Part shown: positions 1-64,000 of the stretch, piece after piece | Layout: each line of letters starts with the position of its first letter | Position numbering within the stretch: the first letter of the stretch is position 1 | NCBI GenBank assembly: GCA_037620855.1 | Contig: JASJLK010000091.1 | Location: 13,589-77,588, forward strand | Reading direction: 5' to 3' | DNA from: Synechococcus sp. ChBW.bin.23 | GTDB taxonomy: Bacteria; Cyanobacteriota; Cyanobacteriia; PCC-6307; Cyanobiaceae | DNA: 64,000 nucleotides | Translations under genes and position numbers: made by a program | The notes under the pieces: generated by a model | The model's input: only the letters and a program-made list of their open reading frames with translations | What the model was told of the DNA's origin: nothing | Database searches by the model: none

Positions 1-59
1 GCTTGTTCCAACAACAGCCTTTCAGCTGTCCAACTCTTTTATTTTAAAAAAAAGGTGTC

Positions 60-2339
60 ATGAACGCAACCCATGTAACCGATTTTTCAAAAAACCCCGT
101 TCTCCCTCCGCCAGTTCTAGTGGTGGTCGATGTTTGGCTTGAAGCTGGTCGGGATGGTCGCACCTTTACCTACTGCGATCGCAAGCAGCTGAATATCCGT
201 TTAGGTGATCTTGTTCAGGTGTCTCTTCGTGGTCGTCGCATTCAAGGGTTAGTCACGGCTTGCCGCACAGAACCTGAGGATGAGAATCGCCCGCTTCAGC
301 CGGTGGAAGCTCTCCTTCAACCCGTTGCAGTCGGACATGCCTGGAGGTTGTGGCTTGAGGAGATGGCGCAGCGTTGCCACACAAGCCCATTTCGAATGTT
401 AAAAGCAGCTCTCCCTCCTGGTTGGTTGGGGCAGCGAGTGGTTTCAACCGTGAAGGAACGCAGACTGTGGTGGGTGTCTTTGTCTGAAAGTAGCGCCAGT
501 TCGGATGCTGACTTGCCAGAACGACAGGCCTGCTTGGTCGCGAAGTTGCAGGAGTTAGGGGGAGGCGCGTGGCAGCGAGACCTCGTTGCTGCAGGTTTTC
601 AATCAGGACTTGTGCAAGCTCTGGTGCGCCGAGAGCGTCTGGTTCGTGAGCTGTGTCTCGCCACTGATGCGCAACTAAGCCCGCTTTCGCTGGGCTTGGC
701 TCCGGTGACCGAAGCTCCGAGAACCCTCACCGACGAACAGCAGGTTGCGATCGATACCTTTAAAGATCAACCCGATGGTGGGGGTGTGCTGCTTTGGGGG
801 ATCACCGGTTCAGGCAAGACCGAGGTGTACCTTCAGCTCGCTGCTGATGAGTTGGCTGCAGGACAGCATGTTTTGCTGCTGACTCCTGAAATTGGTCTCA
901 TTCCCCAGCTGGTGGATCGCTGTCGGCGTCGATTTGGTTCTCGAGTGCACGAGTATCACAGTGGTTGCACGGAACGAGAACGGGTCCGAACCTGGCGCAA
1001 CAGCCTGGATGCAGAGAAGCCGCTCGTCATCGTTGGCACTCGCTCGTCCATTTTTCTGCCGCTCAGCCCCTTGGGTTTGATCGTGTTGGACGAGGAGCAC
1101 GACAGTTCCTATAAGCAGGAGTCCCCGATGCCCTGTTACCACGCTCGTGATCTTGCGTTGGCGAGAGTGCAACGAGAGGGAGGTCGTGTGTTGCTGGGAA
1201 GTGCAACACCCTCCCTCGAAACCTGGATTCAGCTAGCCCCAGAAGGGCCGTTGGCCTTAGCTCGACTTCAACAGCGCATCTCGGCTCAACCTTTGCCGCC
1301 GGTACAGATTATCGACATGCGCCATGAGCTCGCCGATGGCCATCGGCGCTTGATCAGCAGGGCGCTGATGGATCGGTTGTCGAAACTTCCCGAACAAGGC
1401 GAACAGGCGGTTGTATTGGTGCCCCGCCGCGGACACAGCACGTTTTTGAGCTGCCGAAGCTGTGGTGAGGTCGTGCAGTGCCCGCACTGCGATGTGGCGC
1501 TAACCGTTCATGGGAAAAGCACCGGTCACCAGTGGCTGCGTTGCCACTGGTGTGATCATCGAGCCCCGGTTGCAACGAACTGCGGGCATTGTGGTTCGTC
1601 GGCTTTTAAGCCATTCGGCGCTGGAACTCAAAGGGTTTTGGAACAGCTGGAGTCTGAGTTGGAGGGACTGAGGTTGTTGCGCTTTGATCGCGACACCACC
1701 GGTGGACGAGACGGACATCGGCGTCTGTTGGATCAATTTGCAGCTGGTGAAGCTGATGTCTTGGTTGGAACCCAAATGCTGGCGAAAGGGATGGACCTGC
1801 CGCGCGTCACGCTTGCCGCCGTGTTGGCCGCTGATGGCCTATTGCATCGTCCCGATCTCCGGGCTGGGGAGCAAGCGCTTCAGCTGTTATTGCAACTGGC
1901 AGGCAGGGCTGGCCGTGGGGAGCGTCCCGGGCAAGTGCTCGTTCAGACCTATAGCCCTGATCATCCGGTGATCTTGCATTTAGTGGATGGTCGTTATGAG
2001 CGCTTTCTGGAGGAGGAAGCTCGAGAGCGCCGCGAAGCCGGATTGGTGCCCTATGCCAGGGCTTGCGTGTTGCGGCTGTCTGGGACGTCCGCATCCACAA
2101 CGGCAACAGCAGCAGCTGTGTTGGCCGAACAACTGCGCCCAGGTTGCATCGATGCCGGTTGGCAGCTCATTGGTCCAGCTCCAGCTCCGGTGGCACGAGT
2201 TGCTGGTCGCAGTCGCTGGCAGCTGTTGATGCATGGTCCACAAGCTTCGCCTTTGCCTTTGCCGCCCGGGAGCTCTCTGTGGGATGGCTTGCCCAGTGGT
2301 GTGGCACTGGCTGTTGATCCAGACCCACTTCAGCTCTGA
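60..2339 (+). CDS. priA: Primosomal protein N' (replication restart helicase)
   Basis: Walker A GITGSGKT, DEEH box, two CxxC pairs twice (CRSC/CPHC, CHWC/CGHC Zn module), QLAGRAGR motif VI. True start may be slightly downstream. Confidence 0.95.
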   Translation: MNATHVTDFSKNPVLPPPVLVVVDVWLEAGRDGRTFTYCDRKQLNIRLGDLVQVSLRGRRIQGLVTACRTEPEDENRPLQPVEALLQPVAVGHAWRLWLEEMAQRCHTSPFRMLKAALPPGWLGQRVVSTVKERRLWWVSLSESSASSDADLPERQACLVAKLQELGGGAWQRDLVAAGFQSGLVQALVRRERLVRELCLATDAQLSPLSLGLAPVTEAPRTLTDEQQVAIDTFKDQPDGGGVLLWGITGSGKTEVYLQLAADELAAGQHVLLLTPEIGLIPQLVDRCRRRFGSRVHEYHSGCTERERVRTWRNSLDAEKPLVIVGTRSSIFLPLSPLGLIVLDEEHDSSYKQESPMPCYHARDLALARVQREGGRVLLGSATPSLETWIQLAPEGPLALARLQQRISAQPLPPVQIIDMRHELADGHRRLISRALMDRLSKLPEQGEQAVVLVPRRGHSTFLSCRSCGEVVQCPHCDVALTVHGKSTGHQWLRCHWCDHRAPVATNCGHCGSSAFKPFGAGTQRVLEQLESELEGLRLLRFDRDTTGGRDGHRRLLDQFAAGEADVLVGTQMLAKGMDLPRVTLAAVLAADGLLHRPDLRAGEQALQLLLQLAGRAGRGERPGQVLVQTYSPDHPVILHLVDGRYERFLEEEARERREAGLVPYARACVLRLSGTSASTTATAAAVLAEQLRPGCIDAGWQLIGPAPAPVARVAGRSRWQLLMHGPQASPLPLPPGSSLWDGLPSGVALAVDPDPLQL

Positions 2340-2341
2340 AC

Positions 2342-3430
2342 TCAGGACGGTAATTCCGGGTAGCCGAAACCCATGATCAGCCGAAGCCGTTGCAGGCTGG
2401 CGGTCAACACAAGCAACGCCAAGATCGCGAGACTGCCCAACCCAAGGCGGCTCCAACGCCATTGACTCCACTGCAAATGATTCTGAACGCCAATCGTGAG
2501 CGGCCAGATGAGCTCACCCTTTGTATTTTTGCTCGCCACGGCAGGGCTGCTTTGCAAGCTGCGCAAGCTCGCTTGGTCCCCAAGGCGTACCGCAATTTGC
2601 AGCTCATTCAGGCTCTCAAGAGCGCTGAGATCCAGCTCTAAGAGCAGCTCTTGCTTAAGACCCACGAGCCAATTGCGCTCTTTCAGATTGAGGGTGGGTG
2701 CGGGCAATACAAGGCCGACGGTTCGTCCTGCTGCCGCGACCGTTTGGCTGAGGAGTGCAGCGGCGTCTTCACTGCTTTGGGTTGGTGCTTTCACCTCAAG
2801 GTGACCGTTGCCTGCGTTTCGAATGTTCCAAGGCAGATGCATTGCCCTCAACTCCTGGCTGAACGCGTCCTGCCAAGGAAGTTTTAAGCCACTGCGGCTG
2901 TCGATCGTCCAAGCCATCTCAACCCTGTCTGGTCCTGGGAGACTGAGGTCTGCGGTGATGCGTACGCAGCCGCTCAACAGGAGCGTTAGCGCTACCAGCA
3001 CGGCGATGACCAGCACCGCGAAGCCAGCTGCTGGGGCTCGGGTTGGACCGGTAGGAGGTGATGGCGGTGGCAGTTTGCGGCGACTCAACAGCTTTGGACG
3101 TTTGCCGACACTTGGATCCATCTCCAAAGTCGGGAGTTGCATCGACCAGCTCTCAGGTCTTGCCAGGCTTGGCGCCTCAAGAACATCCAGCAACTGCCGC
3201 GCCCTGTTGCGCAGCTCTAGATCTCTGCAACGAGTGAGCAATCGGCAGGTGCTCAGCGCCTTGCTCTCATCTCCCTTTCCCATCCAAGCTGTGACCAACA
3301 GCATGCGGATCTCAACCCCTTGACTCTCACTGATCGGGTTGGCTTCTGCGAGCGGCTCCAATAATGCGATGCATTGGCCGTAATCGCCACGCTCGAGAGC
3401 GGCTTCCGCGGCTGCCAGTGCATTGGTCAT
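2342..3430 (-). CDS. DUF3153-like membrane/lipoprotein with N-terminal TPR-like helices
   Basis: TPR-like N-terminus (AEAALERGDYGQC), Pro-rich linker, hydrophobic helix ending in LSGC, C-terminal TM helix; 3 nt downstream of the argB stop. Family name from recall. Confidence 0.65.
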   Translation of the reverse strand: MTNALAAAEAALERGDYGQCIALLEPLAEANPISESQGVEIRMLLVTAWMGKGDESKALSTCRLLTRCRDLELRNRARQLLDVLEAPSLARPESWSMQLPTLEMDPSVGKRPKLLSRRKLPPPSPPTGPTRAPAAGFAVLVIAVLVALTLLLSGCVRITADLSLPGPDRVEMAWTIDSRSGLKLPWQDAFSQELRAMHLPWNIRNAGNGHLEVKAPTQSSEDAAALLSQTVAAAGRTVGLVLPAPTLNLKERNWLVGLKQELLLELDLSALESLNELQIAVRLGDQASLRSLQSSPAVASKNTKGELIWPLTIGVQNHLQWSQWRWSRLGLGSLAILALLVLTASLQRLRLIMGFGYPELPS

Positions 3431-3433
3431 TGA

Positions 3434-4291
3434 TTAACCGCGGCCCAGAACCATCGTTCCGATGCCTGTATCGGTAAACACTTCAAGGAGCAGGGCGTGG
3501 GGGACACGTCCATCCACGATGTGCGCTGCAGCAACCCCTTGAGCCAGGGCACGAATGCAACATTCAGTTTTGGGCGTCATCCCACCGGCAACAACACCGT
3601 CGTGGATCAATTGCCGTGCCTCAGACAGTCTGAGTTGTCGGATCAGGGAGTCGGGGTTGTCGCGATCGCGAAGGATTCCTGGGGTGTCAGTTAGCAAAAC
3701 CAATTTTTCTGCTTCGAGTGCAGCGGCAAGCTCACCAGCAACCGTGTCGGCATTGATGTTGTGAGATTTCCCTTCAGGGTTGGCAGCCACGCTTGAAATC
3801 ACCGGAACGTATCCCCGTGCCAGGAGTGGTTCCAATACATCTGGATTCACCCGTGCCACATCGCCGACCAAGCCGTGGTTGCCATCACCCCAGGGACGTG
3901 CCTCGACCAGTCGGCCGTCACTACCGCTGAGACCTACAGCACTTGCTCCCAGTCGGTTGAGTCCATTGACGATCTGTTTGTTCACGCGGCCGACAAGAAC
4001 CATCTCCACCACGTCCATCGTGTCGGCATCGGTAACTCGCAAGCCGTCACGAAATTCAGAGGGAATATTGAGCCGCTTCAACCAAGTGTTGATCTCTGGG
4101 CCTCCGCCATGAACCACCACCGGTTGCACTCCCACACTGGCCAGTAGGGCGATGTCGCGAAAGACGGCATCACGCAGCTCTGCGTGGACCATTGCCGCGC
4201 CGCCGTACTTGACAACGATTCGCCGACCAGCGAATCGTTGGATGTAAGGGAGGGCCTCGCTCAGGACGGAGACCCGTAGGGAATCATCCAT
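3434..4291 (-). CDS. argB: Acetylglutamate kinase
   Basis: [27 protein letters not shown] motifs. Confidence 0.95.
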
Positions 4292-4302
4292 GCTGCAGCT
4301 GC

Positions 4303-4869
4303 TCAGGGCTCTCCATGCTCGCCTGTCGTGGCGTCACTCTTTGGAAGCAGGGTCAAATCGAGTTGATCGTTCTGCAATGGCAGGATTTGCGCTTCCAAGC
4401 CTTTGGCGAAAAAACGACCTAAGCGCCCGCGGCGTTCTTGCCAACGCTCGAGACCGACGGCTTCACACGCAAAACGCATCCTTAGGCCATATCCGTCTTC
4501 ACTATTGATTTCTTCAATTTCCAGAAGCTGAGAAGGCTTGTCTTCGTCCCAGAGTTTCAACGCTTCAAGAGAGCTCTCGAGGTGAGCTTTCTGCCCATAG
4601 CGCCAGCGCGTGACGTCATTCAGCAGCTTGACCAGTTCAGGAGACGCAGCCTCGCGTTCCTCGCGAAATTTTGCTTTGGGTATTACCCGGCGTGCTGGGG
4701 GGAGTTCTGAGGATTTGAGCGCAAGACCTCCTAGAAGAATCGGGATTCCATAAAAAATGGTGGGCAGGCTGAGATTGGCATTGCCAGCTCCGTAAGCCAA
4801 AGCACCAACCACGGTAAGGACACCGCCAGCGATGGTGATCAGACTTCCGGGCGAAATGAGCTCGTTCAT
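4303..4869 (-). CDS. DUF2854-like cyanobacterial membrane protein
   Basis: Two N-terminal TM helices, then [14 protein letters not shown] and [12 protein letters not shown]; start moved to MNELISPG at 4869. Confidence 0.7.
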
Positions 4870-4936
4870 GGGGGCCCGTGAATTGAAGCCATTGTGACCA
4901 AGAGGGCTGCAGGATGGGAGAAGGAGTACAACAATC

Positions 4937-5131
4937 ATGAACATTCCGTCCGCCCAGCCCGAAGAAACCCGAGAGTTGATTGCTCAGCTGGAGGCGGATC
5001 GAGCTTGGTTGCTCGAACAAATTGATCGAGGCCGCTGGCCGGATTTAAGGCTGGATTTAGCGGCCCTTGAGCGAGAACTGGGTCAGCTCCTATTCCGCGC
5101 TTCAGAGCAATGTTCTGAAAAAAGTCAGTAA
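4937..5131 (+). CDS. Small helical hypothetical protein
   Basis: 64 aa amphipathic ORF filling the gap between the DUF2854 gene and ssb. Confidence 0.55.
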   Translation: MNIPSAQPEETRELIAQLEADRAWLLEQIDRGRWPDLRLDLAALERELGQLLFRASEQCSEKSQ

Positions 5132-5151
5132 ATCTCTGAAGCCTCCTGGCC

Positions 5152-5634
5152 TTAAAAGGGAATATCGTCGGTTTCGGGAACGAGGGGAGAGGTGTTCCAC
5201 TGAGCCGCTGAATCCTGTCCCGCCGCCGCTGGGTTGCTCGCTGATTCGGAGGAATGGGGCGTTTCAGCCGGTACGGGTCGAGCTGGCGCTGTGCGCGCAG
5301 CAGCAGGGGGCTGGCCTTGGCTTGATCCCGCCGCGCTCACTGAATGCAGTCGCGAGAGGGTGAACTCAGCTTTTTTTTCTTTGGTGCCGTCTTGACGGGG
5401 AACAGTGTTCATACGCAATCGGCCTTCAATCACAAGACGCTGCCCTACCTGCACGCGGTTTTGAAGGTCCTGAGCGAGGTTGCCCCATCCCACCACCTTC
5501 AACTGCCCCTTGGGGTCATCGGGTCGGAGAGCATCGAAAGATACGTCCATCTCGGCAATGGGCGTTTGATTGTCTTGGGTGTATCGCAGGGTTGGAGCTT
5601 GAAGGACATCCACCTCGAGCACGCAGTGGTTCAT
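5152..5634 (-). CDS. ssb: Single-stranded DNA-binding protein
   Basis: OB-fold pattern (LRYTQDNQTP, VGWGNLA, IEGRLRM), low-complexity linker, acidic DDIPF tail. Confidence 0.9.
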   Translation of the reverse strand: MNHCVLEVDVLQAPTLRYTQDNQTPIAEMDVSFDALRPDDPKGQLKVVGWGNLAQDLQNRVQVGQRLVIEGRLRMNTVPRQDGTKEKKAEFTLSRLHSVSAAGSSQGQPPAAARTAPARPVPAETPHSSESASNPAAAGQDSAAQWNTSPLVPETDDIPF

Positions 5635-5663
5635 TCTCAGCTTTGACAGTGAGCGCCATCCTG

Positions 5664-6458
5664 ATGCACCGACAGGAGAATCGCCAGGGGACTGTCTGGT
5701 TGCTGGCAGGGACGGGTGATGGCCCGCACTTAGCTGCGGTTCTGATCTCGCAGGGCTTCGATGTCCATGTCAGCGTCGTGGGCGCCACGGCTGCTCATCC
5801 CTATCGGGGGATGGACGTGGAAGGGATCCACGTGGGTGCTCTGGGAGGTTCACAGGGAATTTCTCAATGGCTGCAGATGATTCCTGTGGATTGGGTTGTG
5901 GATGCCACTCACCCGTTTGCGCTGAGGATCAGTGACCAGTTGAACCAGGCTTGCAAGGGCTCGGGCCAGGGGTTGGTGCGATTCGAACGGCGGTTGGAGG
6001 CTTTGGGGAAGGCGGTTGTGCTCGGCTCCATGGCTGACCTTGCTGATCAACCCCTATCGGGACGACGACTTCTCCTGGCCCTTGGTGCCCGCCAGTTGGT
6101 TGAAGCAGCGAAGGTCGCTCGTGTCGCAGGGGCCACAGTTTTTGCCCGAGTTCTTCCTTCGCCAATGTCTCTGATTCAGGCAGCGGCAGCAGGCGTTCGT
6201 CCAGAACACTTAGCAGTGGTGCGACCACTCCAGGGTCCCGAGCCAGGTGCACTGGAAGCGGCGGTTTGTAGGCGCTGGGCGATTACAGATGTGGTCTGCA
6301 GGCAGTCGGGAGGAGCAACTGAGGCGCTCTGGGCGAGCCTGTCGATGGAGATGGGGTTTGAGTTATGGCTCCTGCGCCGACCTTCACCCATTGCTGAAGT
6401 TCCTGTTGTGCATAGCGTTAGCCAGCTTCTGGCGCATCTGAATGGCACAACACCCTGA
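5664..6458 (+). CDS. cobK: Precorrin-6A/cobalt-precorrin-6A reductase
   Basis: LLAGTGDG, VVDATHPFA, VCRQSGG motifs; start moved to 5664. Confidence 0.85.
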   Translation: MHRQENRQGTVWLLAGTGDGPHLAAVLISQGFDVHVSVVGATAAHPYRGMDVEGIHVGALGGSQGISQWLQMIPVDWVVDATHPFALRISDQLNQACKGSGQGLVRFERRLEALGKAVVLGSMADLADQPLSGRRLLLALGARQLVEAAKVARVAGATVFARVLPSPMSLIQAAAAGVRPEHLAVVRPLQGPEPGALEAAVCRRWAITDVVCRQSGGATEALWASLSMEMGFELWLLRRPSPIAEVPVVHSVSQLLAHLNGTTP

Positions 6459-6774
6459 TCCTTTGTGGTTTGTATTAACCACCGAGGCTGATCAACAGAG
6501 AGCCTCTGCACTCGCAGAGCAGCTGATCATCCGTGAGCTTGCAGCTTGCGTGAGCTTTCAGGCCATTCAGTCTTCCTACCGTTGGGAAGGACGGGTTGAG
6601 CATGCCGATGAAGTGCAGCTTTTGATCAAGACCACGGCACCCGGTTTGAAAGCGGTGCTCGGGGTTATTGAGGCGTGCCATAGCTACGACAACCCCGAGA
6701 TTCTTCACTGGCAAGCACAGCCATCACACGCCTATGGCGCTTGGGCCGCGGCGTCTATCAATCCAGATGCTTAG
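6442..6774 (+). CDS. cutA: CutA divalent-cation tolerance protein
   Basis: LAACV, SSYRWEG, EVQLLIKT, HSYDNPEI motifs. Confidence 0.9.
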   Translation: MAQHPDPLWFVLTTEADQQRASALAEQLIIRELAACVSFQAIQSSYRWEGRVEHADEVQLLIKTTAPGLKAVLGVIEACHSYDNPEILHWQAQPSHAYGAWAAASINPDA

Positions 6775-7771
6775 CGATCAGATCAGGCAGAGAAACTTTT
6801 GAGCGAGGCCCTAATTGGGTCACGACCTGTCCGGCACAGATGGACCCCATTTTGCCGCAGACGTCTAATGGGAAGTCATGGGTGTAGCCATGAAGGAAGC
6901 CACCTGCATAGAGGTCGCCTGCTCCTGTGGTGTCGACGAGATCTCCGAGCTTGTAGGAGGGGATTTCCCAGCGCTGATCACCGCAGAGAACCACAGATCC
7001 TTGAGCGCTGCGGGTTAGTACGGCCACGCTGCAGCGACCTTTCACTTGCTCGAGCGCGCTTTCGAAGTCAGCTGCTCCGTAAAGCGATTTGATCTCATCC
7101 TCATTGGCAAAGAGCACATCCACATGTCCGTCAACAAGCTCGAGAAAGCTTTCACGGTGACGGTCGACGCAGAAGCCATCGGATAGTGACAGGGCTACTT
7201 GTCCGCCGCTTTCCCGGCAGGCTTCAGCGGCTGTGATGAAGGCCTTTTTTGCTGCAGGACTATCCCAGAGGTAGCCCTCGAGGTAGAGAACCTTGGTGTC
7301 GCGAACCATGGAGAGGTCGAGATCATCAGGGTCCAGTTGGGTTGAGGCACCGAGGTAGGTGCACATGGTGCGTTCAGCATCCGAGGTCACGAGAATGAGG
7401 CAACGGGCCGTGCTCGCACCGCTCACGGCAGCCGGTGTCTCGAAACGTGTCCCGACAGACTGGATGTCGTGGATAAAGATGGCCCCGAGTTGGTCGTCAC
7501 GAACACGACCAATGAAACCGGCCTTGCTCCCGAGTTGAGCGAGGCCAGCGAGTGTGTTTGCGGCTGAACCTCCGGAGGTTTCGAGACCTGGACCGCTGGC
7601 TTCGTAAAGGCTTTTGGCTTGGTCTTCGTCCACAAGGGCCATGCTGCCCTTGCTGAGGTTGTGATCGCTTAGAAACTGGTCCTCGGTTTGAACCAACACG
7701 TCGACGATGGCGTTACCGATGCCCACGACGTCGAGAGAACTAGCAGTGCTGAACCGGGGAGTTGAGGACAT
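6758..7771 (-). CDS. PfkB-family carbohydrate/adenosine kinase
   Basis: GNAIVD, GGSAAN, FANEDE, DTTGAGD PfkB signature. Confidence 0.88.
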   Translation of the reverse strand: MSSTPRFSTASSLDVVGIGNAIVDVLVQTEDQFLSDHNLSKGSMALVDEDQAKSLYEASGPGLETSGGSAANTLAGLAQLGSKAGFIGRVRDDQLGAIFIHDIQSVGTRFETPAAVSGASTARCLILVTSDAERTMCTYLGASTQLDPDDLDLSMVRDTKVLYLEGYLWDSPAAKKAFITAAEACRESGGQVALSLSDGFCVDRHRESFLELVDGHVDVLFANEDEIKSLYGAADFESALEQVKGRCSVAVLTRSAQGSVVLCGDQRWEIPSYKLGDLVDTTGAGDLYAGGFLHGYTHDFPLDVCGKMGSICAGQVVTQLGPRSKVSLPDLIAKHLD

Positions 7772-7845
7772 CTCTGCTGTCGTTAATACAGCGAAAGTAT
7801 GGCTGTTCGTTGGGTCGCTGCCCTGAGGGGGCGATGTGAGCGCGC

Positions 7846-9159
7846 TTAGGCGCTGAGGAGAGCACGCTTAGGGCCATGGATCGGATCTTCCACAACGATC
7901 GTTTGGTCTCGGCTGGCACCGAGGGAAACGATCGCAATCGGCACGTCCATCAGGTCAGCTAGAAATCGTAGGTAGTCCATCGCTGGAGCAGGAAGGTCTT
8001 CGAGTCGACGGCATTCAGCCGTAGAACATTGCCAGCCTGGGAGGGTCTCAAAGATTGGCTTGCAGCGAGCGAAATCTTCGGAGCTGCTGGGGAAGTAATC
8101 GATGCGTTCGCCATCAAGCTCGTAGGCGACTGAAACTTGGATTTCATCCATTTCGTCCAGCACGTCGAGCTTGGTGATCGCAAGGCAATCCAGTCCGTTG
8201 ACTTGAACTGCGTAGCGACCAATCACGCCATCAAACCAGCCACAGCGACGGCGGCGGCCAGTGGTCGTTCCAAATTCTCCGCCTCGATCACACAGCTGGT
8301 CGTTCAAACTTCCAGACAATTCTGTTGGGAAGGGACCCTCTCCAACCCGAGTGGTGTATGCCTTGGCGACTCCAATCACTCTGTCGATCAGGGTCGGACC
8401 TACGCCAGCACCGATGCAGGCACCTCCTGACACTGGGTTGGAGGAGGTCACATAGGGATAAGTCCCGTGGTCGAGGTCGAGCAGAGTCCCTTGCGCGCCC
8501 TCAAAAAGAATGTTTTTGCGGTCGCTTGCTGCTTCATGAATGGCGCGGGTGCAATCCACCACACGAGGGGCTAAGCGTTTTCCGTAAGCCAGATATTCAC
8601 GGATGATCTCTTCAGCATCCAATGGCTTTTCGCCATAAATAGTTTCGAGCAGTTGATTCTTCTCGCTCAGTGGGCCTTCAAGCCGATCACGCAGCCGATC
8701 TTCATCGAGCAGGTCGAGAACACGGATGCCACTTCGCTGAGACTTGTCTGCGTAAGTGGGGCCGATGCCGCGGCCGGTTGTGCCGATTTTGCGTTCACCT
8801 CGTTGCTTTTCCATCGCCAGATCCAAGAGGCGGTGGTAAGGCATTGTGACGTGCGCAGTCGATGCCAATTGGAGGCCTGAAATGTCGATCCCGTTGGAGA
8901 TCAACATGTCGAGTTCTCCAAGCATCACCTTGGGATCAACCACGGTTCCGGAGCCGATCAGGCAAATGGTGTCTGGGTAGAGGATTCCGGAAGGGATCAA
9001 GTGAAGTTTGAGCACTCGACCGTCCACCACGATGGTGTGGCCAGCGTTAACGCCTCCCTGATACCGCACCACGACATCAGCGGAGCGGCTCAGGAGATCG
9101 GTGATCTTTCCTTTCCCCTCGTCACCCCATTGAGCACCGATGACGACAACATTGGCCAA
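7846..9159 (-). CDS. purA: Adenylosuccinate synthetase
   Basis: [31 protein letters not shown]; TTG start at 9159 gives 437 aa. Confidence 0.97.
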
Positions 9160-9249
9160 AGAATCGGCGGCCCGAAGCCGCATTTCTGCACAATCCAGAA
9201 CTCTCGCAGACAATCGTGCCTGCGGTCAAAGTGCTGTTCGATTTTGTGA

Positions 9250-9672
9250 TTAAGTGCCGCGAACTGCTGCTTTCTCGGCCTTGCCCAACTCCTTGTCGAT
9301 CCTGGCTCTCAGAGCATCAGGAACGGGACGGTTGGTGTAATTGTTGTAGTGACCAGCCAAGGAGTTGAGTGCGGTCTGCATGGTCGTGAATGAACTCAAG
9401 CCGTTCAACTTGGGACGTGCTCTGTAACGAGAGACGTAGTCGGTGATTAAGTCGCGGGCCTCTCCTTCAGCTTCTTGGCGATTTGCCGCGTCCTGGGGCA
9501 ACTCCAAAATGTCGTGAATGGTGTGGGCAACAGCAACGGTGTCTTGGACGTAGTCCCCGGTAAGGGTGGAAGATTCGTTTCCGCAGGCCGTAACGAGCAA
9601 AGAAAGCGCAAGGCAAAGGGCCAGGCTCACATTGATTAGACGGCGAGTGAGGCGTTTCAGTACGGCGATCAT
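9250..9672 (-). CDS. psb27: Photosystem II assembly lipoprotein Psb27
   Basis: Lipobox VTAC, LTGDYVQDT, SFTTMQTALNSLAGHY; start moved to MIAVLK at 9672. Confidence 0.9.
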   Translation of the reverse strand: MIAVLKRLTRRLINVSLALCLALSLLVTACGNESSTLTGDYVQDTVAVAHTIHDILELPQDAANRQEAEGEARDLITDYVSRYRARPKLNGLSSFTTMQTALNSLAGHYNNYTNRPVPDALRARIDKELGKAEKAAVRGT

Positions 9673-9704
9673 GACCGGAGGAAATTTGGTGGACTTTACG
9701 CGGC

Positions 9705-11501
9705 TCAGAGCTGGACACGAAGCTCTGTTGGAATCGCTTCTAGAAGGGACGAGATGGCTTCGGCTCGGCTTAAAACGTTGGCGTCCCGTTCTGACCGTTG
9801 CACCAGTTCCACATTTCCTTCTGCGGCAGCACGACCAACGACAACTCTCCAAGGGATGCCAATGAGATCGGCATCCTTAAATTTCACTCCAGCCCGCTCT
9901 CCACGATCGTCCAGCAGGGCATCGATCCCCGTGGCGCGGAGCTCGTTGTAAATCTCCTCACCGAGGGCCATTTGGACCTCATCTTGAATATTGGCCACCA
10001 CCACGATCACCTGAAACGGGGCAATGCTTAGCGGCCAGATCATTCCGGCGTCATCGTGATGCTGCTCAACGGCGGCCTGGGCCAGTCGTGAGATTCCGAT
10101 GCCGTAACACCCCATCCAGAGGTGCTCCTGTTTGCCTTCGTTTGTGGTGATTTGAGCCCCCATGGATTGGGAGTACTTGCGTCCGAGTTGAAAAATATGT
10201 CCTACCTCGATCCCGCGTCGTTCTTCGAGGCTCTGTTCTGGCCTATGGACACAGTGATCGCCTGCTCTGGCATTACGGAGATCCATCGCGGGAATGGCGC
10301 CGAGATCAGACCAGTTGCACCCCCAACGGTGCTCGTCGCTCGTGTTAGCTCCGCACACAAAACGGTCCAGATCGGCAGCTGTTGTGTCAGCGAGTTTGTA
10401 GAATTTGTTCCGCCAGCTGCGTGCCCCAGCGAGGTGGTGATCTGAGAGGTCAGGGCCGATGGAGCCAAACGGGAAGGGCTGTAGTCCTTGTGACTTCAAT
10501 TGTTCGGCATTGATCGGGTTGAGATCGAGAACGGGGCTGTCGAGTTGTTGTGTGAGTGCATTAACAAGCTTCACCTCGTTGAGTTCTTGGTCACCGCGCA
10601 GACAGACAAGAACCGGCTGTTCATCACCAGATTCAAGCTTGGCGAGTAGTAGCAGCACTTTGACGACCTGACTGGGATCAAGGGCATGGGCCGAGCACAG
10701 CGCATCAATCGTGACCTGCCCTTGAGTGGCAATGACCTGTGATTCCCCGCTTGGTAGGGGCAGAGCAAGTGGTGCAATTGAGACGGCTTTCTCTTGATTT
10801 GCTGCGTAATCACCATCAGCACTGATGAGGATCAAATCTTCTCCAGCATCTGCTGTCACCATGAATTCCTGGGATGCGGCGCCGCCGATGGCTCCACTGT
10901 CGGCATCAACTCCGACAGCCGTCAGGCCGCAACGTTGAAAGACTTGGGTGTAAGCCCTCTCCATCTGCGCGTACATGCTGGCGAGATCTCCTTCATCTCC
11001 ATGGAAGGAATATGCATCCTTCATAATGAATTCGCGGCTCCGCATCAAGCCAAAGCGGGGGCGAATCTCGTCCCTAAATTTGCTTTGAATCTGATAGAGG
11101 GTGACGGGGAGCTGGCGATACGACTTCAGGAGATCACTGGCTAATTCCGTGATCACTTCTTCATGGGTGGGACCTAGGCCAAGGGAGCGCTCCTGGCGAT
11201 CTTCAAGGTGGAACATGATCCCCTCGCCATCGGTGTACCCCTGCCAACGGCCACTCTTTTCCCACAATTCGGCTGGTTGAAGTTGAGGTAGCAACGTTTC
11301 AAGTGCACCAATTTGATTCATCTCCTCCCTGACGATTCTCATCACCCTTTGCAGGACCCTCCACATCAGAGGGAGGTAGGCATAGATTCCTGAGCCAACG
11401 CGTCGGATATATCCGCCACGAATTAGCAATTGTTGCGAAGCGATTTCGGCGTCAGCGGGAACATCCCGCAGCGTCACCAGCATCAGGCGGGAGACGCGCA
11501 T
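9705..11501 (-). CDS. proS: Proline--tRNA ligase (with editing insertion domain)
   Basis: LGPTHEE, KFRDEIRPRFGLMR, IEVGHIFQLG, MGCYGIG, KFKDADLIGIP. Confidence 0.97.
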   Translation of the reverse strand: MRVSRLMLVTLRDVPADAEIASQQLLIRGGYIRRVGSGIYAYLPLMWRVLQRVMRIVREEMNQIGALETLLPQLQPAELWEKSGRWQGYTDGEGIMFHLEDRQERSLGLGPTHEEVITELASDLLKSYRQLPVTLYQIQSKFRDEIRPRFGLMRSREFIMKDAYSFHGDEGDLASMYAQMERAYTQVFQRCGLTAVGVDADSGAIGGAASQEFMVTADAGEDLILISADGDYAANQEKAVSIAPLALPLPSGESQVIATQGQVTIDALCSAHALDPSQVVKVLLLLAKLESGDEQPVLVCLRGDQELNEVKLVNALTQQLDSPVLDLNPINAEQLKSQGLQPFPFGSIGPDLSDHHLAGARSWRNKFYKLADTTAADLDRFVCGANTSDEHRWGCNWSDLGAIPAMDLRNARAGDHCVHRPEQSLEERRGIEVGHIFQLGRKYSQSMGAQITTNEGKQEHLWMGCYGIGISRLAQAAVEQHHDDAGMIWPLSIAPFQVIVVVANIQDEVQMALGEEIYNELRATGIDALLDDRGERAGVKFKDADLIGIPWRVVVGRAAAEGNVELVQRSERDANVLSRAEAISSLLEAIPTELRVQL

Positions 11502-11649
11502 AGCGATCAATATTGAATGAGATTGGAAGCTACCATCGCTGCAAGAAAATGGTCGCTTTAGGAAGTGTCCTGATCGCCTGGAACGTCGCTGGCCTCCTGA
11601 GTCTCAGCTGCTACTGTCTGGCCATTCCAATGCGTCCTAAATTAGTCTC

Positions 11650-12114
11650 ATGCTTCCTGGGTCGATCGAAAGTCCTGTTTATGTTGCTGAGGACGCCTCA
11701 ATATCCGCAACAGATGTTGACACGGTAATGGCTCAATCAGTTGCGTTAGTTGCTATCGATGATGTTCAAAAATCCTTGAATCGATCCAGAGCATCTGTTT
11801 ATAGATATACCAATACTGACTCCCGCAATTTAAATCCTCCTTTTAACCTCAAAAAGTTAAATCCTGAATTCCGAAGCGATCAAAAAGATCCTCTTCTATT
11901 TCATCCAAACGAAGTTGCGCGTTTCGCCAAGGATGTATTGAGAATTAAGGAGGTCACAGTTGAAGTTCTCAATTCTCCATCGACAGCAACTCAGCAAGTT
12001 TTAGGAGCCATTCTCGAGGAGTTGCGCCAGATTAGAACTCACCTTGAAGACCTTCCTGCAGCGCCGTCTGACCTTGATGCCCGTCGCGATCGACAAGAAC
12101 GTCCAGCCGCTTAA
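11650..12114 (+). CDS. Cyanobacterial protein with AlpA/excisionase-like HTH
   Basis: VAIDDVQKSLNRSRASVYRY resembles the AlpA/Xis wHTH; coding region looks AT-richer than its neighbours. Confidence 0.65.
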   Translation: MLPGSIESPVYVAEDASISATDVDTVMAQSVALVAIDDVQKSLNRSRASVYRYTNTDSRNLNPPFNLKKLNPEFRSDQKDPLLFHPNEVARFAKDVLRIKEVTVEVLNSPSTATQQVLGAILEELRQIRTHLEDLPAAPSDLDARRDRQERPAA

Positions 12115-12235
12115 AGTTGTGATGGTGCAAGAATCATTTTAGTCTTTCAATATCACCTCTCCGGAGCTTTTCATGCCATTAGGTATGGGTTGCATAGGGT
12201 CAAACCCCTCACCGGATGTCCCTACTCCTGCCTGA

Positions 12236-12472
12236 ATGGACCCCGAGCCTGCCCGCGAACTTTCTCAGCAACCCTCGTTTCAAGTTGCTGGGCCAACACT
12301 TGCCTTTCTAGGGTTCATCCTTGCTTGCACCAGCCTCGGAATTCCATTGGCTGCTGTACTGACCGATCGCCCTCCAATGGGTTCTTTGACACCACTCACT
12401 GCGCAAGATCGCCATGGATCTGAGGTCCCTGCCTCCTTCGCCCTCTCCGGGGCTACTCAATCTGATCGTTGA
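12236..12472 (+). CDS. Small single-TM hypothetical protein
   Basis: Hydrophobic segment LAFLGFILACTSLGIPLAAVL; overlaps the ppa start by 59 nt. Confidence 0.45.
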   Translation: MDPEPARELSQQPSFQVAGPTLAFLGFILACTSLGIPLAAVLTDRPPMGSLTPLTAQDRHGSEVPASFALSGATQSDR

Positions 12473-12926
12473 GATTCCAGCGGGTAGTTGCAATAAATAT
12501 GAGTTTTCAGAAGACGTTGGCGTTATGGCACTGGACCGTGTGCTCCACCCTTCGATTCGATATCCCTTTGACTACGGATTTGTTCCCAACACCCTTGCCG
12601 AAGACGGGTCCCCTCTTGATGCCATGGTGATCATGGCTGAACCCACTTTTGCGGGCTGTTTGATCAAAGCCAGGCCGATCGGGGTCCTCGACATGGATGA
12701 CACGGGGCATTACGACGGCAAGATTCTCTGTGTTCCGGTCGCTGATCCCCGGCAAGCAGGGATTAAGAGCATTCAACAAATTGCACCCAGCCAGCTTGAG
12801 GACGTGGCTGAGTTTTTCCGTACTTACAAAAATATGGATGGTCGCGTTATTTCGATTTCAGGTTGGCGTGATTCGGATGCCGTTGCTCCCCTGTTGGAGG
12901 CATGCGTTCGAGCGGCCGGTAGGTAA
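12414..12926 (+). CDS. ppa: Inorganic pyrophosphatase (family I)
   Basis: KYE, YPFDYGF, DGSPLD signature, DGKILCVP, FFRTYK. Confidence 0.95.
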   Translation: MDLRSLPPSPSPGLLNLIVEIPAGSCNKYEFSEDVGVMALDRVLHPSIRYPFDYGFVPNTLAEDGSPLDAMVIMAEPTFAGCLIKARPIGVLDMDDTGHYDGKILCVPVADPRQAGIKSIQQIAPSQLEDVAEFFRTYKNMDGRVISISGWRDSDAVAPLLEACVRAAGR

Positions 12927-13032
12927 GGCCTCAGGGAGCTGAATCAAGCTTTTCTGGGAAAGATCTGTGATTGAGGCGCTATTGAGGCCTTACTTCTTGT
13001 AAGTTGGTTCGCGCCTAGATTGTGAACGACCC

Positions 13033-13392
13033 GTGCCCACCATCCGTTTTGAGCAGGAAGGCCAACAGGTCGGTTGCATCGAAGGAGCGAATTTACGCAA
13101 AGCAGCCCTTTCATCCGGGATCAACCCTTACAAAGGTCTGAATAACCTCAATAACTGCGGCGGGGTTGGCCAGTGCGGAACCTGCGTGATCGAGGTTATT
13201 GAAGGAGCCCAGAACCTCTCCCCCCGTAGCGATGTTGAAGAGGTGTACCTCTCCGACCGCCCTGCGAACTTTCGCTTGAGCTGCCGCACCAGCGTGAACG
13301 GCGATGTGACCATTAAGACTCGCCCTGACGAAGGGGTTGGTAAGGGTTCAAACAGCCTGCTCGGTGCTGTGAAGAATTTGTTTGGACGTTGA
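13033..13392 (+). CDS. 2Fe-2S ferredoxin-like protein
   Basis: CGGVGQCGTC...RLSC cluster ligands; GTG start. Confidence 0.9.
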   Translation: MPTIRFEQEGQQVGCIEGANLRKAALSSGINPYKGLNNLNNCGGVGQCGTCVIEVIEGAQNLSPRSDVEEVYLSDRPANFRLSCRTSVNGDVTIKTRPDEGVGKGSNSLLGAVKNLFGR

Positions 13393-13757
13393 GCTTGGCT
13401 CAAACCATCAAGGTTTACAGCTACTCCAGATGTTCAACTTGCCGTAGGGCCCTGGCATGGCTGGATGCCAACAATTTGGCTTATGAGGTCGTTGACATCA
13501 CAAAAGCTCCTCCTTCAAAAGAGATCCTTTTGCTTGCTTTCAAGCGGTTGGACCGCCGTCAACTTCTCTTCAACACCAGTGGCCAGAGCTACCGAGCCCT
13601 GGGAGCAGATGTTGTTAAAGCGATGAATGACGATGACGCACTGGCTGCGTTGGCTGCAGATGGGCGTTTGATCAAACGCCCTTTTGTTGCATTGCCCAGC
13701 GGCGATTTTTTGGTTGGATTCAAGCCCGAGGATTGGAACCAGGCTCTTTTGGGTTGA
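13389..13757 (+). CDS. ArsC/Spx/MgsR-family thioredoxin-fold protein
   Basis: CSTC (CxxC), NTSGQSYR, LIKRP; 4-nt overlap with the ferredoxin stop. Confidence 0.85.
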   Translation: MSLAQTIKVYSYSRCSTCRRALAWLDANNLAYEVVDITKAPPSKEILLLAFKRLDRRQLLFNTSGQSYRALGADVVKAMNDDDALAALAADGRLIKRPFVALPSGDFLVGFKPEDWNQALLG

Positions 13758-15225
13758 AATTGAGCCCATCGAGCTGGGTAATCAGTTCGTCCACGCCACC
13801 TTGAATGTGAAGTTGGAGCATGCTGGTGCGCTTGAAGTCTTCGAGAAACGCCACTAATAATTCTTGGCTTCGTTCCAGCACGACGCCTTGTTCGAGCGTG
13901 CGAGCGAGCTCCTCCCAAAAACGATCGAGCGTTTGAATCCCAAGATCTTCGAGAACTTGATCTTTCTGGCCAAGTTGGTCGCCCGCACTCTTTGAGAGCC
14001 CCAACAGCGAATCCACCATTCTTGTAGCGAGCTGACGGCTCAGTTCGGATTCTGCCTTTTGCACTCCAGGCAGCTCCCTTAGCGGTGCCGGTAAGACCAG
14101 ACCATCCAGATTCCGCTGAAGAGTGTGGCCGAATAGCGCCACAAGTTGTGGCCGCAGCCCTGGCCCCACTTGCGTGAGGATGAGAGGGAGCCAGAGCCGT
14201 AGTAGCTCCGCGAGTTCCCTTTCTTCGCTGCTGTCAACAGATTGATGACTACAAAGCCGGAGAATCCTGTTGGGAAGATTCGGCGAGCGCACGATGCCCT
14301 GCATTGCATCCAGAACACGCAGCGTGATCACTTCAAATAATTCGAGGGCCAGGACCGCGACAACGCCGCGACTGACGGCTGCTCGAAGGGGCTCAAGATT
14401 GAGAAGCTGAGCGCGGGATAGCCGCTCTGTGACTGGAACAACTCGCAATAGACGCCAAAATGGAATTAACAGCGGTAGGTCAATCCAACGTCTGAGTAAG
14501 GCGTCTCTCCACGCAATCGCCGGAAATCGACGTTTCAGTCGAAGCGTTCGAACCAGGATGTCCAGTAGAAACAGGATTTGAAAAGGAATGTCGATCCGCC
14601 AGGAAAGGTCGATTGGCATTCCGTTTTCATCAATTCCGCGCGAGTAATTGGTCTCCGCTAGCGGAAGAATTTTGGTGTTCCAAAACTGACGCTCTTGGCC
14701 CCAGTCGTGCTTGTTCAAGTAGCGGTCGCTGAGGAGATAGGCCGCTGCTTGTTTGGCTGAATCCATCTCAGCTCTCCCTCTGAGACGGTTCTTGAGCTTT
14801 TCGAATGCGCCTACATTTCCAGAGCTGATGAACGGGTTCTCATCGACTAACTGGCTATTCCTAACCACCATCTCAAGCCGCAATTGTCGAGCGGCTTGAC
14901 TGTTGATGCCCAACTTTGAAGCGGTGGTCTCGAGTCTGCGGAAGTGCTCGACGTAGGACATCGTGTCACGGTGAACTTCGATGCCCTTCAGCGGGTCGTA
15001 GATGGGTGTGATGTCCGGCAGCCACGGCAGTGGCAAGGCCAAGTTGATCGATGGAAGGGGATAGAGCGTTCTTTGCAGCCAGAAATTTCGCAACGGAATA
15101 TAGGTGACATCGAAAATCACCCAGATCAGATTGAGCGCTGCAATCAGGGCTAAGACCTGATCCCAGCGATTCCAGAACAATTGGATGGTGCGGGGTTTCA
15201 TGCCCTGCCAGCGGGGTCGGACCAT
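13720..15225 (-). CDS. Membrane protein with voltage-sensor-like S1-S4 module and long helical C-terminus
   Basis: 501 aa ORF; S1 WDQVLALIAALNLIWVIFD, S2 IDIPFQILFLLDILVR, S3 WIDLPLLIP, S4 WRLLRVVPVTERLSR. The CDS is solid; the function is inferred. Confidence 0.75.
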   Translation of the reverse strand: MVRPRWQGMKPRTIQLFWNRWDQVLALIAALNLIWVIFDVTYIPLRNFWLQRTLYPLPSINLALPLPWLPDITPIYDPLKGIEVHRDTMSYVEHFRRLETTASKLGINSQAARQLRLEMVVRNSQLVDENPFISSGNVGAFEKLKNRLRGRAEMDSAKQAAAYLLSDRYLNKHDWGQERQFWNTKILPLAETNYSRGIDENGMPIDLSWRIDIPFQILFLLDILVRTLRLKRRFPAIAWRDALLRRWIDLPLLIPFWRLLRVVPVTERLSRAQLLNLEPLRAAVSRGVVAVLALELFEVITLRVLDAMQGIVRSPNLPNRILRLCSHQSVDSSEERELAELLRLWLPLILTQVGPGLRPQLVALFGHTLQRNLDGLVLPAPLRELPGVQKAESELSRQLATRMVDSLLGLSKSAGDQLGQKDQVLEDLGIQTLDRFWEELARTLEQGVVLERSQELLVAFLEDFKRTSMLQLHIQGGVDELITQLDGLNFNPKEPGSNPRA

Positions 15226-15261
15226 GGATCACCGTGCCTGGTTTCAGGCTAGAAGCCCAGG

Positions 15262-16050
15262 TTGATCGCGCCTATCCTGCGTTTCAGGATTGAAGCAAGG
15301 TTCCTGTTGGTAGACAAGCAACACAACAGTCGTTCTGACGACGACCGGCCCAACAGCAGCGAGACTCTTCAGGAGGGCAATAAGGATCTAAAAAAAGAAC
15401 GAGGTTCTGGAAATCCGCTCTGGGATTTTTGGGGCCCGTTGTTGTTCACGATGGCTCTCTATTTCGGGATTCGTCACTATTTGGCAGAGGCACGCTTCAT
15501 TCCCTCAGGCTCGATGCTCCCTGGCTTGCAGATCCAAGATCGTCTGCTTGTCGAGAAGCTCACCTATCGCGGCCGCAAGCCTCGGCGGGGAGAAATTGTC
15601 GTGTTCAATTCCCCCTATGCCTTTGATCCTGCACTGCGCTCAACAACGTCGCCCCCACCTTTTCGATGCGTTCTCGCGAATATCCCTTTGATTGGGTTAA
15701 TTCCAGGCGTCAGTCATCAAGCTTGTGATGCCTACATCAAACGCGTTGTGGCTGTGGCGGGTGATCAGGTGGTGGTGAACCCTCGAGGAGAGGTGCGTGT
15801 GAACGGTGTTGATCTCGACGAATCGTATGTGACCAATTACTGCCCTCTGGACAAGCGGGGGATGAGCCTTTGCCGCACCCTGAATGCCACGGTCCCGGAG
15901 GGACGTGTTCTCGTTCTTGGTGACAACCGCAGTAACAGCTGGGATGGTCGCTACTGGCCGGGTGGAGCCTTCCTTCCTGAAGATCAGATTATTGGTCGAG
16001 CGGTTTGGCGTTTCTGGCCATTTAATCGACTTGGTTCGTTGGGATCCTGA
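15262..16050 (+). CDS. lepB: Signal peptidase I
   Basis: PSGSMLP (Ser), YIKRVV (Lys), GDNRSNSWDGR; start uncertain. Confidence 0.93.
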   Translation: MIAPILRFRIEARFLLVDKQHNSRSDDDRPNSSETLQEGNKDLKKERGSGNPLWDFWGPLLFTMALYFGIRHYLAEARFIPSGSMLPGLQIQDRLLVEKLTYRGRKPRRGEIVVFNSPYAFDPALRSTTSPPPFRCVLANIPLIGLIPGVSHQACDAYIKRVVAVAGDQVVVNPRGEVRVNGVDLDESYVTNYCPLDKRGMSLCRTLNATVPEGRVLVLGDNRSNSWDGRYWPGGAFLPEDQIIGRAVWRFWPFNRLGSLGS

Positions 16051-17299
16051 GTCCACAACTCACTACTTGCCCGCGCATGCGCACGCCTAGCCAAGGCTGG
16101 TTGGCAGCTTTAGGGGCGTGAGGAGCCTCGCGGGTTTGATCCCATGTTTGGTCAGGATCAAAAAGCAACCAGCGATTGCTTCCGAGGCTCAGTCGTTCTT
16201 CGTCCTGTCCAAGCAACCGTGCCGGACCGAAACTGAGCGCTTGCCAGAGTTGGTTCACACTCCATCCCAAATCGATCACGAGACGTTGCCAGAGCGTGGG
16301 CAGCACTAAGTGGTGACCGGACAAGCCTTTTGGACGTTGATCGGGAGGCAAAAGACACTCTTCATCGTCGAGAGGAATGCCATGAACAGCAACGGCGTTG
16401 ATCTTTCCTTCTCCTAGGGCCTGAATTAAGGCCAGGCGATCGCTTTGCCCACCAATGGAAGGGGTGACAAACCAATGGGTCTCTTCAGCTGTTTGGCTAG
16501 ATCGATCCTGCACGAGGTGCCACCAGCTCACAGTGGCCAGTGGAGATGACGTTGCATGGCTCAACATGTGCACTCCATCAGCAGTGGAGAGATTCATGAG
16601 CACAAGCTTGCGATTGATGTGGCGTCGCTGCAGTTCCAGGAGCTGCCCGATGGGCAGCGTTTCGCTGATGATTGGATCTGCAGGCCATCCGGCTCGTAGT
16701 GTTTCTACGCCTTCCCGGATCATTCCGTCTCCGCGCAGGTTGGAGTCATTGGGTGCAATCAGCACTGGGACTCCAGCCATTTCACCGAGAAGTAGGGCGC
16801 GGTTGATGAGGTTGGCAGACGGCATCTGCTCTCCAGCACACAGACCGATGGCACCTGCTTCAATCAGATCGGCGTGGAGGCTGAGGCGTTCTCCTTCACC
16901 GCGATGGGTGAAGCTTCCCCATAAATGAACTTTGAGATCGCAATCGCTCGGCTGGAATCCCTTTAAGCGTTCTGGGCTGTCCCGTTCCGATTCACCGTTT
17001 GGAAGTAGTGCTAGCTGCCCATAACCAGCTCGCCCTGCGGCGTTGATGAGGGTTTTGAGAGTCTCCCCACTTCCTGTAAATGGACTGGGAAGGCTTGAAT
17101 GTGGGTCAACAAGGCATGGGGCGAGAAGTTGCTGGGCCCGGTTTTGGCCCGAAACACCTCTCTCAGCAGCTCGCTGCCTTGCCTCTTCACCAAGGGCGAT
17201 AAGACGATCATCTTCAAAGAGAGCAGCACTTCCTACTTGGAGCGGCTGATCGCTGGCGACTAGAACCTGCACAGGGTCGAGCAGCATCGTCTCAGTCAT
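16022..17299 (-). CDS. Dihydroorotase-like protein, probably catalytically inactive (PyrC'-type)
   Basis: Amidohydrolase-fold pattern (PCLVDPH, AAGRAGY, LSFGPARLLG), but the metal ligands are degenerate. Confidence 0.82.
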   Translation of the reverse strand: MTETMLLDPVQVLVASDQPLQVGSAALFEDDRLIALGEEARQRAAERGVSGQNRAQQLLAPCLVDPHSSLPSPFTGSGETLKTLINAAGRAGYGQLALLPNGESERDSPERLKGFQPSDCDLKVHLWGSFTHRGEGERLSLHADLIEAGAIGLCAGEQMPSANLINRALLLGEMAGVPVLIAPNDSNLRGDGMIREGVETLRAGWPADPIISETLPIGQLLELQRRHINRKLVLMNLSTADGVHMLSHATSSPLATVSWWHLVQDRSSQTAEETHWFVTPSIGGQSDRLALIQALGEGKINAVAVHGIPLDDEECLLPPDQRPKGLSGHHLVLPTLWQRLVIDLGWSVNQLWQALSFGPARLLGQDEERLSLGSNRWLLFDPDQTWDQTREAPHAPKAANQPWLGVRMRGQVVSCGLRIPTNQVD

Positions 17300-17303
17300 G
17301 GGT

Positions 17304-18632
17304 TCACAGTGCTCCCGCTGCTGTTCGATCGAGAACCCCACCGAGGTGGGATGTGAGATTCAGGCAACTCACCACTGCAGGTTGGCTGGAATCTTCTGGC
17401 ATGTCGATCACCGTGACGCCACCGTTGCCTTGTTTCACGGACCAAATGTCCTTGGGCGCAAGGCCTAAGAGGTGACACAGGATTGTTTTGTTCACTGCAT
17501 CATGCGCCACAACTAAGGCTGTCTCTGACGGATCGAGGCCATCGGCGATGCTGTTCCAACACTCCACAGATCGTTCCCAAACGTCTTGAATCGTTTCGCC
17601 TTCGGGCATTTGTACTGTTTCGGGAGCGTCCTTCCAGGCTTGAAGTAACTCCTCCCAACCCTCACGAATTTCTGATTCGAGTTTCCCCTCCCAAAGCCCG
17701 TGACCGATTTCCATCAGACCATCAGTCACAGTGAGCGAGACGCCTGAATGCGATTTCAAAATCCCCTCAGCTGTTTCTCGTGGGCGAGACATAGAGCTGC
17801 TGTAGGCCCGATTCAGAGTCACACCCTCGAGGAAGGAGCGCGCAGCCTCTGCTTGGGCATGGCCGTTGCTGTTGAGTGGAATATCAATCTGTCCCTGGAA
17901 CCGTCCCTGCCGGTTCCAATCTGTTTCACCGTGGCGGACAAGGATCAGACGTGCCTTAGAGCCTTTGGCTGGCAGCGCAGGCTCTAGGTGGGCAATGCTG
18001 TTTAAGCATTCGATCTGTACTTGGTAACCATTCGGTCCTGGGGAGAGGTTGAACACCGACAACGATGCGTTGTCGAGGCGCAGACGCCTGAAACCTCCTT
18101 GAGGCTCGCCCAACAACACCAGAATTAAGCAGCGGAGAATAGCGTTGTGACCTACTACCAGGACGGTGTCGTCGCCAGTCACTGGATGCCGATCGATTAT
18201 GCATTTCAAGAAGGCCCGCGCCTGAACCATTAACTCGGTCACAGGTTGGTAACGCGTGCCGTCAGAGCGGGTGAGTTCTAGGGCTTCCGGTCGTTGACGC
18301 CAGGTGGCATAGCCCTCTGGATCCTTGATCGCCCGTTCATCGGCTGTTAGTCCGCTCCAGGGCTCAAGATCAATCTCCAGCAGTCCGTCATCTAGGACGG
18401 GGGCCAGCCCGTCTTGACGCACGCTCAGCACTCCGGCTGTGGTGGCGGCAGCACGTTGTAGAGGTGAGCTGTAGGCCGCATCAATCTGCACGTCGGCCAA
18501 GGCCACGCCCATGCGTCGCGCTTGGTCTTCGCCGGTCGCTGTGAGTGTTGATAGATCATTGCGCCCCTGAATGCGGCGCTCAACGTTGAAGCTGCTCAGG
18601 CCGTGGCGTAGCAGGAGGAGACGCAGTGACAC
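17304..18632 (-). CDS. Tandem-domain histidine phosphatase (phosphoglycerate mutase-like)
   Basis: Two RHG motifs (LRHGLS, VRHGET) and two V(G/A)H motifs; GTG start at 18632. Confidence 0.9.
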   Translation of the reverse strand: MSLRLLLLRHGLSSFNVERRIQGRNDLSTLTATGEDQARRMGVALADVQIDAAYSSPLQRAAATTAGVLSVRQDGLAPVLDDGLLEIDLEPWSGLTADERAIKDPEGYATWRQRPEALELTRSDGTRYQPVTELMVQARAFLKCIIDRHPVTGDDTVLVVGHNAILRCLILVLLGEPQGGFRRLRLDNASLSVFNLSPGPNGYQVQIECLNSIAHLEPALPAKGSKARLILVRHGETDWNRQGRFQGQIDIPLNSNGHAQAEAARSFLEGVTLNRAYSSSMSRPRETAEGILKSHSGVSLTVTDGLMEIGHGLWEGKLESEIREGWEELLQAWKDAPETVQMPEGETIQDVWERSVECWNSIADGLDPSETALVVAHDAVNKTILCHLLGLAPKDIWSVKQGNGGVTVIDMPEDSSQPAVVSCLNLTSHLGGVLDRTAAGAL

Positions 18633-18788
18633 CGCAACAAGGGAGAAGGCGCGGCCATCGTATGGGTGCGCGGTCTCATGACACGCCGAAATGATCAAAA
18701 TCGGTCGCTGGCAGCCCTTCGCCGGAGAGAATCGTTTGTAGTTGCCCATCGTCTGTTGACCAGCCCGCTGAACGGAGGTTCAAACGCA

Positions 18789-20135
18789 GTGCCCAAGTGG
18801 AAAGTCCTTTTGGCTGTCGTTTCAATGGTGCTGGCCTGCAGCGTTTGGTTCGTCGGCTTGATGGACAGCCTCGGGCGACCCTCCGTGGCCCCCGCGTTGT
18901 CTTTGGAGCAGCAAGAGCTGGCGTTGATGGCTGACCCCGCGTTGGCGCCATCGCTCAAACCACTACTTGTTGGCCAAGATCCGGCAGAGAGCTTGCTAAA
19001 AACGCTGAGAGAAACCCCTCTCGATAGCCTCAGCGATCGTCAGGCACTCCTGTTTGCGTCTCTAGAAACCGATCCCGGTCGTCGCAACACCCTGTTGGAA
19101 ATTCCATTCCAGGCTCCTGAACTTCAGTTGTTACAGCAAGCCTTGGCGACCGCCTCAAGCTCTCATGTGTTTTCCTCTGAAAACCAAGACTTGTTGGCTG
19201 AAATCAGTCCTGATCCCTTAACCCGGCGTCTGGTCTGTCAAGCACTGGGAGGGGGCCAGGCTGATTGTGTGGAAAGGTCGGCAGCCAAGGCCGCGGCTCG
19301 ACGTCTTGTTCTGAGTGAGCTGATGCCGCTCGGAGCGTTGTTGTTGGGTTCTCTTCTGCTGGTTCGTCAGCTTTGGTTGCTTCTGCGCCGTAAGCAATCC
19401 TCCTGGCCTGAACTGCAAGCTCCTCCCCTTGGCTTGGTTGACATGGTTCTGCTGATCGCTGGCGGTTTTGTGGTGCTGGGCGAGGTGCTGGTCCCACTTC
19501 TAGTCACTCCTCTTTCAGCCTTGGTGGCTCGGAGCATTGCGGCGCCACTTAACCAGTCGGTGGCTGTGCTGATTGGCTACTGCGCTCTCGCGACGCCACC
19601 GTTGCTCATCCTCAAAAGCCAGCTTGATGGACTGGATCAACGCTTGGTCCCTGCAGGTGGTTGGCTGCAGTGGCGCGTGAGCCCATGGTGGACGGCACTG
19701 TTTCAGGGCGGTCGCGCCTGGTTGATGGTGATGCCGCCTGTGGTCTTAACCGGTTGGGTGATGAGTCGCGTCATCGGCGATCAGGGAGGCAGCAATCCAT
19801 TGCTGGAAATGGTTCTAAACGGCAGAGATCCGTTGGCTTTGTTACTGCTCGCCATCACAGCGGTTGTGCTTGCCCCGCTGTTTGAAGAAACAGTGTTCCG
19901 TGGGGTGTTGTTGCCCGTTTTAGGACGTTCATTGGGGCGGGGTTGGAGCGTCTTTGGCAGCGCCCTTGTGTTTGCGGTTGCTCACCTCAGCATTGGTGAG
20001 TTACTTCCTTTGTTGGTTCTTGGTTTGGGTTTGGCATTGCTGCGTTTGAGCAGTGGTCGACTCCTTCCTTGTGTGGTGATGCATGCTCTCTGGAACGGTG
20101 TCACCTTCCTAAATCTTGTCTTGCTGGGAAGTTGA
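18789..20135 (+). CDS. CPBP/Abi (CAAX-like) intramembrane metalloprotease
   Basis: EETVFRG, FAVAH, HALWN motifs with multiple TMs; GTG start at 18789 avoids overlap with the phosphatase gene. Confidence 0.85.
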   Translation: MPKWKVLLAVVSMVLACSVWFVGLMDSLGRPSVAPALSLEQQELALMADPALAPSLKPLLVGQDPAESLLKTLRETPLDSLSDRQALLFASLETDPGRRNTLLEIPFQAPELQLLQQALATASSSHVFSSENQDLLAEISPDPLTRRLVCQALGGGQADCVERSAAKAAARRLVLSELMPLGALLLGSLLLVRQLWLLLRRKQSSWPELQAPPLGLVDMVLLIAGGFVVLGEVLVPLLVTPLSALVARSIAAPLNQSVAVLIGYCALATPPLLILKSQLDGLDQRLVPAGGWLQWRVSPWWTALFQGGRAWLMVMPPVVLTGWVMSRVIGDQGGSNPLLEMVLNGRDPLALLLLAITAVVLAPLFEETVFRGVLLPVLGRSLGRGWSVFGSALVFAVAHLSIGELLPLLVLGLGLALLRLSSGRLLPCVVMHALWNGVTFLNLVLLGS

Positions 20136-20204
20136 GTTGATTCCCCTGATGCTGTAAGACATTTCAGCCTTGCGGGCGGACCATACGGGTGGTTCACTAG
20201 CGCA

Positions 20205-20678
20205 TTGCCCTGTTCGTTCAACGTGGTCGCGGTTCCCCAAACTCAACCTGCCCCACAGGAACACGCATCTGCCACTGGTGCCTTTGAGCTCATTCAGGGG
20301 TCACTGTCCGCTAAGCGTGTTGCACGCCGCTCTCCCCTGCTTGCTGGTCTTCATCGTGCGGCCGATGGCAGTTTGATTGGAGTGTTCACAGCTGTTCTGG
20401 CTCTCAGTGGACTTACGCTTCACTGGCAATACCGCTGGACGGTTGCTTTTGAACGCTTGGAGGACACCCGAGGCGTTGGACACCGACTGACGGAGTCCAC
20501 AGCGATGCTTGAGCGTTATCTCCTTGATCGAACCCAGACTCCCAAGTCGATGGTTCCCACGACCGCTGAAAAATTGGTATACCTCGAACGTCCCAATGAG
20601 GAGGAGTCCGGAGGATCCCACGATCATCTGGCTTTCATTGGCTCCTTGATGGATGGTTCAATTCATCACGGGTATTAA
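20205..20678 (+). CDS. Single-TM coiled-coil protein, FtsL-like by architecture and position
   Basis: Basic N-region, one TM helix, heptad region, MVPTTAEKLVYL; directly upstream of ftsI. Confidence 0.6.
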   Translation: MPCSFNVVAVPQTQPAPQEHASATGAFELIQGSLSAKRVARRSPLLAGLHRAADGSLIGVFTAVLALSGLTLHWQYRWTVAFERLEDTRGVGHRLTESTAMLERYLLDRTQTPKSMVPTTAEKLVYLERPNEEESGGSHDHLAFIGSLMDGSIHHGY

Positions 20679-20682
20679 ACAG

Positions 20683-22494
20683 ATGCCAGCCAACCGGCAA
20701 GGCTCGACCCCTAAGGCGCGTCGCGAACGACGAAGGGTCATTCGTCTTGAGCCGGTGCCCGCCGGTCGCATGAAAGTGGTCTTTGTGCTGCTGTGTGCAG
20801 GTTTACTTGGTTTGCTCGGGCGTATGGCCTGGTTACAGATTGTTCAAGCCTCCGAGTTGGAGGCGCGGGCCCGTGTGGTGCAAACCCAACGCACCAAGCC
20901 CCTGGGCAGCCGCCGGCCGATTGTGGACCGCAACGGCAGGCTTGTGGCCTTAGACGAGGAGCGTTATCGACTTTGGGCCCATCCTCGTTACTTCAACTTT
21001 CCTGGCGACGAGCCGACGCTCATTCGTGACCGTAAAGAAGTTGCTGCACGCCTCTCCACCGTGTTGGCCCTTTCGACTGGCGAGCTCAACAAAAGGATGG
21101 GAGACAGCGCGTCTGGCATCAAGTTGGCTGAGGGCGTTGACCCTGAAACGGCAACAACAGTTCGTTCCCTTGGAATCAGCGGCATCGATCTCGAGCCCTA
21201 TCCCTACCGCGTCTATCCGCAGGGCTCTCTCTTTGCCAATGTCGTTGGTTTCCTCAATCAAGAGCGTCAGCCCCAGGCGGGGCTGGAACAGAGTCGTGAT
21301 GATGACCTGCAGCGTCACGAACAGGCCAGGAGTCTTCGTCGCGGAGCAGACGGAACCCCGTTGCCAGACAACCTCGCGCCGGGCGTGTTTTTCGGGGATG
21401 ACCTGAGATTGCAGCTCACCTTGGATGCCCGCTTGCAGGAGCTGGCTGCTAAGGCCTTGTCGGCACAGGTCAAGACCTGGAAAGCCAAAAAGGGAGTGGC
21501 GATCGTGATGGATGTCACCAATGGTGAATTAATGGCGCTGGCCTCAACGCCGACGTACGACGCGAATCGATATTGGGATTTCAATCCAGAGCGTTTTCGC
21601 GAATGGTCTGTTCAAGACCTCTACGAACCAGGATCGACCTTTAAACCGATCAATTTGGCTATAGCGCTTCAAGAAGGTGTGATCCAACCCAACGGGACGG
21701 TTTACGACAGTGGGGCCCTCACAATTGGTGGCTGGCCGATTCGTAACCACGACCGCAAGGGCAATGGCGTAGTGGATTTCGCAACCGTGCTTCAGGTGTC
21801 AAGCAATGTCGGCATGGTGCAGGTGATGCGCAAAATGCGTCCTTCTAATTATTGGGACTGGTTAAGTCGGCTTGGGCTCGATGCGAAGCCGGACACAGAC
21901 CTTCCAGGTGCGGTAGCGGGCCAGTTGAAGACCAAGGAACAATTCACGACGCAGCCTATCGAGCCAGCAACAGCAGCATTCGGTCAAGGCTTCTCGCTGA
22001 CACCTCTCAAGCTTGTTCAATTGCATGCACTGATCGCCAATGGCGGGAGGCTTGTAAGTCCTCACATCACCCGTGGTTTACGGGCTGGCCATGCACTGGC
22101 TCCGAGTGGAGAGCGCATGGGGCAACCTTTGCTCCGCCCAGAGGTCACGCGCACGGTCTTGAACTGGATGGAATCTGTGGTGGAAAAAGGCAGTGGTAAG
22201 GGGGTGCGCACTCCTGGTTATCGCATTGGTGGCAAAACAGGCACGGCACAGAAGGCAGTGAATGGTATGTATGTCCCTGGGGCTTTGATTTGCAGTTTTG
22301 TTGCAACGCTTCCGATCGAGGATCCTCGTTATGTCGTGCTGGTGGTGGTTGATGAACCACAAGGGGCCCACGCCTATGGCTCAACTGTGGCTTTGCCTGT
22401 GGCTAAGTCCATCATTGATGGGCTTCTGGTGATTGAAAAAATCCCACCAAGTGGTCGGGTTAAATCTGAACAAACGGACACAGCTCTCCCTTGA
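20683..22494 (+). CDS. ftsI: Class B penicillin-binding protein (FtsI/PBP3)
   Basis: RRPIVDRNG, EPGSTFK (SxxK), SSN (SxN), GGKTGTAQK (KTG). Confidence 0.9.
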   Translation: MPANRQGSTPKARRERRRVIRLEPVPAGRMKVVFVLLCAGLLGLLGRMAWLQIVQASELEARARVVQTQRTKPLGSRRPIVDRNGRLVALDEERYRLWAHPRYFNFPGDEPTLIRDRKEVAARLSTVLALSTGELNKRMGDSASGIKLAEGVDPETATTVRSLGISGIDLEPYPYRVYPQGSLFANVVGFLNQERQPQAGLEQSRDDDLQRHEQARSLRRGADGTPLPDNLAPGVFFGDDLRLQLTLDARLQELAAKALSAQVKTWKAKKGVAIVMDVTNGELMALASTPTYDANRYWDFNPERFREWSVQDLYEPGSTFKPINLAIALQEGVIQPNGTVYDSGALTIGGWPIRNHDRKGNGVVDFATVLQVSSNVGMVQVMRKMRPSNYWDWLSRLGLDAKPDTDLPGAVAGQLKTKEQFTTQPIEPATAAFGQGFSLTPLKLVQLHALIANGGRLVSPHITRGLRAGHALAPSGERMGQPLLRPEVTRTVLNWMESVVEKGSGKGVRTPGYRIGGKTGTAQKAVNGMYVPGALICSFVATLPIEDPRYVVLVVVDEPQGAHAYGSTVALPVAKSIIDGLLVIEKIPPSGRVKSEQTDTALP

Positions 22495-22547
22495 GCTGTC
22501 AGTTTGCAAATCGTCGCTACGTTGAATTCATTGAGTTTTAGTGCGCT

Positions 22548-23720
22548 ATGACCACCCTCCTTGAGCAGCTTTCCGCCATGACCGTGGTGGTGGCCGATAC
22601 GGGTGATCTCGAAGCGATCAGGCGTTTCACTCCTCGTGATGCGACCACCAATCCCTCCCTGATCCTTGCTGCAGCTCAGATTCCTGCTTACGAGAATCTC
22701 ATCGATGAAGCCTTGCGTTCGTCACGCCGGCTTCTAGGAGAGAGCGCTCCGGTGGAGCAAGTGGTGCATGAAGCGCTCGATGAAATCAGCGTGATATTCG
22801 GAAAGGAAATTCTGAAGATTGTTCCTGGCCGAGTTTCAACGGAGGTTGATGCCCGCCTCAGTTACGACACCGAGGCCACCATTGAAAAAGGTCGGAAACT
22901 TATCCGCCTCTACAACGACTCGGGAATCAGTAATGACCGTGTATTGATCAAAATTGCCTCCACGTGGGAAGGAATCAAAGCGGCAGAAGTTCTTGAGAAG
23001 GATGGAATTCATTGCAACCTCACGCTGCTGTTTGGCTTCTCTCAGGCTGTGGCCTGCGCCGAAGCAAGCGTCACGTTAATTTCGCCATTTGTTGGTCGCA
23101 TTCTCGATTGGTTCAAGGCCGACACAGGTCGCGATTCCTATCCAGGTCCAGAAGATCCTGGTGTGATTTCAGTGACCAGCATCTTCAACTACTTCAAGAC
23201 ATATGGCTACAAAACCGAAATCATGGGGGCCAGCTTCCGCAATCTTGATGAAATCACTGAGCTTGCAGGTTGTGATCTATTGACCATTTCCCCGAAATTG
23301 TTGGATCAATTGCGTAGTAGTGATACTTTGCTGATCCGCAAGTTAGATCCTGCAAATCTTGCCCCTGTTGCAGAGCAAATGAATGTGGACCAGGAGCGCT
23401 TCGTCTCCATGATGGCTGAGGACCGAATGTCTACCGACAAGCTCAGTGAAGGCATCAAAGGTTTCAGCAAAGCGATCGAAACTCTTGAGCAGCAGCTTGC
23501 TCATCGTTTGGCCCAGATCGAGGGTGGCGCCGCGTTCAGCCATGCTGTACAAGAGATTTTCTTATTGAATGATTTCAATGGTGATGGCTGCATCACCCGC
23601 GATGAATGGTTGGGAAGTGATGCGGTCTTTGATGCCTTGGATCAGGATCATGACGGTCGTTTGACACCAGACGATGTGCGCTTGGGTTTCGGTGGCGCTT
23701 TGTCTTTGACCGCCTTTTGA
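22548..23720 (+). CDS. tal: Transaldolase with C-terminal EF-hand pair
   Basis: [26 protein letters not shown]; EF loops [12 protein letters not shown] and [12 protein letters not shown]. Confidence 0.95.
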
Positions 23721-23857
23721 TCGAGCTGGTTTAAGGCTTCCGACATCAAGCACGCCCTCGCTCTATGAAGTGATGGTGTGTCATTTCAGCGGCTTGCAAC
23801 AGAGGTGCACTGAGTCCATCTTCAATCGTTAGGGTCATTCCCTGGAGATTTGGGGGG

Positions 23858-25390
23858 TTGGCTGCAATGGCGCTCCAGCTTGTCTGGTTCAAGCGAGACC
23901 TTCGGGTGACGGATCACCAGCCTCTGCAGCAGGCCTTGCTTAGGGGGCCAGTGCTGCCTCTTTATGTCGTTGAGCCCGAGTTGTGGCGGCAGCAAGATGC
24001 TTCCGAGCGGCAGTGGTTGTTTTGCCGAGAGTCTTTGCTGGATTTGCGTCTCGCTCTGGCTGAGCTAGGCCAACCGCTGCTGGTGCGCAGTGGTGATGTC
24101 TTGGACATTTTTGATCGTGCCCATCGTCAATTTGGTCTTGATGGGCTCTGGAGCCATGAAGAAACCGGAAATGGTTGGACGTATCAGCGTGACCAACGCG
24201 TAGCTCTCTGGTGCCGGCAGAACGGCATCGCTTGGAAGGAGATTCCCCAATTTGGCGTGATCCGCCGTCTACGTTCCCGCAATCGTTGGGCCAAACGCTG
24301 GGAGGCGCAGATGGCTGAGCTGATCACCCCTTCCCCTTTAGGACTGCCATCGATCGAGGGGATCGAGGGGATCGAGGCCGGCATCATTCCTGATCGCCCC
24401 CATCAGGAGATGGCATCCGATCCATGCCCGCATCGCCAAAGCGGTGGTCGTTCGATGGCATTGCTGGAACTGGACGATTTCCTCGAACATCGCGCGTCCG
24501 GATATGCCCGCTCCATCTCCAGTCCCAACACAGCGTTTACCGGCTGCTCTCGTCTCTCTTCTTATCTCACTTGGGGGTGTCTCTCGATGCGAGAGGTCAT
24601 CCAAACAAGCCGTGGCTTCAGTGGTCGTGGGATTAGCAGTTTTGAGTCACGCCTGCATTGGCATTGCCACTTCATCCAAAAGCTTGAAGCGCAGCCAGCG
24701 ATTGAGTTCGAAGATTTTCATCCGTTCATGCGCGGGTTGCGCTGTGCGAATAATGAGCGACTCGCTGCCTGGGCGGACGGACGCACTGGAGTTCCTTTCG
24801 TGGATGCCTGCATGCGCGCATTGCGGGCCCATGGTTGGATCAACTTCAGAATGCGAGCGATGTTGATGTCGTTTGCCAGCTATCACCTTTGGTTGCCATG
24901 GCGGGATAGCGGACTTCATCTAGCGCGACAGTTTGTGGACTACGAGCCCGGGATCCACTGGAGCCAGTGCCAAATGCAGTCAGGCAGCACAGCCATCAAT
25001 ACCGTGAGGGTCTACAACCCGATCAAGCAGGGGCAAGACCATGACTTGAAGGGCGAATTCATTCGCACTTGGCTTCCTGAACTTCACCTGGTTCCCGATG
25101 TCTACGTGCATGAGCCTTGGAAGTTGTCGATGGCTGCGCAACGACAAGCAGGGCTCCAGCTTGGAGCGGACTATCCCCTGCCCATCGTTGAACCTGCGCT
25201 TGCGGCTCGGGAGGCGAAGCAGAGGATTTGGGCGATCAGGGAGCGCTCTGGATTTTCTGCTATTGCTGATGGAATTCAGCAGCGCCATGGGTCGAGACGT
25301 TCAGGCTTAGCGCCCACGGGTCAAGGTCGCCGCCGTCGACGGCGAAACCCTGCGCCTGATGATTCCCAACAGCTCACTCTTGATCTTTAA
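23858..25390 (+). CDS. DNA photolyase/cryptochrome family flavoprotein
   Basis: WFKRDLR, SRLSSYL, RLHWHCHFIQK, TGVPFVDACMR, GWINFRMR, RVYNP; subclass not resolved. Confidence 0.9.
   Translation: MAAMALQLVWFKRDLRVTDHQPLQQALLRGPVLPLYVVEPELWRQQDASERQWLFCRESLLDLRLALAELGQPLLVRSGDVLDIFDRAHRQFGLDGLWSHEETGNGWTYQRDQRVALWCRQNGIAWKEIPQFGVIRRLRSRNRWAKRWEAQMAELITPSPLGLPSIEGIEGIEAGIIPDRPHQEMASDPCPHRQSGGRSMALLELDDFLEHRASGYARSISSPNTAFTGCSRLSSYLTWGCLSMREVIQTSRGFSGRGISSFESRLHWHCHFIQKLEAQPAIEFEDFHPFMRGLRCANNERLAAWADGRTGVPFVDACMRALRAHGWINFRMRAMLMSFASYHLWLPWRDSGLHLARQFVDYEPGIHWSQCQMQSGSTAINTVRVYNPIKQGQDHDLKGEFIRTWLPELHLVPDVYVHEPWKLSMAAQRQAGLQLGADYPLPIVEPALAAREAKQRIWAIRERSGFSAIADGIQQRHGSRRSGLAPTGQGRRRRRRNPAPDDSQQLTLDL
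24352..24377 (+). repeat. 9-bp tandem repeat (GATCGAGGG x ~2.9) inside the photolyase gene
   Basis: gatcgaggg gatcgaggg gatcgagg, encoding IEG-IEG-IEA in frame. Confidence 0.9.
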
Positions 25391-26517
25391 CCCCTTTGCA
25401 GCATTAAGCGGCGGATTACCCTCTGTGCGATGTCCCCGTATCCCATTTCACCAGAGAGAATTTGGGCAATGCGCTGCGGCGCAGTGGGACGTTTGATTCC
25501 GAGTTGATACCCCACATTTGGAAAGCGATAAAACACCTGGGCAATGCGACGCCCCCAAGCCATCGAATCGCCCCAGCGTTCGCGCATCCGTTTTGAGTAG
25601 TTGGAAAGGTCAGGCTGAGTCCCGTTCAGCCAAGAATCGAGACTTGCCGCTGCTTCACAGCCGCTCATCAGCGATGGCCTGAGGCCTTCGGCAAGAAAGG
25701 GGTCGCAGAGCGACGCGGCATCACCTACTGCCACCACGCCTTTGCCGTGGAGGGGTGAGTGGCCATTCCAAACTCTTAAATCCGCGTTTTGTCGCAGCCC
25801 GTCTGTGGAGGAAAACCCTAAATCCGGTAGGAGTTGTTCGAGCACGGCTTCCGCATCACTGGCCCGACGTCCAATAAACGTGCCCACTCCCACATTGATG
25901 CCGTTTGCTAGTGGAAACGCCCAGGCGAATCCATGGTGGACGAGCCCAAATTCAAACCTGGCTGTGCCAGGTTGCAATCTTCCCATTCCTTCGAGGCGAA
26001 CAGAAAGCGTCTTGGCCATGTGGAGAGATCGAGGGCCGATCCCCAAGCGTGTTGGCCAGGGAGAACCTGAGCCATCAGCCAGAACGACGGCTCTGGCCTC
26101 GATCACCTCCCCGTCCGTGCTGCATACAAGCCAATGGCTTTCATCCTGCTGAAGGTCCGCGACCTCGAAGGGCCGCCGCAGCTCTGCCCCTAAAGCGATC
26201 GATTGCTCCAGCAAGAGTGCGTCGAGCCGCTCACGCTTGACGATCCAGAAGGGTGCAGAGCCTGGAAGCTCAGCGACCACAGGATCAGTGAGACACCAGC
26301 TGAAATCCACCTGTTTGATGATGTCATCAACGGCTGGTTGTAAGTCGAAGGGGAACCACTTCTGAACGGAGGCCGCCATCCCACCAGCGCATGGTTTCAC
26401 CCGCTCTGATCGGTTGCGTTCCAGGACGGTGACGCGATGACCCAATCGGGTGAGATGGAAGGCTGCGCTTGAGCCGGCTGCACCGGCACCGATGACAGCA
26501 ACGTCAGTGGTGCTCAA
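25387..26517 (-). CDS. Geranylgeranyl-reductase-family FAD-dependent oxidoreductase
   Basis: GAGAAG, KPCAGG, FAWAFP, VGDAA...EG motifs; substrate unknown. Confidence 0.8.
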
Positions 26518-27062
26518 ACCTTGAGGATTTCAACCTCTTTATTCGCTAGATGTTTTTCAAGTTCTGAGATGAAACGATCGGTTGTTTTCTGAATTTGATC
26601 TTGTTCATCTCGGCTTTGATCCTCTGAAAGATCACCCTCCTTCTCATGTTTCTTAATTTTGTCGATGGCGTCACGACGCACGCTGCGCAAGGCCACCTTG
26701 CCCTCTTCTGAAATCTTTGCGGCAAGTTTGCAGAACTCTTTTCGGCGTTCTTCAGTGAGTGGTGGCACATTGATGCGAATGACCTTGCCGTCGTTGTTGG
26801 GAGTGAATCCCAAGTCACTGGTGGCGATTGCTTTTTCGATCAGCGCCAGGGATCCCATGTCGAAGGGTTGAACAGCAATCGTTTGCGAATCAGGAGTGGA
26901 GAGACTCGCGAGTGATTTCAGCGGAGTGTCAGCGCCGTAGTACTCAACATTGATTCGATCCAATAACGAGGGATTGGCTCGTCCCGTCCGGATGGTGTTG
27001 AAGTTGCGCTGGGTGGCTTCCACCGACTTGCGCATGTTGGCTTCGAGATCGGAGTTCGACAT
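26514..27062 (-). CDS. frr: Ribosome recycling factor
   Basis: [23 protein letters not shown]. Confidence 0.97.
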
Positions 27063-27070
27063 GACGATGA

Positions 27071-27778
27071 CTAGTTGCTGATACGTGAACCGATGGGCTC
27101 ACCGGCCACGGCCCTGCCGATGTTGCCAGGTTCAAACAAATTGAAAACAACAATCGGGATGTTGTTGTCTTTGCAAAGCGCGATGGCAGTGCTGTCCATC
27201 ACGGCGAGTTCTCCGCTGAGCACCTGTTGGAAGGTCAAGGAGTCGTACCTGACGGCATCAGGGAATTGATGCGGATCTTTGTCATAGACACCGTCGACTT
27301 TGGTGGCTTTGAACACCACATCAGCGCTTATTTCGGCTGCGCGTAAAGCAGCCGTGGTGTCGGTAGTGAAGAACGGATTTCCACAACCTGCTCCAAACAC
27401 GACCACCCTTCCTTTTTCTAAGTGTCGCATCGCGCGTCTGCGGATGTAAGGCTCAGCCACTTCTTGCATTTCAATTGCGGTCTGTACTCGGGTGGCAATG
27501 CCGGCTCGCTCCAATCCGTCCTGAAGGGTGATGGCATTCATCACGGTAGCGAGCATGCCGACGTAGTCCGCGGTGGCACGATCCATTCCTGCGGCTGAAC
27601 CTTTTAACCCTCTGAAAATGTTTCCGCCGCCGACGACGATCGCCAACTGCGTGCCAGTGGCAACAACTTTGGCAACATCTGTGGCGATGGCCTGAACAAT
27701 TTCTGGATCAATTCCGTAGCCCTGATTGCCCATCAGCGCTTCACCGCTGATCTTCAGGAGGGCACGCGCGTAGGCCAT
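27071..27778 (-). CDS. pyrH: Uridylate kinase
   Basis: [30 protein letters not shown]; pyrH-frr synteny. Confidence 0.97.
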
Positions 27779-27872
27779 TCAATATCCTTATCTTTACGAC
27801 ACTAGCAAGGCTGTTCTTAAGAGTTTGAGAAAGCTGACGCGCTTCTGATGAAGCCCTGTTGTATGGGTGCGA

Positions 27873-27914
27873 AAGGCATCTCGATCGATGTGGAGGCAGC
27901 GATCGAGATGCCTT
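27873..27914 (-). terminator. Hairpin immediately after the cobO stop
   Basis: Perfect 15-bp inverted repeat aaggcatctcgatcg / cgatcgagatgcctt with a 12-nt loop; only a short U-run on the minus strand. Confidence 0.65.
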
Positions 27915-28618
27915 CAGAACTCAATTCCTTGTTGTGCTTTGACGCCTTGTTCCCGGAAGGGGTGCTTGACGAGAGACATTTCTGTGACCAAATCAGCTCT
28001 TTGGATCAGACCTTCCGGAGCTCCCCTGCCGGTGAGGGCGACGTGTGTGAGCTCAGGCCGCTCATCAAGGCCCTGCAGAACTTGATCCAGTTCGAGATAG
28101 CCAAGTTTTAACGCCACATTCACTTCGTCCAGCACGACAAGTTTTTGTTTGGGGTCTCTCAGGTAAGAGAGCGAGATGTCCCAAGCCGCTTGCACCAGCT
28201 GACGATCACGCTCACGATCTTGGGTTTCCCAGGTGAAACCTTCTCCGAGTGCATGCCAACTCAGGGCGTCTCCAAAGGCTTTCAGTGCTTTGGCTTCTCC
28301 AGGCTCCCAGCCTCCTTTGATGAATTGGACCACGGCAACATCGTGTCCGTGCCCCAGGGTCCGTAAGGCCAAGCCAAGAGACGCAGTGGTCTTTCCCTTG
28401 CCGTGGCCGGTGAAGACCAAGACCAATCCTTTTTCAACACTTCTCTCTGAGACACGTTGTCGCTGAACGTCTTGACGGCGTGCCATGCGCTTTCGGTAAG
28501 CATCGGCGTCTTTCTCTGGGGCTAAATCGCCTCCCATGCCAAGGGATTCGGCCGATTGGTCCAAGGATGATGGGTCCACAGGCAATGGCTTTACGGCTGA
28601 CGTTTGATCCGAGCTCAT
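27914..28618 (-). CDS. cobO: Cob(I)yrinic acid a,c-diamide adenosyltransferase
   Basis: TGHGKGKTT, VQFIKG, GEGFTW, LDEVN, LTGR. Confidence 0.95.
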   Translation of the reverse strand: MSSDQTSAVKPLPVDPSSLDQSAESLGMGGDLAPEKDADAYRKRMARRQDVQRQRVSERSVEKGLVLVFTGHGKGKTTASLGLALRTLGHGHDVAVVQFIKGGWEPGEAKALKAFGDALSWHALGEGFTWETQDRERDRQLVQAAWDISLSYLRDPKQKLVVLDEVNVALKLGYLELDQVLQGLDERPELTHVALTGRGAPEGLIQRADLVTEMSLVKHPFREQGVKAQQGIEF

Positions 28619-29280
28619 GGCATCTTCCCAGTTGCCTCCAGCATGCCGCTGGAGGGGCAGCGCGCTGTGATGCGCTGGAGAGCAGCCCCGGCCAGAAGAG
28701 ACTGCTTAACAGTGGTGAAGCCGATCTCCTGCAATTGCTTGGGGATGTTGTCTTCAAGCAAAGCAATCGCAGTTTCTGTCTCAAACAAAGCACAGAACAG
28801 TTGTTGGGGGAGTTGCAGGAGAGGATCAGCAGGGTGGAGATCAACAACAACAAGCCAGCCGCCTGGTCTCAGCAATTTCAAACAGGACAACAACACTTGA
28901 TGCCGCTCGGCTCGAGGAAATTCATGCAGGGCAAGGCTGATTTGAATGGCATCAAAGCTGGCTGGCGCGCAGGGCGGATCTTCTGCCAGACACTCAATGA
29001 GGGTGAGGAGTGGATGACGTGTTGCGGCGAGTTCCAGAACCTTGGGTGATACATCGAGACCGGTGACTTGAAACCCTGCTTCGATCCATGGCGCTGCCGC
29101 TTCTCCTGAACCGCAGCAAAGATCGAGTACCTTGGCGCCGCTTGGCAGCACTGGAGCTAGCGCTGAGAGCCCAAGGCTGCGCAGTTGATCGACACCTCCA
29201 ACACTCAGTGCAGAGATCGCGGTGACGGTGTCATAAATCCAACGATGGCGGTAGGCCAATTGGCGAAGAGGTGATGTCAT
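28615..29280 (-). CDS. Class I SAM-dependent methyltransferase (UbiE-like)
   Basis: VLDLCCGSG motif I, GLDVS, LALHE, LRPGG. Confidence 0.88.
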   Translation of the reverse strand: MTSPLRQLAYRHRWIYDTVTAISALSVGGVDQLRSLGLSALAPVLPSGAKVLDLCCGSGEAAAPWIEAGFQVTGLDVSPKVLELAATRHPLLTLIECLAEDPPCAPASFDAIQISLALHEFPRAERHQVLLSCLKLLRPGGWLVVVDLHPADPLLQLPQQLFCALFETETAIALLEDNIPKQLQEIGFTTVKQSLLAGAALQRITARCPSSGMLEATGKMP

Positions 29281-30461
29281 CAGGCTTCTCTCCTGGCTAA
29301 AGCTGCATCGACGGCCTGTTGCTGATCTCGCCTGGTGATCCAGTGGTGATAGGTGCGGGTATGGATTGCCACGGAATGTCCCATCATCCTGGCGGCCACG
29401 GTATCGGGAAGTCCGATGTGAATGGTGCGTACGGCCCAGGCATGGCGAAGGTCGTAGGGCGTGAGCGGAACGTCGTACCTCCTGAACTGCTCTGCAACGC
29501 GCCGTCCGACTTGTTGAAGTGTGGTGCGGCGGAGATCAGTGGAAACCGGAGGGAGGGCCGCGGCGTTCGAGGCGAGATGCGTCAAGTTGAAGCGATCTAC
29601 CCATTCCGGATGAAAGGGCCACACCTGATGCTCACCGGTTTTAGTGGTGGGAAGAACGCGGATCACCCTGTCTCCTCCATCCGCTAGAGCCGAAACATCC
29701 GTGAAAAACACTTCATGGTTGCGAAGTCCATAGGTGGCCATTAGTCCATAAACAAGACGCCAACCTGGATTGGGAATGCGCAGCATGGCCTCAAGAATTT
29801 GCGGGTCGCTGGGTAACTGCCGAAAACGCGCTCGGTGCAGGCCGTATCCCCCCGCCTCTGCACGCCATGCATTCGGAAGGGGAAGGTTTTGATGACGGGC
29901 GAGTGCCCCTAGAGCAGTGGAACACTGTTGGCGACTTCGGCTGCCATCGGGATAGCTGTTCAGCGTCAGGAGTAATAGGTCAGGAGTGAGGAGCGAGTGT
30001 GGTTCAAGAGCCAAGGCCTTGAGGCGCCGCAGGTAGGGCTGGTAGGCCCCGCTCCAAGTGGTGCGGCTTCCAGCGGGGGAGCGACGACGACGGGGGTCTG
30101 CGAAGAATGCTTCCTTAAACGTCTCCAGATCGCGATCCAGGGGATCGACCAATGCGCTTGATTCGCGTGGTGGGTTGCTGTTCTGCTGAACTTTTTGCTT
30201 CGGTAACCACTGGTCCCACTCAAAAAGCTGCCTTTGTAACTGCAGCTCCACAAGCTGAACGATGCGCTCAGTCTCTTTCAACCCCTTCAGGTCGGCTAGA
30301 AGCCCCAGACTCAGGCGCTGGGTTTTCCATTGGTTGGGTTGCTGTCGGCATGGCAGTCGTCCACGCAGATTGAGTTTTTGCCCTCGCCGTTCCACTCGAA
30401 GACCACAGCCCTGCTTGGCTAAGGCCGCGTTGGCGGCCACGATCGCGGTGTCGAAGTTCAT
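29280..30461 (-). CDS. Tyrosine recombinase / phage-integrase family protein
   Basis: YGLRNHE (Arg), PTTKTG (Lys), YDLRHAWA, MMGHS, HTRTY (Tyr). Confidence 0.9.
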   Translation of the reverse strand: MNFDTAIVAANAALAKQGCGLRVERRGQKLNLRGRLPCRQQPNQWKTQRLSLGLLADLKGLKETERIVQLVELQLQRQLFEWDQWLPKQKVQQNSNPPRESSALVDPLDRDLETFKEAFFADPRRRRSPAGSRTTWSGAYQPYLRRLKALALEPHSLLTPDLLLLTLNSYPDGSRSRQQCSTALGALARHQNLPLPNAWRAEAGGYGLHRARFRQLPSDPQILEAMLRIPNPGWRLVYGLMATYGLRNHEVFFTDVSALADGGDRVIRVLPTTKTGEHQVWPFHPEWVDRFNLTHLASNAAALPPVSTDLRRTTLQQVGRRVAEQFRRYDVPLTPYDLRHAWAVRTIHIGLPDTVAARMMGHSVAIHTRTYHHWITRRDQQQAVDAALARREA

Positions 30462-30532
30462 GGCCCTGTAAAGACAGCGTCACCATGACGTTGATCGGAG
30501 TTACGCTCAACCCCTAAAACAAAGAAATTTCC

Positions 30533-31708
30533 ATGTCTCGGGTAGGCATTCTTCTGCTCAATCTGGGTGGTCCAGAACGGATTCAGGATGTTGGCCCCTT
30601 TCTGTACAACCTGTTTGCAGATCCAGAAATTATTCGACTGCCCAATCCAATCCTGCAGAAACCCCTGGCCTGGTTGATCAGCACGTTGCGCAGTAATAAG
30701 TCGAAGGAGGCGTATCGATCAATCGGAGGAGGCTCTCCTCTTCGTCGAATCACCGAGCAGCAAGCGAGAGAGCTTCAAAGTCTTCTGCGCCAGCGTGGGG
30801 TGGACGCCACGAGCTATGTAGCCATGCGCTACTGGCACCCGTTTACTGAATCTGCCGTGGCTGATATCAAGGCTGACGGCATTGATGAGGTTGTCGTCCT
30901 TCCCCTCTACCCCCATTTTTCAATAAGTACCAGCGGCTCGAGCTTCCGCGAGCTCCAACGCCTTCGGCAAATGGACGAACGCTTTGAGGCGTTGCCTTTG
31001 CGCTGTATTCGCAGTTGGTACGACCATCCAGGCTATGTGCGCTCGATGGCTGAACTCATCGCCGAGCAGGTACGCGCCAGTGACGACGTTGAACAGGCAC
31101 ATATTTTCTTCAGTGCCCATGGCGTGCCAAAGAGCTATGTGGAAGAGGCCGGTGACCCCTACCAGCAGGAGATTCAAGCTTGCGCGGCTTTGATCATGGC
31201 TGAATTGGAGAACATTGTTGGCCACTCCAATCCCCATACCCTGGCCTATCAAAGCCGAGTTGGGCCGGTGGAATGGCTGAAGCCCTATACCGAGGAGGCC
31301 CTCGAAGAACTCGGCCGGGCGAAGACACAAGATCTAGTGGTGGTCCCCATCAGTTTTGTGAGTGAGCACATCGAAACGCTCGAGGAAATTGACATCGAGT
31401 ACCGCGAACTCGCTACTGAGTCAGGTGTCGTGAATTTCCGACGCGTTAGGGCTTTGGACACCTATCCACCTTTTATTGCTGGATTGGCTGATTTAGTCGA
31501 GGCCAGCCTTGAGGGTCCGGAAGTGAATCTTGACCAGGCGGCTGAACTGCCCACCACCGTCAAGCTCTATCCCCAGGAGAAGTGGGAGTGGGGTTGGAAT
31601 AACAGCTCTGAAGTGTGGAATGGACGCTTGGCCATGGTTGGTTTTTCCGCCTTCCTTCTCGAGCTGATCAGCGGCCATGGCCCACTGCATGCTGTTGGTT
31701 TGCTTTAA
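30533..31708 (+). CDS. hemH: Ferrochelatase with C-terminal CAB/Hli domain
   Basis: [32 protein letters not shown]; [15 protein letters not shown] motif. Confidence 0.97.
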
Positions 31709-31768
31709 ACAGTGCCAATTGGTGAGATGGCCACTTAATCTTGAGGGTCAGATCCATATGAGGCAGCC

Positions 31769-33550
31769 GTGACCCTGACATCCGTTCCCACGGCCGCGGA
31801 TACGTTGGATTGGAACGGTCAACGCCGTATCACCGGCGCCCACGCCTTGATGAATGCTCTCAGGCTCCATGGCGTCGACACCATTTTTGGCTATCCGGGC
31901 GGTGCGATCCTGCCGATCTATGACGCTCTGCACATCGCCGAAAGCGAAGGCTGGCTGAAGCACATTTTGGTGCGTCATGAGCAGGGTGGCACCCATGCGG
32001 CGGATGCTTATGCCCGTGCCACTGGTCGGGTTGGCGTCTGTTTTGGAACGTCTGGCCCTGGTGCCACCAATCTGGTCACGGGGATTGCCACGGCCCAAAT
32101 GGATTCCGTTCCAATGGTGGTCATCACAGGTCAAGTCCCTAGGCCTTCGATCGGGACTGATGCGTTTCAGGAAACAGATATTTTCGGCATCACGTTGCCA
32201 ATCGTGAAGCACTCCTGGGTGGTTCGTGACCCAGCTGATCTCGCTTCCGTGGTGGCTCAAGCGTTCCTGATCGCTTCGTCAGGACGCCCGGGCCCTGTGT
32301 TGATTGATATTCCTAAAGACGTAGGGCAAGAAGAATTCGATTACGTCCCAGTTCAGCCGGGATCAATTCAACCTCCTGGGTTTAGGCAGCCAGCTAAGCC
32401 TGCGCTTCAGGCGGTGATCGATGCTCTTGCCTTGATTCGTGAGTCGAGCTGTCCCCTCTTTTACGTCGGGGGTGGAGCGGTCAGCGCAGGTGCCCATGAC
32501 AGCCTCCAAATCTTGGCTGAGCGCTTTCAAATCCCTGTGACCACCACGCTGATGGGTAAGGGAGCTTTTGACGAGAATCATCCACTCGCCTTAGGGATGT
32601 TGGGGATGCATGGAACGGCATACGCCAACTTTGCAGTCACAGACTGCGATCTATTGATCGCAGTTGGTGCCCGTTTTGATGACCGCGTGACAGGCAAGCT
32701 CGATACGTTTGCTCCCAAGGCCAAGGTCATTCATTTTGAGATTGATCCTGCAGAGGTGGGTAAAAACCGACGTCCCGATGTGGTCGTGCTGGGTGATTTG
32801 GGTCTAAGTCTTGCTCAACTTGTCGATCAGAGTCTCGAGCATTCCGCCGAGTCGAAGACCTCTTCTTGGCTGGAACAAATCAAGACTTGGAAGAAGCTTT
32901 ATCCGCTCACCATCCCTGTCAAGGAAGGAGCGATTTTTCCGCAAGAAGTGCTGTTGGCTGTCCGTGATATGGCCAGTGATGCCATCATCACGACCGATGT
33001 AGGCCAACATCAGATGTGGGCTGCGCAGTACTTGCGTAACGGGCCGCGTTGTTGGATCAGTAGCGCTGGATTAGGAACCATGGGATTTGGAATGCCAGCC
33101 GCTCTCGGGGCTCAGGTGGCGTTCCCGGATAAGAAAGTGGTGTGTATTGCTGGTGATGCAAGCATCCTGATGAACATTCAGGAACTCGGAACTCTGGCTC
33201 AGTATTCACTTCCTGTGAAAGTTGTGATTGTAAATAACCACTGGCAGGGAATGGTTCGGCAGTGGCAGGAAAGCTTTTATGAAGAGCGATATTCAGCATC
33301 TGACATGCTTAAAGGCATGCCTGATTTCAGTGCGTTAGCCAGGGCTTTTGGTGTTGATGGCGTCAAGATCACCGAACGAGACGATCTTCATAGCAAGCTC
33401 AGTGAAGCGTTTGAGTCACCTCGTCCGACCCTGATTGATGTTCATGTCAGACGCGGTGAAAATTGTTATCCGATGGTTCCGCCAGGAGCCAGCAATGCGC
33501 AGATGGTGGGTCTTCCCTCCCATCCTGAGTTGGCCCAGGATTCAAGATGA
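31769..33550 (+). CDS. ilvB: Acetolactate synthase large subunit
   Basis: FGYPGGA, RHEQG, TSGPGATN, GARFDDRVTG, GLGTMG, TPP-binding GDAS...NN. Confidence 0.96.
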   Translation: MTLTSVPTAADTLDWNGQRRITGAHALMNALRLHGVDTIFGYPGGAILPIYDALHIAESEGWLKHILVRHEQGGTHAADAYARATGRVGVCFGTSGPGATNLVTGIATAQMDSVPMVVITGQVPRPSIGTDAFQETDIFGITLPIVKHSWVVRDPADLASVVAQAFLIASSGRPGPVLIDIPKDVGQEEFDYVPVQPGSIQPPGFRQPAKPALQAVIDALALIRESSCPLFYVGGGAVSAGAHDSLQILAERFQIPVTTTLMGKGAFDENHPLALGMLGMHGTAYANFAVTDCDLLIAVGARFDDRVTGKLDTFAPKAKVIHFEIDPAEVGKNRRPDVVVLGDLGLSLAQLVDQSLEHSAESKTSSWLEQIKTWKKLYPLTIPVKEGAIFPQEVLLAVRDMASDAIITTDVGQHQMWAAQYLRNGPRCWISSAGLGTMGFGMPAALGAQVAFPDKKVVCIAGDASILMNIQELGTLAQYSLPVKVVIVNNHWQGMVRQWQESFYEERYSASDMLKGMPDFSALARAFGVDGVKITERDDLHSKLSEAFESPRPTLIDVHVRRGENCYPMVPPGASNAQMVGLPSHPELAQDSR

Positions 33551-33594
33551 AAGTGATCGGATTGCTTCACCATCACAGCCAGAGATCTGCATTT

Positions 33595-33975
33595 ATGCCC
33601 CGTTTGCCGAGCGCATCTCTGATCCGTTTTTGCGCCAGTTTTTTAGTTCTGTTGGTCGTGATTTTTGCTTCCCCATTGCCATCCATGGCAGCAGAAGTTT
33701 TGCAAGTGCGTTCGTCCACTCTTCTTCAGATTGGAGATCGCAACCGCAATTACAGCGTTCGTTTGGCTTGTGTTGCAGTCGATCCTGTCAATGAAGAGGC
33801 TGCTGTTGCTCTTTTAAAAAAAGCAGTGCCTCGACGCAAACGGGTGAACCTTCGTCCAGAGGGAAATGAAGATGGTGTTCTCATTGCCCGCGTTACCCCT
33901 CTCGATTCCGATCAGGATCTTGGCTTTTCATTGGTAACAGGCGGTTTAGCCACGCAAAGTTGCAACTCAGATTGA
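33595..33975 (+). CDS. Secreted thermonuclease (SNase)-fold protein, catalytic residues absent
   Basis: Signal peptide ending SMAA, VRLAC, LVTGGLA pattern; start moved to MPRLP. Confidence 0.65.
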   Translation: MPRLPSASLIRFCASFLVLLVVIFASPLPSMAAEVLQVRSSTLLQIGDRNRNYSVRLACVAVDPVNEEAAVALLKKAVPRRKRVNLRPEGNEDGVLIARVTPLDSDQDLGFSLVTGGLATQSCNSD

Positions 33976-33976
33976 G

Positions 33977-34195
33977 ATGGGAAAAAATCGCTTCGCTGCA
34001 GGCATCGTGATGGTGCCCTGCTTCCTTCTATCAGCTGCTTTTTTTAGTACAACGGTTTGGGGTGATGTTCCAGGAGAAAATCAATCTCTCGCCCTAGGAC
34101 TGGGAGGGTTGCTGTTGGCTGCAGGTTTGCTCGCCCTGCTGATCCCATCGACAAATACTGAGACAAAAGAGGACGAAACGGATCCATCTTCCTAA
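33977..34195 (+). CDS. Small two-TM 'GIVxVP' protein
   Basis: AGIVMVP motif followed by two TM helices. Confidence 0.75.
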   Translation: MGKNRFAAGIVMVPCFLLSAAFFSTTVWGDVPGENQSLALGLGGLLLAAGLLALLIPSTNTETKEDETDPSS

Positions 34196-34198
34196 GTT

Positions 34199-35476
34199 TT
34201 GGCAAAGAGCCGTTCTCTCATGACCCCTCCAGCTGAGGTCCCCATGAGTGACCGTGTTTCTGATTCGAAATTAGGGAACCTCTTGAAGCGTTTCCCCATT
34301 GGTCATGGCTTGATCGTGGCGGCAAGCCTGCTGGGATGCCAAGCCCTTGCTGCTAGCACGCAGGGGAAAGCCCCCGTGCTTGCGCTGTTGTCAGAAGAGT
34401 TGATGCCTGCTCATGCTGTTTTTCGGCAAGGTTTTGCTCTTGGGGAAGAGCAGGTTCGACAGTGTGGAAGTTCCCCCGCGGTTGTGGAGTGGCGCACGAT
34501 TGGTCTCGATGACAACCCGGCTTCATTTCTTGGTTCAAAGCGTTCTCTGGTGATCGCGCCTTTTGCAACGGAACTCTCTCGTTTTTCTCGACTGGCCCAG
34601 GACCACCAGCTCAATGTGATTCTTCCGTATCAACGCGGTGCGTCTTTAAATCAACTGGTGCAACTTGATCCTCAGGGATTGCTGCATCCTTTGAGCCCTT
34701 CCCAACAGTCTGAAATCGATCAACTGGCGTTCGACACGTTGGAGCAGGGATGGCGAAGAATCATGGTGGTTGCCGATCCGGCTGACCGCGCTGCAGGGAT
34801 GGCTATTACCTACACGGAGGCTTTCGAGCAACTAGGGGGCAAGGTCGAATCCTATGAGAAGTCCTTGGTGCAGCAGGTCAACGCAGACGATGCGTCCGCT
34901 GTGAGCCAATTGATTCAAGACGTGGCTTGGAAACGTCCTGCTGCCATTGCTCTGGCCGCTGATCCTTTCGGTCGGTTGGCGATGCTGTTGGATCAAGCGC
35001 AGAAGGATGGTCGGCTGATGGGAGCTTCGCTTGCGACACCGGCCAGGATCTGGCTGTTGCCTGTGACCCGTCTTGTTGCTGTTCCTCAAAGATCTTGGGC
35101 ACAATTGAGTCCTGATCAGTCGGCGCACGGTCCTGGTTGGTCTTCATTCGCAACGTCTTACCAGCAGCGCTGGGGACAGGTACCTGACCTGTTGGCGGCC
35201 TCAGGCTTTGATGCGGCTCGTGTTGTAGCTCTGGCCACGCTCGCTCCTGCGCCGTTGTCATCGGAAGGGCTCCGTGACCCCATCGCTTGGCTTGACCCAG
35301 ATGCTGAGCTGCAGCCTTTGTGTCAGGCGATTGCCCTGCGTCAGCAAGGCAAGCCTGTTCGTTTAGAGGGTGCCGCCAGCGATCTGGCATTAAGACCAGG
35401 ACAGATTCCCTCGGGACAGGCGACAACCAAAGTGATCTCTGCGCAGTCAGGGTCTAACCGTGACAGGAGTCTTTAA
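34199..35476 (+). CDS. Type I periplasmic-binding-protein-like (LivK/LppC-like) protein
   Basis: Hydrophobic N-region ending LLGC, FRQGFALG, LVIAP, FATSYQQRWG...AASGFDAA; start uncertain. Confidence 0.65.
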   Translation: MAKSRSLMTPPAEVPMSDRVSDSKLGNLLKRFPIGHGLIVAASLLGCQALAASTQGKAPVLALLSEELMPAHAVFRQGFALGEEQVRQCGSSPAVVEWRTIGLDDNPASFLGSKRSLVIAPFATELSRFSRLAQDHQLNVILPYQRGASLNQLVQLDPQGLLHPLSPSQQSEIDQLAFDTLEQGWRRIMVVADPADRAAGMAITYTEAFEQLGGKVESYEKSLVQQVNADDASAVSQLIQDVAWKRPAAIALAADPFGRLAMLLDQAQKDGRLMGASLATPARIWLLPVTRLVAVPQRSWAQLSPDQSAHGPGWSSFATSYQQRWGQVPDLLAASGFDAARVVALATLAPAPLSSEGLRDPIAWLDPDAELQPLCQAIALRQQGKPVRLEGAASDLALRPGQIPSGQATTKVISAQSGSNRDRSL

Positions 35477-35481
35477 AGCCT

Positions 35482-37149
35482 GTGTTGCGTCTTAGTGAAC
35501 TCCGTCTTCCTTTGGATCACGGCCCTGATGATCTTGAGCAAGCGGTTCTGCGTTGCCTGAAGATTCCACCGGCGCGTCTGGTTCGTTGTCAGTTGGTGAA
35601 GCGGAGTGTTGATGCGCGTCGCAGCGATCGTATTCAGCTGATTTATTCCGTTGATGTAGCAGTGGATGGAGAGGTGGCGCTGTTGCGGCGCAGGAACGGC
35701 GATCGAAGAATTCGTCCGACCCCAGACATTCACTACCGATATGTAGCTCAGGCTCCGGAAGGGAGCGTCTGGGACTCCGCGCAGCGGCCTGTGGTGGTCG
35801 GAGCTGGTCCGTGTGGTTATTTTGCCGCTCTCCTTCTGGCTCAGATGGGGTTTCGCCCGTTGTTGCTGGAACGGGGACAGCCCGTGAAACAAAGAACGGC
35901 CGATACGTTTGGATTTTGGCGTCGAACGGCTGAGTTCAATCCGGAATCCAATGCCCAGTTTGGCGAGGGCGGTGCAGGAACATTTTCGGATGGGAAGCTC
36001 TACAGCCAGGTCAGTGATCCTGATCATTACGGCTGCAAAGTCCTGGAAGAACTGGTGGCCTGTGGTGCAAATCGCGAGATTCTCACGCAGCACCGACCCC
36101 ATATCGGCACCTTCAAATTGGCCACGGTGGTGAGGGGGCTACGGGCCAAAATCGAGGCGCTCGGTGGTGAGGTTCGTTTCGACAGTCGGGTTGATCAGCT
36201 CTTGCTGGAACCCTGTGCTGGACCTCATGGTTCAGGTAAGTCCCAGCAAGTGGTGGGCCTTTCCTTGTCGGATGGGACTTCATTGCTCTGCCGTCAGGTG
36301 GTGTTTGCTCCAGGGCATTCAGCACGAGACAGCTTCCAGATGCTTCAGGAGGCTGGAGTGGCTCTTGAAGCCAAGCCATTCGCTGTCGGCTTTCGTATTG
36401 AACACCCCCAGGCCTTGGTCGATGAAGCGCGCTGGGGGCTGAACGCAGGACATCCACTCCTCGGGGCGGCGGAATATAAGCTCGTTCACCATGCTGAAAA
36501 TGGCCGTTGTGTCTACAGCTTTTGTATGTGTCCTGGCGGATTGGTTGTTGGAGCAACCTCGGAGAAGGGCCGGGTCGTCACCAATGGCATGAGCCAGCAT
36601 TCACGCAATGAGCGCAATGCCAACGCCGCATTGGTTGTTCCTGTGGATGAGGACGACTTGGCGGCCTATGCCGCCTGGCCAGGGGATCCCTTGGCTGGTC
36701 TTGCCTTCCAGCGTGCGCTGGAACACAAAGCGTTTGTTCTCGGGGGGGGTGATTACAGCGCTCCAGTGCAGCGGCTGCAGGACTTTTTGGCTGGACGCTC
36801 CACAACGGAACTTGGTGCAATCGGCGCTTCTTATCAACCTGGTGTGTCACCGAGTGATTTACGCAGCCTTCTCCCGACGCCAATGGTGGTGGCATTGCAA
36901 GAGGCTTTGCCTCGTTTTGCTCGTCGCATCAAGGGGTATGACCATCCAGATGCGTTGTTAACAGCAGTGGAAACGCGCACATCGTCACCCCTGCGCATTC
37001 CTCGTGACGAATATTTCCAGTCGATCAATACGGTTGGTCTTACGCCTGCTGGCGAAGGGGCTGGCTACGCGGGGGGGATCCTGTCTGCGGCGATTGATGG
37101 GATACGAGTAGCAGAGGCCGTGGGTTTGCGGCTGGCTTCCTCATGCTGA
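35482..37149 (+). CDS. NAD(P)/FAD-dependent oxidoreductase (HI0933-like)
   Basis: VVGAGPCG, GEGGAGTFSDGKL, FCMCPGG, GEGAGYAGGI. Confidence 0.85.
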   Translation: MLRLSELRLPLDHGPDDLEQAVLRCLKIPPARLVRCQLVKRSVDARRSDRIQLIYSVDVAVDGEVALLRRRNGDRRIRPTPDIHYRYVAQAPEGSVWDSAQRPVVVGAGPCGYFAALLLAQMGFRPLLLERGQPVKQRTADTFGFWRRTAEFNPESNAQFGEGGAGTFSDGKLYSQVSDPDHYGCKVLEELVACGANREILTQHRPHIGTFKLATVVRGLRAKIEALGGEVRFDSRVDQLLLEPCAGPHGSGKSQQVVGLSLSDGTSLLCRQVVFAPGHSARDSFQMLQEAGVALEAKPFAVGFRIEHPQALVDEARWGLNAGHPLLGAAEYKLVHHAENGRCVYSFCMCPGGLVVGATSEKGRVVTNGMSQHSRNERNANAALVVPVDEDDLAAYAAWPGDPLAGLAFQRALEHKAFVLGGGDYSAPVQRLQDFLAGRSTTELGAIGASYQPGVSPSDLRSLLPTPMVVALQEALPRFARRIKGYDHPDALLTAVETRTSSPLRIPRDEYFQSINTVGLTPAGEGAGYAGGILSAAIDGIRVAEAVGLRLASSC

Positions 37150-37959
37150 GGAGTCCGCAGCTTGACCAACGATTCCGCTCCATTGCACCGCTTTCACCTG
37201 ATCTCGACGCCAGGAGTGGAACAGGCTCGGCTCTGAAACGGTGCAGAGAGGGCAGAGATTGATCTGTTGCTCTGGTATTCCGCAGCATTGCAGCTGCTCA
37301 CGGGCGGCTAGACGAATATCGAGGCGACACTTGTTGGGGGCTGGATCGGGCAGAAGGATGCCCAGGGCTTCCAATTCGCTGAGCCCTAGAGATCGATCGG
37401 AATGGAGAGCTTGTCCTACCTGATCCGCTACATCGGTTTCTACCTGATAGAGCCCCCCACTAACCGCTGGACCTAGGGCCACAATCAGCTTTTCCGGCTT
37501 CGCTCCTCGCGTGGCTAGACGCCGTATTGCAGCAGGAAGAATGCCGCTGGCGACCCCTCGCCAGCCCGCATGACAAGCAGCAACATGGCCGCTGGTGGGG
37601 TCTGCAAGAAGAACGGGTGTGCAATCGGCGCCGCAAACCCAGAGACTTTGGCCACCACGGTCGCTGACTAAACCGTCGGCATCAGGCCAGGGAGAACCGA
37701 TCGCGTCTTCAGCATTCAGAACTCGGTTGCCGTGAACTTGTTGGGGCCGATGGACACTCACTCCCGCAGATAGATAGGCCGCTAAAGCATCAGGCCCGCG
37801 GTTTTGCCAAAGACGGGTAAAAAATCCATGCTCGAATCCTGCGGCCTGCATCGCGTCCGAGGTGAGGTAATAACCGCCGTAGCAGCCCACCCATGTCCAT
37901 TGCTCAAGAGTGTTGAAAAGATTGTCGGGTTGGCGGAACGGATCGGCAGCCCCGGTCAT
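37141..37959 (-). CDS. pgeF: PgeF/YfiH family (peptidoglycan editing factor / purine nucleoside phosphorylase-like)
   Basis: QVHG, ADC, HAGWRG, CT...FHSWRR; start at 37959 overlaps the Tab2 stop (ATGA). Confidence 0.9.
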   Translation of the reverse strand: MTGAADPFRQPDNLFNTLEQWTWVGCYGGYYLTSDAMQAAGFEHGFFTRLWQNRGPDALAAYLSAGVSVHRPQQVHGNRVLNAEDAIGSPWPDADGLVSDRGGQSLWVCGADCTPVLLADPTSGHVAACHAGWRGVASGILPAAIRRLATRGAKPEKLIVALGPAVSGGLYQVETDVADQVGQALHSDRSLGLSELEALGILLPDPAPNKCRLDIRLAAREQLQCCGIPEQQINLCPLCTVSEPSLFHSWRRDQVKAVQWSGIVGQAADSSA

Positions 37960-38870
37960 GGTTCTGATTGATCGCGCAACATCCAAAACCCTTCAAAACG
38001 TTCAGCTTCTGGTGAGGTTTGAACAGCGATGAACTGCAACCCGTCAGCTCGCTCAGAAGCTTGTGTTATCAGTGCTGAAACGTGGGTGGCTTCCTCGGAG
38101 CTGAGATCGCTCACGAGCCAGCAGTCATCCTGACCAGCATCTAGGAGAAGTTGGGTGCCGCTCACCCTCAGGCGCACAGGTTCAATCCCACCGAGGAGAC
38201 CAGCCAGGGCTAATCCCCTGGTTTTGCTGAACAGGCGTAAGCCGGGAATGACTTGACCATCGTGAATTGTGGTGGGAACTGGAAGCAGACCTCGGAATCC
38301 GATGGGCCATCCGGTGGCTTCACGTAAGGCTGAAGCTGGAAGTTCGGCCCAATTCCAGGCATCACCGCGGACCGACTCTGGTAAGGGACTAGGAGGCGTG
38401 CTTATGGGGACTGGCGGGGGAGCAAGAGGTCCTGCCATGTACCCCTCTTCGTTGGGGTAGAGATCCTCTTCGCGCTCAGCGATCCAATCGAACAAGGCGT
38501 AAGTGCGACGGCTTGGAACCATCTCGAGGCCCAGTTCAGAAGCAGCCCTCTGAACCATGGTGCGCATCGAGCTTCTCCACGAACGCAGCTTTCGGGGCAC
38601 GGACCAGCCTTGATGTTGGGCAGCTGCAATCGCTTCATTGAGAGCGCTGGTTAACCAGGTGGAGTTAACGCTGCCGGCTGGGCAACGTTTTTCGAAGCGA
38701 AAACTGGCGGTCGTTCCCTCGCAGGGGGAGCTGATGATCAGGAGCTCCCAACGTTTTTTGCCATCAGGTTCGAGGATGGGTCTGGAATAGAAATCGAGTT
38801 CCCAGTCGCCTGAAAGAATCCCGCTTGAACGTTCACTCGCATCGTTCTGGATCTGTTCGGCGGAGATCAT
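37956..38870 (-). CDS. Tab2/Atab2-family RNA-binding protein
   Basis: WELDFYSRP, KKRWELLI, VNSTWL, PSRRTYAL. Confidence 0.88.
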   Translation of the reverse strand: MISAEQIQNDASERSSGILSGDWELDFYSRPILEPDGKKRWELLIISSPCEGTTASFRFEKRCPAGSVNSTWLTSALNEAIAAAQHQGWSVPRKLRSWRSSMRTMVQRAASELGLEMVPSRRTYALFDWIAEREEDLYPNEEGYMAGPLAPPPVPISTPPSPLPESVRGDAWNWAELPASALREATGWPIGFRGLLPVPTTIHDGQVIPGLRLFSKTRGLALAGLLGGIEPVRLRVSGTQLLLDAGQDDCWLVSDLSSEEATHVSALITQASERADGLQFIAVQTSPEAERFEGFWMLRDQSEP

Positions 38871-40156
38871 CCAGCTGATTGTTCCTGTTGCTTCAGGACG
38901 TTACGAGCTCTATTAGCTCGATCGGTTGCTTCTGCCATCACTTTGTCTTTTTCAACAAGTAATTCACCAGGCTGTCCTTCCAACATTGCGGTGTTGAGGG
39001 CGATTCGGCCGCGACCTGGATCTAAATCCGTAATTAATGCTTTGACAGCATCGCCTTGATCAAAAATTTCACGCATCGACCGCATGCTGCCTCCGGTGAT
39101 GGCGGATTGATGCAGGAGTCCGCTGATCCCCCCGAGATCTACGAACAGTCCGTAGGGCTTGATGGCCGCCACATGGCCTTCCACTAGTTGTCCAATCTCT
39201 AGTTCTGAGAACCGAGCGGCAGTGGCTGCTCTCTTCTCAGAAAGGACCAGTTTTCGCGTTTCAGAATTGACCTCAAGGAAGGCCACACCCAAGGTTTTGC
39301 CCACCAACGCTTCATGGTTTTCACCGTCCTGCAATTGGGAACGGGGGATAAAGCCTCGTAATCCTTCTAGATCGCAGGTCACACCACCACGGTTGAAACC
39401 GGTGACTTTGACTTTAGCGACCCTGCCTTCTTTCTCAAGTTGTTTGACCTTGTCCCAGCTCTGACGTAAGGCGAGCGCGCGACAGCTGATGGTGACCATC
39501 CCATCAGCATTTTGTTCACGCGTCACCAAGACTTCAATCTCGAGTCCCTTAGGGAATCTCTCCTTCAGGTTGGTGATCACTCCGAGACCACATTCGTTTT
39601 TGGGCATAAAGCCCGGGGCCTTGCCGCCGATGTCGACATAAACACCATCGCTTTCCATCCCGATCACTGTTCCGGTCACCACTTCCCCTGTGGTGCCCAC
39701 TGGTTCGTTGGCATCGAGGGCGGCAAGAAAAGCACCTTCGTCAAAGTCGAAGTCGTCGACGCTTCGACTGGAGGTTTTGGCAGGACTTGGCTTGGACTTC
39801 GAGGATTTTCCATTCGAATCGGATGGGCCGAGTAGATCGGCCATGCTCATACCGCTGAGCTCGTCGGTCCCAAAGCGAGCCTCGTCGTCGTCAACTGCCG
39901 ATGGCTTAAACGTCGTCGTTGGGGACGTGGGAGGCCTAGCCGTTGTGCTCTGGGCTCTTTGAGCAGCTTGCTCTAACTCAACAGCCCGTGCCATCGCCGC
40001 GTCTGCGGCCGCGCGCGCTTCCTCAGCTTCACGATGGAGGCGGTCCTGTTCGTCTTTGCGGCTGATATGCATGACCTGCAAAGGCTTGCGCGGCGGCTGC
40101 GCTGCCGGGCTTTGTCCCTTGCTGTCTATGGATTGTTGGCTTTCTGATCCCGCCAT
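38867..40156 (-). CDS. Ribosomal protein S1-like protein (three S1 domains, long N-terminal extension)
   Basis: GVYVDIGGK, NRGGV...GFIPRSQL, KPYGLFVDLGG S1 repeats. Confidence 0.9.
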   Translation of the reverse strand: MAGSESQQSIDSKGQSPAAQPPRKPLQVMHISRKDEQDRLHREAEEARAAADAAMARAVELEQAAQRAQSTTARPPTSPTTTFKPSAVDDDEARFGTDELSGMSMADLLGPSDSNGKSSKSKPSPAKTSSRSVDDFDFDEGAFLAALDANEPVGTTGEVVTGTVIGMESDGVYVDIGGKAPGFMPKNECGLGVITNLKERFPKGLEIEVLVTREQNADGMVTISCRALALRQSWDKVKQLEKEGRVAKVKVTGFNRGGVTCDLEGLRGFIPRSQLQDGENHEALVGKTLGVAFLEVNSETRKLVLSEKRAATAARFSELEIGQLVEGHVAAIKPYGLFVDLGGISGLLHQSAITGGSMRSMREIFDQGDAVKALITDLDPGRGRIALNTAMLEGQPGELLVEKDKVMAEATDRANRARNVLKQQEQSAG

Positions 40157-40212
40157 GGGTCTCAATATCCTCGATCAGCCAGTCTGGCAGGAAATGGGAG
40201 GCATGTCGGCTC

Positions 40213-41058
40213 ATGACTGCACAAGCTCACTTGGGTCTTTCGACGACACGGCGCTTGGACAGGTTGAGTTGGCCTGAGGCGGAGAAGGCGTTGCGGGAAT
40301 TCCGTTCCACCGTGGTTTGGCCGATGGGAGCGTTTGAACAACATGGCCCCCATCTCCCACTTGCTACAGACGCTTTGTTCTCTGAGCGGATTCTGTCTTC
40401 TGTGTTGTCACAGCTTTCGCCAAACGCCCCGATTTTGAGCCTTCCCTCACAGTCCATTGGGTTCTCTCCAGAGCATTCAGGATTTCCTGGAACCTTGAGC
40501 TTGTCCTCGGGACTTTTGACTCAGCTGATCATCGAGGTGGGAACGCAGTTGTGTGCCCAAGGGGTGAAGCGCTTGGTGTTGTTCAACGCCCATGGGGGGC
40601 AAATCGGATTGCTGCAGGCTGCGTCTAGGGAATTGCGTGTTCAATCGCCATCGATGGCGATTCTCCCCTGCTTCATGTGGAGTGGTGTTCCTGGTTTGGA
40701 TGCATTCATCCCCGGGGATGAGCTACGAGGCGGGTTGCATGCCGCTCAGGCTGAGACCAGTTTGATGCTTGCTCTCGAGCCGCAGTTGGTGGGTGATGAA
40801 CGGCCTGTTGACGGTGACCATCGCCAGCCCTCCTCTCTCGCCACTCCTCCCCTTGGCTGGAGTCTTGAAGGAGCGGCTCCTACGGCTTGGTTGACGGCTG
40901 ACTTGAGTAGCAGTGGTGTGATCGGTGATTCACGCGCAGCCAGCGTCGAGTGCGGTGAAGCGTTGGAACGCTGCCTGGTGAGCCATTGGGTGAACCTCTT
41001 TGGCAGTTTGTTGGCCAGTGATTGGCCCCCTTCTCAACCTGTTGCAGTTACCAACTGA
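40213..41058 (+). CDS. Creatininase-family metallo-amidohydrolase
   Basis: FEQHGPHLPLATD, NAHGG, HAAQAETS. Confidence 0.88.
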   Translation: MTAQAHLGLSTTRRLDRLSWPEAEKALREFRSTVVWPMGAFEQHGPHLPLATDALFSERILSSVLSQLSPNAPILSLPSQSIGFSPEHSGFPGTLSLSSGLLTQLIIEVGTQLCAQGVKRLVLFNAHGGQIGLLQAASRELRVQSPSMAILPCFMWSGVPGLDAFIPGDELRGGLHAAQAETSLMLALEPQLVGDERPVDGDHRQPSSLATPPLGWSLEGAAPTAWLTADLSSSGVIGDSRAASVECGEALERCLVSHWVNLFGSLLASDWPPSQPVAVTN

Positions 41059-41129
41059 CCCTTTGAGCACGTCCGTTGAGGTGAACACTGGTTACAGTCG
41101 TCAACATTGGTGATAACTGGAAGCGAATC

Positions 41130-41858
41130 ATGTCAACCCTTGACTCCACAGCGGTCGCTGTGCTCGACGATCAGCAGGGTTTGGCAGAGCTACCTGATTT
41201 CACGACTGATGCCTACAAGGATGCCTACAGCCGTATTAACGCCATCGTCATTGAAGGTGAGCAGGAAGCTCACGACAATTACCTTTCACTAGGCACACTG
41301 ATCCCTGATCAGGCGGAAGAACTCGCCAGGCTGGCGAAGATGGAAATGAAGCACATGAAGGGCTTTACCGCCTGTGCAAAAAACCTCGGCGTTGTGGCTG
41401 ACATGCCTTTTGCTAATGAGTTTTTTGCCCCCCTGCATGGCAATTTCCAATCTGCTTTGAAAGAAGGGAAAGTGGTTTCCTGTCTGCTCATTCAGGCATT
41501 GTTGATCGAGGCTTTCGCTATCTCTGCCTATCACATTTATATCCCTGTCGCTGACCCCTTCGCCCGCAAAATCACTGAGGGAGTCGTCAAGGATGAGTAC
41601 ACCCATCTCAACTACGGCCAAGAGTGGTTGAAGGCCAACTTCGAAGCAAGTCGCGATGAGTTGATGGAAGCCAATAAGGCCAATCTTCCGCTCATTCGTT
41701 CAATGCTTGAGCAGGTTGCTGCTGATGCTTCTGTTCTGCACATGGAAAAAGAAGATCTGATCGAAGATTTTCTGATTGCCTATCAGGAAGCCTTGAACGA
41801 GATTGGGTTTAGCTCCCGCGACATTGCTCGTATGGCAGCAGCCGCACTGGCGATCTAA
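41130..41858 (+). CDS. ado: Aldehyde deformylating oxygenase (alkane biosynthesis)
   Basis: [23 protein letters not shown] and DEYTH di-iron motifs. Confidence 0.97.
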
Positions 41859-42017
41859 CTGCGGTCACCCCCAATGATGTCGGCTTTGACAGGCGTCAAT
41901 TTCCACCCTGTCCGTTCACCCTGAACCCGACTCGTGCTTAGGTGGATGCGAAATCCATCGCCTGATTCGGTTGATGCGATTCATATCAATACTTTTAAGT
42001 ACGACCGTCGGCAGCAC

Positions 42018-43064
42018 ATGTTTGGTCTGATCGGACATTCCACCAGTTTTGAAGCTGCTAGGCGTAAGGCTTTGGAGCTGGGTTTCGATCACATCGCCGA
42101 GGGTGATCTTGATGTTTGGTGCAGTGCACCGCCTCAGTTGGTAGAGCATCTTGAAGTCACGAGCCTGACAGGCAAAACAATCCAAGGGGCCTATATCGAT
42201 TCCTGCTTTGTGCCAGAGATGCTGAGCCGCTTTAAAACAGCGAGGCGCAAGGTGCTGAACGCCATGGAGTTGGCTCAAAAGAAAGGCATCAACATCACGG
42301 CTCTGGGCGGTTTTACCTCGATTATTTTCGAGAACTTCAACCTTCTGAAGCATCAAACGATTCGCAGTACCACGCTGGAATGGGAGCGGTTTACGACTGG
42401 AAACACCCATACGGCATGGGTCATCAGTCGACAGGTTGAAATCAATGCTCCTTTGCTTGGTATTGACCTCAGTAAGGCTCGGGTTGCTGTGGTGGGAGCA
42501 ACAGGAGATATCGGGAGTGCAGTTTGTCGCTGGTTAACCCAGCGCACTGGAATTAAAGAGCTGCTTATGGTCGCGCGTCAGCAACAGCCTCTAGCAGACT
42601 TACGAGAGGAATTGGGGGGCGGCCGCATCCTCAGCTTGGATGAAGCACTTCCCGAGGCTGACGTTGTGGTTTGGGTCGCAAGCATGCCCCGCACCTTGGA
42701 AATTGATGCGGATCGCTTGCAAAAACCCTGCCTGATGATCGATGGCGGCTACCCCAAAAACCTTGACTCACGTGTGGCTGGACAAGGGGTTCATGTCTTA
42801 AAGGGAGGCATCGTTGAATTCGTATCTGATATCGGCTGGACGATGATGGAGAATGCTGAATGGCAGATGGAGAAGCCTCAGAGGCAAATGTTTGCTTGTT
42901 TTGCAGAAGCCATCCTTCTCGAATTTGAGGCTTGTCATACCAACTTCAGCTGGGGTAGGAACAACATCACCCTTGAGAAGATGGATTTCATTGGCGCTGC
43001 TTCGGTTCGTCACGGTTTCTCAACTCTCAACCTTCAGGGGCAGCTTCAGGCTGCCGCTGCCTGA
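42018..43064 (+). CDS. aar: Long-chain acyl-ACP reductase
   Basis: MFGLIGHS start, [35 protein letters not shown]. Confidence 0.96.
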
Positions 43065-43084
43065 CGTTCACAGATCCGGTTTTC

Positions 43085-44074
43085 ATGGCACGTCGCCCCC
43101 TGCTCGAGTTTGAAAAGCCCCTGATTGAGCTTGAACAGCAGATTGAACAGATCCGCCAGTTGGCTAGGGACTCAGAAGTTGATGTCAGCCAGCAGTTGCT
43201 TCAGCTGGAAACACTTGCTGCTCGCAGACGCGAAGAGATTTTTCAAAACCTAAATCCAGCCCAGAAAATTCAGGTTGCTCGCCATCCTCATCGCCCGAGC
43301 ACCCTGGATTTTATTCAGATGTTCTGCGATGACTGGGTTGAGCTTCATGGTGATCGTCGTGGGAACGACGATCAGGCGTTAGTGGGTGGCCTCGGCCGCT
43401 TAGGTGAACACTCAGTGGTGCTTTTGGGCCATCAAAAGGGTCGTGACACCAAGGAAAACGTGGCCCGTAACTTTGGGATGGCAACCCCAGGTGGATATCG
43501 CAAAGCCCTGCGATTAATGGAGCATGCCGATCGTTTTGGTCTGCCGATTCTTACTTTTATCGATACTCCTGGTGCTTATGCGGGTTTGCTGGCCGAAGAG
43601 CAGGGCCAGGGAGAGGCGATCGCCGTCAACCTCCGTGAGATGTTCGGCTTCAAAGTGCCAATTATTGCCACGGTGATTGGTGAAGGCGGATCCGGCGGTG
43701 CACTTGGAATTGGTGTTGCTGACCGGCTGCTGATGTTTGAACACAGCGTTTATACGGTGGCGAGTCCAGAGGCATGCGCCTCGATTCTTTGGCGAGATGC
43801 TGCCAAAGCACCCGAAGCTGCTGCGGCATTGCGAATCACCGGCAAAGACTTACTCAGCCTGGGTGTTGTTGATGAGGTGCTTTCGGAACCGTCTGGCGGA
43901 AACAATTGGGCTCCCCTCGAGGCTGGAGCAACGCTGCGGGAAGCTCTCGAACGGAATCTGTCTGAGCTTTTGGCACTCTCTACCCAAGAATTGCGGGATC
44001 AGCGGTATAGAAAGTTTCGGGCGATGGGCCGCTTCATAGAGCCAACCTCGTCGAATGCCGATCCATCTCCTTAG
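43085..44074 (+). CDS. accA: Acetyl-CoA carboxylase carboxyltransferase alpha
   Basis: [32 protein letters not shown]. Confidence 0.97.
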
Positions 44075-44098
44075 GATCGACGCGATCGCTGAGGCTAG

Positions 44099-44806
44099 TT
44101 GCCCTCTGTACTAATTACTGGAGCATCGCGCGGCATTGGTCGCAGTGCTGCTTGCGCTTTTGCTGAAGCTGGTTGGGACTTGATTCTCTTGTCACGCAGC
44201 GAAGCCTCTCTCCAATCTCTTGCGATTGAATTGGCATCGACAGGTCAACGCATCGTTTACGAAGCTGTTGATCTCACAAAACCTGAGGAGATTGCTCCAG
44301 GGGTGAAAACATTGCTCAGTCAGGGGCTTACACCTTCTGTACTGATCAATAATGCTGGCGCTGCTTGGACAGGGGGGCTGCTTGAGATGCCCTTGGACAG
44401 CTGGAATTGGTTGATGCAGCTCAACCTCACCAGCGTTTTTCAAATGTGCGCTGAGGTGGTTCCTGCAATGCGCCCTGCAGGAGGACTGGTGATCAATATC
44501 AACAGTCATGCTGCTCGAAATGCTTTCCCGAATTGGGGTGCTTACTGCACGGTGAAGGCAGCCTTAGCAAGCTTTACGCGCTGTCTCGCTGAAGAGGAAA
44601 GGGTGCACGCGATCCGCGCCTGCACGCTCACTCTCGGTGCAGTAGATACACCACTTTGGGATTCGCCAACCGTCCAGAGCACTTTTGATCGGCGTGCCAT
44701 GCTTCAAGCCGAACAGGTTGCTGTTACGCTTCTTCATCTAGCGCAACAGCCGTCCACGCAAATTGTTGAAGACCTTACTTTGATGCCAGCTACTGGTGCC
44801 TTCTGA
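44099..44806 (+). CDS. Short-chain dehydrogenase/reductase
   Basis: TGASRGIG, NNAG, YCTVK (YxxxK). Confidence 0.9.
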   Translation: MPSVLITGASRGIGRSAACAFAEAGWDLILLSRSEASLQSLAIELASTGQRIVYEAVDLTKPEEIAPGVKTLLSQGLTPSVLINNAGAAWTGGLLEMPLDSWNWLMQLNLTSVFQMCAEVVPAMRPAGGLVININSHAARNAFPNWGAYCTVKAALASFTRCLAEEERVHAIRACTLTLGAVDTPLWDSPTVQSTFDRRAMLQAEQVAVTLLHLAQQPSTQIVEDLTLMPATGAF

Positions 44807-44818
44807 AACACCCCTGAC

Positions 44819-45562
44819 ATGACTTCTACTATTCCTGCTATCTCCAACGAGTCTTTGACTTCACTTAACGCTGGAGTCCAACCCGTTTCTCAGAGAATCC
44901 GCCAGCGCCTCGTTGATCAGGGTATTTCTTTCCTGGCCAATGACAATATTGCACCATTCCTCCAAACTGGTGAGCTCGATGAACTCGAGCACGAGGTTGC
45001 CGATCGCGTTAGGGAGCTTCTGCGCAGTCTGGTCATTGATATCGACAATGATCACAACACCGCTGAGACGGCAGAGCGTGTGGCGCGGATGTATCTGCGT
45101 GAGGTGTTTAAGGGCAGGTATAACTATCAACCGAAGGTTGCGAGTTTTCCAAACGTCAAGCAACTTGATGAGATTTATACCGTCGGCCCCATAAGCGTTC
45201 GTTCTGCTTGCTCCCACCACCTCGTTCCAATCATGGGGAACTGTTGGATCGGAATCAAGCCTGGTGAGCGTGTGATTGGTCTCTCTAAGTTCACCCGTGT
45301 GGCTGATTGGGTGTTCTCTAGGCCTCACATCCAAGAGGAGGCGGTCATGATCCTTGCTGATGAAATTGAGCGATTGTGTGCTCCCCAGGGCTTGGGCATC
45401 ATCATCAAAGCTCAGCACTACTGCATGAAATGGAGAGGTGTAAAGGAACCGCAAACCAGCATGGTCAATTCAGTGGTTCGTGGTGATTTCCGCCATGACC
45501 CAAGCCTTAAGCAGGAATTCTTCGAGTTGGTACGGCACCAGGAAGCCATGCTCAGCACCTGA
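44819..45562 (+). CDS. folE: GTP cyclohydrolase I
   Basis: TAERVARMY, SACSHH, GLSKF, QEE, HYCM. Confidence 0.95.
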   Translation: MTSTIPAISNESLTSLNAGVQPVSQRIRQRLVDQGISFLANDNIAPFLQTGELDELEHEVADRVRELLRSLVIDIDNDHNTAETAERVARMYLREVFKGRYNYQPKVASFPNVKQLDEIYTVGPISVRSACSHHLVPIMGNCWIGIKPGERVIGLSKFTRVADWVFSRPHIQEEAVMILADEIERLCAPQGLGIIIKAQHYCMKWRGVKEPQTSMVNSVVRGDFRHDPSLKQEFFELVRHQEAMLST

Positions 45563-45602
45563 TTTTGGGTTTAGTTGGGTGATCAGCGCGATTGTGTTGA
45601 TG

Positions 45603-46100
45603 TTATTGAATCGGACCAATCACATTGCTGTTCACCCGCTTCACGCTTCCATCACTGGTTGCAACAACCATCACGGCCATTACTTTTCCACCTCGATCTG
45701 TTTGGCTGATTCGATAGGTTTCTTCGCTGCGATCAGACACTAATTTCCAATGCCCATCCCCCTGGCGTTGGTACCAGTGAATATGAACGCTGTTGATCTC
45801 GTCTCCCTGCAGATCAAACTTGGCTTTGAGTAGTTTCCCTTCTCTCGCCTCTCCGACCAGGACGAAGTTTTTAAGTCCTTGGATGGTTTGTGTGATCCGC
45901 CCTTCCATCTGGACATCTGTTGAGATCTCTTTGTTGAGAACGTTGATTTGTTTCTCGGGATCAGCCGTTAAACCAGGCACGCATTGCAAGCTCCCGTTTT
46001 CGAGGCGACAACCTGGAAGCATTCCTTGCGCTTGCGTTGCTGCAGGGAAAAGACTGATCCATGAGAGAAGCAATGCAGATGCTGCAGCCCGATAGGCCAT
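45603..46100 (-). CDS. Secreted protein with a single Ig-like domain
   Basis: Signal peptide (TQA-Q), CRLENGSLQC, then G..EG..L...HWY...TY...D.G pattern; start moved to MAYR at 46100. Confidence 0.6.
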   Translation of the reverse strand: MAYRAAASALLLSWISLFPAATQAQGMLPGCRLENGSLQCVPGLTADPEKQINVLNKEISTDVQMEGRITQTIQGLKNFVLVGEAREGKLLKAKFDLQGDEINSVHIHWYQRQGDGHWKLVSDRSEETYRISQTDRGGKVMAVMVVATSDGSVKRVNSNVIGPIQ

Positions 46101-46125
46101 GGAAATGGATCTAATTAAATGCAAC

Positions 46126-46809
46126 TTATTGCCGAAGCGGTTCGTTGTCATGAACGGCTTGAACAAGGGCGCGAACTTTATTGAGATCTTTCACTCCGGG
46201 CTTCGCTTCAAGGCGGCTTGAGGCGTCGAACCCATAGGGCGCAACCAGCTTGAGCAGTTCAGGGATCCATTCGGCGCTGATTCCTCCAGCCAACCACCAG
46301 ACGGTGTTTGGTTTGAGCTGGTCATGCAAGTGGGTGAACCAGCTTGGGTCCAGGCGATGGCCTGTGCCGCCAAGTTGATCAGGGCTCCAGGCATCGAGTA
46401 GTAGGGCGTCGATATGGGATTCAAAGAAGCTCAGTTCACTCAAATCTTGTTCAGTCCGCAGTCTTAATGCTTTCCACCAGCGCACCGTTGGATGCTGCTG
46501 CTTCAGCTGAAGGCAGCGCTCTGGAGTTTCCGATCCATGGAGTTGAACGATGGTTGGTGTGCCATCGCCTTGAAGCGCGCTTTGGATGGCGTGCTCGGAG
46601 GGATCCGCTACAACCCACACACGCTCGACGTCCGGATGCAGCTGTGCCAATTCCGCAAAGATGGCACGTCGGAGCGGCTCGGTGACGAAACGGGGTGTTT
46701 TGTCGACGCCAATCACCCCGATCGCCTGCACTCCCATGGCAGCGATGGAGCAGGCTTGAGAGTGATCGGTGAGCCCACAGATTTTCAGAGCGAGAGCCGC
46801 TTCGGACAT
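46126..46809 (-). CDS. trpF: Phosphoribosylanthranilate isomerase
   Basis: LKICGLT, VQLHGSE, LLLDA, GGTG, LAGG, DASS..E..PGVKD. Confidence 0.95.
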   Translation of the reverse strand: MSEAALALKICGLTDHSQACSIAAMGVQAIGVIGVDKTPRFVTEPLRRAIFAELAQLHPDVERVWVVADPSEHAIQSALQGDGTPTIVQLHGSETPERCLQLKQQHPTVRWWKALRLRTEQDLSELSFFESHIDALLLDAWSPDQLGGTGHRLDPSWFTHLHDQLKPNTVWWLAGGISAEWIPELLKLVAPYGFDASSRLEAKPGVKDLNKVRALVQAVHDNEPLRQ

Positions 46810-46883
46810 TCGATCGAGGAGCTCGAGTGGTTCCTTTCTAGGATTGGACGATCGGGCCGCGGCAGTGCCCAACGGAGGAGCCC

Positions 46884-48149
46884 ATGGGCGATGGCTGGCA
46901 GCTGATGCGGATTCGCGGCATTCCGCTAAGGGTCCACCCGAGCTGGTTCATCATTTTGGTGTTGTTCACCCTTGTTTTTCAGCAAGATGCAGCTCTGCTG
47001 CCAGGTGCATCTGGTTCGCCTGCTTTGAGTTGGTTGTTGGGTTTGGCCACTGCTCTATTGCTGTTCGTTTCGGTGCTGTTGCACGAACTAGGCCATTCCC
47101 TGGTAGCGCTTAGAGAAGGCGTCAAGGTGGTCAGCATCACCCTTTTCCTGCTCGGTGGTGTCGCTCGCGTGGAGCGGGAATGTTCCACGCCGATGGGATC
47201 GTTTCGGGTAGCCGCAGCTGGTCCAGCGGTCAGCTTTCTGCTGGCTGGCTTACTTCTGGCAACTCAGCATGCCGCGGGTCATGCCAATCCCTTGTTTGGC
47301 AATCTTGTGGAAAGGCTTGGCTATCTCAATTTGGTCCTGGCTTTATTCAACCTTCTGCCAGGACTGCCTCTAGATGGAGGCTTAATTCTTAAAGCCTTGG
47401 TTTGGCAATTCACCGGGAGCCAACGCCGAGGGATTCAGGTGGCAACGGCCACGGGGCGGCTTCTTTCACTGACCGCGATCATGCTCGGCGTTTATCTCTT
47501 CCTTCGTGGTGGTGGATTCACTGCCCTTTGGCTTGTGATGTTGGGTTGGTTCGGTATGGGAGCCTCGCGCTCCCAATCTCAGACCCTGGCTCTGCAGAAG
47601 CTCCTGATCAACTTGCATGTAGGCCCTGCTTCCTCCAAGCGTTTTCGGGTGTTGGAAGCCGATCAGAGCTTGCGCAGCCTGAGCCAAATGCGTCTGAGAG
47701 GAGCTGAGTCTGAGAATGATCCCCTGCCCGACTGGGTGCTTGTTTGCCGGTCTGGGCGCTGGCTCGGATACGTCACTGATCAGCCACTTAAGGATCTTTC
47801 TGTTCAGTACTGGGATCGACAGACCGTGGGGGAGCACATGCGACCGCTGGCTGAACTCCCTTCCCTTCAAGAGTCAGCTCCACTTTGGAAAGCCGTCCTT
47901 GCACTTGAGCAAAGTGAACATGGCCGATTGCTTGTGACCGGTGCTGCGGGTCTTCCCTCCGGAACCTTGGATCGCAGTGATGTGGGCGAAGCGGTTTTGA
48001 AGGGGTTGTCCCTCAAATTGCCGGCACCCCTTCTCGAAGCCTCTAGGCGCCGAAATGACTATCCCTTTGGCTTGCCGCTTCTCCAGGCGGTTACGTCCAT
48101 GCGTGCCTCGGGATTGTTGGATGAGACCGCTGAGTCGGTGATCACATAA
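46884..48149 (+). CDS. Site-2 protease (M50) with degenerate CBS-like C-terminus
   Basis: LHELGH (HExxH), AGP, FNLLPGLPLDGG. Confidence 0.92.
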   Translation: MGDGWQLMRIRGIPLRVHPSWFIILVLFTLVFQQDAALLPGASGSPALSWLLGLATALLLFVSVLLHELGHSLVALREGVKVVSITLFLLGGVARVERECSTPMGSFRVAAAGPAVSFLLAGLLLATQHAAGHANPLFGNLVERLGYLNLVLALFNLLPGLPLDGGLILKALVWQFTGSQRRGIQVATATGRLLSLTAIMLGVYLFLRGGGFTALWLVMLGWFGMGASRSQSQTLALQKLLINLHVGPASSKRFRVLEADQSLRSLSQMRLRGAESENDPLPDWVLVCRSGRWLGYVTDQPLKDLSVQYWDRQTVGEHMRPLAELPSLQESAPLWKAVLALEQSEHGRLLVTGAAGLPSGTLDRSDVGEAVLKGLSLKLPAPLLEASRRRNDYPFGLPLLQAVTSMRASGLLDETAESVIT

Positions 48150-48895
48150 TCAGCAGCCCGTTCCGTTACGAGCTGCTGTTCCCGACGGCTGATTGGCGAC
48201 ACACACCAGCGGAGTCCTGGCCAGAGCTCCACAATCGCCTCGGTAAGAGCTGCTTCAACACTGGCAGCAGACGGTGCGACGGGCTGCCAGCAAGGTGGAG
48301 CTGTTGCAAAGACGTCTTCCCAAAGCTGTAGGGGTGGAGTCAAAGGGATTTCACCGTGCTGCAGAAGGTGCCCCCTTTGCCAAAACTGGGCGCTGCCGAT
48401 GCGTTTATGCCCCGAAGGATCCACGAGATCCGCCGTGGTGGCACTGGCGAAGCAATTTTGGCTTCCAGCGAGGGCAGGATCATCCCCTTGATGAAGCTCA
48501 AGGCCAAGTCGCGCTAATCCAGAGGAGATCCAGGCGTTCGCCCGGCGATACGCTTCGCGCTGCTGTCGGGGTGCATGCGGCCAGATCAAGGAGTAGGTCA
48601 GACCTCCGCCATGCAGAACGGCCCCTCCACCGCTAGGGCGTCTGACCATGTTTAAGCGTCCGTTTCGGACCAGATCGAGCCAATGATTGGACCGTGATGT
48701 CTGGTGGCGCCCGAATGACAACCAGGGCCCTTCCCAGAGATAGAAGCGGAGCACGGGGCCAGGGTTGTTTGTGCTTTGGCACTGTTCCAACAACAGGGCG
48801 TCAAACGCCATATGTTCTGGACCTTGGCCGGCGACAGCTGGGATCAGTCGTCCGTGGGTTCCGAACTCAGACCGGCAGGATGCAGGAATCGACAT
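48059..48895 (-). CDS. Lipoate-protein ligase A family protein
   Basis: MAFD, LRFY.W, RRPSGGGAVLH, KRIGSAQ, LQHGEI; start uncertain. Confidence 0.88.
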   Translation of the reverse strand: MSIPASCRSEFGTHGRLIPAVAGQGPEHMAFDALLLEQCQSTNNPGPVLRFYLWEGPWLSFGRHQTSRSNHWLDLVRNGRLNMVRRPSGGGAVLHGGGLTYSLIWPHAPRQQREAYRRANAWISSGLARLGLELHQGDDPALAGSQNCFASATTADLVDPSGHKRIGSAQFWQRGHLLQHGEIPLTPPLQLWEDVFATAPPCWQPVAPSAASVEAALTEAIVELWPGLRWCVSPISRREQQLVTERAADYVITDSAVSSNNPEARMDVTAWRSGKPKG

Positions 48896-49670
48896 GGCCG
48901 GAATGGAGATTTTGGATTGGCTGCTGGTGGTGCCTCTGGGTCTGCTTGCCGGGGGATTGGCCGGACTGCTGGGAATTGGAGGTGGTTTGATTTTTGCCCC
49001 TCTGTTGCTCTGGATGGGGTTAACACCGCATCAGGCTTTGGCGACAAGCACTTTTGCCATTGTGCCAACGGCACTCAGTGGCACTGCAACACACCTTCGC
49101 GCTCGAACTGTGCCTGCTCAGGCTGGATTGGCCATTGGTATCGCCGCATTTGTGACGGCGTTGATTTTTAGTCGCCTGGGGCGCTTTGTTGCTGGCTGGC
49201 ATTTGTTAGCGCTTCAATCCCTGCTTTATCTGTTTTTGGCTTGCACGATTCAGTCGCGCCCAGACGATTCGGGGTCGGATGCGGATCAGACGTTTTCCTT
49301 GCCAGGACTCACCGCCGTGGGTGGCTTGGCAGGATTTGCCGGCGGAATGTTGGGCTTAGGTGGCGGGCTCGTGATGGTGCCAGTGATGGTGCGGGGGTTG
49401 GCCGTCCCGATTCGACTTGCGATTCGATTCAGCACTGTGGCAGTGGCTTGTTCCACCGCAGCGGCGTCTCTTCAGTTTCTTTCTGAAGGGAGAGGGCAAC
49501 CCACGCTGGGCCTGATTCTGGGAGGAGTGGCTGCAGTGGGCGCTCAGTGGAGCGCATCGCGTCTAGATGACGTGAGGGTTGATCGGCTGGCCTGGATGCT
49601 GCGTGGGCTTGCCATCCTGTTGGCTCTAGATAGTGCTCGGAGAGCCTTCCAGCTTGCGCTCATCGGTTGA
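48894..49670 (+). CDS. TSUP (TauE/SafE) family transporter
   Basis: GLLGIGGGLI and GMLGLGGGLVMVP internal repeats; multiple TM helices. Confidence 0.88.
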   Translation: MAGMEILDWLLVVPLGLLAGGLAGLLGIGGGLIFAPLLLWMGLTPHQALATSTFAIVPTALSGTATHLRARTVPAQAGLAIGIAAFVTALIFSRLGRFVAGWHLLALQSLLYLFLACTIQSRPDDSGSDADQTFSLPGLTAVGGLAGFAGGMLGLGGGLVMVPVMVRGLAVPIRLAIRFSTVAVACSTAAASLQFLSEGRGQPTLGLILGGVAAVGAQWSASRLDDVRVDRLAWMLRGLAILLALDSARRAFQLALIG

Positions 49671-49682
49671 TTAAGTGGATCG

Positions 49683-50687
49683 TCAGCTGACTGTGAGGGC
49701 GATCAGTGGCTGAATGCCCAAAGCGATCGTCAGGCTCACAATGAGGCCAACTCCCGCTTTCCAAATGTCTTGGCTCAGATTTTTGCTGAGCTGATCGATA
49801 GCGTTCGATGATTCATCGTTCTTGGCTGATCGTTGTCTCAAGGTCAGGGCAATCTCTCGACCGCCTAGGAGTCCGAGAAAAACCCAAGTCGTACTGAGGG
49901 GAAAGCTGCTGAACTGAGTCTGGGTCAGCAGACAGATCGCGAACATGAGATCGATCACGGTGGCTGATCGCAGGTCTGATGTGTTGGTTTTTGATCGCAG
50001 TACCCCCTGAATCGGTCCTCCTCCAACAGCGACCAATGCGCATAGTCCCAAACAAAGCGCGGCGGTGCAAAGCAGCATCGGGATTAATTCAATGCTGCGC
50101 GGTAAAAAAATAAAAATGTTCGCCAGATCCTGCACCAGCCATAGGCTCCATAACCATCCTGTTGAGCACCACTGAAGGCAGTACCAGAGTTTGTTGAAAG
50201 CTGAGTTGGTATCTGGGCTGGGCTGATGGTTGGGCTTGAACAAGCGCTCGAGCAGCTCTACTCCGAGCCCCCAGACGGCGATTCCAAGGCTGAGGGCGAG
50301 GAGATACCCCGAGACAGATCGCTCAACGAGTGTGCCGATGTTCTCTGGCACAAACGCTGAGAGCACAAGAAAAGAGGTACTCACAGGAGCACCCCAGGCC
50401 GTGAGTGCCAGCACTGCAAGGGGTGGAATGAGGTAAGCCCAAGTGAAGCAATCAGGCTGCGGAAATGATGCGAGACGCCCCCATGCCGGCTCTCCGTTGT
50501 TGATGAACCAGCCCCCCATCAACACGACGGCTGTCATCGTGCAGAGGAACACCATTTGCACCCATTTGGGCGTGCGATGTTCGTTGGACGATAGGTAGCT
50601 CCCTAGGGTCTGAAGCGAATCATTGGCAGTTACCGAATAGGCGGCCAGCAAGAAGCCGATCACCATCCACGGTGTGATCTCCATCAA
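49683..50687 (-). CDS. Multi-pass membrane protein, distant PiT-like phosphate/anion transporter candidate
   Basis: About 9-10 TMs; ANDSLQTLG and QDLANIF motifs; PVSTS and PLSTT repeats. Confidence 0.6.
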   Translation of the reverse strand: MMEITPWMVIGFLLAAYSVTANDSLQTLGSYLSSNEHRTPKWVQMVFLCTMTAVVLMGGWFINNGEPAWGRLASFPQPDCFTWAYLIPPLAVLALTAWGAPVSTSFLVLSAFVPENIGTLVERSVSGYLLALSLGIAVWGLGVELLERLFKPNHQPSPDTNSAFNKLWYCLQWCSTGWLWSLWLVQDLANIFIFLPRSIELIPMLLCTAALCLGLCALVAVGGGPIQGVLRSKTNTSDLRSATVIDLMFAICLLTQTQFSSFPLSTTWVFLGLLGGREIALTLRQRSAKNDESSNAIDQLSKNLSQDIWKAGVGLIVSLTIALGIQPLIALTVS

Positions 50688-51175
50688 CGTTGATCAAGAA
50701 GGGTCCAGAACGCTGCATCCACCTCGTAGCCAATAGTGGCGGCCATCTGGAGCAAGTTCCCTCGCTGAGATTGAGGAAGGTGTTGTCCCAGGTGATCGAG
50801 CAGCATGAACCGGTGGGTGATCCAGATCTCCAGAGCCTGAGGGTCGAAGCGAATCCCTTCATTTGGACTGAAGTCGTGGGGAACCACCATCGCTACGTGT
50901 TGGATCAGGCTTCCGCCAGATCGTTCCAGCACTAAAGGGAGCCAGGGGTGAACAGCATCTGCCCTGAGGGCCCAAAGACGGGGCTCGGGGCATTCACTGA
51001 GTTCTCTGGGGTCATCGGCATCCCGTGGCCAGTTGTACTGGAGCTCTAACCCCCCTCCATCGCTGAGAAGGTCTGTGAGTGGCCGCTCCATCCATCGGTT
51101 TAGCGCCTTGAGATCAAGCGTCTGAATGGCAGCGACATCGATAACAACGGGTTGCGTCCAACTTTTGACATCCAT
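50684..51175 (-). CDS. CRR6-family NDH-1 assembly factor
   Basis: DPRELSE.PEPRLW, D..HPWLP, EGIRF.PQALE. Confidence 0.85.
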   Translation of the reverse strand: MDVKSWTQPVVIDVAAIQTLDLKALNRWMERPLTDLLSDGGGLELQYNWPRDADDPRELSECPEPRLWALRADAVHPWLPLVLERSGGSLIQHVAMVVPHDFSPNEGIRFDPQALEIWITHRFMLLDHLGQHLPQSQRGNLLQMAATIGYEVDAAFWTLLDQR

Positions 51176-51254
51176 GGGGGTGTGACAGGCCTTTGCGAAT
51201 GATGGCTTGAAGAGGGGGTTAGGAGAAAGAATGGAGGGGCGTTATGAATCCGTC

Positions 51255-51359
51255 ATGGTCAGTTCTATTACTCAAACTGAGATTTTCATCGCTCTAGTGG
51301 TGGCTGCCCATGCCGGCGTGTTGGCTGTGCGTCTTTGTGTGAGCCTGTATCGGGCGTGA
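51255..51359 (+). CDS. psaM: Photosystem I subunit XII
   Basis: Not in the ORF track (34 aa). Translated by hand: MVSSITQTEIFIALVVAAHAGVLAVRLCVSLYRA. Confidence 0.92.
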   Translation: MVSSITQTEIFIALVVAAHAGVLAVRLCVSLYRA

Positions 51360-51372
51360 ACTGACGTACGCG

Positions 51373-51807
51373 TTGAGCGATGGGCTCTTGCAGTCTTTGT
51401 CCGCTGCGTTACAAGCGGATATGGCTAAGGCAGCTTCATCGCCAACAAGACAACGATCCAGGTCATCTGATCGCTCCGCTAAGGAAAGGGTCGATGCTGT
51501 AACGCTTGCTGCCCTGATTCAAAATCAGGGCGATCGCAGAGACATGCTCTGCAGCGGCCTTGCACTGGCTGTGAAAATTGGTCTGATCAGCCTTGGTGGA
51601 GTCAGTCTTGTCAGGCTTTCGATGGCTTACCAGGAGCGCTTAGACCGCCATGGAGAGCTTGCCGCTGTTGTGGATGTGGAGACCACTAAGCTTCTTGGCC
51701 TACAGCAACGTTTTGATCGTTTGTTCACTCTCGGTGGAAGAGATCGCCTGATGAATGAACAGGATCAATGGATCGCTCCAAACCGTCTTCGCATTATCTG
51801 GCGCTGA
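51373..51807 (+). CDS. Single-TM coiled-coil protein (FtsB/DivIC-like architecture)
   Basis: One TM (GLALAVKIGLISLGGVSL), heptad region, C-terminal EQDQWIAPNRLRIIW. Confidence 0.6.
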   Translation: MSDGLLQSLSAALQADMAKAASSPTRQRSRSSDRSAKERVDAVTLAALIQNQGDRRDMLCSGLALAVKIGLISLGGVSLVRLSMAYQERLDRHGELAAVVDVETTKLLGLQQRFDRLFTLGGRDRLMNEQDQWIAPNRLRIIWR

Positions 51808-51871
51808 AAATTCCTGGCTTTATGCGATGCATTCGCAGCAACGCTTGAAAGGTCAGACTGGAATCAAATAA

Positions 51872-53788
<1,917 letters not shown>

Positions 53789-53866
53789 TCAATTCGTGAT
53801 CGAAACATCAGGACTGATGGTGTTGAAATACTGACGAGGATTGAGTGAATTGGCATAAAAATAGCT

Positions 53867-53900
53867 GGATGATTGAGTACAAAGACTCAGTCGATCATCC
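53867..53900 (-). other. Intercistronic stem-loop between chlB and chlL
   Basis: GGATGAT/ATCATCC and TGAGT/ACTCA arms with a 4-nt bulge; T5 run 5 nt downstream on the minus strand. Confidence 0.6.
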
Positions 53901-53946
53901 CTTGTTGTGGGTTTGAAATTGAAGCTAAGGACGGTTTGTTTGGTCG

Positions 53947-55515
53947 TTAGGCACTGAAGTGAGCTTTCGCGTCATACAGAGTTTCGCTGTCGATTTGGTT
54001 GCGTCCAGTGGATTTGGCAAATGTTTCGGTGTTTCGGCGTACTTTCCCCCGAACGAAGAAGGGGATCTTCTTCAGCTCCGCTTCTCCATCAGCAGTCCAG
54101 ACCAGCTCGTCCTTAAGGGTACTGATAGCCACCTCCGTTTCTGCAACAGCTCCAGAACCTCCCGCATGACCAAGGTGGCTTTGATGGCCATCCACGAATT
54201 CAAAATCGTGCCGGAACATGCCGATGAGGTGCTCCTCTAAGCCCATCATCAGCGGGTGCACCCAGCTGTCGAAGATCACGTTCGCTCCCTCCCAGCCCAT
54301 TTGAGGACTGTTGCGTGCCGGCACGTCTTGAACATGCATCGGTGTGCTGATCACTGCACAGGGGAGGCCAAGTCGTTTGGCGCTGTGTCGTTCCATTTGG
54401 GTCCCGAGCACCAGTTCTGGTGCAGCTGCGGCCATCGCTGCCTCGACCTCGAGGTAGTCATCACTGATGAGGGCCTCAAGTCCCATCGCTTTCGCTGCCG
54501 CTCGCACGGGTCGAGCCATCTCTCTGCTGTAGGTGCCTAGGCCCACCACTTCAAAGCCCAGCTCGTCTTTGCATATCCGCGCTGCTGCCAAGGCATGGGT
54601 TCCATCTCCAAAGATGAACACCCTTTTTCCTGTGAGGTAGGTGGAGTCGACAGATTCGGAGTACCAGGGCAGCCTGGACTGACGAATTCCCGCTTGGGGG
54701 GAAGGTGGTGTCATCCCCAGCAGATTGTGAACTTCAACAAGGAAGTCTTGGGTTGCGCCGATGCCAATCGGCACGGTGCTGGTGAACGGGATTCCAAAAC
54801 TGCGCTCGAGCCAAGCACAGCTTGATTCGGCGATCTCTGGGTATAGGCACACATTGAGGTCGGCTTCTGGGAGTCGATGCACATCTGCAACCGTGGCTCC
54901 CAACGGAGCTACTACCCCCACGTCGATGCCATGCATGCTCAGCAGTCTTTGAACTTCAAGGACATCGTCTCGACAGCGAAAGCCCAGCAACGAAGGACCC
55001 AGCAGATTCACGCGAGGACGACGTCCCTGGTGTTGCCATGCTTTGGGGTCATGCGTGAGCTCGGCAGGAGCCTGATCTTTCAACAGAGTCCGAATCAGTT
55101 GATAGAAGGTTTCTGCTGCACCCCAATTCTCTTTTTTGCTGTAGGCCGGTAGCTCCAAGTTCACGACCGGCATGCTCAATCCCATGCTGATGGCTAAGGC
55201 GCCGGCTTGGTCCTGGATTAATTCCGCGGTGCAGCTTTCGCCAACAAGAAGAGCATCGGGTTGGAAGCGATCAACCGCTTCTCTGACGTGGCGCTTCACC
55301 AGTTCCGCGGTGTCACCGCCGAGATCTCTGGCCTGAAAGGTTGTGTAGGTGACAGGAGGTCGTTTATCTCGCCGCTCGATCATCGTGAAAAGGAGATCGG
55401 CATAGGTGTCGCCCTGGGGCGAGTGCAGCACGTAATGGACACCTTCCATAGATGCTGCAATGCGCATGGCACCAACGTGAGGTGGCCCTTCGTATGTCCA
55501 GAGGGTGAGTTGCAT
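53947..55515 (-). CDS. chlB: Dark-operative protochlorophyllide reductase subunit B
   Basis: [24 protein letters not shown]-terminal PCP_red [10 protein letters not shown]. Confidence 0.97.
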
Positions 55516-55519
55516 GGCT

Positions 55520-56824
<1,305 letters not shown>

Positions 56825-56958
56825 CTATCCATCACGATGACGCCAGAATCACGTAGTGCTCAGACCTAACAAAAATCTTCGGGATCGGTGTTGATTTCCA
56901 GTTGGGCCAGATTCGCTGAAGAAGACTAAATTTCAGCACAAATGACGCCAACGCTCTG

Positions 56959-57480
56959 ATGTTGTCTTTGCGAGCTTTTCCTGCTGTTTTGGCTCTGGGT
57001 TTGGCGTTGGCCGCCTGTCAGTCAGTTGAGAAAAAGGCAGTTACAGACCAAGCAAAGGTGGTCTCAGACTCCGGCCTCGTTTGCATAGCAACTGCTGAGG
57101 TGGAAAAAGCCTTGGATAAAGTTAATGATTTAACCCCTGCCTCAACGGTGGCTGACGCTGAGGTTGCTGGTGCGTCGCTAAAGAAAGCTCTCGCCACGCT
57201 TGATCAAGCTGAAACTGAACTCCAAACCGCTGAACTGAAGGAATATCGCGACCAGGTTGCGATATTCGAAACGTTTGTGGGTCAGATCAGACAGAACAAA
57301 ACCATGACCCTCGAGGAAGCAGCTCAGCAATTGAAAGCGAAAGCTGAGCCTGTGATTGCTGCTCACGAGCAACTTGCCGAAACCACGGCTTGCATCGAAG
57401 TTGAAGACCTAACTGATTCAGGTGATGACCGTTCTCGGGACAAATCGAAGGATGACGGCCTCGAAAAGGCTGATTCCTAA
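56959..57480 (+). CDS. Hypothetical helical lipoprotein
   Basis: Lipobox LAAC at residues 17-20; amphipathic helices; acidic tail. Confidence 0.7.
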   Translation: MLSLRAFPAVLALGLALAACQSVEKKAVTDQAKVVSDSGLVCIATAEVEKALDKVNDLTPASTVADAEVAGASLKKALATLDQAETELQTAELKEYRDQVAIFETFVGQIRQNKTMTLEEAAQQLKAKAEPVIAAHEQLAETTACIEVEDLTDSGDDRSRDKSKDDGLEKADS

Positions 57481-57504
57481 TAATTTCAATCAACAGAGCG
57501 CTGT

Positions 57505-57909
57505 TCAAAGGCGACGACGGAAAAGATCGTCGCCGAATCCACCTGCTGATTGAGATGAATCCATGCCGATCTGGGTGAGACGCCACACGTTTCTGCTCAA
57601 GCGGCTCGCCCGTAGGCCTCCTCTTTCAACTTGTTCCGAACCTGGGCGGATACCAAGCAATTGGGTGACTTCCGCCGTACTCAATGGTGCCCCTGTCTTA
57701 AGCGCAAGAGATGTCAGTTCGAGTCTCTGGCGCAGCTCAACAAGATTGGCAGCACCACCATCTTCAGCAGCGCTCCAAATCCAACGACCTGGGCCTTCCT
57801 GATTGAGCTTTTGCATTAAGCCCATTCCGATCATTCCCAGCGCTTGCTCGGCGCTGAGCTCAGAACTCAAGGAAGTTGTCTCTGGGCTAAGGGTTTGATT
57901 GGCTGCCAT
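57505..57909 (-). CDS. Hypothetical protein with HTH-like segment, divergent from csoS1D
   Basis: Start moved to MAANQT at 57909 to remove the head-to-head overlap; PLSTAEVTQLLG resembles MerR/Xis-type HTH. Confidence 0.6.
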   Translation of the reverse strand: MAANQTLSPETTSLSSELSAEQALGMIGMGLMQKLNQEGPGRWIWSAAEDGGAANLVELRQRLELTSLALKTGAPLSTAEVTQLLGIRPGSEQVERGGLRASRLSRNVWRLTQIGMDSSQSAGGFGDDLFRRRL

Positions 57910-58005
57910 GCTGCACTCCCGATTTGCGCGGACGGTATCGGTTCCGTTGGCTGATGCAAGTCGCGAGACGAATTTTGTGAGCAACCTTCCGGTAACATCG
58001 CCGCA

Positions 58006-58791
58006 ATGAATCGCTTCGCCAGCTTCGATGCCCGGGAGAGGCGAGTAGGCGGAAGCTCTCTCGTCACCGGAACTGAGGTAAACACTTCGGCGAGTGGAGC
58101 CAGTTGTGTCGTCACGACCGACAGCGAATCCCCACGGCTGTTGAGACAAAACAGCCACGTGCAGTCCATTGAACTGCGCACTTATGTCTTTTTAGATTCT
58201 CTTCAACCCCAAATCGCTTCCTATATGGGGACAGTGAGTCAGGGCTTTTTGCCGATTCCAGGTGATGCTTGCCTGTGGATGGAAGTTTCACCAGGGATGG
58301 CGGTGCATCGAGTCACGGATATTGCTCTCAAGGCCAGCAATGTCCGTCTTGGGCAGATGGTGGTTGAGCGCGCCTTTGGCTCTATGGCTCTCTACCACCG
58401 AGACCAAAGCACTGTGATTCATTCCGGTGATGTTGTCCTAGAGGCGATTGGCAGTTCCATTGACCGACGAACCCCCGCCGATGTCAGTTGGACGGAAGTG
58501 ATTCGAGCCATCACCCCTGACCATGCCGTCCTCATCAATCGTCTAAATCGCAGGGGATCGATGATCGAAGCAGGAATGAGCATGTTCATTCTTGAGACAG
58601 AGCCTGCTGGCTATGTCCTTATTGCTGCGAATGAGGCTGAAAAATCATCGAACATCACCTTGGTGGATGTCAAAGCAGTTGGCGCGTTTGGACGCCTCAC
58701 ACTTGCGGGCAGAGAAGGTGATGTAGAAGAGGCTGCAGCTGCGGCCATGCGCGCGATTGAATTGATCAATCGAAGTTGTTCATCAAGGTGA
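58006..58791 (+). CDS. csoS1D: Tandem-BMC (BMC-T) carboxysome shell protein CsoS1D
   Basis: [20 protein letters not shown] gate motif, ETEPAGY, GAFGRL; position upstream of ham1-csoS1. Confidence 0.92.
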
Positions 58792-58832
58792 TGGGTGAGG
58801 CGGCTGATCCCAACTCACGACGAAAGTGGTGG

Positions 58833-59411
58833 TCAACGAATCCCTAGATGCTGACGTAGGCGTGGGGCCATTTCTCTTGCCGCTTTTCCTCGGCTTCCGA
58901 GTCGACTGAGTTGGGCTGATGTCATTTCGCCGTAGCTGCATCGTGTTTCGCGAAGCCAGAACAGTGACTCCAATCCGCCACATGGATAGGCAGGCGATTG
59001 GAGTAGTTCACCCCAACAAACTCCTTCCGAGCTTTCAATCGACGCTCCGTCTGGAGAACAAAGAACCATTGCGCTGCGAAATCGTGCACTGCGATAAGGC
59101 TGGTCAGCCATGGATCGAAGCAACTTAGAAATTTTCTCGTCGTCAGTGGGGGCAAGACGTGCTGTGTAGAGGCCAGGAGCCCCATTAAGGGCATCAACCT
59201 CCAGTCCAGAATCATCTGCAAGAGCCCAGTTTCCTGTTAGCTGTGCGGCTGCAGACGCCTTGAGGAGAGCGTTTTCGAGATAGGACGTACCTGTCTCATC
59301 AACCTCGAGCTCGGCAGGCTGTCGCAGTACGTGGAGTGGGAGAGGCCCGAGCATCTCCTCAATTTCAGCAACTTTGCGTGGATTGCCGCTGGCAATCGTC
59401 AGGTTGAGCAC
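58833..59411 (-). CDS. HAM1/RdgB-family NTP pyrophosphatase homolog
   Basis: ASGNPRK, E.G.SY.ENA..KA, ADDSGLEVDALNGAPG; C-terminal specificity motifs diverged. Confidence 0.88.
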   Translation of the reverse strand: MLNLTIASGNPRKVAEIEEMLGPLPLHVLRQPAELEVDETGTSYLENALLKASAAAQLTGNWALADDSGLEVDALNGAPGLYTARLAPTDDEKISKLLRSMADQPYRSARFRSAMVLCSPDGASIESSEGVCWGELLQSPAYPCGGLESLFWLRETRCSYGEMTSAQLSRLGSRGKAAREMAPRLRQHLGIR

Positions 59412-59627
59412 TGAAGAGGATCAAGTGAATCCCATTGTGTGGGATGAGGGTAAAAATATTGATCAGATTTAAAAATGAAGCTCAGCTGGGGTTGAACATT
59501 CCACTCCGCTTACGCGAAAACTTTGCTTCGGCGGAAAGTTATGGGCTTCTAGGACCCTTGCCTACCGCTTGTGTTGGTGTACTCACCCGAACCCGCACAG
59601 GGCTTCAGATCAGTCTGGGCAAGGCTG

Positions 59628-59642
59628 ATAAGTATTACTTAT
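59628..59642. promoter_or_regulatory. Palindrome, LysR (CbbR/RbcR)-type site candidate
   Basis: ATAAGTA-T-TACTTAT = TAA-N7-TTA within T-N11-A. Confidence 0.55.
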
Positions 59643-59685
59643 GAAGTTCAGTATGGACAATGATCTTGCAAAGCCCCCAAACCGC

Positions 59686-59715
59686 TTGACGAGTTGGCCT
59701 CTGGCAGACCAATGT
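59686..59715 (+). promoter_or_regulatory. Candidate sigma70 promoter of the cso operon
   Basis: TTGACG, 18-nt spacer, CAATGT; 36 nt upstream of the csoS1 ATG; weak -10. Confidence 0.35.
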
Positions 59716-59751
59716 CACACCGAACATTCCACCCCCCTTACTCGGTAGGCA

Positions 59752-60063
59752 ATGGCTAACGAAACCATGGGTATCGCTCTCGGCATGATCGAGACACGCG
59801 GCCTGGTCCCAGCGATCGAAGCAGCTGATGCAATGACGAAGGCTGCTGAAGTGCGCCTGATTGGACGTGAATTCGTCGGCGGTGGCTACGTCACAGTTTT
59901 GGTGCGTGGCGAAACAGGTGCTGTGAACGCGGCTGTGCGTGCAGGTGCAGATGCTTGCGAGCGTGTCGGAGACGGCCTAGTAGCGGCTCACATTATTGCT
60001 CGCCCTCACCGCGAAGTTGAGCCAGCACTCGGCAACGGCAACTTCGTCGGACAGAAGGACTGA
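59752..60063 (+). CDS. csoS1: Alpha-carboxysome major shell protein (BMC-H)
   Basis: ALGMIETRG, AADAMTKAAEV, FVGGGY pore motif, HIIARPH. Confidence 0.97.
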   Translation: MANETMGIALGMIETRGLVPAIEAADAMTKAAEVRLIGREFVGGGYVTVLVRGETGAVNAAVRAGADACERVGDGLVAAHIIARPHREVEPALGNGNFVGQKD

Positions 60064-60131
60064 GATTTGCCGCTAATCCTCTGACGAGGAAGCGCATTTC
60101 ATTCCCTTTACCGACTTAACGGAATTAATCC

Positions 60132-61544
60132 ATGAGCAAGAAGTACGACGCTGGCGTCAAGGAGTACAGAGACACTTACTGGACTCCTGATTACGTTCCC
60201 CTAGACACTGACCTGCTGGCCTGCTTTAAATGCACTGGCCAAGAAGGTGTCCCGAAAGAAGAAGTTGCAGCTGCTGTTGCCGCAGAATCTTCAACTGGTA
60301 CCTGGTCCACTGTGTGGTCTGAGCTTCTCACCGATCTCGACTTCTACAAAGGACGCTGCTACCGCATCGAAGACGTCCCTGGTGATAAGGAGGCGTTCTA
60401 TGCCTTCATCGCTTACCCCCTCGACTTGTTCGAAGAGGGTTCAATCACCAACGTTCTGACTTCCTTAGTCGGCAACGTGTTTGGCTTCAAAGCCCTGCGC
60501 CACCTGCGTCTGGAAGATATTCGCTTCCCGATTGCTTTCATCAAGTGTTGCGCTGGCCCGCCTAATGGCATTGCCGTTGAGCGTGACCGGATGAACAAGT
60601 ACGGCCGCCCTCTTTTGGGTTGCACCATCAAGCCAAAGCTTGGTTTGAGCGGTAAGAACTACGGCCGTGTTGTCTATGAGTGCCTTCGCGGCGGCCTGGA
60701 CTTCACCAAAGATGACGAGAACATCAACTCCCAGCCGTTCCAGCGCTGGCAGAACCGGTTCGAATTTGTTGCGGAAGCAATTAAGATTGCCGAAGGGGAA
60801 ACGGGCGAGCGGAAGGGTCATTACCTCAACGTGACTGCCAACACTCCTGAAGAGATGTACGAGCGCGCTGAGTTCGCTAAAGAACTCAATCAGCCGATTA
60901 TCATGCATGACTTCATTACCGGTGGCTTCACAGCCAACACCGGTTTGTCGAAGTGGTGCCGCAAGAACGGCATGTTGCTGCACATTCACCGTGCCATGCA
61001 CGCTGTGATCGATCGTCATCCCAAGCACGGCATTCACTTCCGCGTTCTCGCCAAGTGTCTGCGTTTGTCAGGTGGTGACCAACTCCACACCGGCACCGTG
61101 GTCGGCAAGCTGGAAGGTGATCGTCAGACCACTCTCGGCTATATCGACCAGCTCCGCGAATCCTTCGTTCCTGAAGATCGCAGCCGCGGCAACTTCTTTG
61201 ATCAGGACTGGGGTTCCATGCCTGGTGTGTTCGCCGTTGCTTCCGGCGGTATCCACGTGTGGCACATGCCCGCACTGGTTGCAATTTTCGGAGACGACTC
61301 CGTCCTCCAGTTCGGTGGTGGTACCCACGGTCACCCCTGGGGATCCGCAGCTGGTGCTGCTGCCAACCGTGTGGCCCTCGAGGCCTGCGTCAAGGCACGC
61401 AACGCTGGTCGTGAGATCGAGAAAGAAAGTCGCGACATCCTTCTGGAAGCCGGTAAGCACAGCCCTGAGCTGGCCATCGCTCTCGAGACATGGAAGGAAA
61501 TCAAGTTTGAGTTCGACACAGTCGACAAGCTCGACGTTCAGTGA
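60132..61544 (+). CDS. rbcL: RuBisCO large subunit, form IA
   Basis: [14 protein letters not shown] catalytic motif, [23 protein letters not shown]. Confidence 0.99.
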
Positions 61545-61546
61545 TC

Positions 61547-61577
61547 GGTTAAGGGGTGAATTCTTCACCCTTTAACC
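61547..61577 (+). other. Stem-loop directly after the rbcL stop
   Basis: ggttaaggggtgaa-ttc-ttcaccctttaacc, 14-bp stem with one G-U pair. Confidence 0.75.
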
Positions 61578-61594
61578 AATCCTCGATATAACTC

Positions 61595-61631
61595 TGGTCG
61601 GAAAAATTTGATCCGGCCAAAACATTTTTTT
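61595..61631 (+). terminator. Second hairpin plus T7 run in the rbcL-rbcS spacer
   Basis: tggtcgga / tccggcca arms, then aaaca and TTTTTTT. Confidence 0.4.
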
Positions 61632-61645
61632 AAAGCGTGATCCCC

Positions 61646-61987
61646 ATGCCTTTTCAGAGCACCGTGGGTGACTATCAAACAGTCGCCACCCTGGAGACAT
61701 TCGGCTTCCTTCCGCCGATGACACAGGACGAGATCTATGACCAGATTGCTTACATCATTGCCCAAGGATGGAGCCCGCTCGTTGAGCACGTCCATCCTTC
61801 CAATTCCATGGCCATCTACTGGTCCTATTGGAAGCTTCCTTTCTTCGGTGAGAAGGATCTCAATGTTGTTGTGAGTGAACTCGAGGCTTGCCACCGCGCA
61901 TACCCCGACCATCACGTACGCATCGTTGGCTATGACGCTTACACCCAGGGTCAAGGCTCCTGCTTCGTGGTTTTCGAAGGACGTTGA
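61646..61987 (+). CDS. rbcS: RuBisCO small subunit, form IA
   Basis: MPFQSTVGDYQTVATLETFGFLP, YWSYWKLPFF, RIVGYD. Confidence 0.98.
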   Translation: MPFQSTVGDYQTVATLETFGFLPPMTQDEIYDQIAYIIAQGWSPLVEHVHPSNSMAIYWSYWKLPFFGEKDLNVVVSELEACHRAYPDHHVRIVGYDAYTQGQGSCFVVFEGR

Positions 61988-62007
61988 TCCTTCTGCTGCA
62001 AGATTTC

Positions 62008-62038
62008 GAGCCCTGAGTTGATCAGGGCTCAACTTTTT
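62008..62038 (+). terminator. Terminator/attenuator-like hairpin between rbcS and csoS2
   Basis: gagccctga-gttga-tcagggctc perfect 9-bp stem, then aacTTTTT. Confidence 0.65.
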
Positions 62039-62086
62039 CTGTAGGGACTTGTTCCCTCCAACTCACGACGACATTCTCGGGCGGAC

Positions 62087-64000
62087 ATGGCAAGACTTTC
62101 TAGTCGCGAATTAGCTCTCGAGCGCCGTAAGGCTCTCACTACTGCTGGTAAAAAAGCATCCGTTGTTGTTTCAGCAGGTGCGAATCGTGTTCGGTCGTTC
62201 GACGATGCCCGTAAGACGCGCACCAAAGCAGATCCAGTTGTGGCAGCCACTTCAAACGCCGCAACTCCTGTCGCTGTAGAGCGACCAGGACATCAATCAC
62301 TGACCTCTTCGTCAGCATCTCATCGTTCTCGGGTTAAACCTGTCAGTCAACCAAGTCGTGAGCTCGTTATGGCTCGCCGAGAAGCCCTTTCACGTCGTGG
62401 CAAATCAGCAGACACCACTAGAGATAGAAATCGAGCTGAGGTCGCTCGTAAAACAGCTACAAATACATCCAAGATTGCTCCTGCAGTCAGTAAGAAAGAC
62501 TCTGGTTGTGGAGACAATGCGGCAGCTGAAGCATCAACTCGTTTGAGTCGTCTGGCTGTACCTGTTGATCTTTCCACTAAAAATTCCTCCCGCCGCAGCA
62601 AAGCTCCAAAGCGTCGTGCCATCGATAATCCAAGCCGATCACTCGCTTTAGCCCGTCGTGAAGCGATGTCTAAACACGGGAAAACAGCTGGTAAACAACC
62701 CACAAGTGCTGCTGCATTAGCCCGTCAGGCGAATCCTGACCTCACCAGCCGTGAGTTGGCTCAACAAGTGCGTGAGCTTCGCGCGAAGTCCGGAGCTCGT
62801 AGCAAGCAAAGCGCTGGAATAACGCGTCCAACAGGCCCGAATCGGAATGGATCTAAGCAAGCCGCCTCCGCTGATGCTCACTGGAAGGTGGGTGAGTCAG
62901 AGACCACTGGAGGCCAGACTGTGACTGGCACGCAGGCGAATCGATCCGTTAAGACGACGGGCAACGAAGCCAGCACGTGTCGTTCGATTACTGGTACTGA
63001 ATATCTCGGTGCAGAGGTCTTCCAGACTTTTTGTCAAAGCACTCCAACGCCAACCACACCCGCCAAGGTTCGTGTGTCTGCCACCACCCATGGGAATCGG
63101 GTTACTGGCAACGAGGTTGGTCGCTCGGAAAAAGTGACAGGCGATGAGCCCGGCACCTGCAAAAGAGTGACAGGTACGGAATACATTTCAGCGAATCAAA
63201 GCGCCGCCTACTGCGGTGGAACCAACCCATCTCCACGCAAGGTTGGACATAGCCTGACGCAGCAAGGGCGCCCTGTTAGCGGCGTGATGGTAGGGCGATC
63301 CTCCAGCGTGACTGGGAATGAAGCTGGTGCGAACCGCTCTTTGACTGGTGATCAATATTTAGGATCTGATCCCCTCCCTGAGGGCCGTCCAGCTGCCAAG
63401 GTTGGGTTGTCTGAAACGCTCTCTGGCACAGGCGTTACTGGCACGATGCTTGGTCGTTCCTCGAGTGTCACTGGCGATGAACCTGGTTCTTGCAAGCGCG
63501 TGACTGGCAATCAGTACATCAGTGCAGAACAAGTCAATTCATTCTGTGGAACCAAGCCAGATCCAGAACCATCGAAGGTTGGATTCAGCATGACTAACCG
63601 CAACCAAGTGGTGAGTGGCACCAGCACAGGTCGCTCTGAAAAGGTCACGGGTGATGAACCTGGAAGCTGCAAAGCAGTGACAGGTACTCCCTACGCAGGC
63701 CTTGAGCAAGCAGGACAATACTGTGGTAACTCCGCTGTTCAAGCGATCCGGGAACGGACCCCTGTCCGCCCCGGTACACCTTCCTCTCCCATGACAGGCC
63801 TGCAACCAGGTATTGGAGGTGTGATGACAGGCGGCGAACGTGGCGCTTGTGAAGCTGTCACTGGTACTCCTTATATCGGTGCCGATCAGCTCTCAGCAGC
63901 TTGTGGTGCTGAGGCACCCCTTGGAACAGACACGCATGGTCAATCACCAGAAGGGTCGAGTTGGACTCGATTCAGTGTGGTTTCTCCTGCCCGTGCTGCG
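62087..64000 (+). CDS. csoS2: Carboxysome scaffold CsoS2 (runs off the window end)
   Basis: Missing from the ORF track. Translated by hand as open to 64000: MARLSSRELALERRKALTTAGKK, four R-x-L..RR N-peptides and six VTG-rich M repeats. Confidence 0.97.
   Translation, partial: MARLSSRELALERRKALTTAGKKASVVVSAGANRVRSFDDARKTRTKADPVVAATSNAATPVAVERPGHQSLTSSSASHRSRVKPVSQPSRELVMARREALSRRGKSADTTRDRNRAEVARKTATNTSKIAPAVSKKDSGCGDNAAAEASTRLSRLAVPVDLSTKNSSRRSKAPKRRAIDNPSRSLALARREAMSKHGKTAGKQPTSAAALARQANPDLTSRELAQQVRELRAKSGARSKQSAGITRPTGPNRNGSKQAASADAHWKVGESETTGGQTVTGTQANRSVKTTGNEASTCRSITGTEYLGAEVFQTFCQSTPTPTTPAKVRVSATTHGNRVTGNEVGRSEKVTGDEPGTCKRVTGTEYISANQSAAYCGGTNPSPRKVGHSLTQQGRPVSGVMVGRSSSVTGNEAGANRSLTGDQYLGSDPLPEGRPAAKVGLSETLSGTGVTGTMLGRSSSVTGDEPGSCKRVTGNQYISAEQVNSFCGTKPDPEPSKVGFSMTNRNQVVSGTSTGRSEKVTGDEPGSCKAVTGTPYAGLEQAGQYCGNSAVQAIRERTPVRPGTPSSPMTGLQPGIGGVMTGGERGACEAVTGTPYIGADQLSAACGAEAPLGTDTHGQSPEGSSWTRFSVVSPARAA

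Follow-up and report, generated by a model that had tools for sequence, protein, structure and literature searches.

A pore-less voltage-sensor homolog in the Sll0827 family of cyanobacteria and spirochaetes

The Gene and Its Relatives

The minus strand of the window, a 64,000 nt stretch of the Synechococcus sp. ChBW.bin.23 contig JASJLK010000091.1, carries at 13720..15225 an open reading frame with an ATG start, encoding 501 amino acids plus a stop codon, as an earlier reading made without database searches had it. It is the picocyanobacterial ortholog of Synechocystis Sll0827. The gene is real and is transcribed in the sea: metatranscriptome contigs matching it are confined to the gene body. 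It stands alone; gene neighbourhoods were compared in picocyanobacteria, Hormoscilla, and spirochaetes, and no conserved operon partner or split pore gene was found. The neighbourhoods differ among these groups, and both an operon partner and a separately encoded pore were rejected. The predicted protein has a single Cys (0.2% of its composition).

A homolog search with the 501 aa protein returned 631 homologs. Members of the family are ~440–640 aa long and predicted to be integral membrane proteins; they turn up in the genomes of at least 553 cyanobacterial species, among them an Epithemia (diatom) endosymbiont, and are also carried by Leptospirales and Gloeobacterales. The family is ancient, and is without a name in Pfam and NCBIfam. 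Pfam, NCBIfam, and PDB sequence searches with the query, a core profile, and a full-family profile gave no significant channel match, the best matches being to short-chain dehydrogenases and designed helical repeats (judged spurious); profile searches of PDB found no channel. None of 64 members passed the gathering score of Pfam Ion_trans (PF00520), and two of the 64 had sub-threshold matches to it (best E 0.003).

In a BLASTP comparison the protein runs collinear with Synechocystis sp. PCC 6803 Sll0827 over 482 residues, of which 34% are identical (E = 9e-79); the two are alike in full length, with all motifs conserved. Sll0827 has been identified as a core cyanoglobule protein in Synechocystis, where it accounts for 5.4% of the protein mass of cyanoglobules, and was enriched in the cyanoglobule fraction over the membrane pellet by proteomics; microscopy in that study covered four other proteins (PMC12223511). 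The sequence-only reading had taken the present protein to be undescribed, which holds in part: its ortholog is already listed as a core cyanoglobule protein, but appears in the proteomics table as an “uncharacterized protein, no plant homolog,” without reported domain assignment, topology, or function (PMC12223511). Supplements on PSII proximity labelling do not mention Sll0827. A thylakoid-specific role, also raised at that stage, cannot be what the family does at its core, given its presence in Leptospirales and Gloeobacterales.

The First Three Membrane Helices and the Insert

Four segments resembling S1–S4 of voltage-gated channels had been proposed around the motifs LIAALNLI (at residue 27), IDIPFQILFLLDILVR (at 211), WIDLPLLIP (at 247), and WRLLRVVPVTERLSR (at 257). 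These are where they were said to be, and the numbering of F219, D222, D249, R258, R261, R268, and R271 is correct throughout. Conservation was counted in two sets, one of 79 sequences and one of 352 sequences from cyanobacteria and spirochaetes. An AF2 model from 22 close homologs reached a pLDDT of 64, with the S3–S4 region below 50, and was discarded; the model used here, from 64 diverse sequences, has a pLDDT of 87 overall and 88–98 for residues 20–280. Feature coordinates below are all on the minus strand.

The putative S1 helix (residues 13–43, 15097..15189) has a transmembrane core at residues 24–43 (KD 2.1; AF2 helix 13–42, pLDDT 96) and is preceded by a basic N-terminus with a net charge of +4. 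It includes N32, found in 329/352 members, and D39 (321/352), which aligns to E45 in S1 of KvAP by HHalign. An insert of ~165 aa follows (residues 44–208, 14602..15096), and AF2 bears out its earlier delimitation, modeling it as helical over a small beta-sheet at its base (pLDDT 90–98). This base carries the near-invariant motifs YDPxKGIEPHR (76–86) and NYxR (193–196), and conservation in the protein is highest there, adjoining the outer mouth of the bundle. The insert had no match in Pfam, PDB, or Kv proteins. Sub-threshold matches to HHH_RecD2 within it, in 7/64 members, were taken as noise.

S2 (residues 209–233, 14527..14601), placed by HHalign register and conservation, has the pattern D212-x6-F219-x2-D222-x3-R226. 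The predicted roles are outer acid for D212, charge-transfer centre for F219 and D222, and basic residue for R226; in the HHalign register these correspond to KvAP D62, the template consensus F, D72, and R76. Among 79 members, D212 is conserved in 77, F219 in 75, D or E at 222 in 74, and R226 in 67. The S2–S3 loop is strongly basic (net +3.5). S3 (residues 239–256, 14458..14511), placed by HHalign, conservation, and couplings, has the pattern RRW247-x-D249-x5-P255, with D249 aligned to KvAP E93 and P255 to P99; position 249 is D or E in 76/79 members, and P255 is found in 73/79.

Profile-profile comparison (HHalign) of the family with a set of 117 PF00520-verified Kv-type (Ion_trans) proteins gave a probability of 97.0% (P 9.3e-11) over 78 columns covering S1–S3; the core alone gave 96.2%, and the spirochaete branch alone 95.0% against Kv sensors. 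A second hhalign tool with an independent alignment gave 95.1% (P 3.4e-8). The real score of 63.8 is well clear of the reversed decoys (12.8–14.3) and the highest of 80 block-shuffled decoys (28.6), so the resemblance first noticed by eye is beyond chance. Seven conserved functional positions share the Kv register over three helices: D39, D212, F219, D/E222, R226, D249, and P255 align with sensor counter-charges and the charge-transfer centre. Outer counter-charges are thus present in both S1 and S2, and the S2 aromatic is followed three residues on by an acid, with the S3 Asp in place. The S1, S2, and S3 placements of the sequence-only reading coincide with the functional positions of real Kv sensors, its F219, D222, and D249 falling at Kv consensus F, E, and D; all three are conserved, as is R261, with D/E alternation at 222 and 249. 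Profile comparison demonstrates that the first three predicted membrane helices are homologous to S1–S3 of voltage-gated cation channel sensors. They retain the whole set of counter-charge positions, from N32 and D39 in S1 through D212, F219, D/E222, and R226 in S2 to D249 in S3.

The S4-Like Helix

The S4-like helix (residues 257–272, 14410..14457) is a different matter. Its pattern, R258-W/L-L-R261-[IV][IV]-P264-V-T-x-R268-L, is non-canonical and has 14 helical residues. The arginines picked out earlier (R258, R261, R268, and R271) are all present, and R261 (350/352) and R268 (341/352) are conserved, but R271 is not. The hallmark of an S4, a run of at least three basic residues spaced three apart, is not found: two arginines are in register, and the third-charge position is a fixed proline, P264 (328/352). 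This is not a classical gating-charge helix, with canonical RxxRxxR in 9/352 members as against the family signature RxxRxxPxxxR in 304/352. The S3–S4 loop is almost absent, S3 and S4 falling within one 25 aa stretch with a turn of ~4 residues, and D249 to R261 spans 11 residues in 287/352 members; because this turn is so tight, large S4 travel is unlikely. By HHalign, an alignment with Kv S4 appears only when stringency is relaxed, and the helix taken by itself gives no signal against channel S4 (~1% probability).

Predicted Fold and Coevolution

Comparison of the full-length model to PDB by Foldseek returned only generic long-helix proteins, with no voltage sensor among them and no match at E ≤ 0.001. 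The four predicted helices have AF2 pLDDT values of 88–98. Direct coupling analysis (DCA) is more favorable to a sensor fold, although noisy at an Neff of ~187: S1–S4, S2–S3, and S1–S2 contacts are enriched 3- to 15-fold, with S1–S4 enriched 15-fold and S2–S3 11-fold among the top 50 pairs. Individual couplings include 33–265, 29–265, and 33–262 between S1 and S4, and 223–243 and 219–252 between S2 and S3. The fold check proposed in the first reading, for a four-helix bundle, gave no sensor by Foldseek, although helix contacts are supported by DCA.

Helix 5, the C-Terminal Domain, and the Absence of a Pore

Beyond S4 is a further hydrophobic helix (residues 278–313, core 286–306; 14287..14394), with a KD of 2.0 in the query and a family mean of 1.2, modeled by AF2 as a single helix (pLDDT 78–89). 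Its hydrophobic stretch, about 282–306, had gone unnoticed before. It has a conserved polar stripe of E295, E298, D/N306, and Q309. DCA couples its inner end (230–283, 270–281) and its middle (251–299, 253–302, 40–299) to the preceding helices, and residue 312 at its tip to insert residues. It probably crosses the membrane as a fifth transmembrane helix.

The remainder (residues 314–501, 13723..14286) consists of 6–7 amphipathic helices (AF2 pLDDT about 70–90), bearing out the helical C-terminus expected from sequence. It is net acidic, with a family mean of −6.4, and its helices are strongly amphipathic (hydrophobic moments 0.7–1.15). No significant match was found to Pfam, PDB, the Kv pore, or DUF445/YjiN. 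DUF445 (PF04286) was considered and rejected: it gave sub-threshold matches in 6/64 members, all in the C-terminal domain, the best at E 0.002 and 18.6 bits against a 33.8-bit cutoff, and hhalign of the family with E. coli YjiN gave 0.4%. Coevolution and charge bias suggest that the fifth helix carries this domain across to the extracytoplasmic side, where the insert would also lie, although insert-to-C-terminus pairs are not enriched as a class by DCA. The earlier idea of signaling through the C-terminal domain into the cytoplasm is accordingly doubtful.

There is no S5-P-S6 pore with selectivity filter as in six-helix channels, only the one further hydrophobic helix. TxGYG-like motifs occur in 0/79 members, HHalign of the C-terminus with the Kv pore gives a probability of 0.06%, and S4 plus the C-terminus gave no signal with Kv S4–S6. 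The absence of a pore and of GYG had been correctly recognized from sequence; the absence of any S5-like helix was probably an error, given the hydrophobic character of helix 5. The protein is a genuine pore-less homolog of sensor domains, for which voltage sensing itself is only a candidate function.

Comparison with Known Sensors

With KvAP-type six-helix channels (PF00520), the family shares S1–S3, the counter-charges, the Phe-x-x-acid-x3-Arg and S3 Asp-x5-Pro patterns, an arginine-bearing helix after S3, and, if its predicted topology is right, an inside N-terminus. Unlike them, it has no S5-P-S6 pore or selectivity filter; it has a ~165 aa S1–S2 domain and almost no S3–S4 loop; its S4 is RxxRxxPxxxR rather than RxxRxxRxxR; and S4 is followed by one extra (probable) transmembrane helix and then a ~190 aa helical domain.

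An S1–S2 insert architecture that appears analogous is that of polycystins (TRPP/PKD2) and mucolipins (TRPML). These have an extracytoplasmic S1–S2 domain of ~200 aa and few S4 charges. Unlike the family, they have an S5-P-S6 pore, and no sequence similarity was detected; their ectodomain has an alpha/beta fold, where the family insert is mainly helical.

Among eukaryotic proteins, Hv1, Ci-VSP, and TMEM266/HVRP1 resemble the family in having a sensor module without a pore and an effector or extra domain after S4; the family differs in being prokaryotic and in its large S1–S2 ectodomain. Nothing of the PTEN-like phosphatase (CX5R) of VSPs was found, and Pfam and NCBIfam scans showed no phosphatase family. 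The Hv1 S4 motif RxWRxxR occurs in 0/352 members: where Trp259 is present (195/352), it is in another register, RWLR. The S1 position seven residues before the outer acid, which we take to correspond to Hv1 D112 with the outer acid at E119, is Asn in 329/352 members and Asp in 4/352. On these two counts, the second if the mapping is right, proton conduction like that of Hv1, one of the functions first suggested, is unlikely. According to a 2023 review, voltage sensors in prokaryotes were known only from pore-bearing proteins, and no pore-less ones had been described (PMC10377628).

Possible Functions

The best explanation, if a tentative one, is that Sll0827-type proteins are field sensors of low gating charge, or modulated by an ion or ligand, built on five transmembrane helices with the N-terminus inside. 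F219, L33, and V262–V265 with P264 would form a hydrophobic plug, with R258 and R261 above it and R268 below, paired with D222 and D249. The insert (~165 aa) and the C-terminal helical domain (~190 aa) would share the extracytoplasmic side of the membrane, with helix 5 linking them to S4. Such a sensor would move about 1–2 charges, or respond to its ion or ligand, and small displacements of S4 and helix 5 would act on the helical assembly outside the membrane, with no pore opening and no proton conduction. Because Sll0827 fractionates with cyanoglobules in Synechocystis, the output could plausibly be at the interface between the membrane and a lipid/prenylquinone droplet; this is the least secure step. 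A bolder version, which we consider unlikely, is that this is the first prokaryotic pore-less sensor family, ancient and nearly universal in cyanobacteria, working with a minimal 2–3 charges that read membrane energisation, in which the fifth helix mechanically drives a large helical domain governing cyanoglobule biogenesis or the exchange of prenylquinone with the membrane. If true, proton-motive force and lipid storage would be directly coupled by electrical means.

The bundle could also be a voltage-insensitive sensor derivative resembling the S1–S4 domains of TRP channels, a possible but somewhat doubtful reading, with the charge network acting as a fixed salt-bridge core or binding either an ion or a lipophilic ligand (prenylquinone, for example). 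The bundle would then mainly hold the two large helical domains in place and in the right orientation, and these would do the actual work at the droplet/membrane interface, for example in lipid handling, tethering, or scaffolding. An S4 with only two in-register arginines, a fixed proline, 14 helical residues, a short turn from S3, and no detectable homology when taken alone is what this would lead one to expect; the conserved insert base (YDPxKGIEPHR, NYxR) suggests a binding or catalytic site, and the amphipathic C-terminal helices and the abundance of Sll0827 in a prenyl-lipid-rich droplet fraction are consistent with it too. Voltage-insensitive sensor-like domains, however, usually lack S4 arginines and the charge-transfer Phe/acid pair, whereas here R261, R268, F219, D/E222, and D249 are kept in both cyanobacteria and spirochaetes, and Pfam and PDB searches detected no ligand- or lipid-binding domain.

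Ion conduction without a classical pore, through an Hv1-like or omega-type path in the sensor or an oligomeric helix 5 pore (E295-x-x-E298), seems improbable. Replacement of an S4 arginine by a small residue at the gating pore creates omega currents in channels (PMC13095418). The family naturally lacks the third S4 arginine, with Pro, Ser, or Thr instead, and helix 5 has an acidic stripe within a hydrophobic helix; there is no pore domain, as in Hv1. Against this, the bulky hydrophobics around P264 (I/V, I/V, V) would seal the constriction, the Hv1 S4 motif is missing, and the presumed mid-S1 selectivity position has Asn, not the proton-selective Asp. There is, moreover, no sign of oligomerization. 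Hv channels have not been reported in prokaryotes (PMC10377628).

Convergence, or the mere composition of transmembrane helices in an unrelated fold, is very hard to credit as the source of the resemblance: although no Pfam, NCBIfam, or PDB sequence match is above threshold and Foldseek gives generic long-helix proteins, the Kv match is far above composition-preserving decoys and is reproduced with two independent alignments and tools and with the spirochaete subfamily alone, seven functional positions are in register over three helices, and coevolution supports contacts between neighbouring helices.

Sensor-only proteins (Hv1, VSP, TMEM266) have been held to be eukaryotic inventions, a view that a pore-less family in at least 553 cyanobacterial species would revise. 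Its spread, which takes in thylakoid-less Gloeobacterales, the reduced diatom endosymbiont, and Leptospirales, would place the uncoupling of sensor and pore deep in bacterial evolution. Sll0827 in PCC 6803 would offer a bacterial model that is small, abundant, and amenable to genetics, and the sensor homology says for the first time what kind of structure belongs to this protein, which ranks with the most abundant uncharacterized ones of the cyanoglobule fraction. It also raises the question of how a polytopic, charge-filled bundle associates with a lipid droplet. Enrichment with a cytoplasmic lipid droplet is hard to square with a five-helix membrane protein that has its large domains in the lumen or periplasm.

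Identification and distribution of the family

The minus-strand ORF at 13720–15225 is present in the window, and the motifs and residue numbers assigned to its 501-aa product by the sequence-only reading all proved correct. Searches of Pfam, NCBIfam, and the PDB sequence set gave no match to the protein. A search of a 5.8-billion-protein collection yielded 631 homologs; nearly all of the best 120 are ~500 aa long, and every named entry among these is called hypothetical. The same search places the nearest relatives of the window (G+C ~55%) among marine Synechococcus, Prochlorococcus, and Cyanobium. Among 1.84 billion cluster representatives, a profile search matched 395 clusters, including full-length 420–640-aa proteins of filamentous cyanobacteria. 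Of the species-representative genomes scanned, at least 553 were confirmed to encode relatives; they span all major cyanobacterial orders and include a reduced-genome Epithemia endosymbiont. The branch that diverges most is that of the Leptospirales and other Spirochaetota, represented by many independent assemblies, complete chromosomes among them; the family is also present in Gloeobacterales. Since neither these spirochaetes nor Gloeobacterales are known to have thylakoids, its core function cannot be thylakoid-specific.

In the endosymbiont of Epithemia clementina (locus L085, 3001–4503), a nitrogen-fixing diatom symbiont, the gene persists although the genome is reduced to 3.07 Mb, which hints at a core cellular role. 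Two contigs labeled Candidatus Sericytochromatia and Candidatus Gracilibacteria (L009, L031) encode homologs 52–54% identical to oscillatorian proteins, and are probably mis-binned cyanobacterial sequences; the Sericytochromatia contig, if genuine, would extend the family to non-photosynthetic relatives of cyanobacteria. The Synechocystis salina ortholog (P0411) carries the UniRef name “Uridine phosphorylase,” for which no support was found and which is likely a propagated misannotation.

Relationship to voltage-sensor domains

Conservation was assessed from 79 diverse members, with residue counts from 352 sequences. Conserved positions are N32, D39 (321 of 352), Y42, and R46 in S1 (residues 13–43); D212, F215, F219, D/E222, and R226 in S2 (209–233); and R246, W247, D/E249, and P255 in S3 (239–256). 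For comparison, 120 proteins carrying PF00520 (Ion_trans) were found with the channel KvAP as query, and 117 of them were aligned. With S1 spliced to the core, the family profile matched the Kv sensor at 97.0% probability (P 9.3e-11, score 63.8, 78 columns over S1–S3), and the core alone at 96.2%; reversed decoys scored 12.8–14.3, and 80 block-shuffled decoys preserving composition and local layout had a mean of 12–13 and a maximum of 28.6. Independently built alignments compared with hhalign gave 95.1% (P 3.4e-8) in an unchanged register, and the spirochaete branch by itself gave 95.0%.

In this alignment, the family's conserved residues coincide with the functional positions of the sensor: D39 with KvAP E45, D212 with D62, D222 with D72, R226 with R76, D249 with E93, P255 with P99, and F219 with the template consensus Phe of the charge-transfer center. 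Pfam Ion_trans matches are all sub-threshold (2 of 64 members, best E 0.003); that of one member, P0222, falls on the S2–S4 region. We conclude that S1–S3, proposed at the outset to be voltage-sensor-like, are homologous to the voltage-sensor domain.

S4 (257–272) is less orthodox. R258, R261 (350 of 352), P264, and R268 (341 of 352) are conserved; of the four arginines originally assigned to this helix, R271 is not. The family signature is R-[W/L]-L-R-[IV]-[IV]-P-V-T-x-R-L, most members having three basic residues; RxxRxxPxxxR occurs in 304 of 352 sequences, the classical RxxRxxR in nine, and the Hv1 motif RxWRxxR in none. S4 aligns with Kv only under relaxed stringency and with a 12-residue gap at the S3–S4 loop, and by itself shows no profile similarity to channel S4. 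D249 and R261 are 11 residues apart in 287 of 352 sequences, implying a very tight S3–S4 turn. AlphaFold2 (AF2) gives S3 ~15 and S4 ~14 helical residues; with helices this short and a turn this tight, a large Kv-style translation of S4 seems unlikely. Going by the domain's spacing rules, a hydrophobic plug of F219, L33, and V262–V265 would have R258 and R261 above it and R268 below, the latter adjoining D222 and D249.

A probable fifth transmembrane helix and no pore

The absence of a pore, part of the original proposal, is borne out: none of 79 family members has a TxGYG-like motif, S4 is followed by just one hydrophobic helix, and comparison of the C-terminal 225 residues with the Kv pore gives 0.06% probability. 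We are highly confident that the protein is a genuine voltage-sensor-domain homolog, ancient and lacking a pore. There are four hydropathy peaks, at 24–43 (KD 2.1), 207–231 (1.5), 247–266 (1.3), and 282–306 (2.0). S3 and S4 as first proposed share the third peak; the fourth, with conserved E295 and E298, had been overlooked. It belongs to helix 5 (278–313; KD 2.0 here, family mean 1.2), which has a low hydrophobic moment and a conserved polar stripe (E295, E298, D/N306, Q309).

Mean-field direct-coupling analysis of 342 sequences (Neff ~187) was noisy, with S1–S4 pairs (33–265, 29–265, 33–262) enriched 15-fold and S2–S3 pairs (223–243, 219–252) 11-fold in the top 50 couplings, which also include one S1–S2 pair (25–222); these are the neighbor contacts expected of a sensor bundle. 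At its start, helix 5 is coupled with S2 and S4 near their inner ends (230–283, 270–281); its middle is coupled with S3 and S1 in their outer halves (251–299, 253–302, 40–299), and its tip, residue 312, with positions 160, 95, 115, 207, and 69 of the insert between S1 and S2. Together with the charge bias (N-terminus +4, S2–S3 loop +3.5, C-terminal domain −6.4), with which they agree, these couplings suggest five transmembrane helices, with insert and C-terminal domain on the same, extracytoplasmic face. The suggestion is of moderate strength, since insert-to-C-terminus pairs are not enriched as a class.

An AF2 model from 22 close homologs was poor (pLDDT 64); with 64 diverse sequences as input, pLDDT rose to 87 (88–98 for residues 20–280) and pTM was 0.65. 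The fold search did not confirm the four-helix bundle anticipated from sequence: for the full-length model, Foldseek matched nothing in the PDB at E ≤ 0.001, and its 50 listed matches include no voltage sensor. We regard this as a weak negative, because a 165-aa insert interrupts the ~110-residue sensor core and 230 helical residues come after it.

The insert (44–208) is confidently predicted to be a helical domain, with a small basal beta-sheet that bears the family's most conserved motifs, in cyanobacteria and spirochaetes alike: YDPxKGIEPHR (residues 76–86; window 14968–15000) and NYxR (193–196; 14638–14649). These adjoin the outer ends of S1 (D39, Y42, R46) and S2 (D212), where the bundle opens outward, and may constitute a site of ligand binding or catalysis. 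Bundled amphipathic helices make up the C-terminal domain. DUF445 recurred there as a sub-threshold match, but comparison with E. coli YjiN gave only 0.4% probability, and this assignment was rejected.

Possible functions

We tentatively favor a low-charge sensor or modulated transducer acting on an extramembrane helical assembly. Voltage sensing is favored by the conservation, in more than one phylum, of the complete counter-charge system together with two to three arginines. Against it, S4 is degenerate, short, and tightly tethered, and a voltage-insensitive, sensor-derived anchor or ligand-binding domain is a serious if less probable alternative. Conduction of ions, whether through the sensor or along helix 5, is improbable; Hv1-type proton conduction, raised in the sequence-only reading, is unlikely given the Asn at the mid-S1 position (N32), which we take to be equivalent to the Hv1 selectivity Asp, and the missing Hv1 S4 motif. 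That the resemblance to voltage sensors arose by chance is very unlikely in view of the decoy scores.

The family is pore-less like known sensor-only proteins, but prokaryotic and with a novel architecture. No report linking it to voltage sensors was found in the literature searched, and all that is known of the gene product is an entry in a proteomics list, as a hypothetical protein. In Synechocystis PCC 6803 the ortholog is Sll0827, which aligns collinearly with the window protein across 482 residues (E 9e-79). The one paper in that literature to mention it, PMC12223511, lists it as an “uncharacterized protein” in the core proteome of cyanoglobules (lipid droplets), with 5.4% of protein mass in controls and 3.4% when phosphate is deficient. 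That core set comprises proteins enriched relative to lysate, membrane pellet, and phycobilisome fractions; Sll0827 lacks a homolog in Arabidopsis, and the four proteins validated by microscopy do not include it (PMC12223511). The authors remark that nine cyanoglobule proteins have predicted transmembrane helices, which should have no place in a droplet bounded by a monolayer, and their list also includes plainly polytopic proteins, a Bax-inhibitor-1-like protein being one (PMC12223511).

Gene neighborhood and transcription

A neighborhood of lepB, an ArsC-like gene, a 2Fe-2S ferredoxin, and a pyrophosphatase is kept only among picocyanobacteria; those in Hormoscilla and spirochaetes differ from it. 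Given this variation, the gene stands alone, with no partner able to supply a pore. Metatranscriptome contigs from four marine runs cover it at 95–99% identity, and since coverage in three is essentially limited to the gene body, close relatives evidently transcribe it in situ. In the run X26, a 2.76-kb contig (depth 44; window 13000–14766) runs unbroken through the ferredoxin and ArsC-like genes and into the 501-aa gene, which has the opposite orientation and is covered over its 3′ two-thirds. It reflects either read-through giving antisense RNA or carried-over DNA.

The 501-aa gene shares 38 bp of its 3′ end (13720–13757) with a convergent ArsC/Spx-like gene (13389–13757, plus strand), an arrangement that is conserved, being found also in a distant Synechococcus genome (L004, 7469–7506). 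A minus-strand 439-aa ORF at 16022–17341, which adjoins lepB and overlaps its 3′ end, has a syntenic 421-aa counterpart in L004; neither has a Pfam match, and this is another conserved unknown. A plus-strand 154-aa ORF at 11650–12114, with no significant Pfam match, likewise keeps its synteny in other Synechococcus genomes, as a 154-aa gene in L004.

Follow-up and report, generated by a model that had tools for sequence, protein, structure and literature searches.

A Cryptochrome-like Protein Family with a Conserved Candidate Sliding-Clamp-Binding Motif at Its Disordered C Terminus

Introduction

The NewCRY proteins are a subfamily of the photolyase/cryptochrome superfamily (CPF) defined by Emmerich et al. 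(2020), with VcCry2 (VC1392) of Vibrio cholerae as the prototype (PMC7736829). Some 8% of the superfamily belongs to this NewCRY/VcCry2-like branch; repair activity is not known for it, and a function in signalling has been proposed (PMC7736829). Two other classes, Cry-DASH and NewPHL, repair CPDs in ssDNA. In the 2003 study by Worthington and colleagues, VcCry2 reportedly bound FAD and photolyase activity was not seen, and we know of no function assigned to the branch since that purification.

Partners of the bacterial β sliding clamp (DnaN) carry a short peptide with the consensus Q-φ-x-[L/M]-x-[F/L] or Q-φ-x-[L/M]-[F/L], typically placed at the C terminus with a free carboxylate and mostly flanked by acidic residues, and all of them compete for one cleft (PMC11139829). 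CPF members are absent from the partners listed in this 2024 review (PMC11139829). The clients in Escherichia coli include Pol IV (QLVLGL), Pol II (QLGLF), UmuC (QLNLF) and Hda (QLSLPL), with QL[S/D]LF as the pentamer consensus. In eukaryotes the clamp is PCNA, which recruits ALKBH2 via an APIM motif and UNG2 via an N-terminal PIP box, while ZRANB3 is targeted to (poly-ubiquitinated) PCNA at stalled forks.

We have studied a CPF protein of a marine Synechococcus, encoded within a 64-kb stretch of DNA, the whole of which is termed the window below. A sequence-only reading had suggested that this protein ends in a β-clamp-binding motif, a link that it believed to be undescribed, and we too found no publication on it within the literature searched. 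The analysis presented here suggests that the protein family is tethered to the sliding clamp through its C-terminal motif, to which we assign a probability of roughly 0.72. A light-dependent activity of the clamp-docked protein is much less certain than the tether itself.

Results and Discussion

The Gene and the Fold of Its Product

The open reading frame occupies positions 23858–25390 of the window on the + strand, on which all features given below also lie. Counted from a TTG at 23858 it encodes 510 amino acids, a numbering that we use throughout, and it ends at a TAA stop codon at 25388–25390. The real start is probably the ATG at 23867, giving a protein of 507 amino acids with the N terminus MALQLVWF, because the close homologs P0001 and P0004 begin in this way. 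No paralogs were found within the window.

The two-domain architecture of the CPF superfamily is evident both from Pfam and from an AlphaFold2 (AF2) model. An N-terminal α/β (antenna) domain (PF00875, DNA_photolyase, E = 1.5e-24) is encoded at 23879–24241 (residues 8–128), with its strands and helices modelled at pLDDT 80–95, and an FAD-binding helical domain (PF03441, FAD_binding_7, E = 8.6e-65) at 24641–25231 (residues 262–458). The photolyase-homology (PHR) body is folded with confidence in the model, and the closest solved structures are all CPF members, with 22–28% identity and TM scores of about 0.7. Taking the SRLS phosphate motif, W338, R344 and D372 of E. coli photolyase as the reference for FAD contacts, we find S231-R232-L-S, W327, R333 and D361 aligned with them and (near-)invariant. 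Judged by this alignment, the FAD site is kept.

None of the curated NCBIfam photolyase models reaches its cutoff for the window protein. For the class I/III CPD photolyases the scores were 166.6 against 506 (NF007955) and 115.5 against 884.6 (TIGR03556), and for Cry-DASH 132.3 bits against 317 (TIGR02765). The DPRP domain (PF04244) of the FeS-BCP, or bacterial (6-4), type gave no match in the Pfam search.

With NewCRY, the window protein shares a complete two-domain CPF architecture from which E274 and N341 of E. coli photolyase are absent, as seen in alignment to 1DNP. Members of both groups were formerly annotated as 'deoxyribodipyrimidine photo-lyase', and in Pseudoalteromonas the homologs are named 'Cryptochrome-like protein cry2', a label derived from Swiss-Prot. 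By these residues and homolog names, placement in the orphan NewCRY/VcCry2-like branch fits. Vibrio homologs were not among the matches listed in two genome scans and an Alteromonadales-seeded homolog search. Two features differ from the published account of NewCRY, which describes the branch as bacterial and haloarchaeal and discusses signalling only, without mention of a clamp motif or replication (PMC7736829): the family studied here includes a large stramenopile clade, and the window protein has the motif. Proteins of haloarchaea are expected to be very acidic in composition, and this was seen in 0 of 150 representatives.

A Remodelled Lesion Pocket

The subfamily signature SRLHWHCHFIQK is encoded at 24647–24682 (residues 264–275). 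In the alignment to 1DNP, R265 takes the position of E274 of E. coli photolyase and W268 that of W277. Across 145 representatives and 115 eukaryotic members, R265, H271 and F272 show almost no variation. The other lesion contacts of class I/III CPD photolyases are replaced as well, N341 by F330 and M345 by A334, as is the flavin-N5 residue N378, by H367. In the same 145 representatives and 115 eukaryotic members the R, F, A and H at these four positions are (near-)invariant. W384 has become C371, and is a cysteine or an aliphatic residue across the relatives. The residues contacting the DNA backbone or FAD (R342, R344, R397 and W277 in E. coli numbering) are conserved. As read from these alignments, the window protein is not a canonical photolyase; its lesion pocket is remodelled and its FAD site retained. 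It had been identified at first sight as a photolyase/cryptochrome, of which the membership of the CPF stands and the status of a canonical photolyase does not.

Might the clamp nevertheless recruit a true photolyase of the CPD (or 6-4) type, for photoreactivation at stalled forks or ssDNA gaps? The CPF fold, the FAD site and the conserved equivalents of W277, R342 and R397 would suit such an enzyme, there is good support for the clamp motif (see below), and repair of CPDs in ssDNA by Cry-DASH and NewPHL provides a precedent within the superfamily. These two classes are thought to act on non-duplex DNA, the context that a clamp tether would favour. They differ from the window protein in retaining the residues that bind the CPD and in having no reported clamp motif, and NewPHL differs further in its inverted domain order. 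Against a true photolyase stand the (near-)invariant substitutions of E274, N341, M345 and N378, the loss of W384, the failure to reach any NCBIfam photolyase cutoff, and the photolyase activity that VcCry2 is said to lack. The His-His pair of the (6-4) photolyases is also missing, the positions that we take to be equivalent holding F330 and A334. We regard a bona fide photolyase as quite unlikely. The coupling of photorepair to stalled forks that the sequence-only reading drew from the motif is thus reduced to one hypothesis among several, the residues that contact the CPD having been replaced.

The Disordered Tail and Its Terminal Hexapeptide

The last helix of the folded body ends in a conserved HGSR (25286–25297, residues 477–480), which anchors the tail. 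Within the close set its H, G and S do not vary and its R hardly does, and both bacterial and eukaryotic clades preserve the sequence. Beyond it lies an intrinsically disordered tail (25289–25387, residues 478–510), for which AF2 gives no secondary structure, pLDDT below 50 at residues 478–504 and 506–510, and no docking onto the folded body. The tail contains a run of six arginine residues (25328–25345, residues 491–496) within the sequence GQGRRRRRRNP (25319–25351), and ends in QLTLDL (25370–25387, residues 505–510), encoded by CAG CTC ACT CTT GAT CTT directly before the stop codon. The arginine-rich, disordered tail and the position of its terminal hexapeptide had been noticed from the letters of the DNA, and the coordinates and the AF2 model bear this out.

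The hexapeptide fits the clamp consensus Q-φ-x-[L/M]-x-[F/L], lies at a disordered and accessible terminus, and is conserved at its contact positions (see below), as would be expected of a β-clamp client. The five residues immediately upstream are acidic or polar; the wider flank is strongly basic, unlike that of known clamp motifs. Relatives have K/R-rich equivalents of the arginine run, and R prevails 10 to 14 residues before the motif among 69 unique tails. The run is a basic patch that would probably contact DNA or the acidic surface of the clamp.

A second candidate, QLVWF near the N terminus (residues 7–11), was rejected as a clamp motif. It belongs to the first β-strand of the Rossmann-like domain (strand E6–11 in the AF2 model) and has W at motif position 4.

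Conservation of the Motif in Bacteria

Conservation of the C-terminal motif among orthologs in spite of a variable tail had been set in advance as the test of the proposal. We found QLxLx(L/F) at the C terminus, or at most 5 residues from it, in all 120 of the closest clusters (64%–97% identity). Within 69 unique tails, Q and the following L are present in 69/69, the fourth position is L or F in 69/69 and the sixth in 68/69 (I in the remaining one), whereas the third and fifth positions vary. The motif is the very C terminus in 64 of these tails, and the linker that precedes it ranges from 16 to 31 amino acids with a highly variable sequence. More widely, the motif occurs at 64 of 77 genome loci, and in 60 of 150 representatives of clusters at 50% identity (∼40%).

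The form of the motif differs between clades. In Cyanobacteria we counted 112 hexamers and no pentamers; in a gammaproteobacterial clade of Pseudoalteromonas and Marinobacter there were 79 pentamers, mostly QLSLF, and 5 hexamers. Alphaproteobacteria, Chloroflexota and Rhodothermales have QLSLPL, QLDFDL or QLSLPF. Among the relatives are exact copies of four E. coli motifs (QLVLGL, QLSLPL, QLNLF and QLGLF). The family thus has the same motif grammar as the E. coli clients, the same disordered terminus and the same interchange of pentamers and hexamers. It differs in the nature of the client, since those known are polymerases, an AAA+ regulator and mismatch-repair proteins, and the window protein is a putative light-dependent flavoprotein. 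Both HGSR and the motif are absent from whole lineages, such as a group of Flavobacteriales around P0249, and for this reason clamp tethering appears to be dispensable for the core chemistry of the family.

A motif as short as this will also arise by chance at the end of a disordered tail under no selection. By rough estimate a match to Q-φ-x-[LM]-x-[FL] at the C terminus is expected about 0.5 to 1 times per proteome, and with ∼0.5 expected a single match proves nothing. Of the stop-to-stop open reading frames of at least 100 amino acids in the window, 1 of 167 ends in the motif. Shuffled tails contained it in 0.6%–1.1% of cases (0.6%–0.8% for composition-matched shuffles), an enrichment of 50- to 100-fold in the real tails. 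It was present in 0 of 427 neighboring open reading frames, including 16 adjacent FeS-BCP photolyases, against 37 of 77 in the CPF family. The contact positions are fixed across phyla in a tail that otherwise varies freely, and since they are conserved in this way across orthologs the motif goes beyond chance. The probability that it is neutral sequence is, in our estimation, negligible.

We also considered whether the C terminus is constrained by the convergent downstream gene, which overlaps the reading frame by 4 nt. This was rejected: the overlap takes in no more of codon L510 than its final base, and other taxa that keep the motif do not have the convergent neighbor.

Eukaryotic Relatives and a Fusion in Deinococcus

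All of the subfamily signature residues are shared by 115 eukaryotic members, most of them from diatoms. The bacterial type of clamp motif is found anywhere in the tail in just 3 of 117 eukaryotic members, and at the C terminus in none. In 68 of the 117, a sequence Q-x-x-I-x-x-[M/L/F]-[F/L] lies about 30 residues past HGSR, compared with 1.5% of shuffled tails and 0–1 PIP-like matches in bacterial clades. Positions 1, 4 and 8 of this motif fit the PIP box Q-x-x-ψ-x-x-θ-θ; at position 7 most members have M or L, and a minority an aromatic residue (e.g., QPGIQSFF). In about 105 eukaryotic members the C terminus is formed by an NZF/RanBP2-type zinc finger bearing a TF signature. On this comparison, a PIP-like motif replaces the bacterial clamp motif in eukaryotes, so that the type of motif follows the type of clamp. 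The original proposal that QLTLDL is a β-clamp motif is strengthened by this replacement and by the alternation of hexamer and pentamer. If confirmed, this would be a rare enzyme family in which clamp motifs have been swapped between domains of life.

The eukaryotic relatives recall ZRANB3 in this respect, a likeness that does not extend to the window protein. Both combine a PIP or PIP-like motif with an NZF finger. ZRANB3 has an APIM motif in addition and a different catalytic domain, and position 7 of the PIP-like motif in the relatives departs from the canonical box.

In one cluster of 35 sequences, of which all that are named come from Deinococcus, the CPF protein is fused to a uracil-DNA glycosylase (UNG), with QPDLF kept in the linker between the two parts. 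The layout resembles that of UNG2, where a clamp-binding motif is followed by the UNG. ALKBH2 and UNG2 embody the same concept as that proposed here, in which a lesion-reversal or base-excision enzyme is brought to forks by a clamp-binding peptide, but they belong to other enzyme families and use PCNA, where the window protein would use the β clamp.

These observations also bear on the idea that the C-terminal peptide serves a target other than the clamp, as an autoinhibitory contact, a protease degron or a site for some other partner. Hydrophobic C termini can act as degrons, the flank of QLTLDL is more basic than is usual around clamp motifs, and binding to DnaN is itself deduced from the motif. 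Such roles would have to account for the alternation of pentamer and hexamer, with exact matches to Pol II, Pol IV, UmuC and Hda of E. coli, and for the substitution of a PIP-like motif and NZF finger in eukaryotes. They would likewise have to account for the UNG fusion, where QPDLF is kept inside the linker, away from the C terminus. We consider a target other than the clamp very unlikely.

A Clamp-Tethered Flavoprotein

In the model that we propose, the folded body ends at HGSR, and the tail of about 30 residues that follows comprises the basic run, a short acidic or polar spacer and QLTLDL. The hexapeptide would fit into the hydrophobic cleft on DnaN, the β sliding clamp, where Pol III α, Pols II, IV and V, Hda and MutS also bind. 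The tether would hold the flavoprotein on DNA-loaded clamps, both at replication forks and in their wake, as well as at repair gaps, with the arginine run probably adding a non-specific contact with DNA. The clamp-bound protein may then act on DNA in a light-dependent manner, most probably by directly reversing a UV or photo-oxidative lesion at a fork, a gap or in ssDNA. The lesion that serves as substrate would differ from those of canonical CPD or 6-4 repair.

A different role for the same tail would make this CPF branch, in bacteria and algae, a clamp-docked photoreceptor. The protein would be a true cryptochrome with the tail as its clamp ligand, released or masked on photoreduction of the flavin, so that clamp binding is switched by light. 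It would modulate replication or the traffic of polymerases as a light checkpoint rather than repair lesions, and, if true, would couple blue/UV-A light to fork traffic without lesion reversal. The absence of the CPD-contact residues is in keeping with this, as is the signalling proposed for the branch. The clamp motif is placed exactly as are the C-terminal effector tails of cryptochromes; with a single cleft shared by all partners, an abundant binder could control access to the clamp; and the VC1392 operon of V. cholerae is induced by blue light. On the other hand, the tail is not docked on the body in the AF2 model, with pLDDT below 50, the DNA-contacting arginines are conserved, and the UNG fusion in Deinococcus suggests repair chemistry. 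In addition, knockout of all three CPF genes of V. cholerae left the blue-light transcriptome unchanged, although that result concerns transcription and not replication. We think a light-gated regulator of this kind unlikely.

Returning to the tethered flavoprotein, the conserved clamp-type tail would give the NewCRY/VcCry2-like branch a cellular address, at the replisome or at clamps left on the DNA. Should this be confirmed, a light-dependent flavoprotein would for the first time be counted among the clients of a sliding clamp. Marine picocyanobacteria and diatoms experience high UV exposure and replicate their DNA on a diel schedule, and the proposal bears on the protection of replicating DNA in the dominant phototrophs of the ocean.

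The surroundings of the gene in the window are those of housekeeping genes, namely an ftsI-type PBP, tal, a member of the GG-reductase family, frr, pyrH and cobA. This context carries no functional signal. Elsewhere, a gene for a (6-4)-type FeS-BCP photolyase adjoins the CPF gene in 16 of 80 related genomes.

The protein and its tail

The photolyase/cryptochrome-family (CPF) protein of the window is encoded by an ORF of 510 aa at 23858-25390 (+), listed with a TTG start. Because close homologs begin MALQLVWF, the ATG at 23867 is likelier to be the real start than this TTG. Pfam detects both photolyase/cryptochrome domains, PF00875 (residues 8-128) and PF03441 (residues 262-458). An AlphaFold2 model using 54 homologs has a confident fold (pTM 0.80), in which residues 478-510 have pLDDT <50 and no secondary structure, so that the tail is predicted to be disordered, as the sequence-only reading had held. 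This segment includes the Arg-rich stretch GQGRRRRRRNP (25319-25351, +). The last codons (25370-25390, CAG CTC ACT CTT GAT CTT TAA) translate exactly into the QLTLDL end described in that reading, followed by the stop.

The active site is remodelled

The protein is approximately equidistant from all solved CPF classes (E ~1e-40, identity 22-28%, TM ~0.7), and falls below every cutoff of the NCBIfam photolyase and cryptochrome models. Alignment with E. coli photolyase reveals retention of the FAD phosphate motif, W277, W338, R342, R344, W359, D372 and R397, with E274, N341, M345, N378, W384 and W306 replaced by R265, F330, A334, H367, C371 and C296, respectively. Of these changes, those to R, F, A and H show no variation across 145 bacterial representatives and 115 eukaryotic members; H271, Q370 and M373 are invariant or nearly so in the same sets.

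As judged from this alignment, the window protein is not a canonical CPD or (6-4) photolyase, because the lesion-pocket residues E274, N341, M345 and N378 are replaced. The sequence-only reading was of a classical photolyase ending in a clamp motif, with photorepair coupled to stalled forks or gaps. This explanation, second in weight among the rivals, is disfavoured by the active site (E274 to R, N341 to F, M345 to A, N378 to H). Absence of E274 and N341 is the hallmark of 'NewCRY', a subfamily with VcCry2 as prototype; it has no known repair activity, and a signalling role has been put forward for it (PMC7736829). The window protein is a probable member of this subfamily, and 'Cryptochrome-like protein cry2' is the name given to some homologs. 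Since the pocket is conserved yet remodelled and the DNA-contact arginines are retained, the residues suggest another DNA-related substrate or a sensory role for the subfamily.

The pocket of the window protein also holds H267, H269, C270 and H271 (24656-24670), with H367 and C371 (24956-24970). This His/Cys set is common to the protein and its picocyanobacterial relatives, H271 and H367 being invariant family-wide, and might constitute a metal site or support new chemistry.

The terminal motif is conserved

We estimate that about one C-terminal match to a beta-clamp (DnaN)-binding motif is expected by chance per proteome; a lone instance is thus no proof, and it is conservation that has to decide. 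The expectation that QLxL(F/xL) would be conserved was borne out. QLx(L/F)x(L/F) lies at the C-terminus or within 5 residues of it in 120/120 of the closest 90%-identity clusters, which are from marine Synechococcus/Cyanobium and 64-97% identical to the window protein. Among 69 unique tails, positions 1 and 2 are always Q and L, all 69 have L or F at position 4, and 68 have L or F at position 6, the remaining one having I; position 3 is free to vary (entropy 2.5 bits) and position 5 is variable. The upstream linker of 16-31 residues varies in length and sequence except for the Arg run. By its sequence, the tail has the position-specific pattern expected of a clamp-binding motif, published as Q-phi-x-[L/M]-x-[F/L] or Q-phi-x-[L/M]-[F/L] (PMC11139829).

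Of 150 representatives of 50%-identity clusters, 60 carry the motif within their last 40 residues, 49 of them no more than 3 residues from the end; shuffled tails gave the motif in 0.8%. At 80 genome loci a canonical terminal motif is present in 37/77 CPF proteins and in 0/427 neighbouring ORFs, and the CPF ORF is the sole one of 167 in the window to carry it. A chance origin of the terminal motif is excluded, and ranks last among the rivals.

The motif occurs in Cyanobacteria, in Alpha-proteobacteria (Ruegeria, Dinoroseobacter, Thalassospira, Rhizobiaceae), in Gamma-proteobacteria (Marinobacter, Pseudoalteromonas, Saliniradius, Psychrosphaera, Halomonadaceae), and in Chloroflexota and Rhodothermales, and its form depends on the taxon. 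Hexamers number 112 and pentamers 0 in the cyanobacterial set, against 5 and 79 in the gammaproteobacterial set, where most pentamers are QLSLF, the classical consensus; the Rhodobacterales form is QLSLPL or QLSLPF. Some relatives carry motifs identical to those of E. coli Pol IV (QLVLGL), Hda (QLSLPL), UmuC (QLNLF) and Pol II (QLGLF). Non-terminal motifs are followed by short acidic residues, e.g., QLSLFD and QLDLPLGD, consistent with the flank preference in the clamp-motif review (PMC11139829).

Among the 50%-identity representatives, the Flavobacteriales group around P0249 lacks both the motif and HGSR (residues 477-480 of the window protein, where the last helix ends and the tail begins). 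The P0249 cluster and similar representatives (P0200-P0260) keep the active-site signature of the subfamily, with a short '...RILARHVVP...' replacing the HGSR/basic/clamp-motif tail. The sequences indicate that in Bacteroidota the tail was either lost or never acquired. Because some lineages are without the tail, clamp tethering would be an accessory feature of the subfamily, though a widespread and probably ancient one.

A different motif in eukaryotes

A homolog search seeded with the long representative P0270 found a eukaryotic clade comprising Nitzschia, Cylindrotheca, Amphora, Skeletonema, Thalassiosira, Triparma and Heterosigma, together with Chlorarachnion and Amoebophrya (stramenopile, chlorarachniophyte and Amoebophrya members P0270 and P0451-P0569, outside the window). 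The described range of the family is bacteria and haloarchaea (PMC7736829), whereas here the subfamily extends to eukaryotes. All 115 aligned eukaryotic members keep the signature residues, including HGSR.

Their tails, with a median length of 130 aa, are longer. A bacterial-type clamp motif occurs anywhere in 3/117, and at the C-terminus in 0/117. In 68/117, Q-x-x-I-x-x-[M/L/F]-[F/L] is found ~30 residues past HGSR (1.5% of shuffled tails), e.g., QTSIKAMF, QPKISSMF and QPGIQSFF, sitting where bacterial members have the clamp motif. It resembles the canonical PIP box, Q-x-x-psi-x-x-theta-theta, but position 7 is non-canonical; PIP-like matches number 0/120 and 1/116 in bacterial clades. About 105 eukaryotic members end in an NZF/RanBP2-type zinc finger, W-x-C-x2-C-T-[F/Y]-x-N...C-x2-C, with the T-F ubiquitin-binding signature. 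These tails resemble part of the PCNA-recruiting module of ZRANB3, in which a PIP box and NZF finger engage poly-ubiquitinated PCNA at stalled forks.

The conclusion that emerges from the motifs is that, at one and the same position in the tail, a single subfamily has a beta-clamp motif in its bacterial members and a PCNA-type motif in its eukaryotic ones. This switch is the strongest argument for sliding-clamp binding as the job of the tail; that the peptide has some other receptor is third in weight among the rivals.

Fusion and gene neighbours

In the P0187 cluster (35 sequences, the named members listed all being Deinococcus isolates) the CPF subfamily is fused to a uracil-DNA glycosylase domain (PF03167, HPSPLS motif) in a protein of 761 aa. 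In the linker between both domains, ...THGSRKK...SDQPDLFG..., HGSR is retained along with a basic stretch and a clamp motif of the pentamer type (QPDLF). The fusion, as a feature of sequence, points to DNA repair. NCBI names the entire protein 'uracil-DNA glycosylase'.

The CPF gene adjoins a FeS-BCP/DPRP (PF04244) bacterial (6-4)-type photolyase gene in 16/80 genomes of several phyla (loci L006, L039, L040, L042, L047, L051, L054-L056, L059, L061, L063, L065, L066, L069 and L072); none of the neighbouring FeS-BCP photolyases at these 16 loci has a clamp motif. A few loci repeatedly show amine-oxidase and SDR genes near the CPF gene as well, and the neighbourhood has the look of a cluster of light/UV-stress genes.

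Proposed mechanism

The observations comprise the motif grammar and its conservation, the predicted disorder of the tail, the forms particular to each taxon, the motif switch between bacteria and eukaryotes, and the UNG fusion. The most likely mechanism for the window protein is one in which QLTLDL, at the end of the disordered tail, would dock in the DnaN cleft and thereby hold the flavoprotein on loaded clamps, both at forks and at gaps. Added DNA affinity would come from the Arg run, and the flavin domain would perform a light-dependent transaction on DNA nearby. The first-ranked rival is that the protein acts as a light-gated regulator of clamp access. With tethering, the clamp motif would give an orphan CPF branch a cellular address.

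Full-text literature searches returned no description of a link between photolyase/cryptochrome and the beta clamp, sliding clamp or PCNA, in keeping with the earlier statement that none was known. Photolyase is unmentioned in the 2024 beta-clamp review (PMC11139829), as is the clamp in the NewCRY paper (PMC7736829). A known motif is thus found on a known superfamily, in a previously undescribed combination.

Other features of the window

The window (GC 55%) includes priA, with DEAD helicase and PriA_C domains (60-2339, +), and a light-independent protochlorophyllide reductase subunit gene (53947-55515, -). Taken with the taxonomy of the homologs, these features point to a picocyanobacterium of the marine Synechococcus type. 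The ORFs at 13720-15225 (-; 501 aa) and 16022-17341 (-; 439 aa) have no Pfam match at E<=1e-10. The CPF gene overlaps a convergent geranylgeranyl-reductase-family gene (25387-26517, -) by 4 nt (25387-25390), the stops interlocking within CTTTAA. The transaldolase gene (22548-23720, +) encodes a C-terminal extension with two EF-hand-like loops of 12 residues each; this form is already catalogued, since NCBIfam NF008965 spans its full length.
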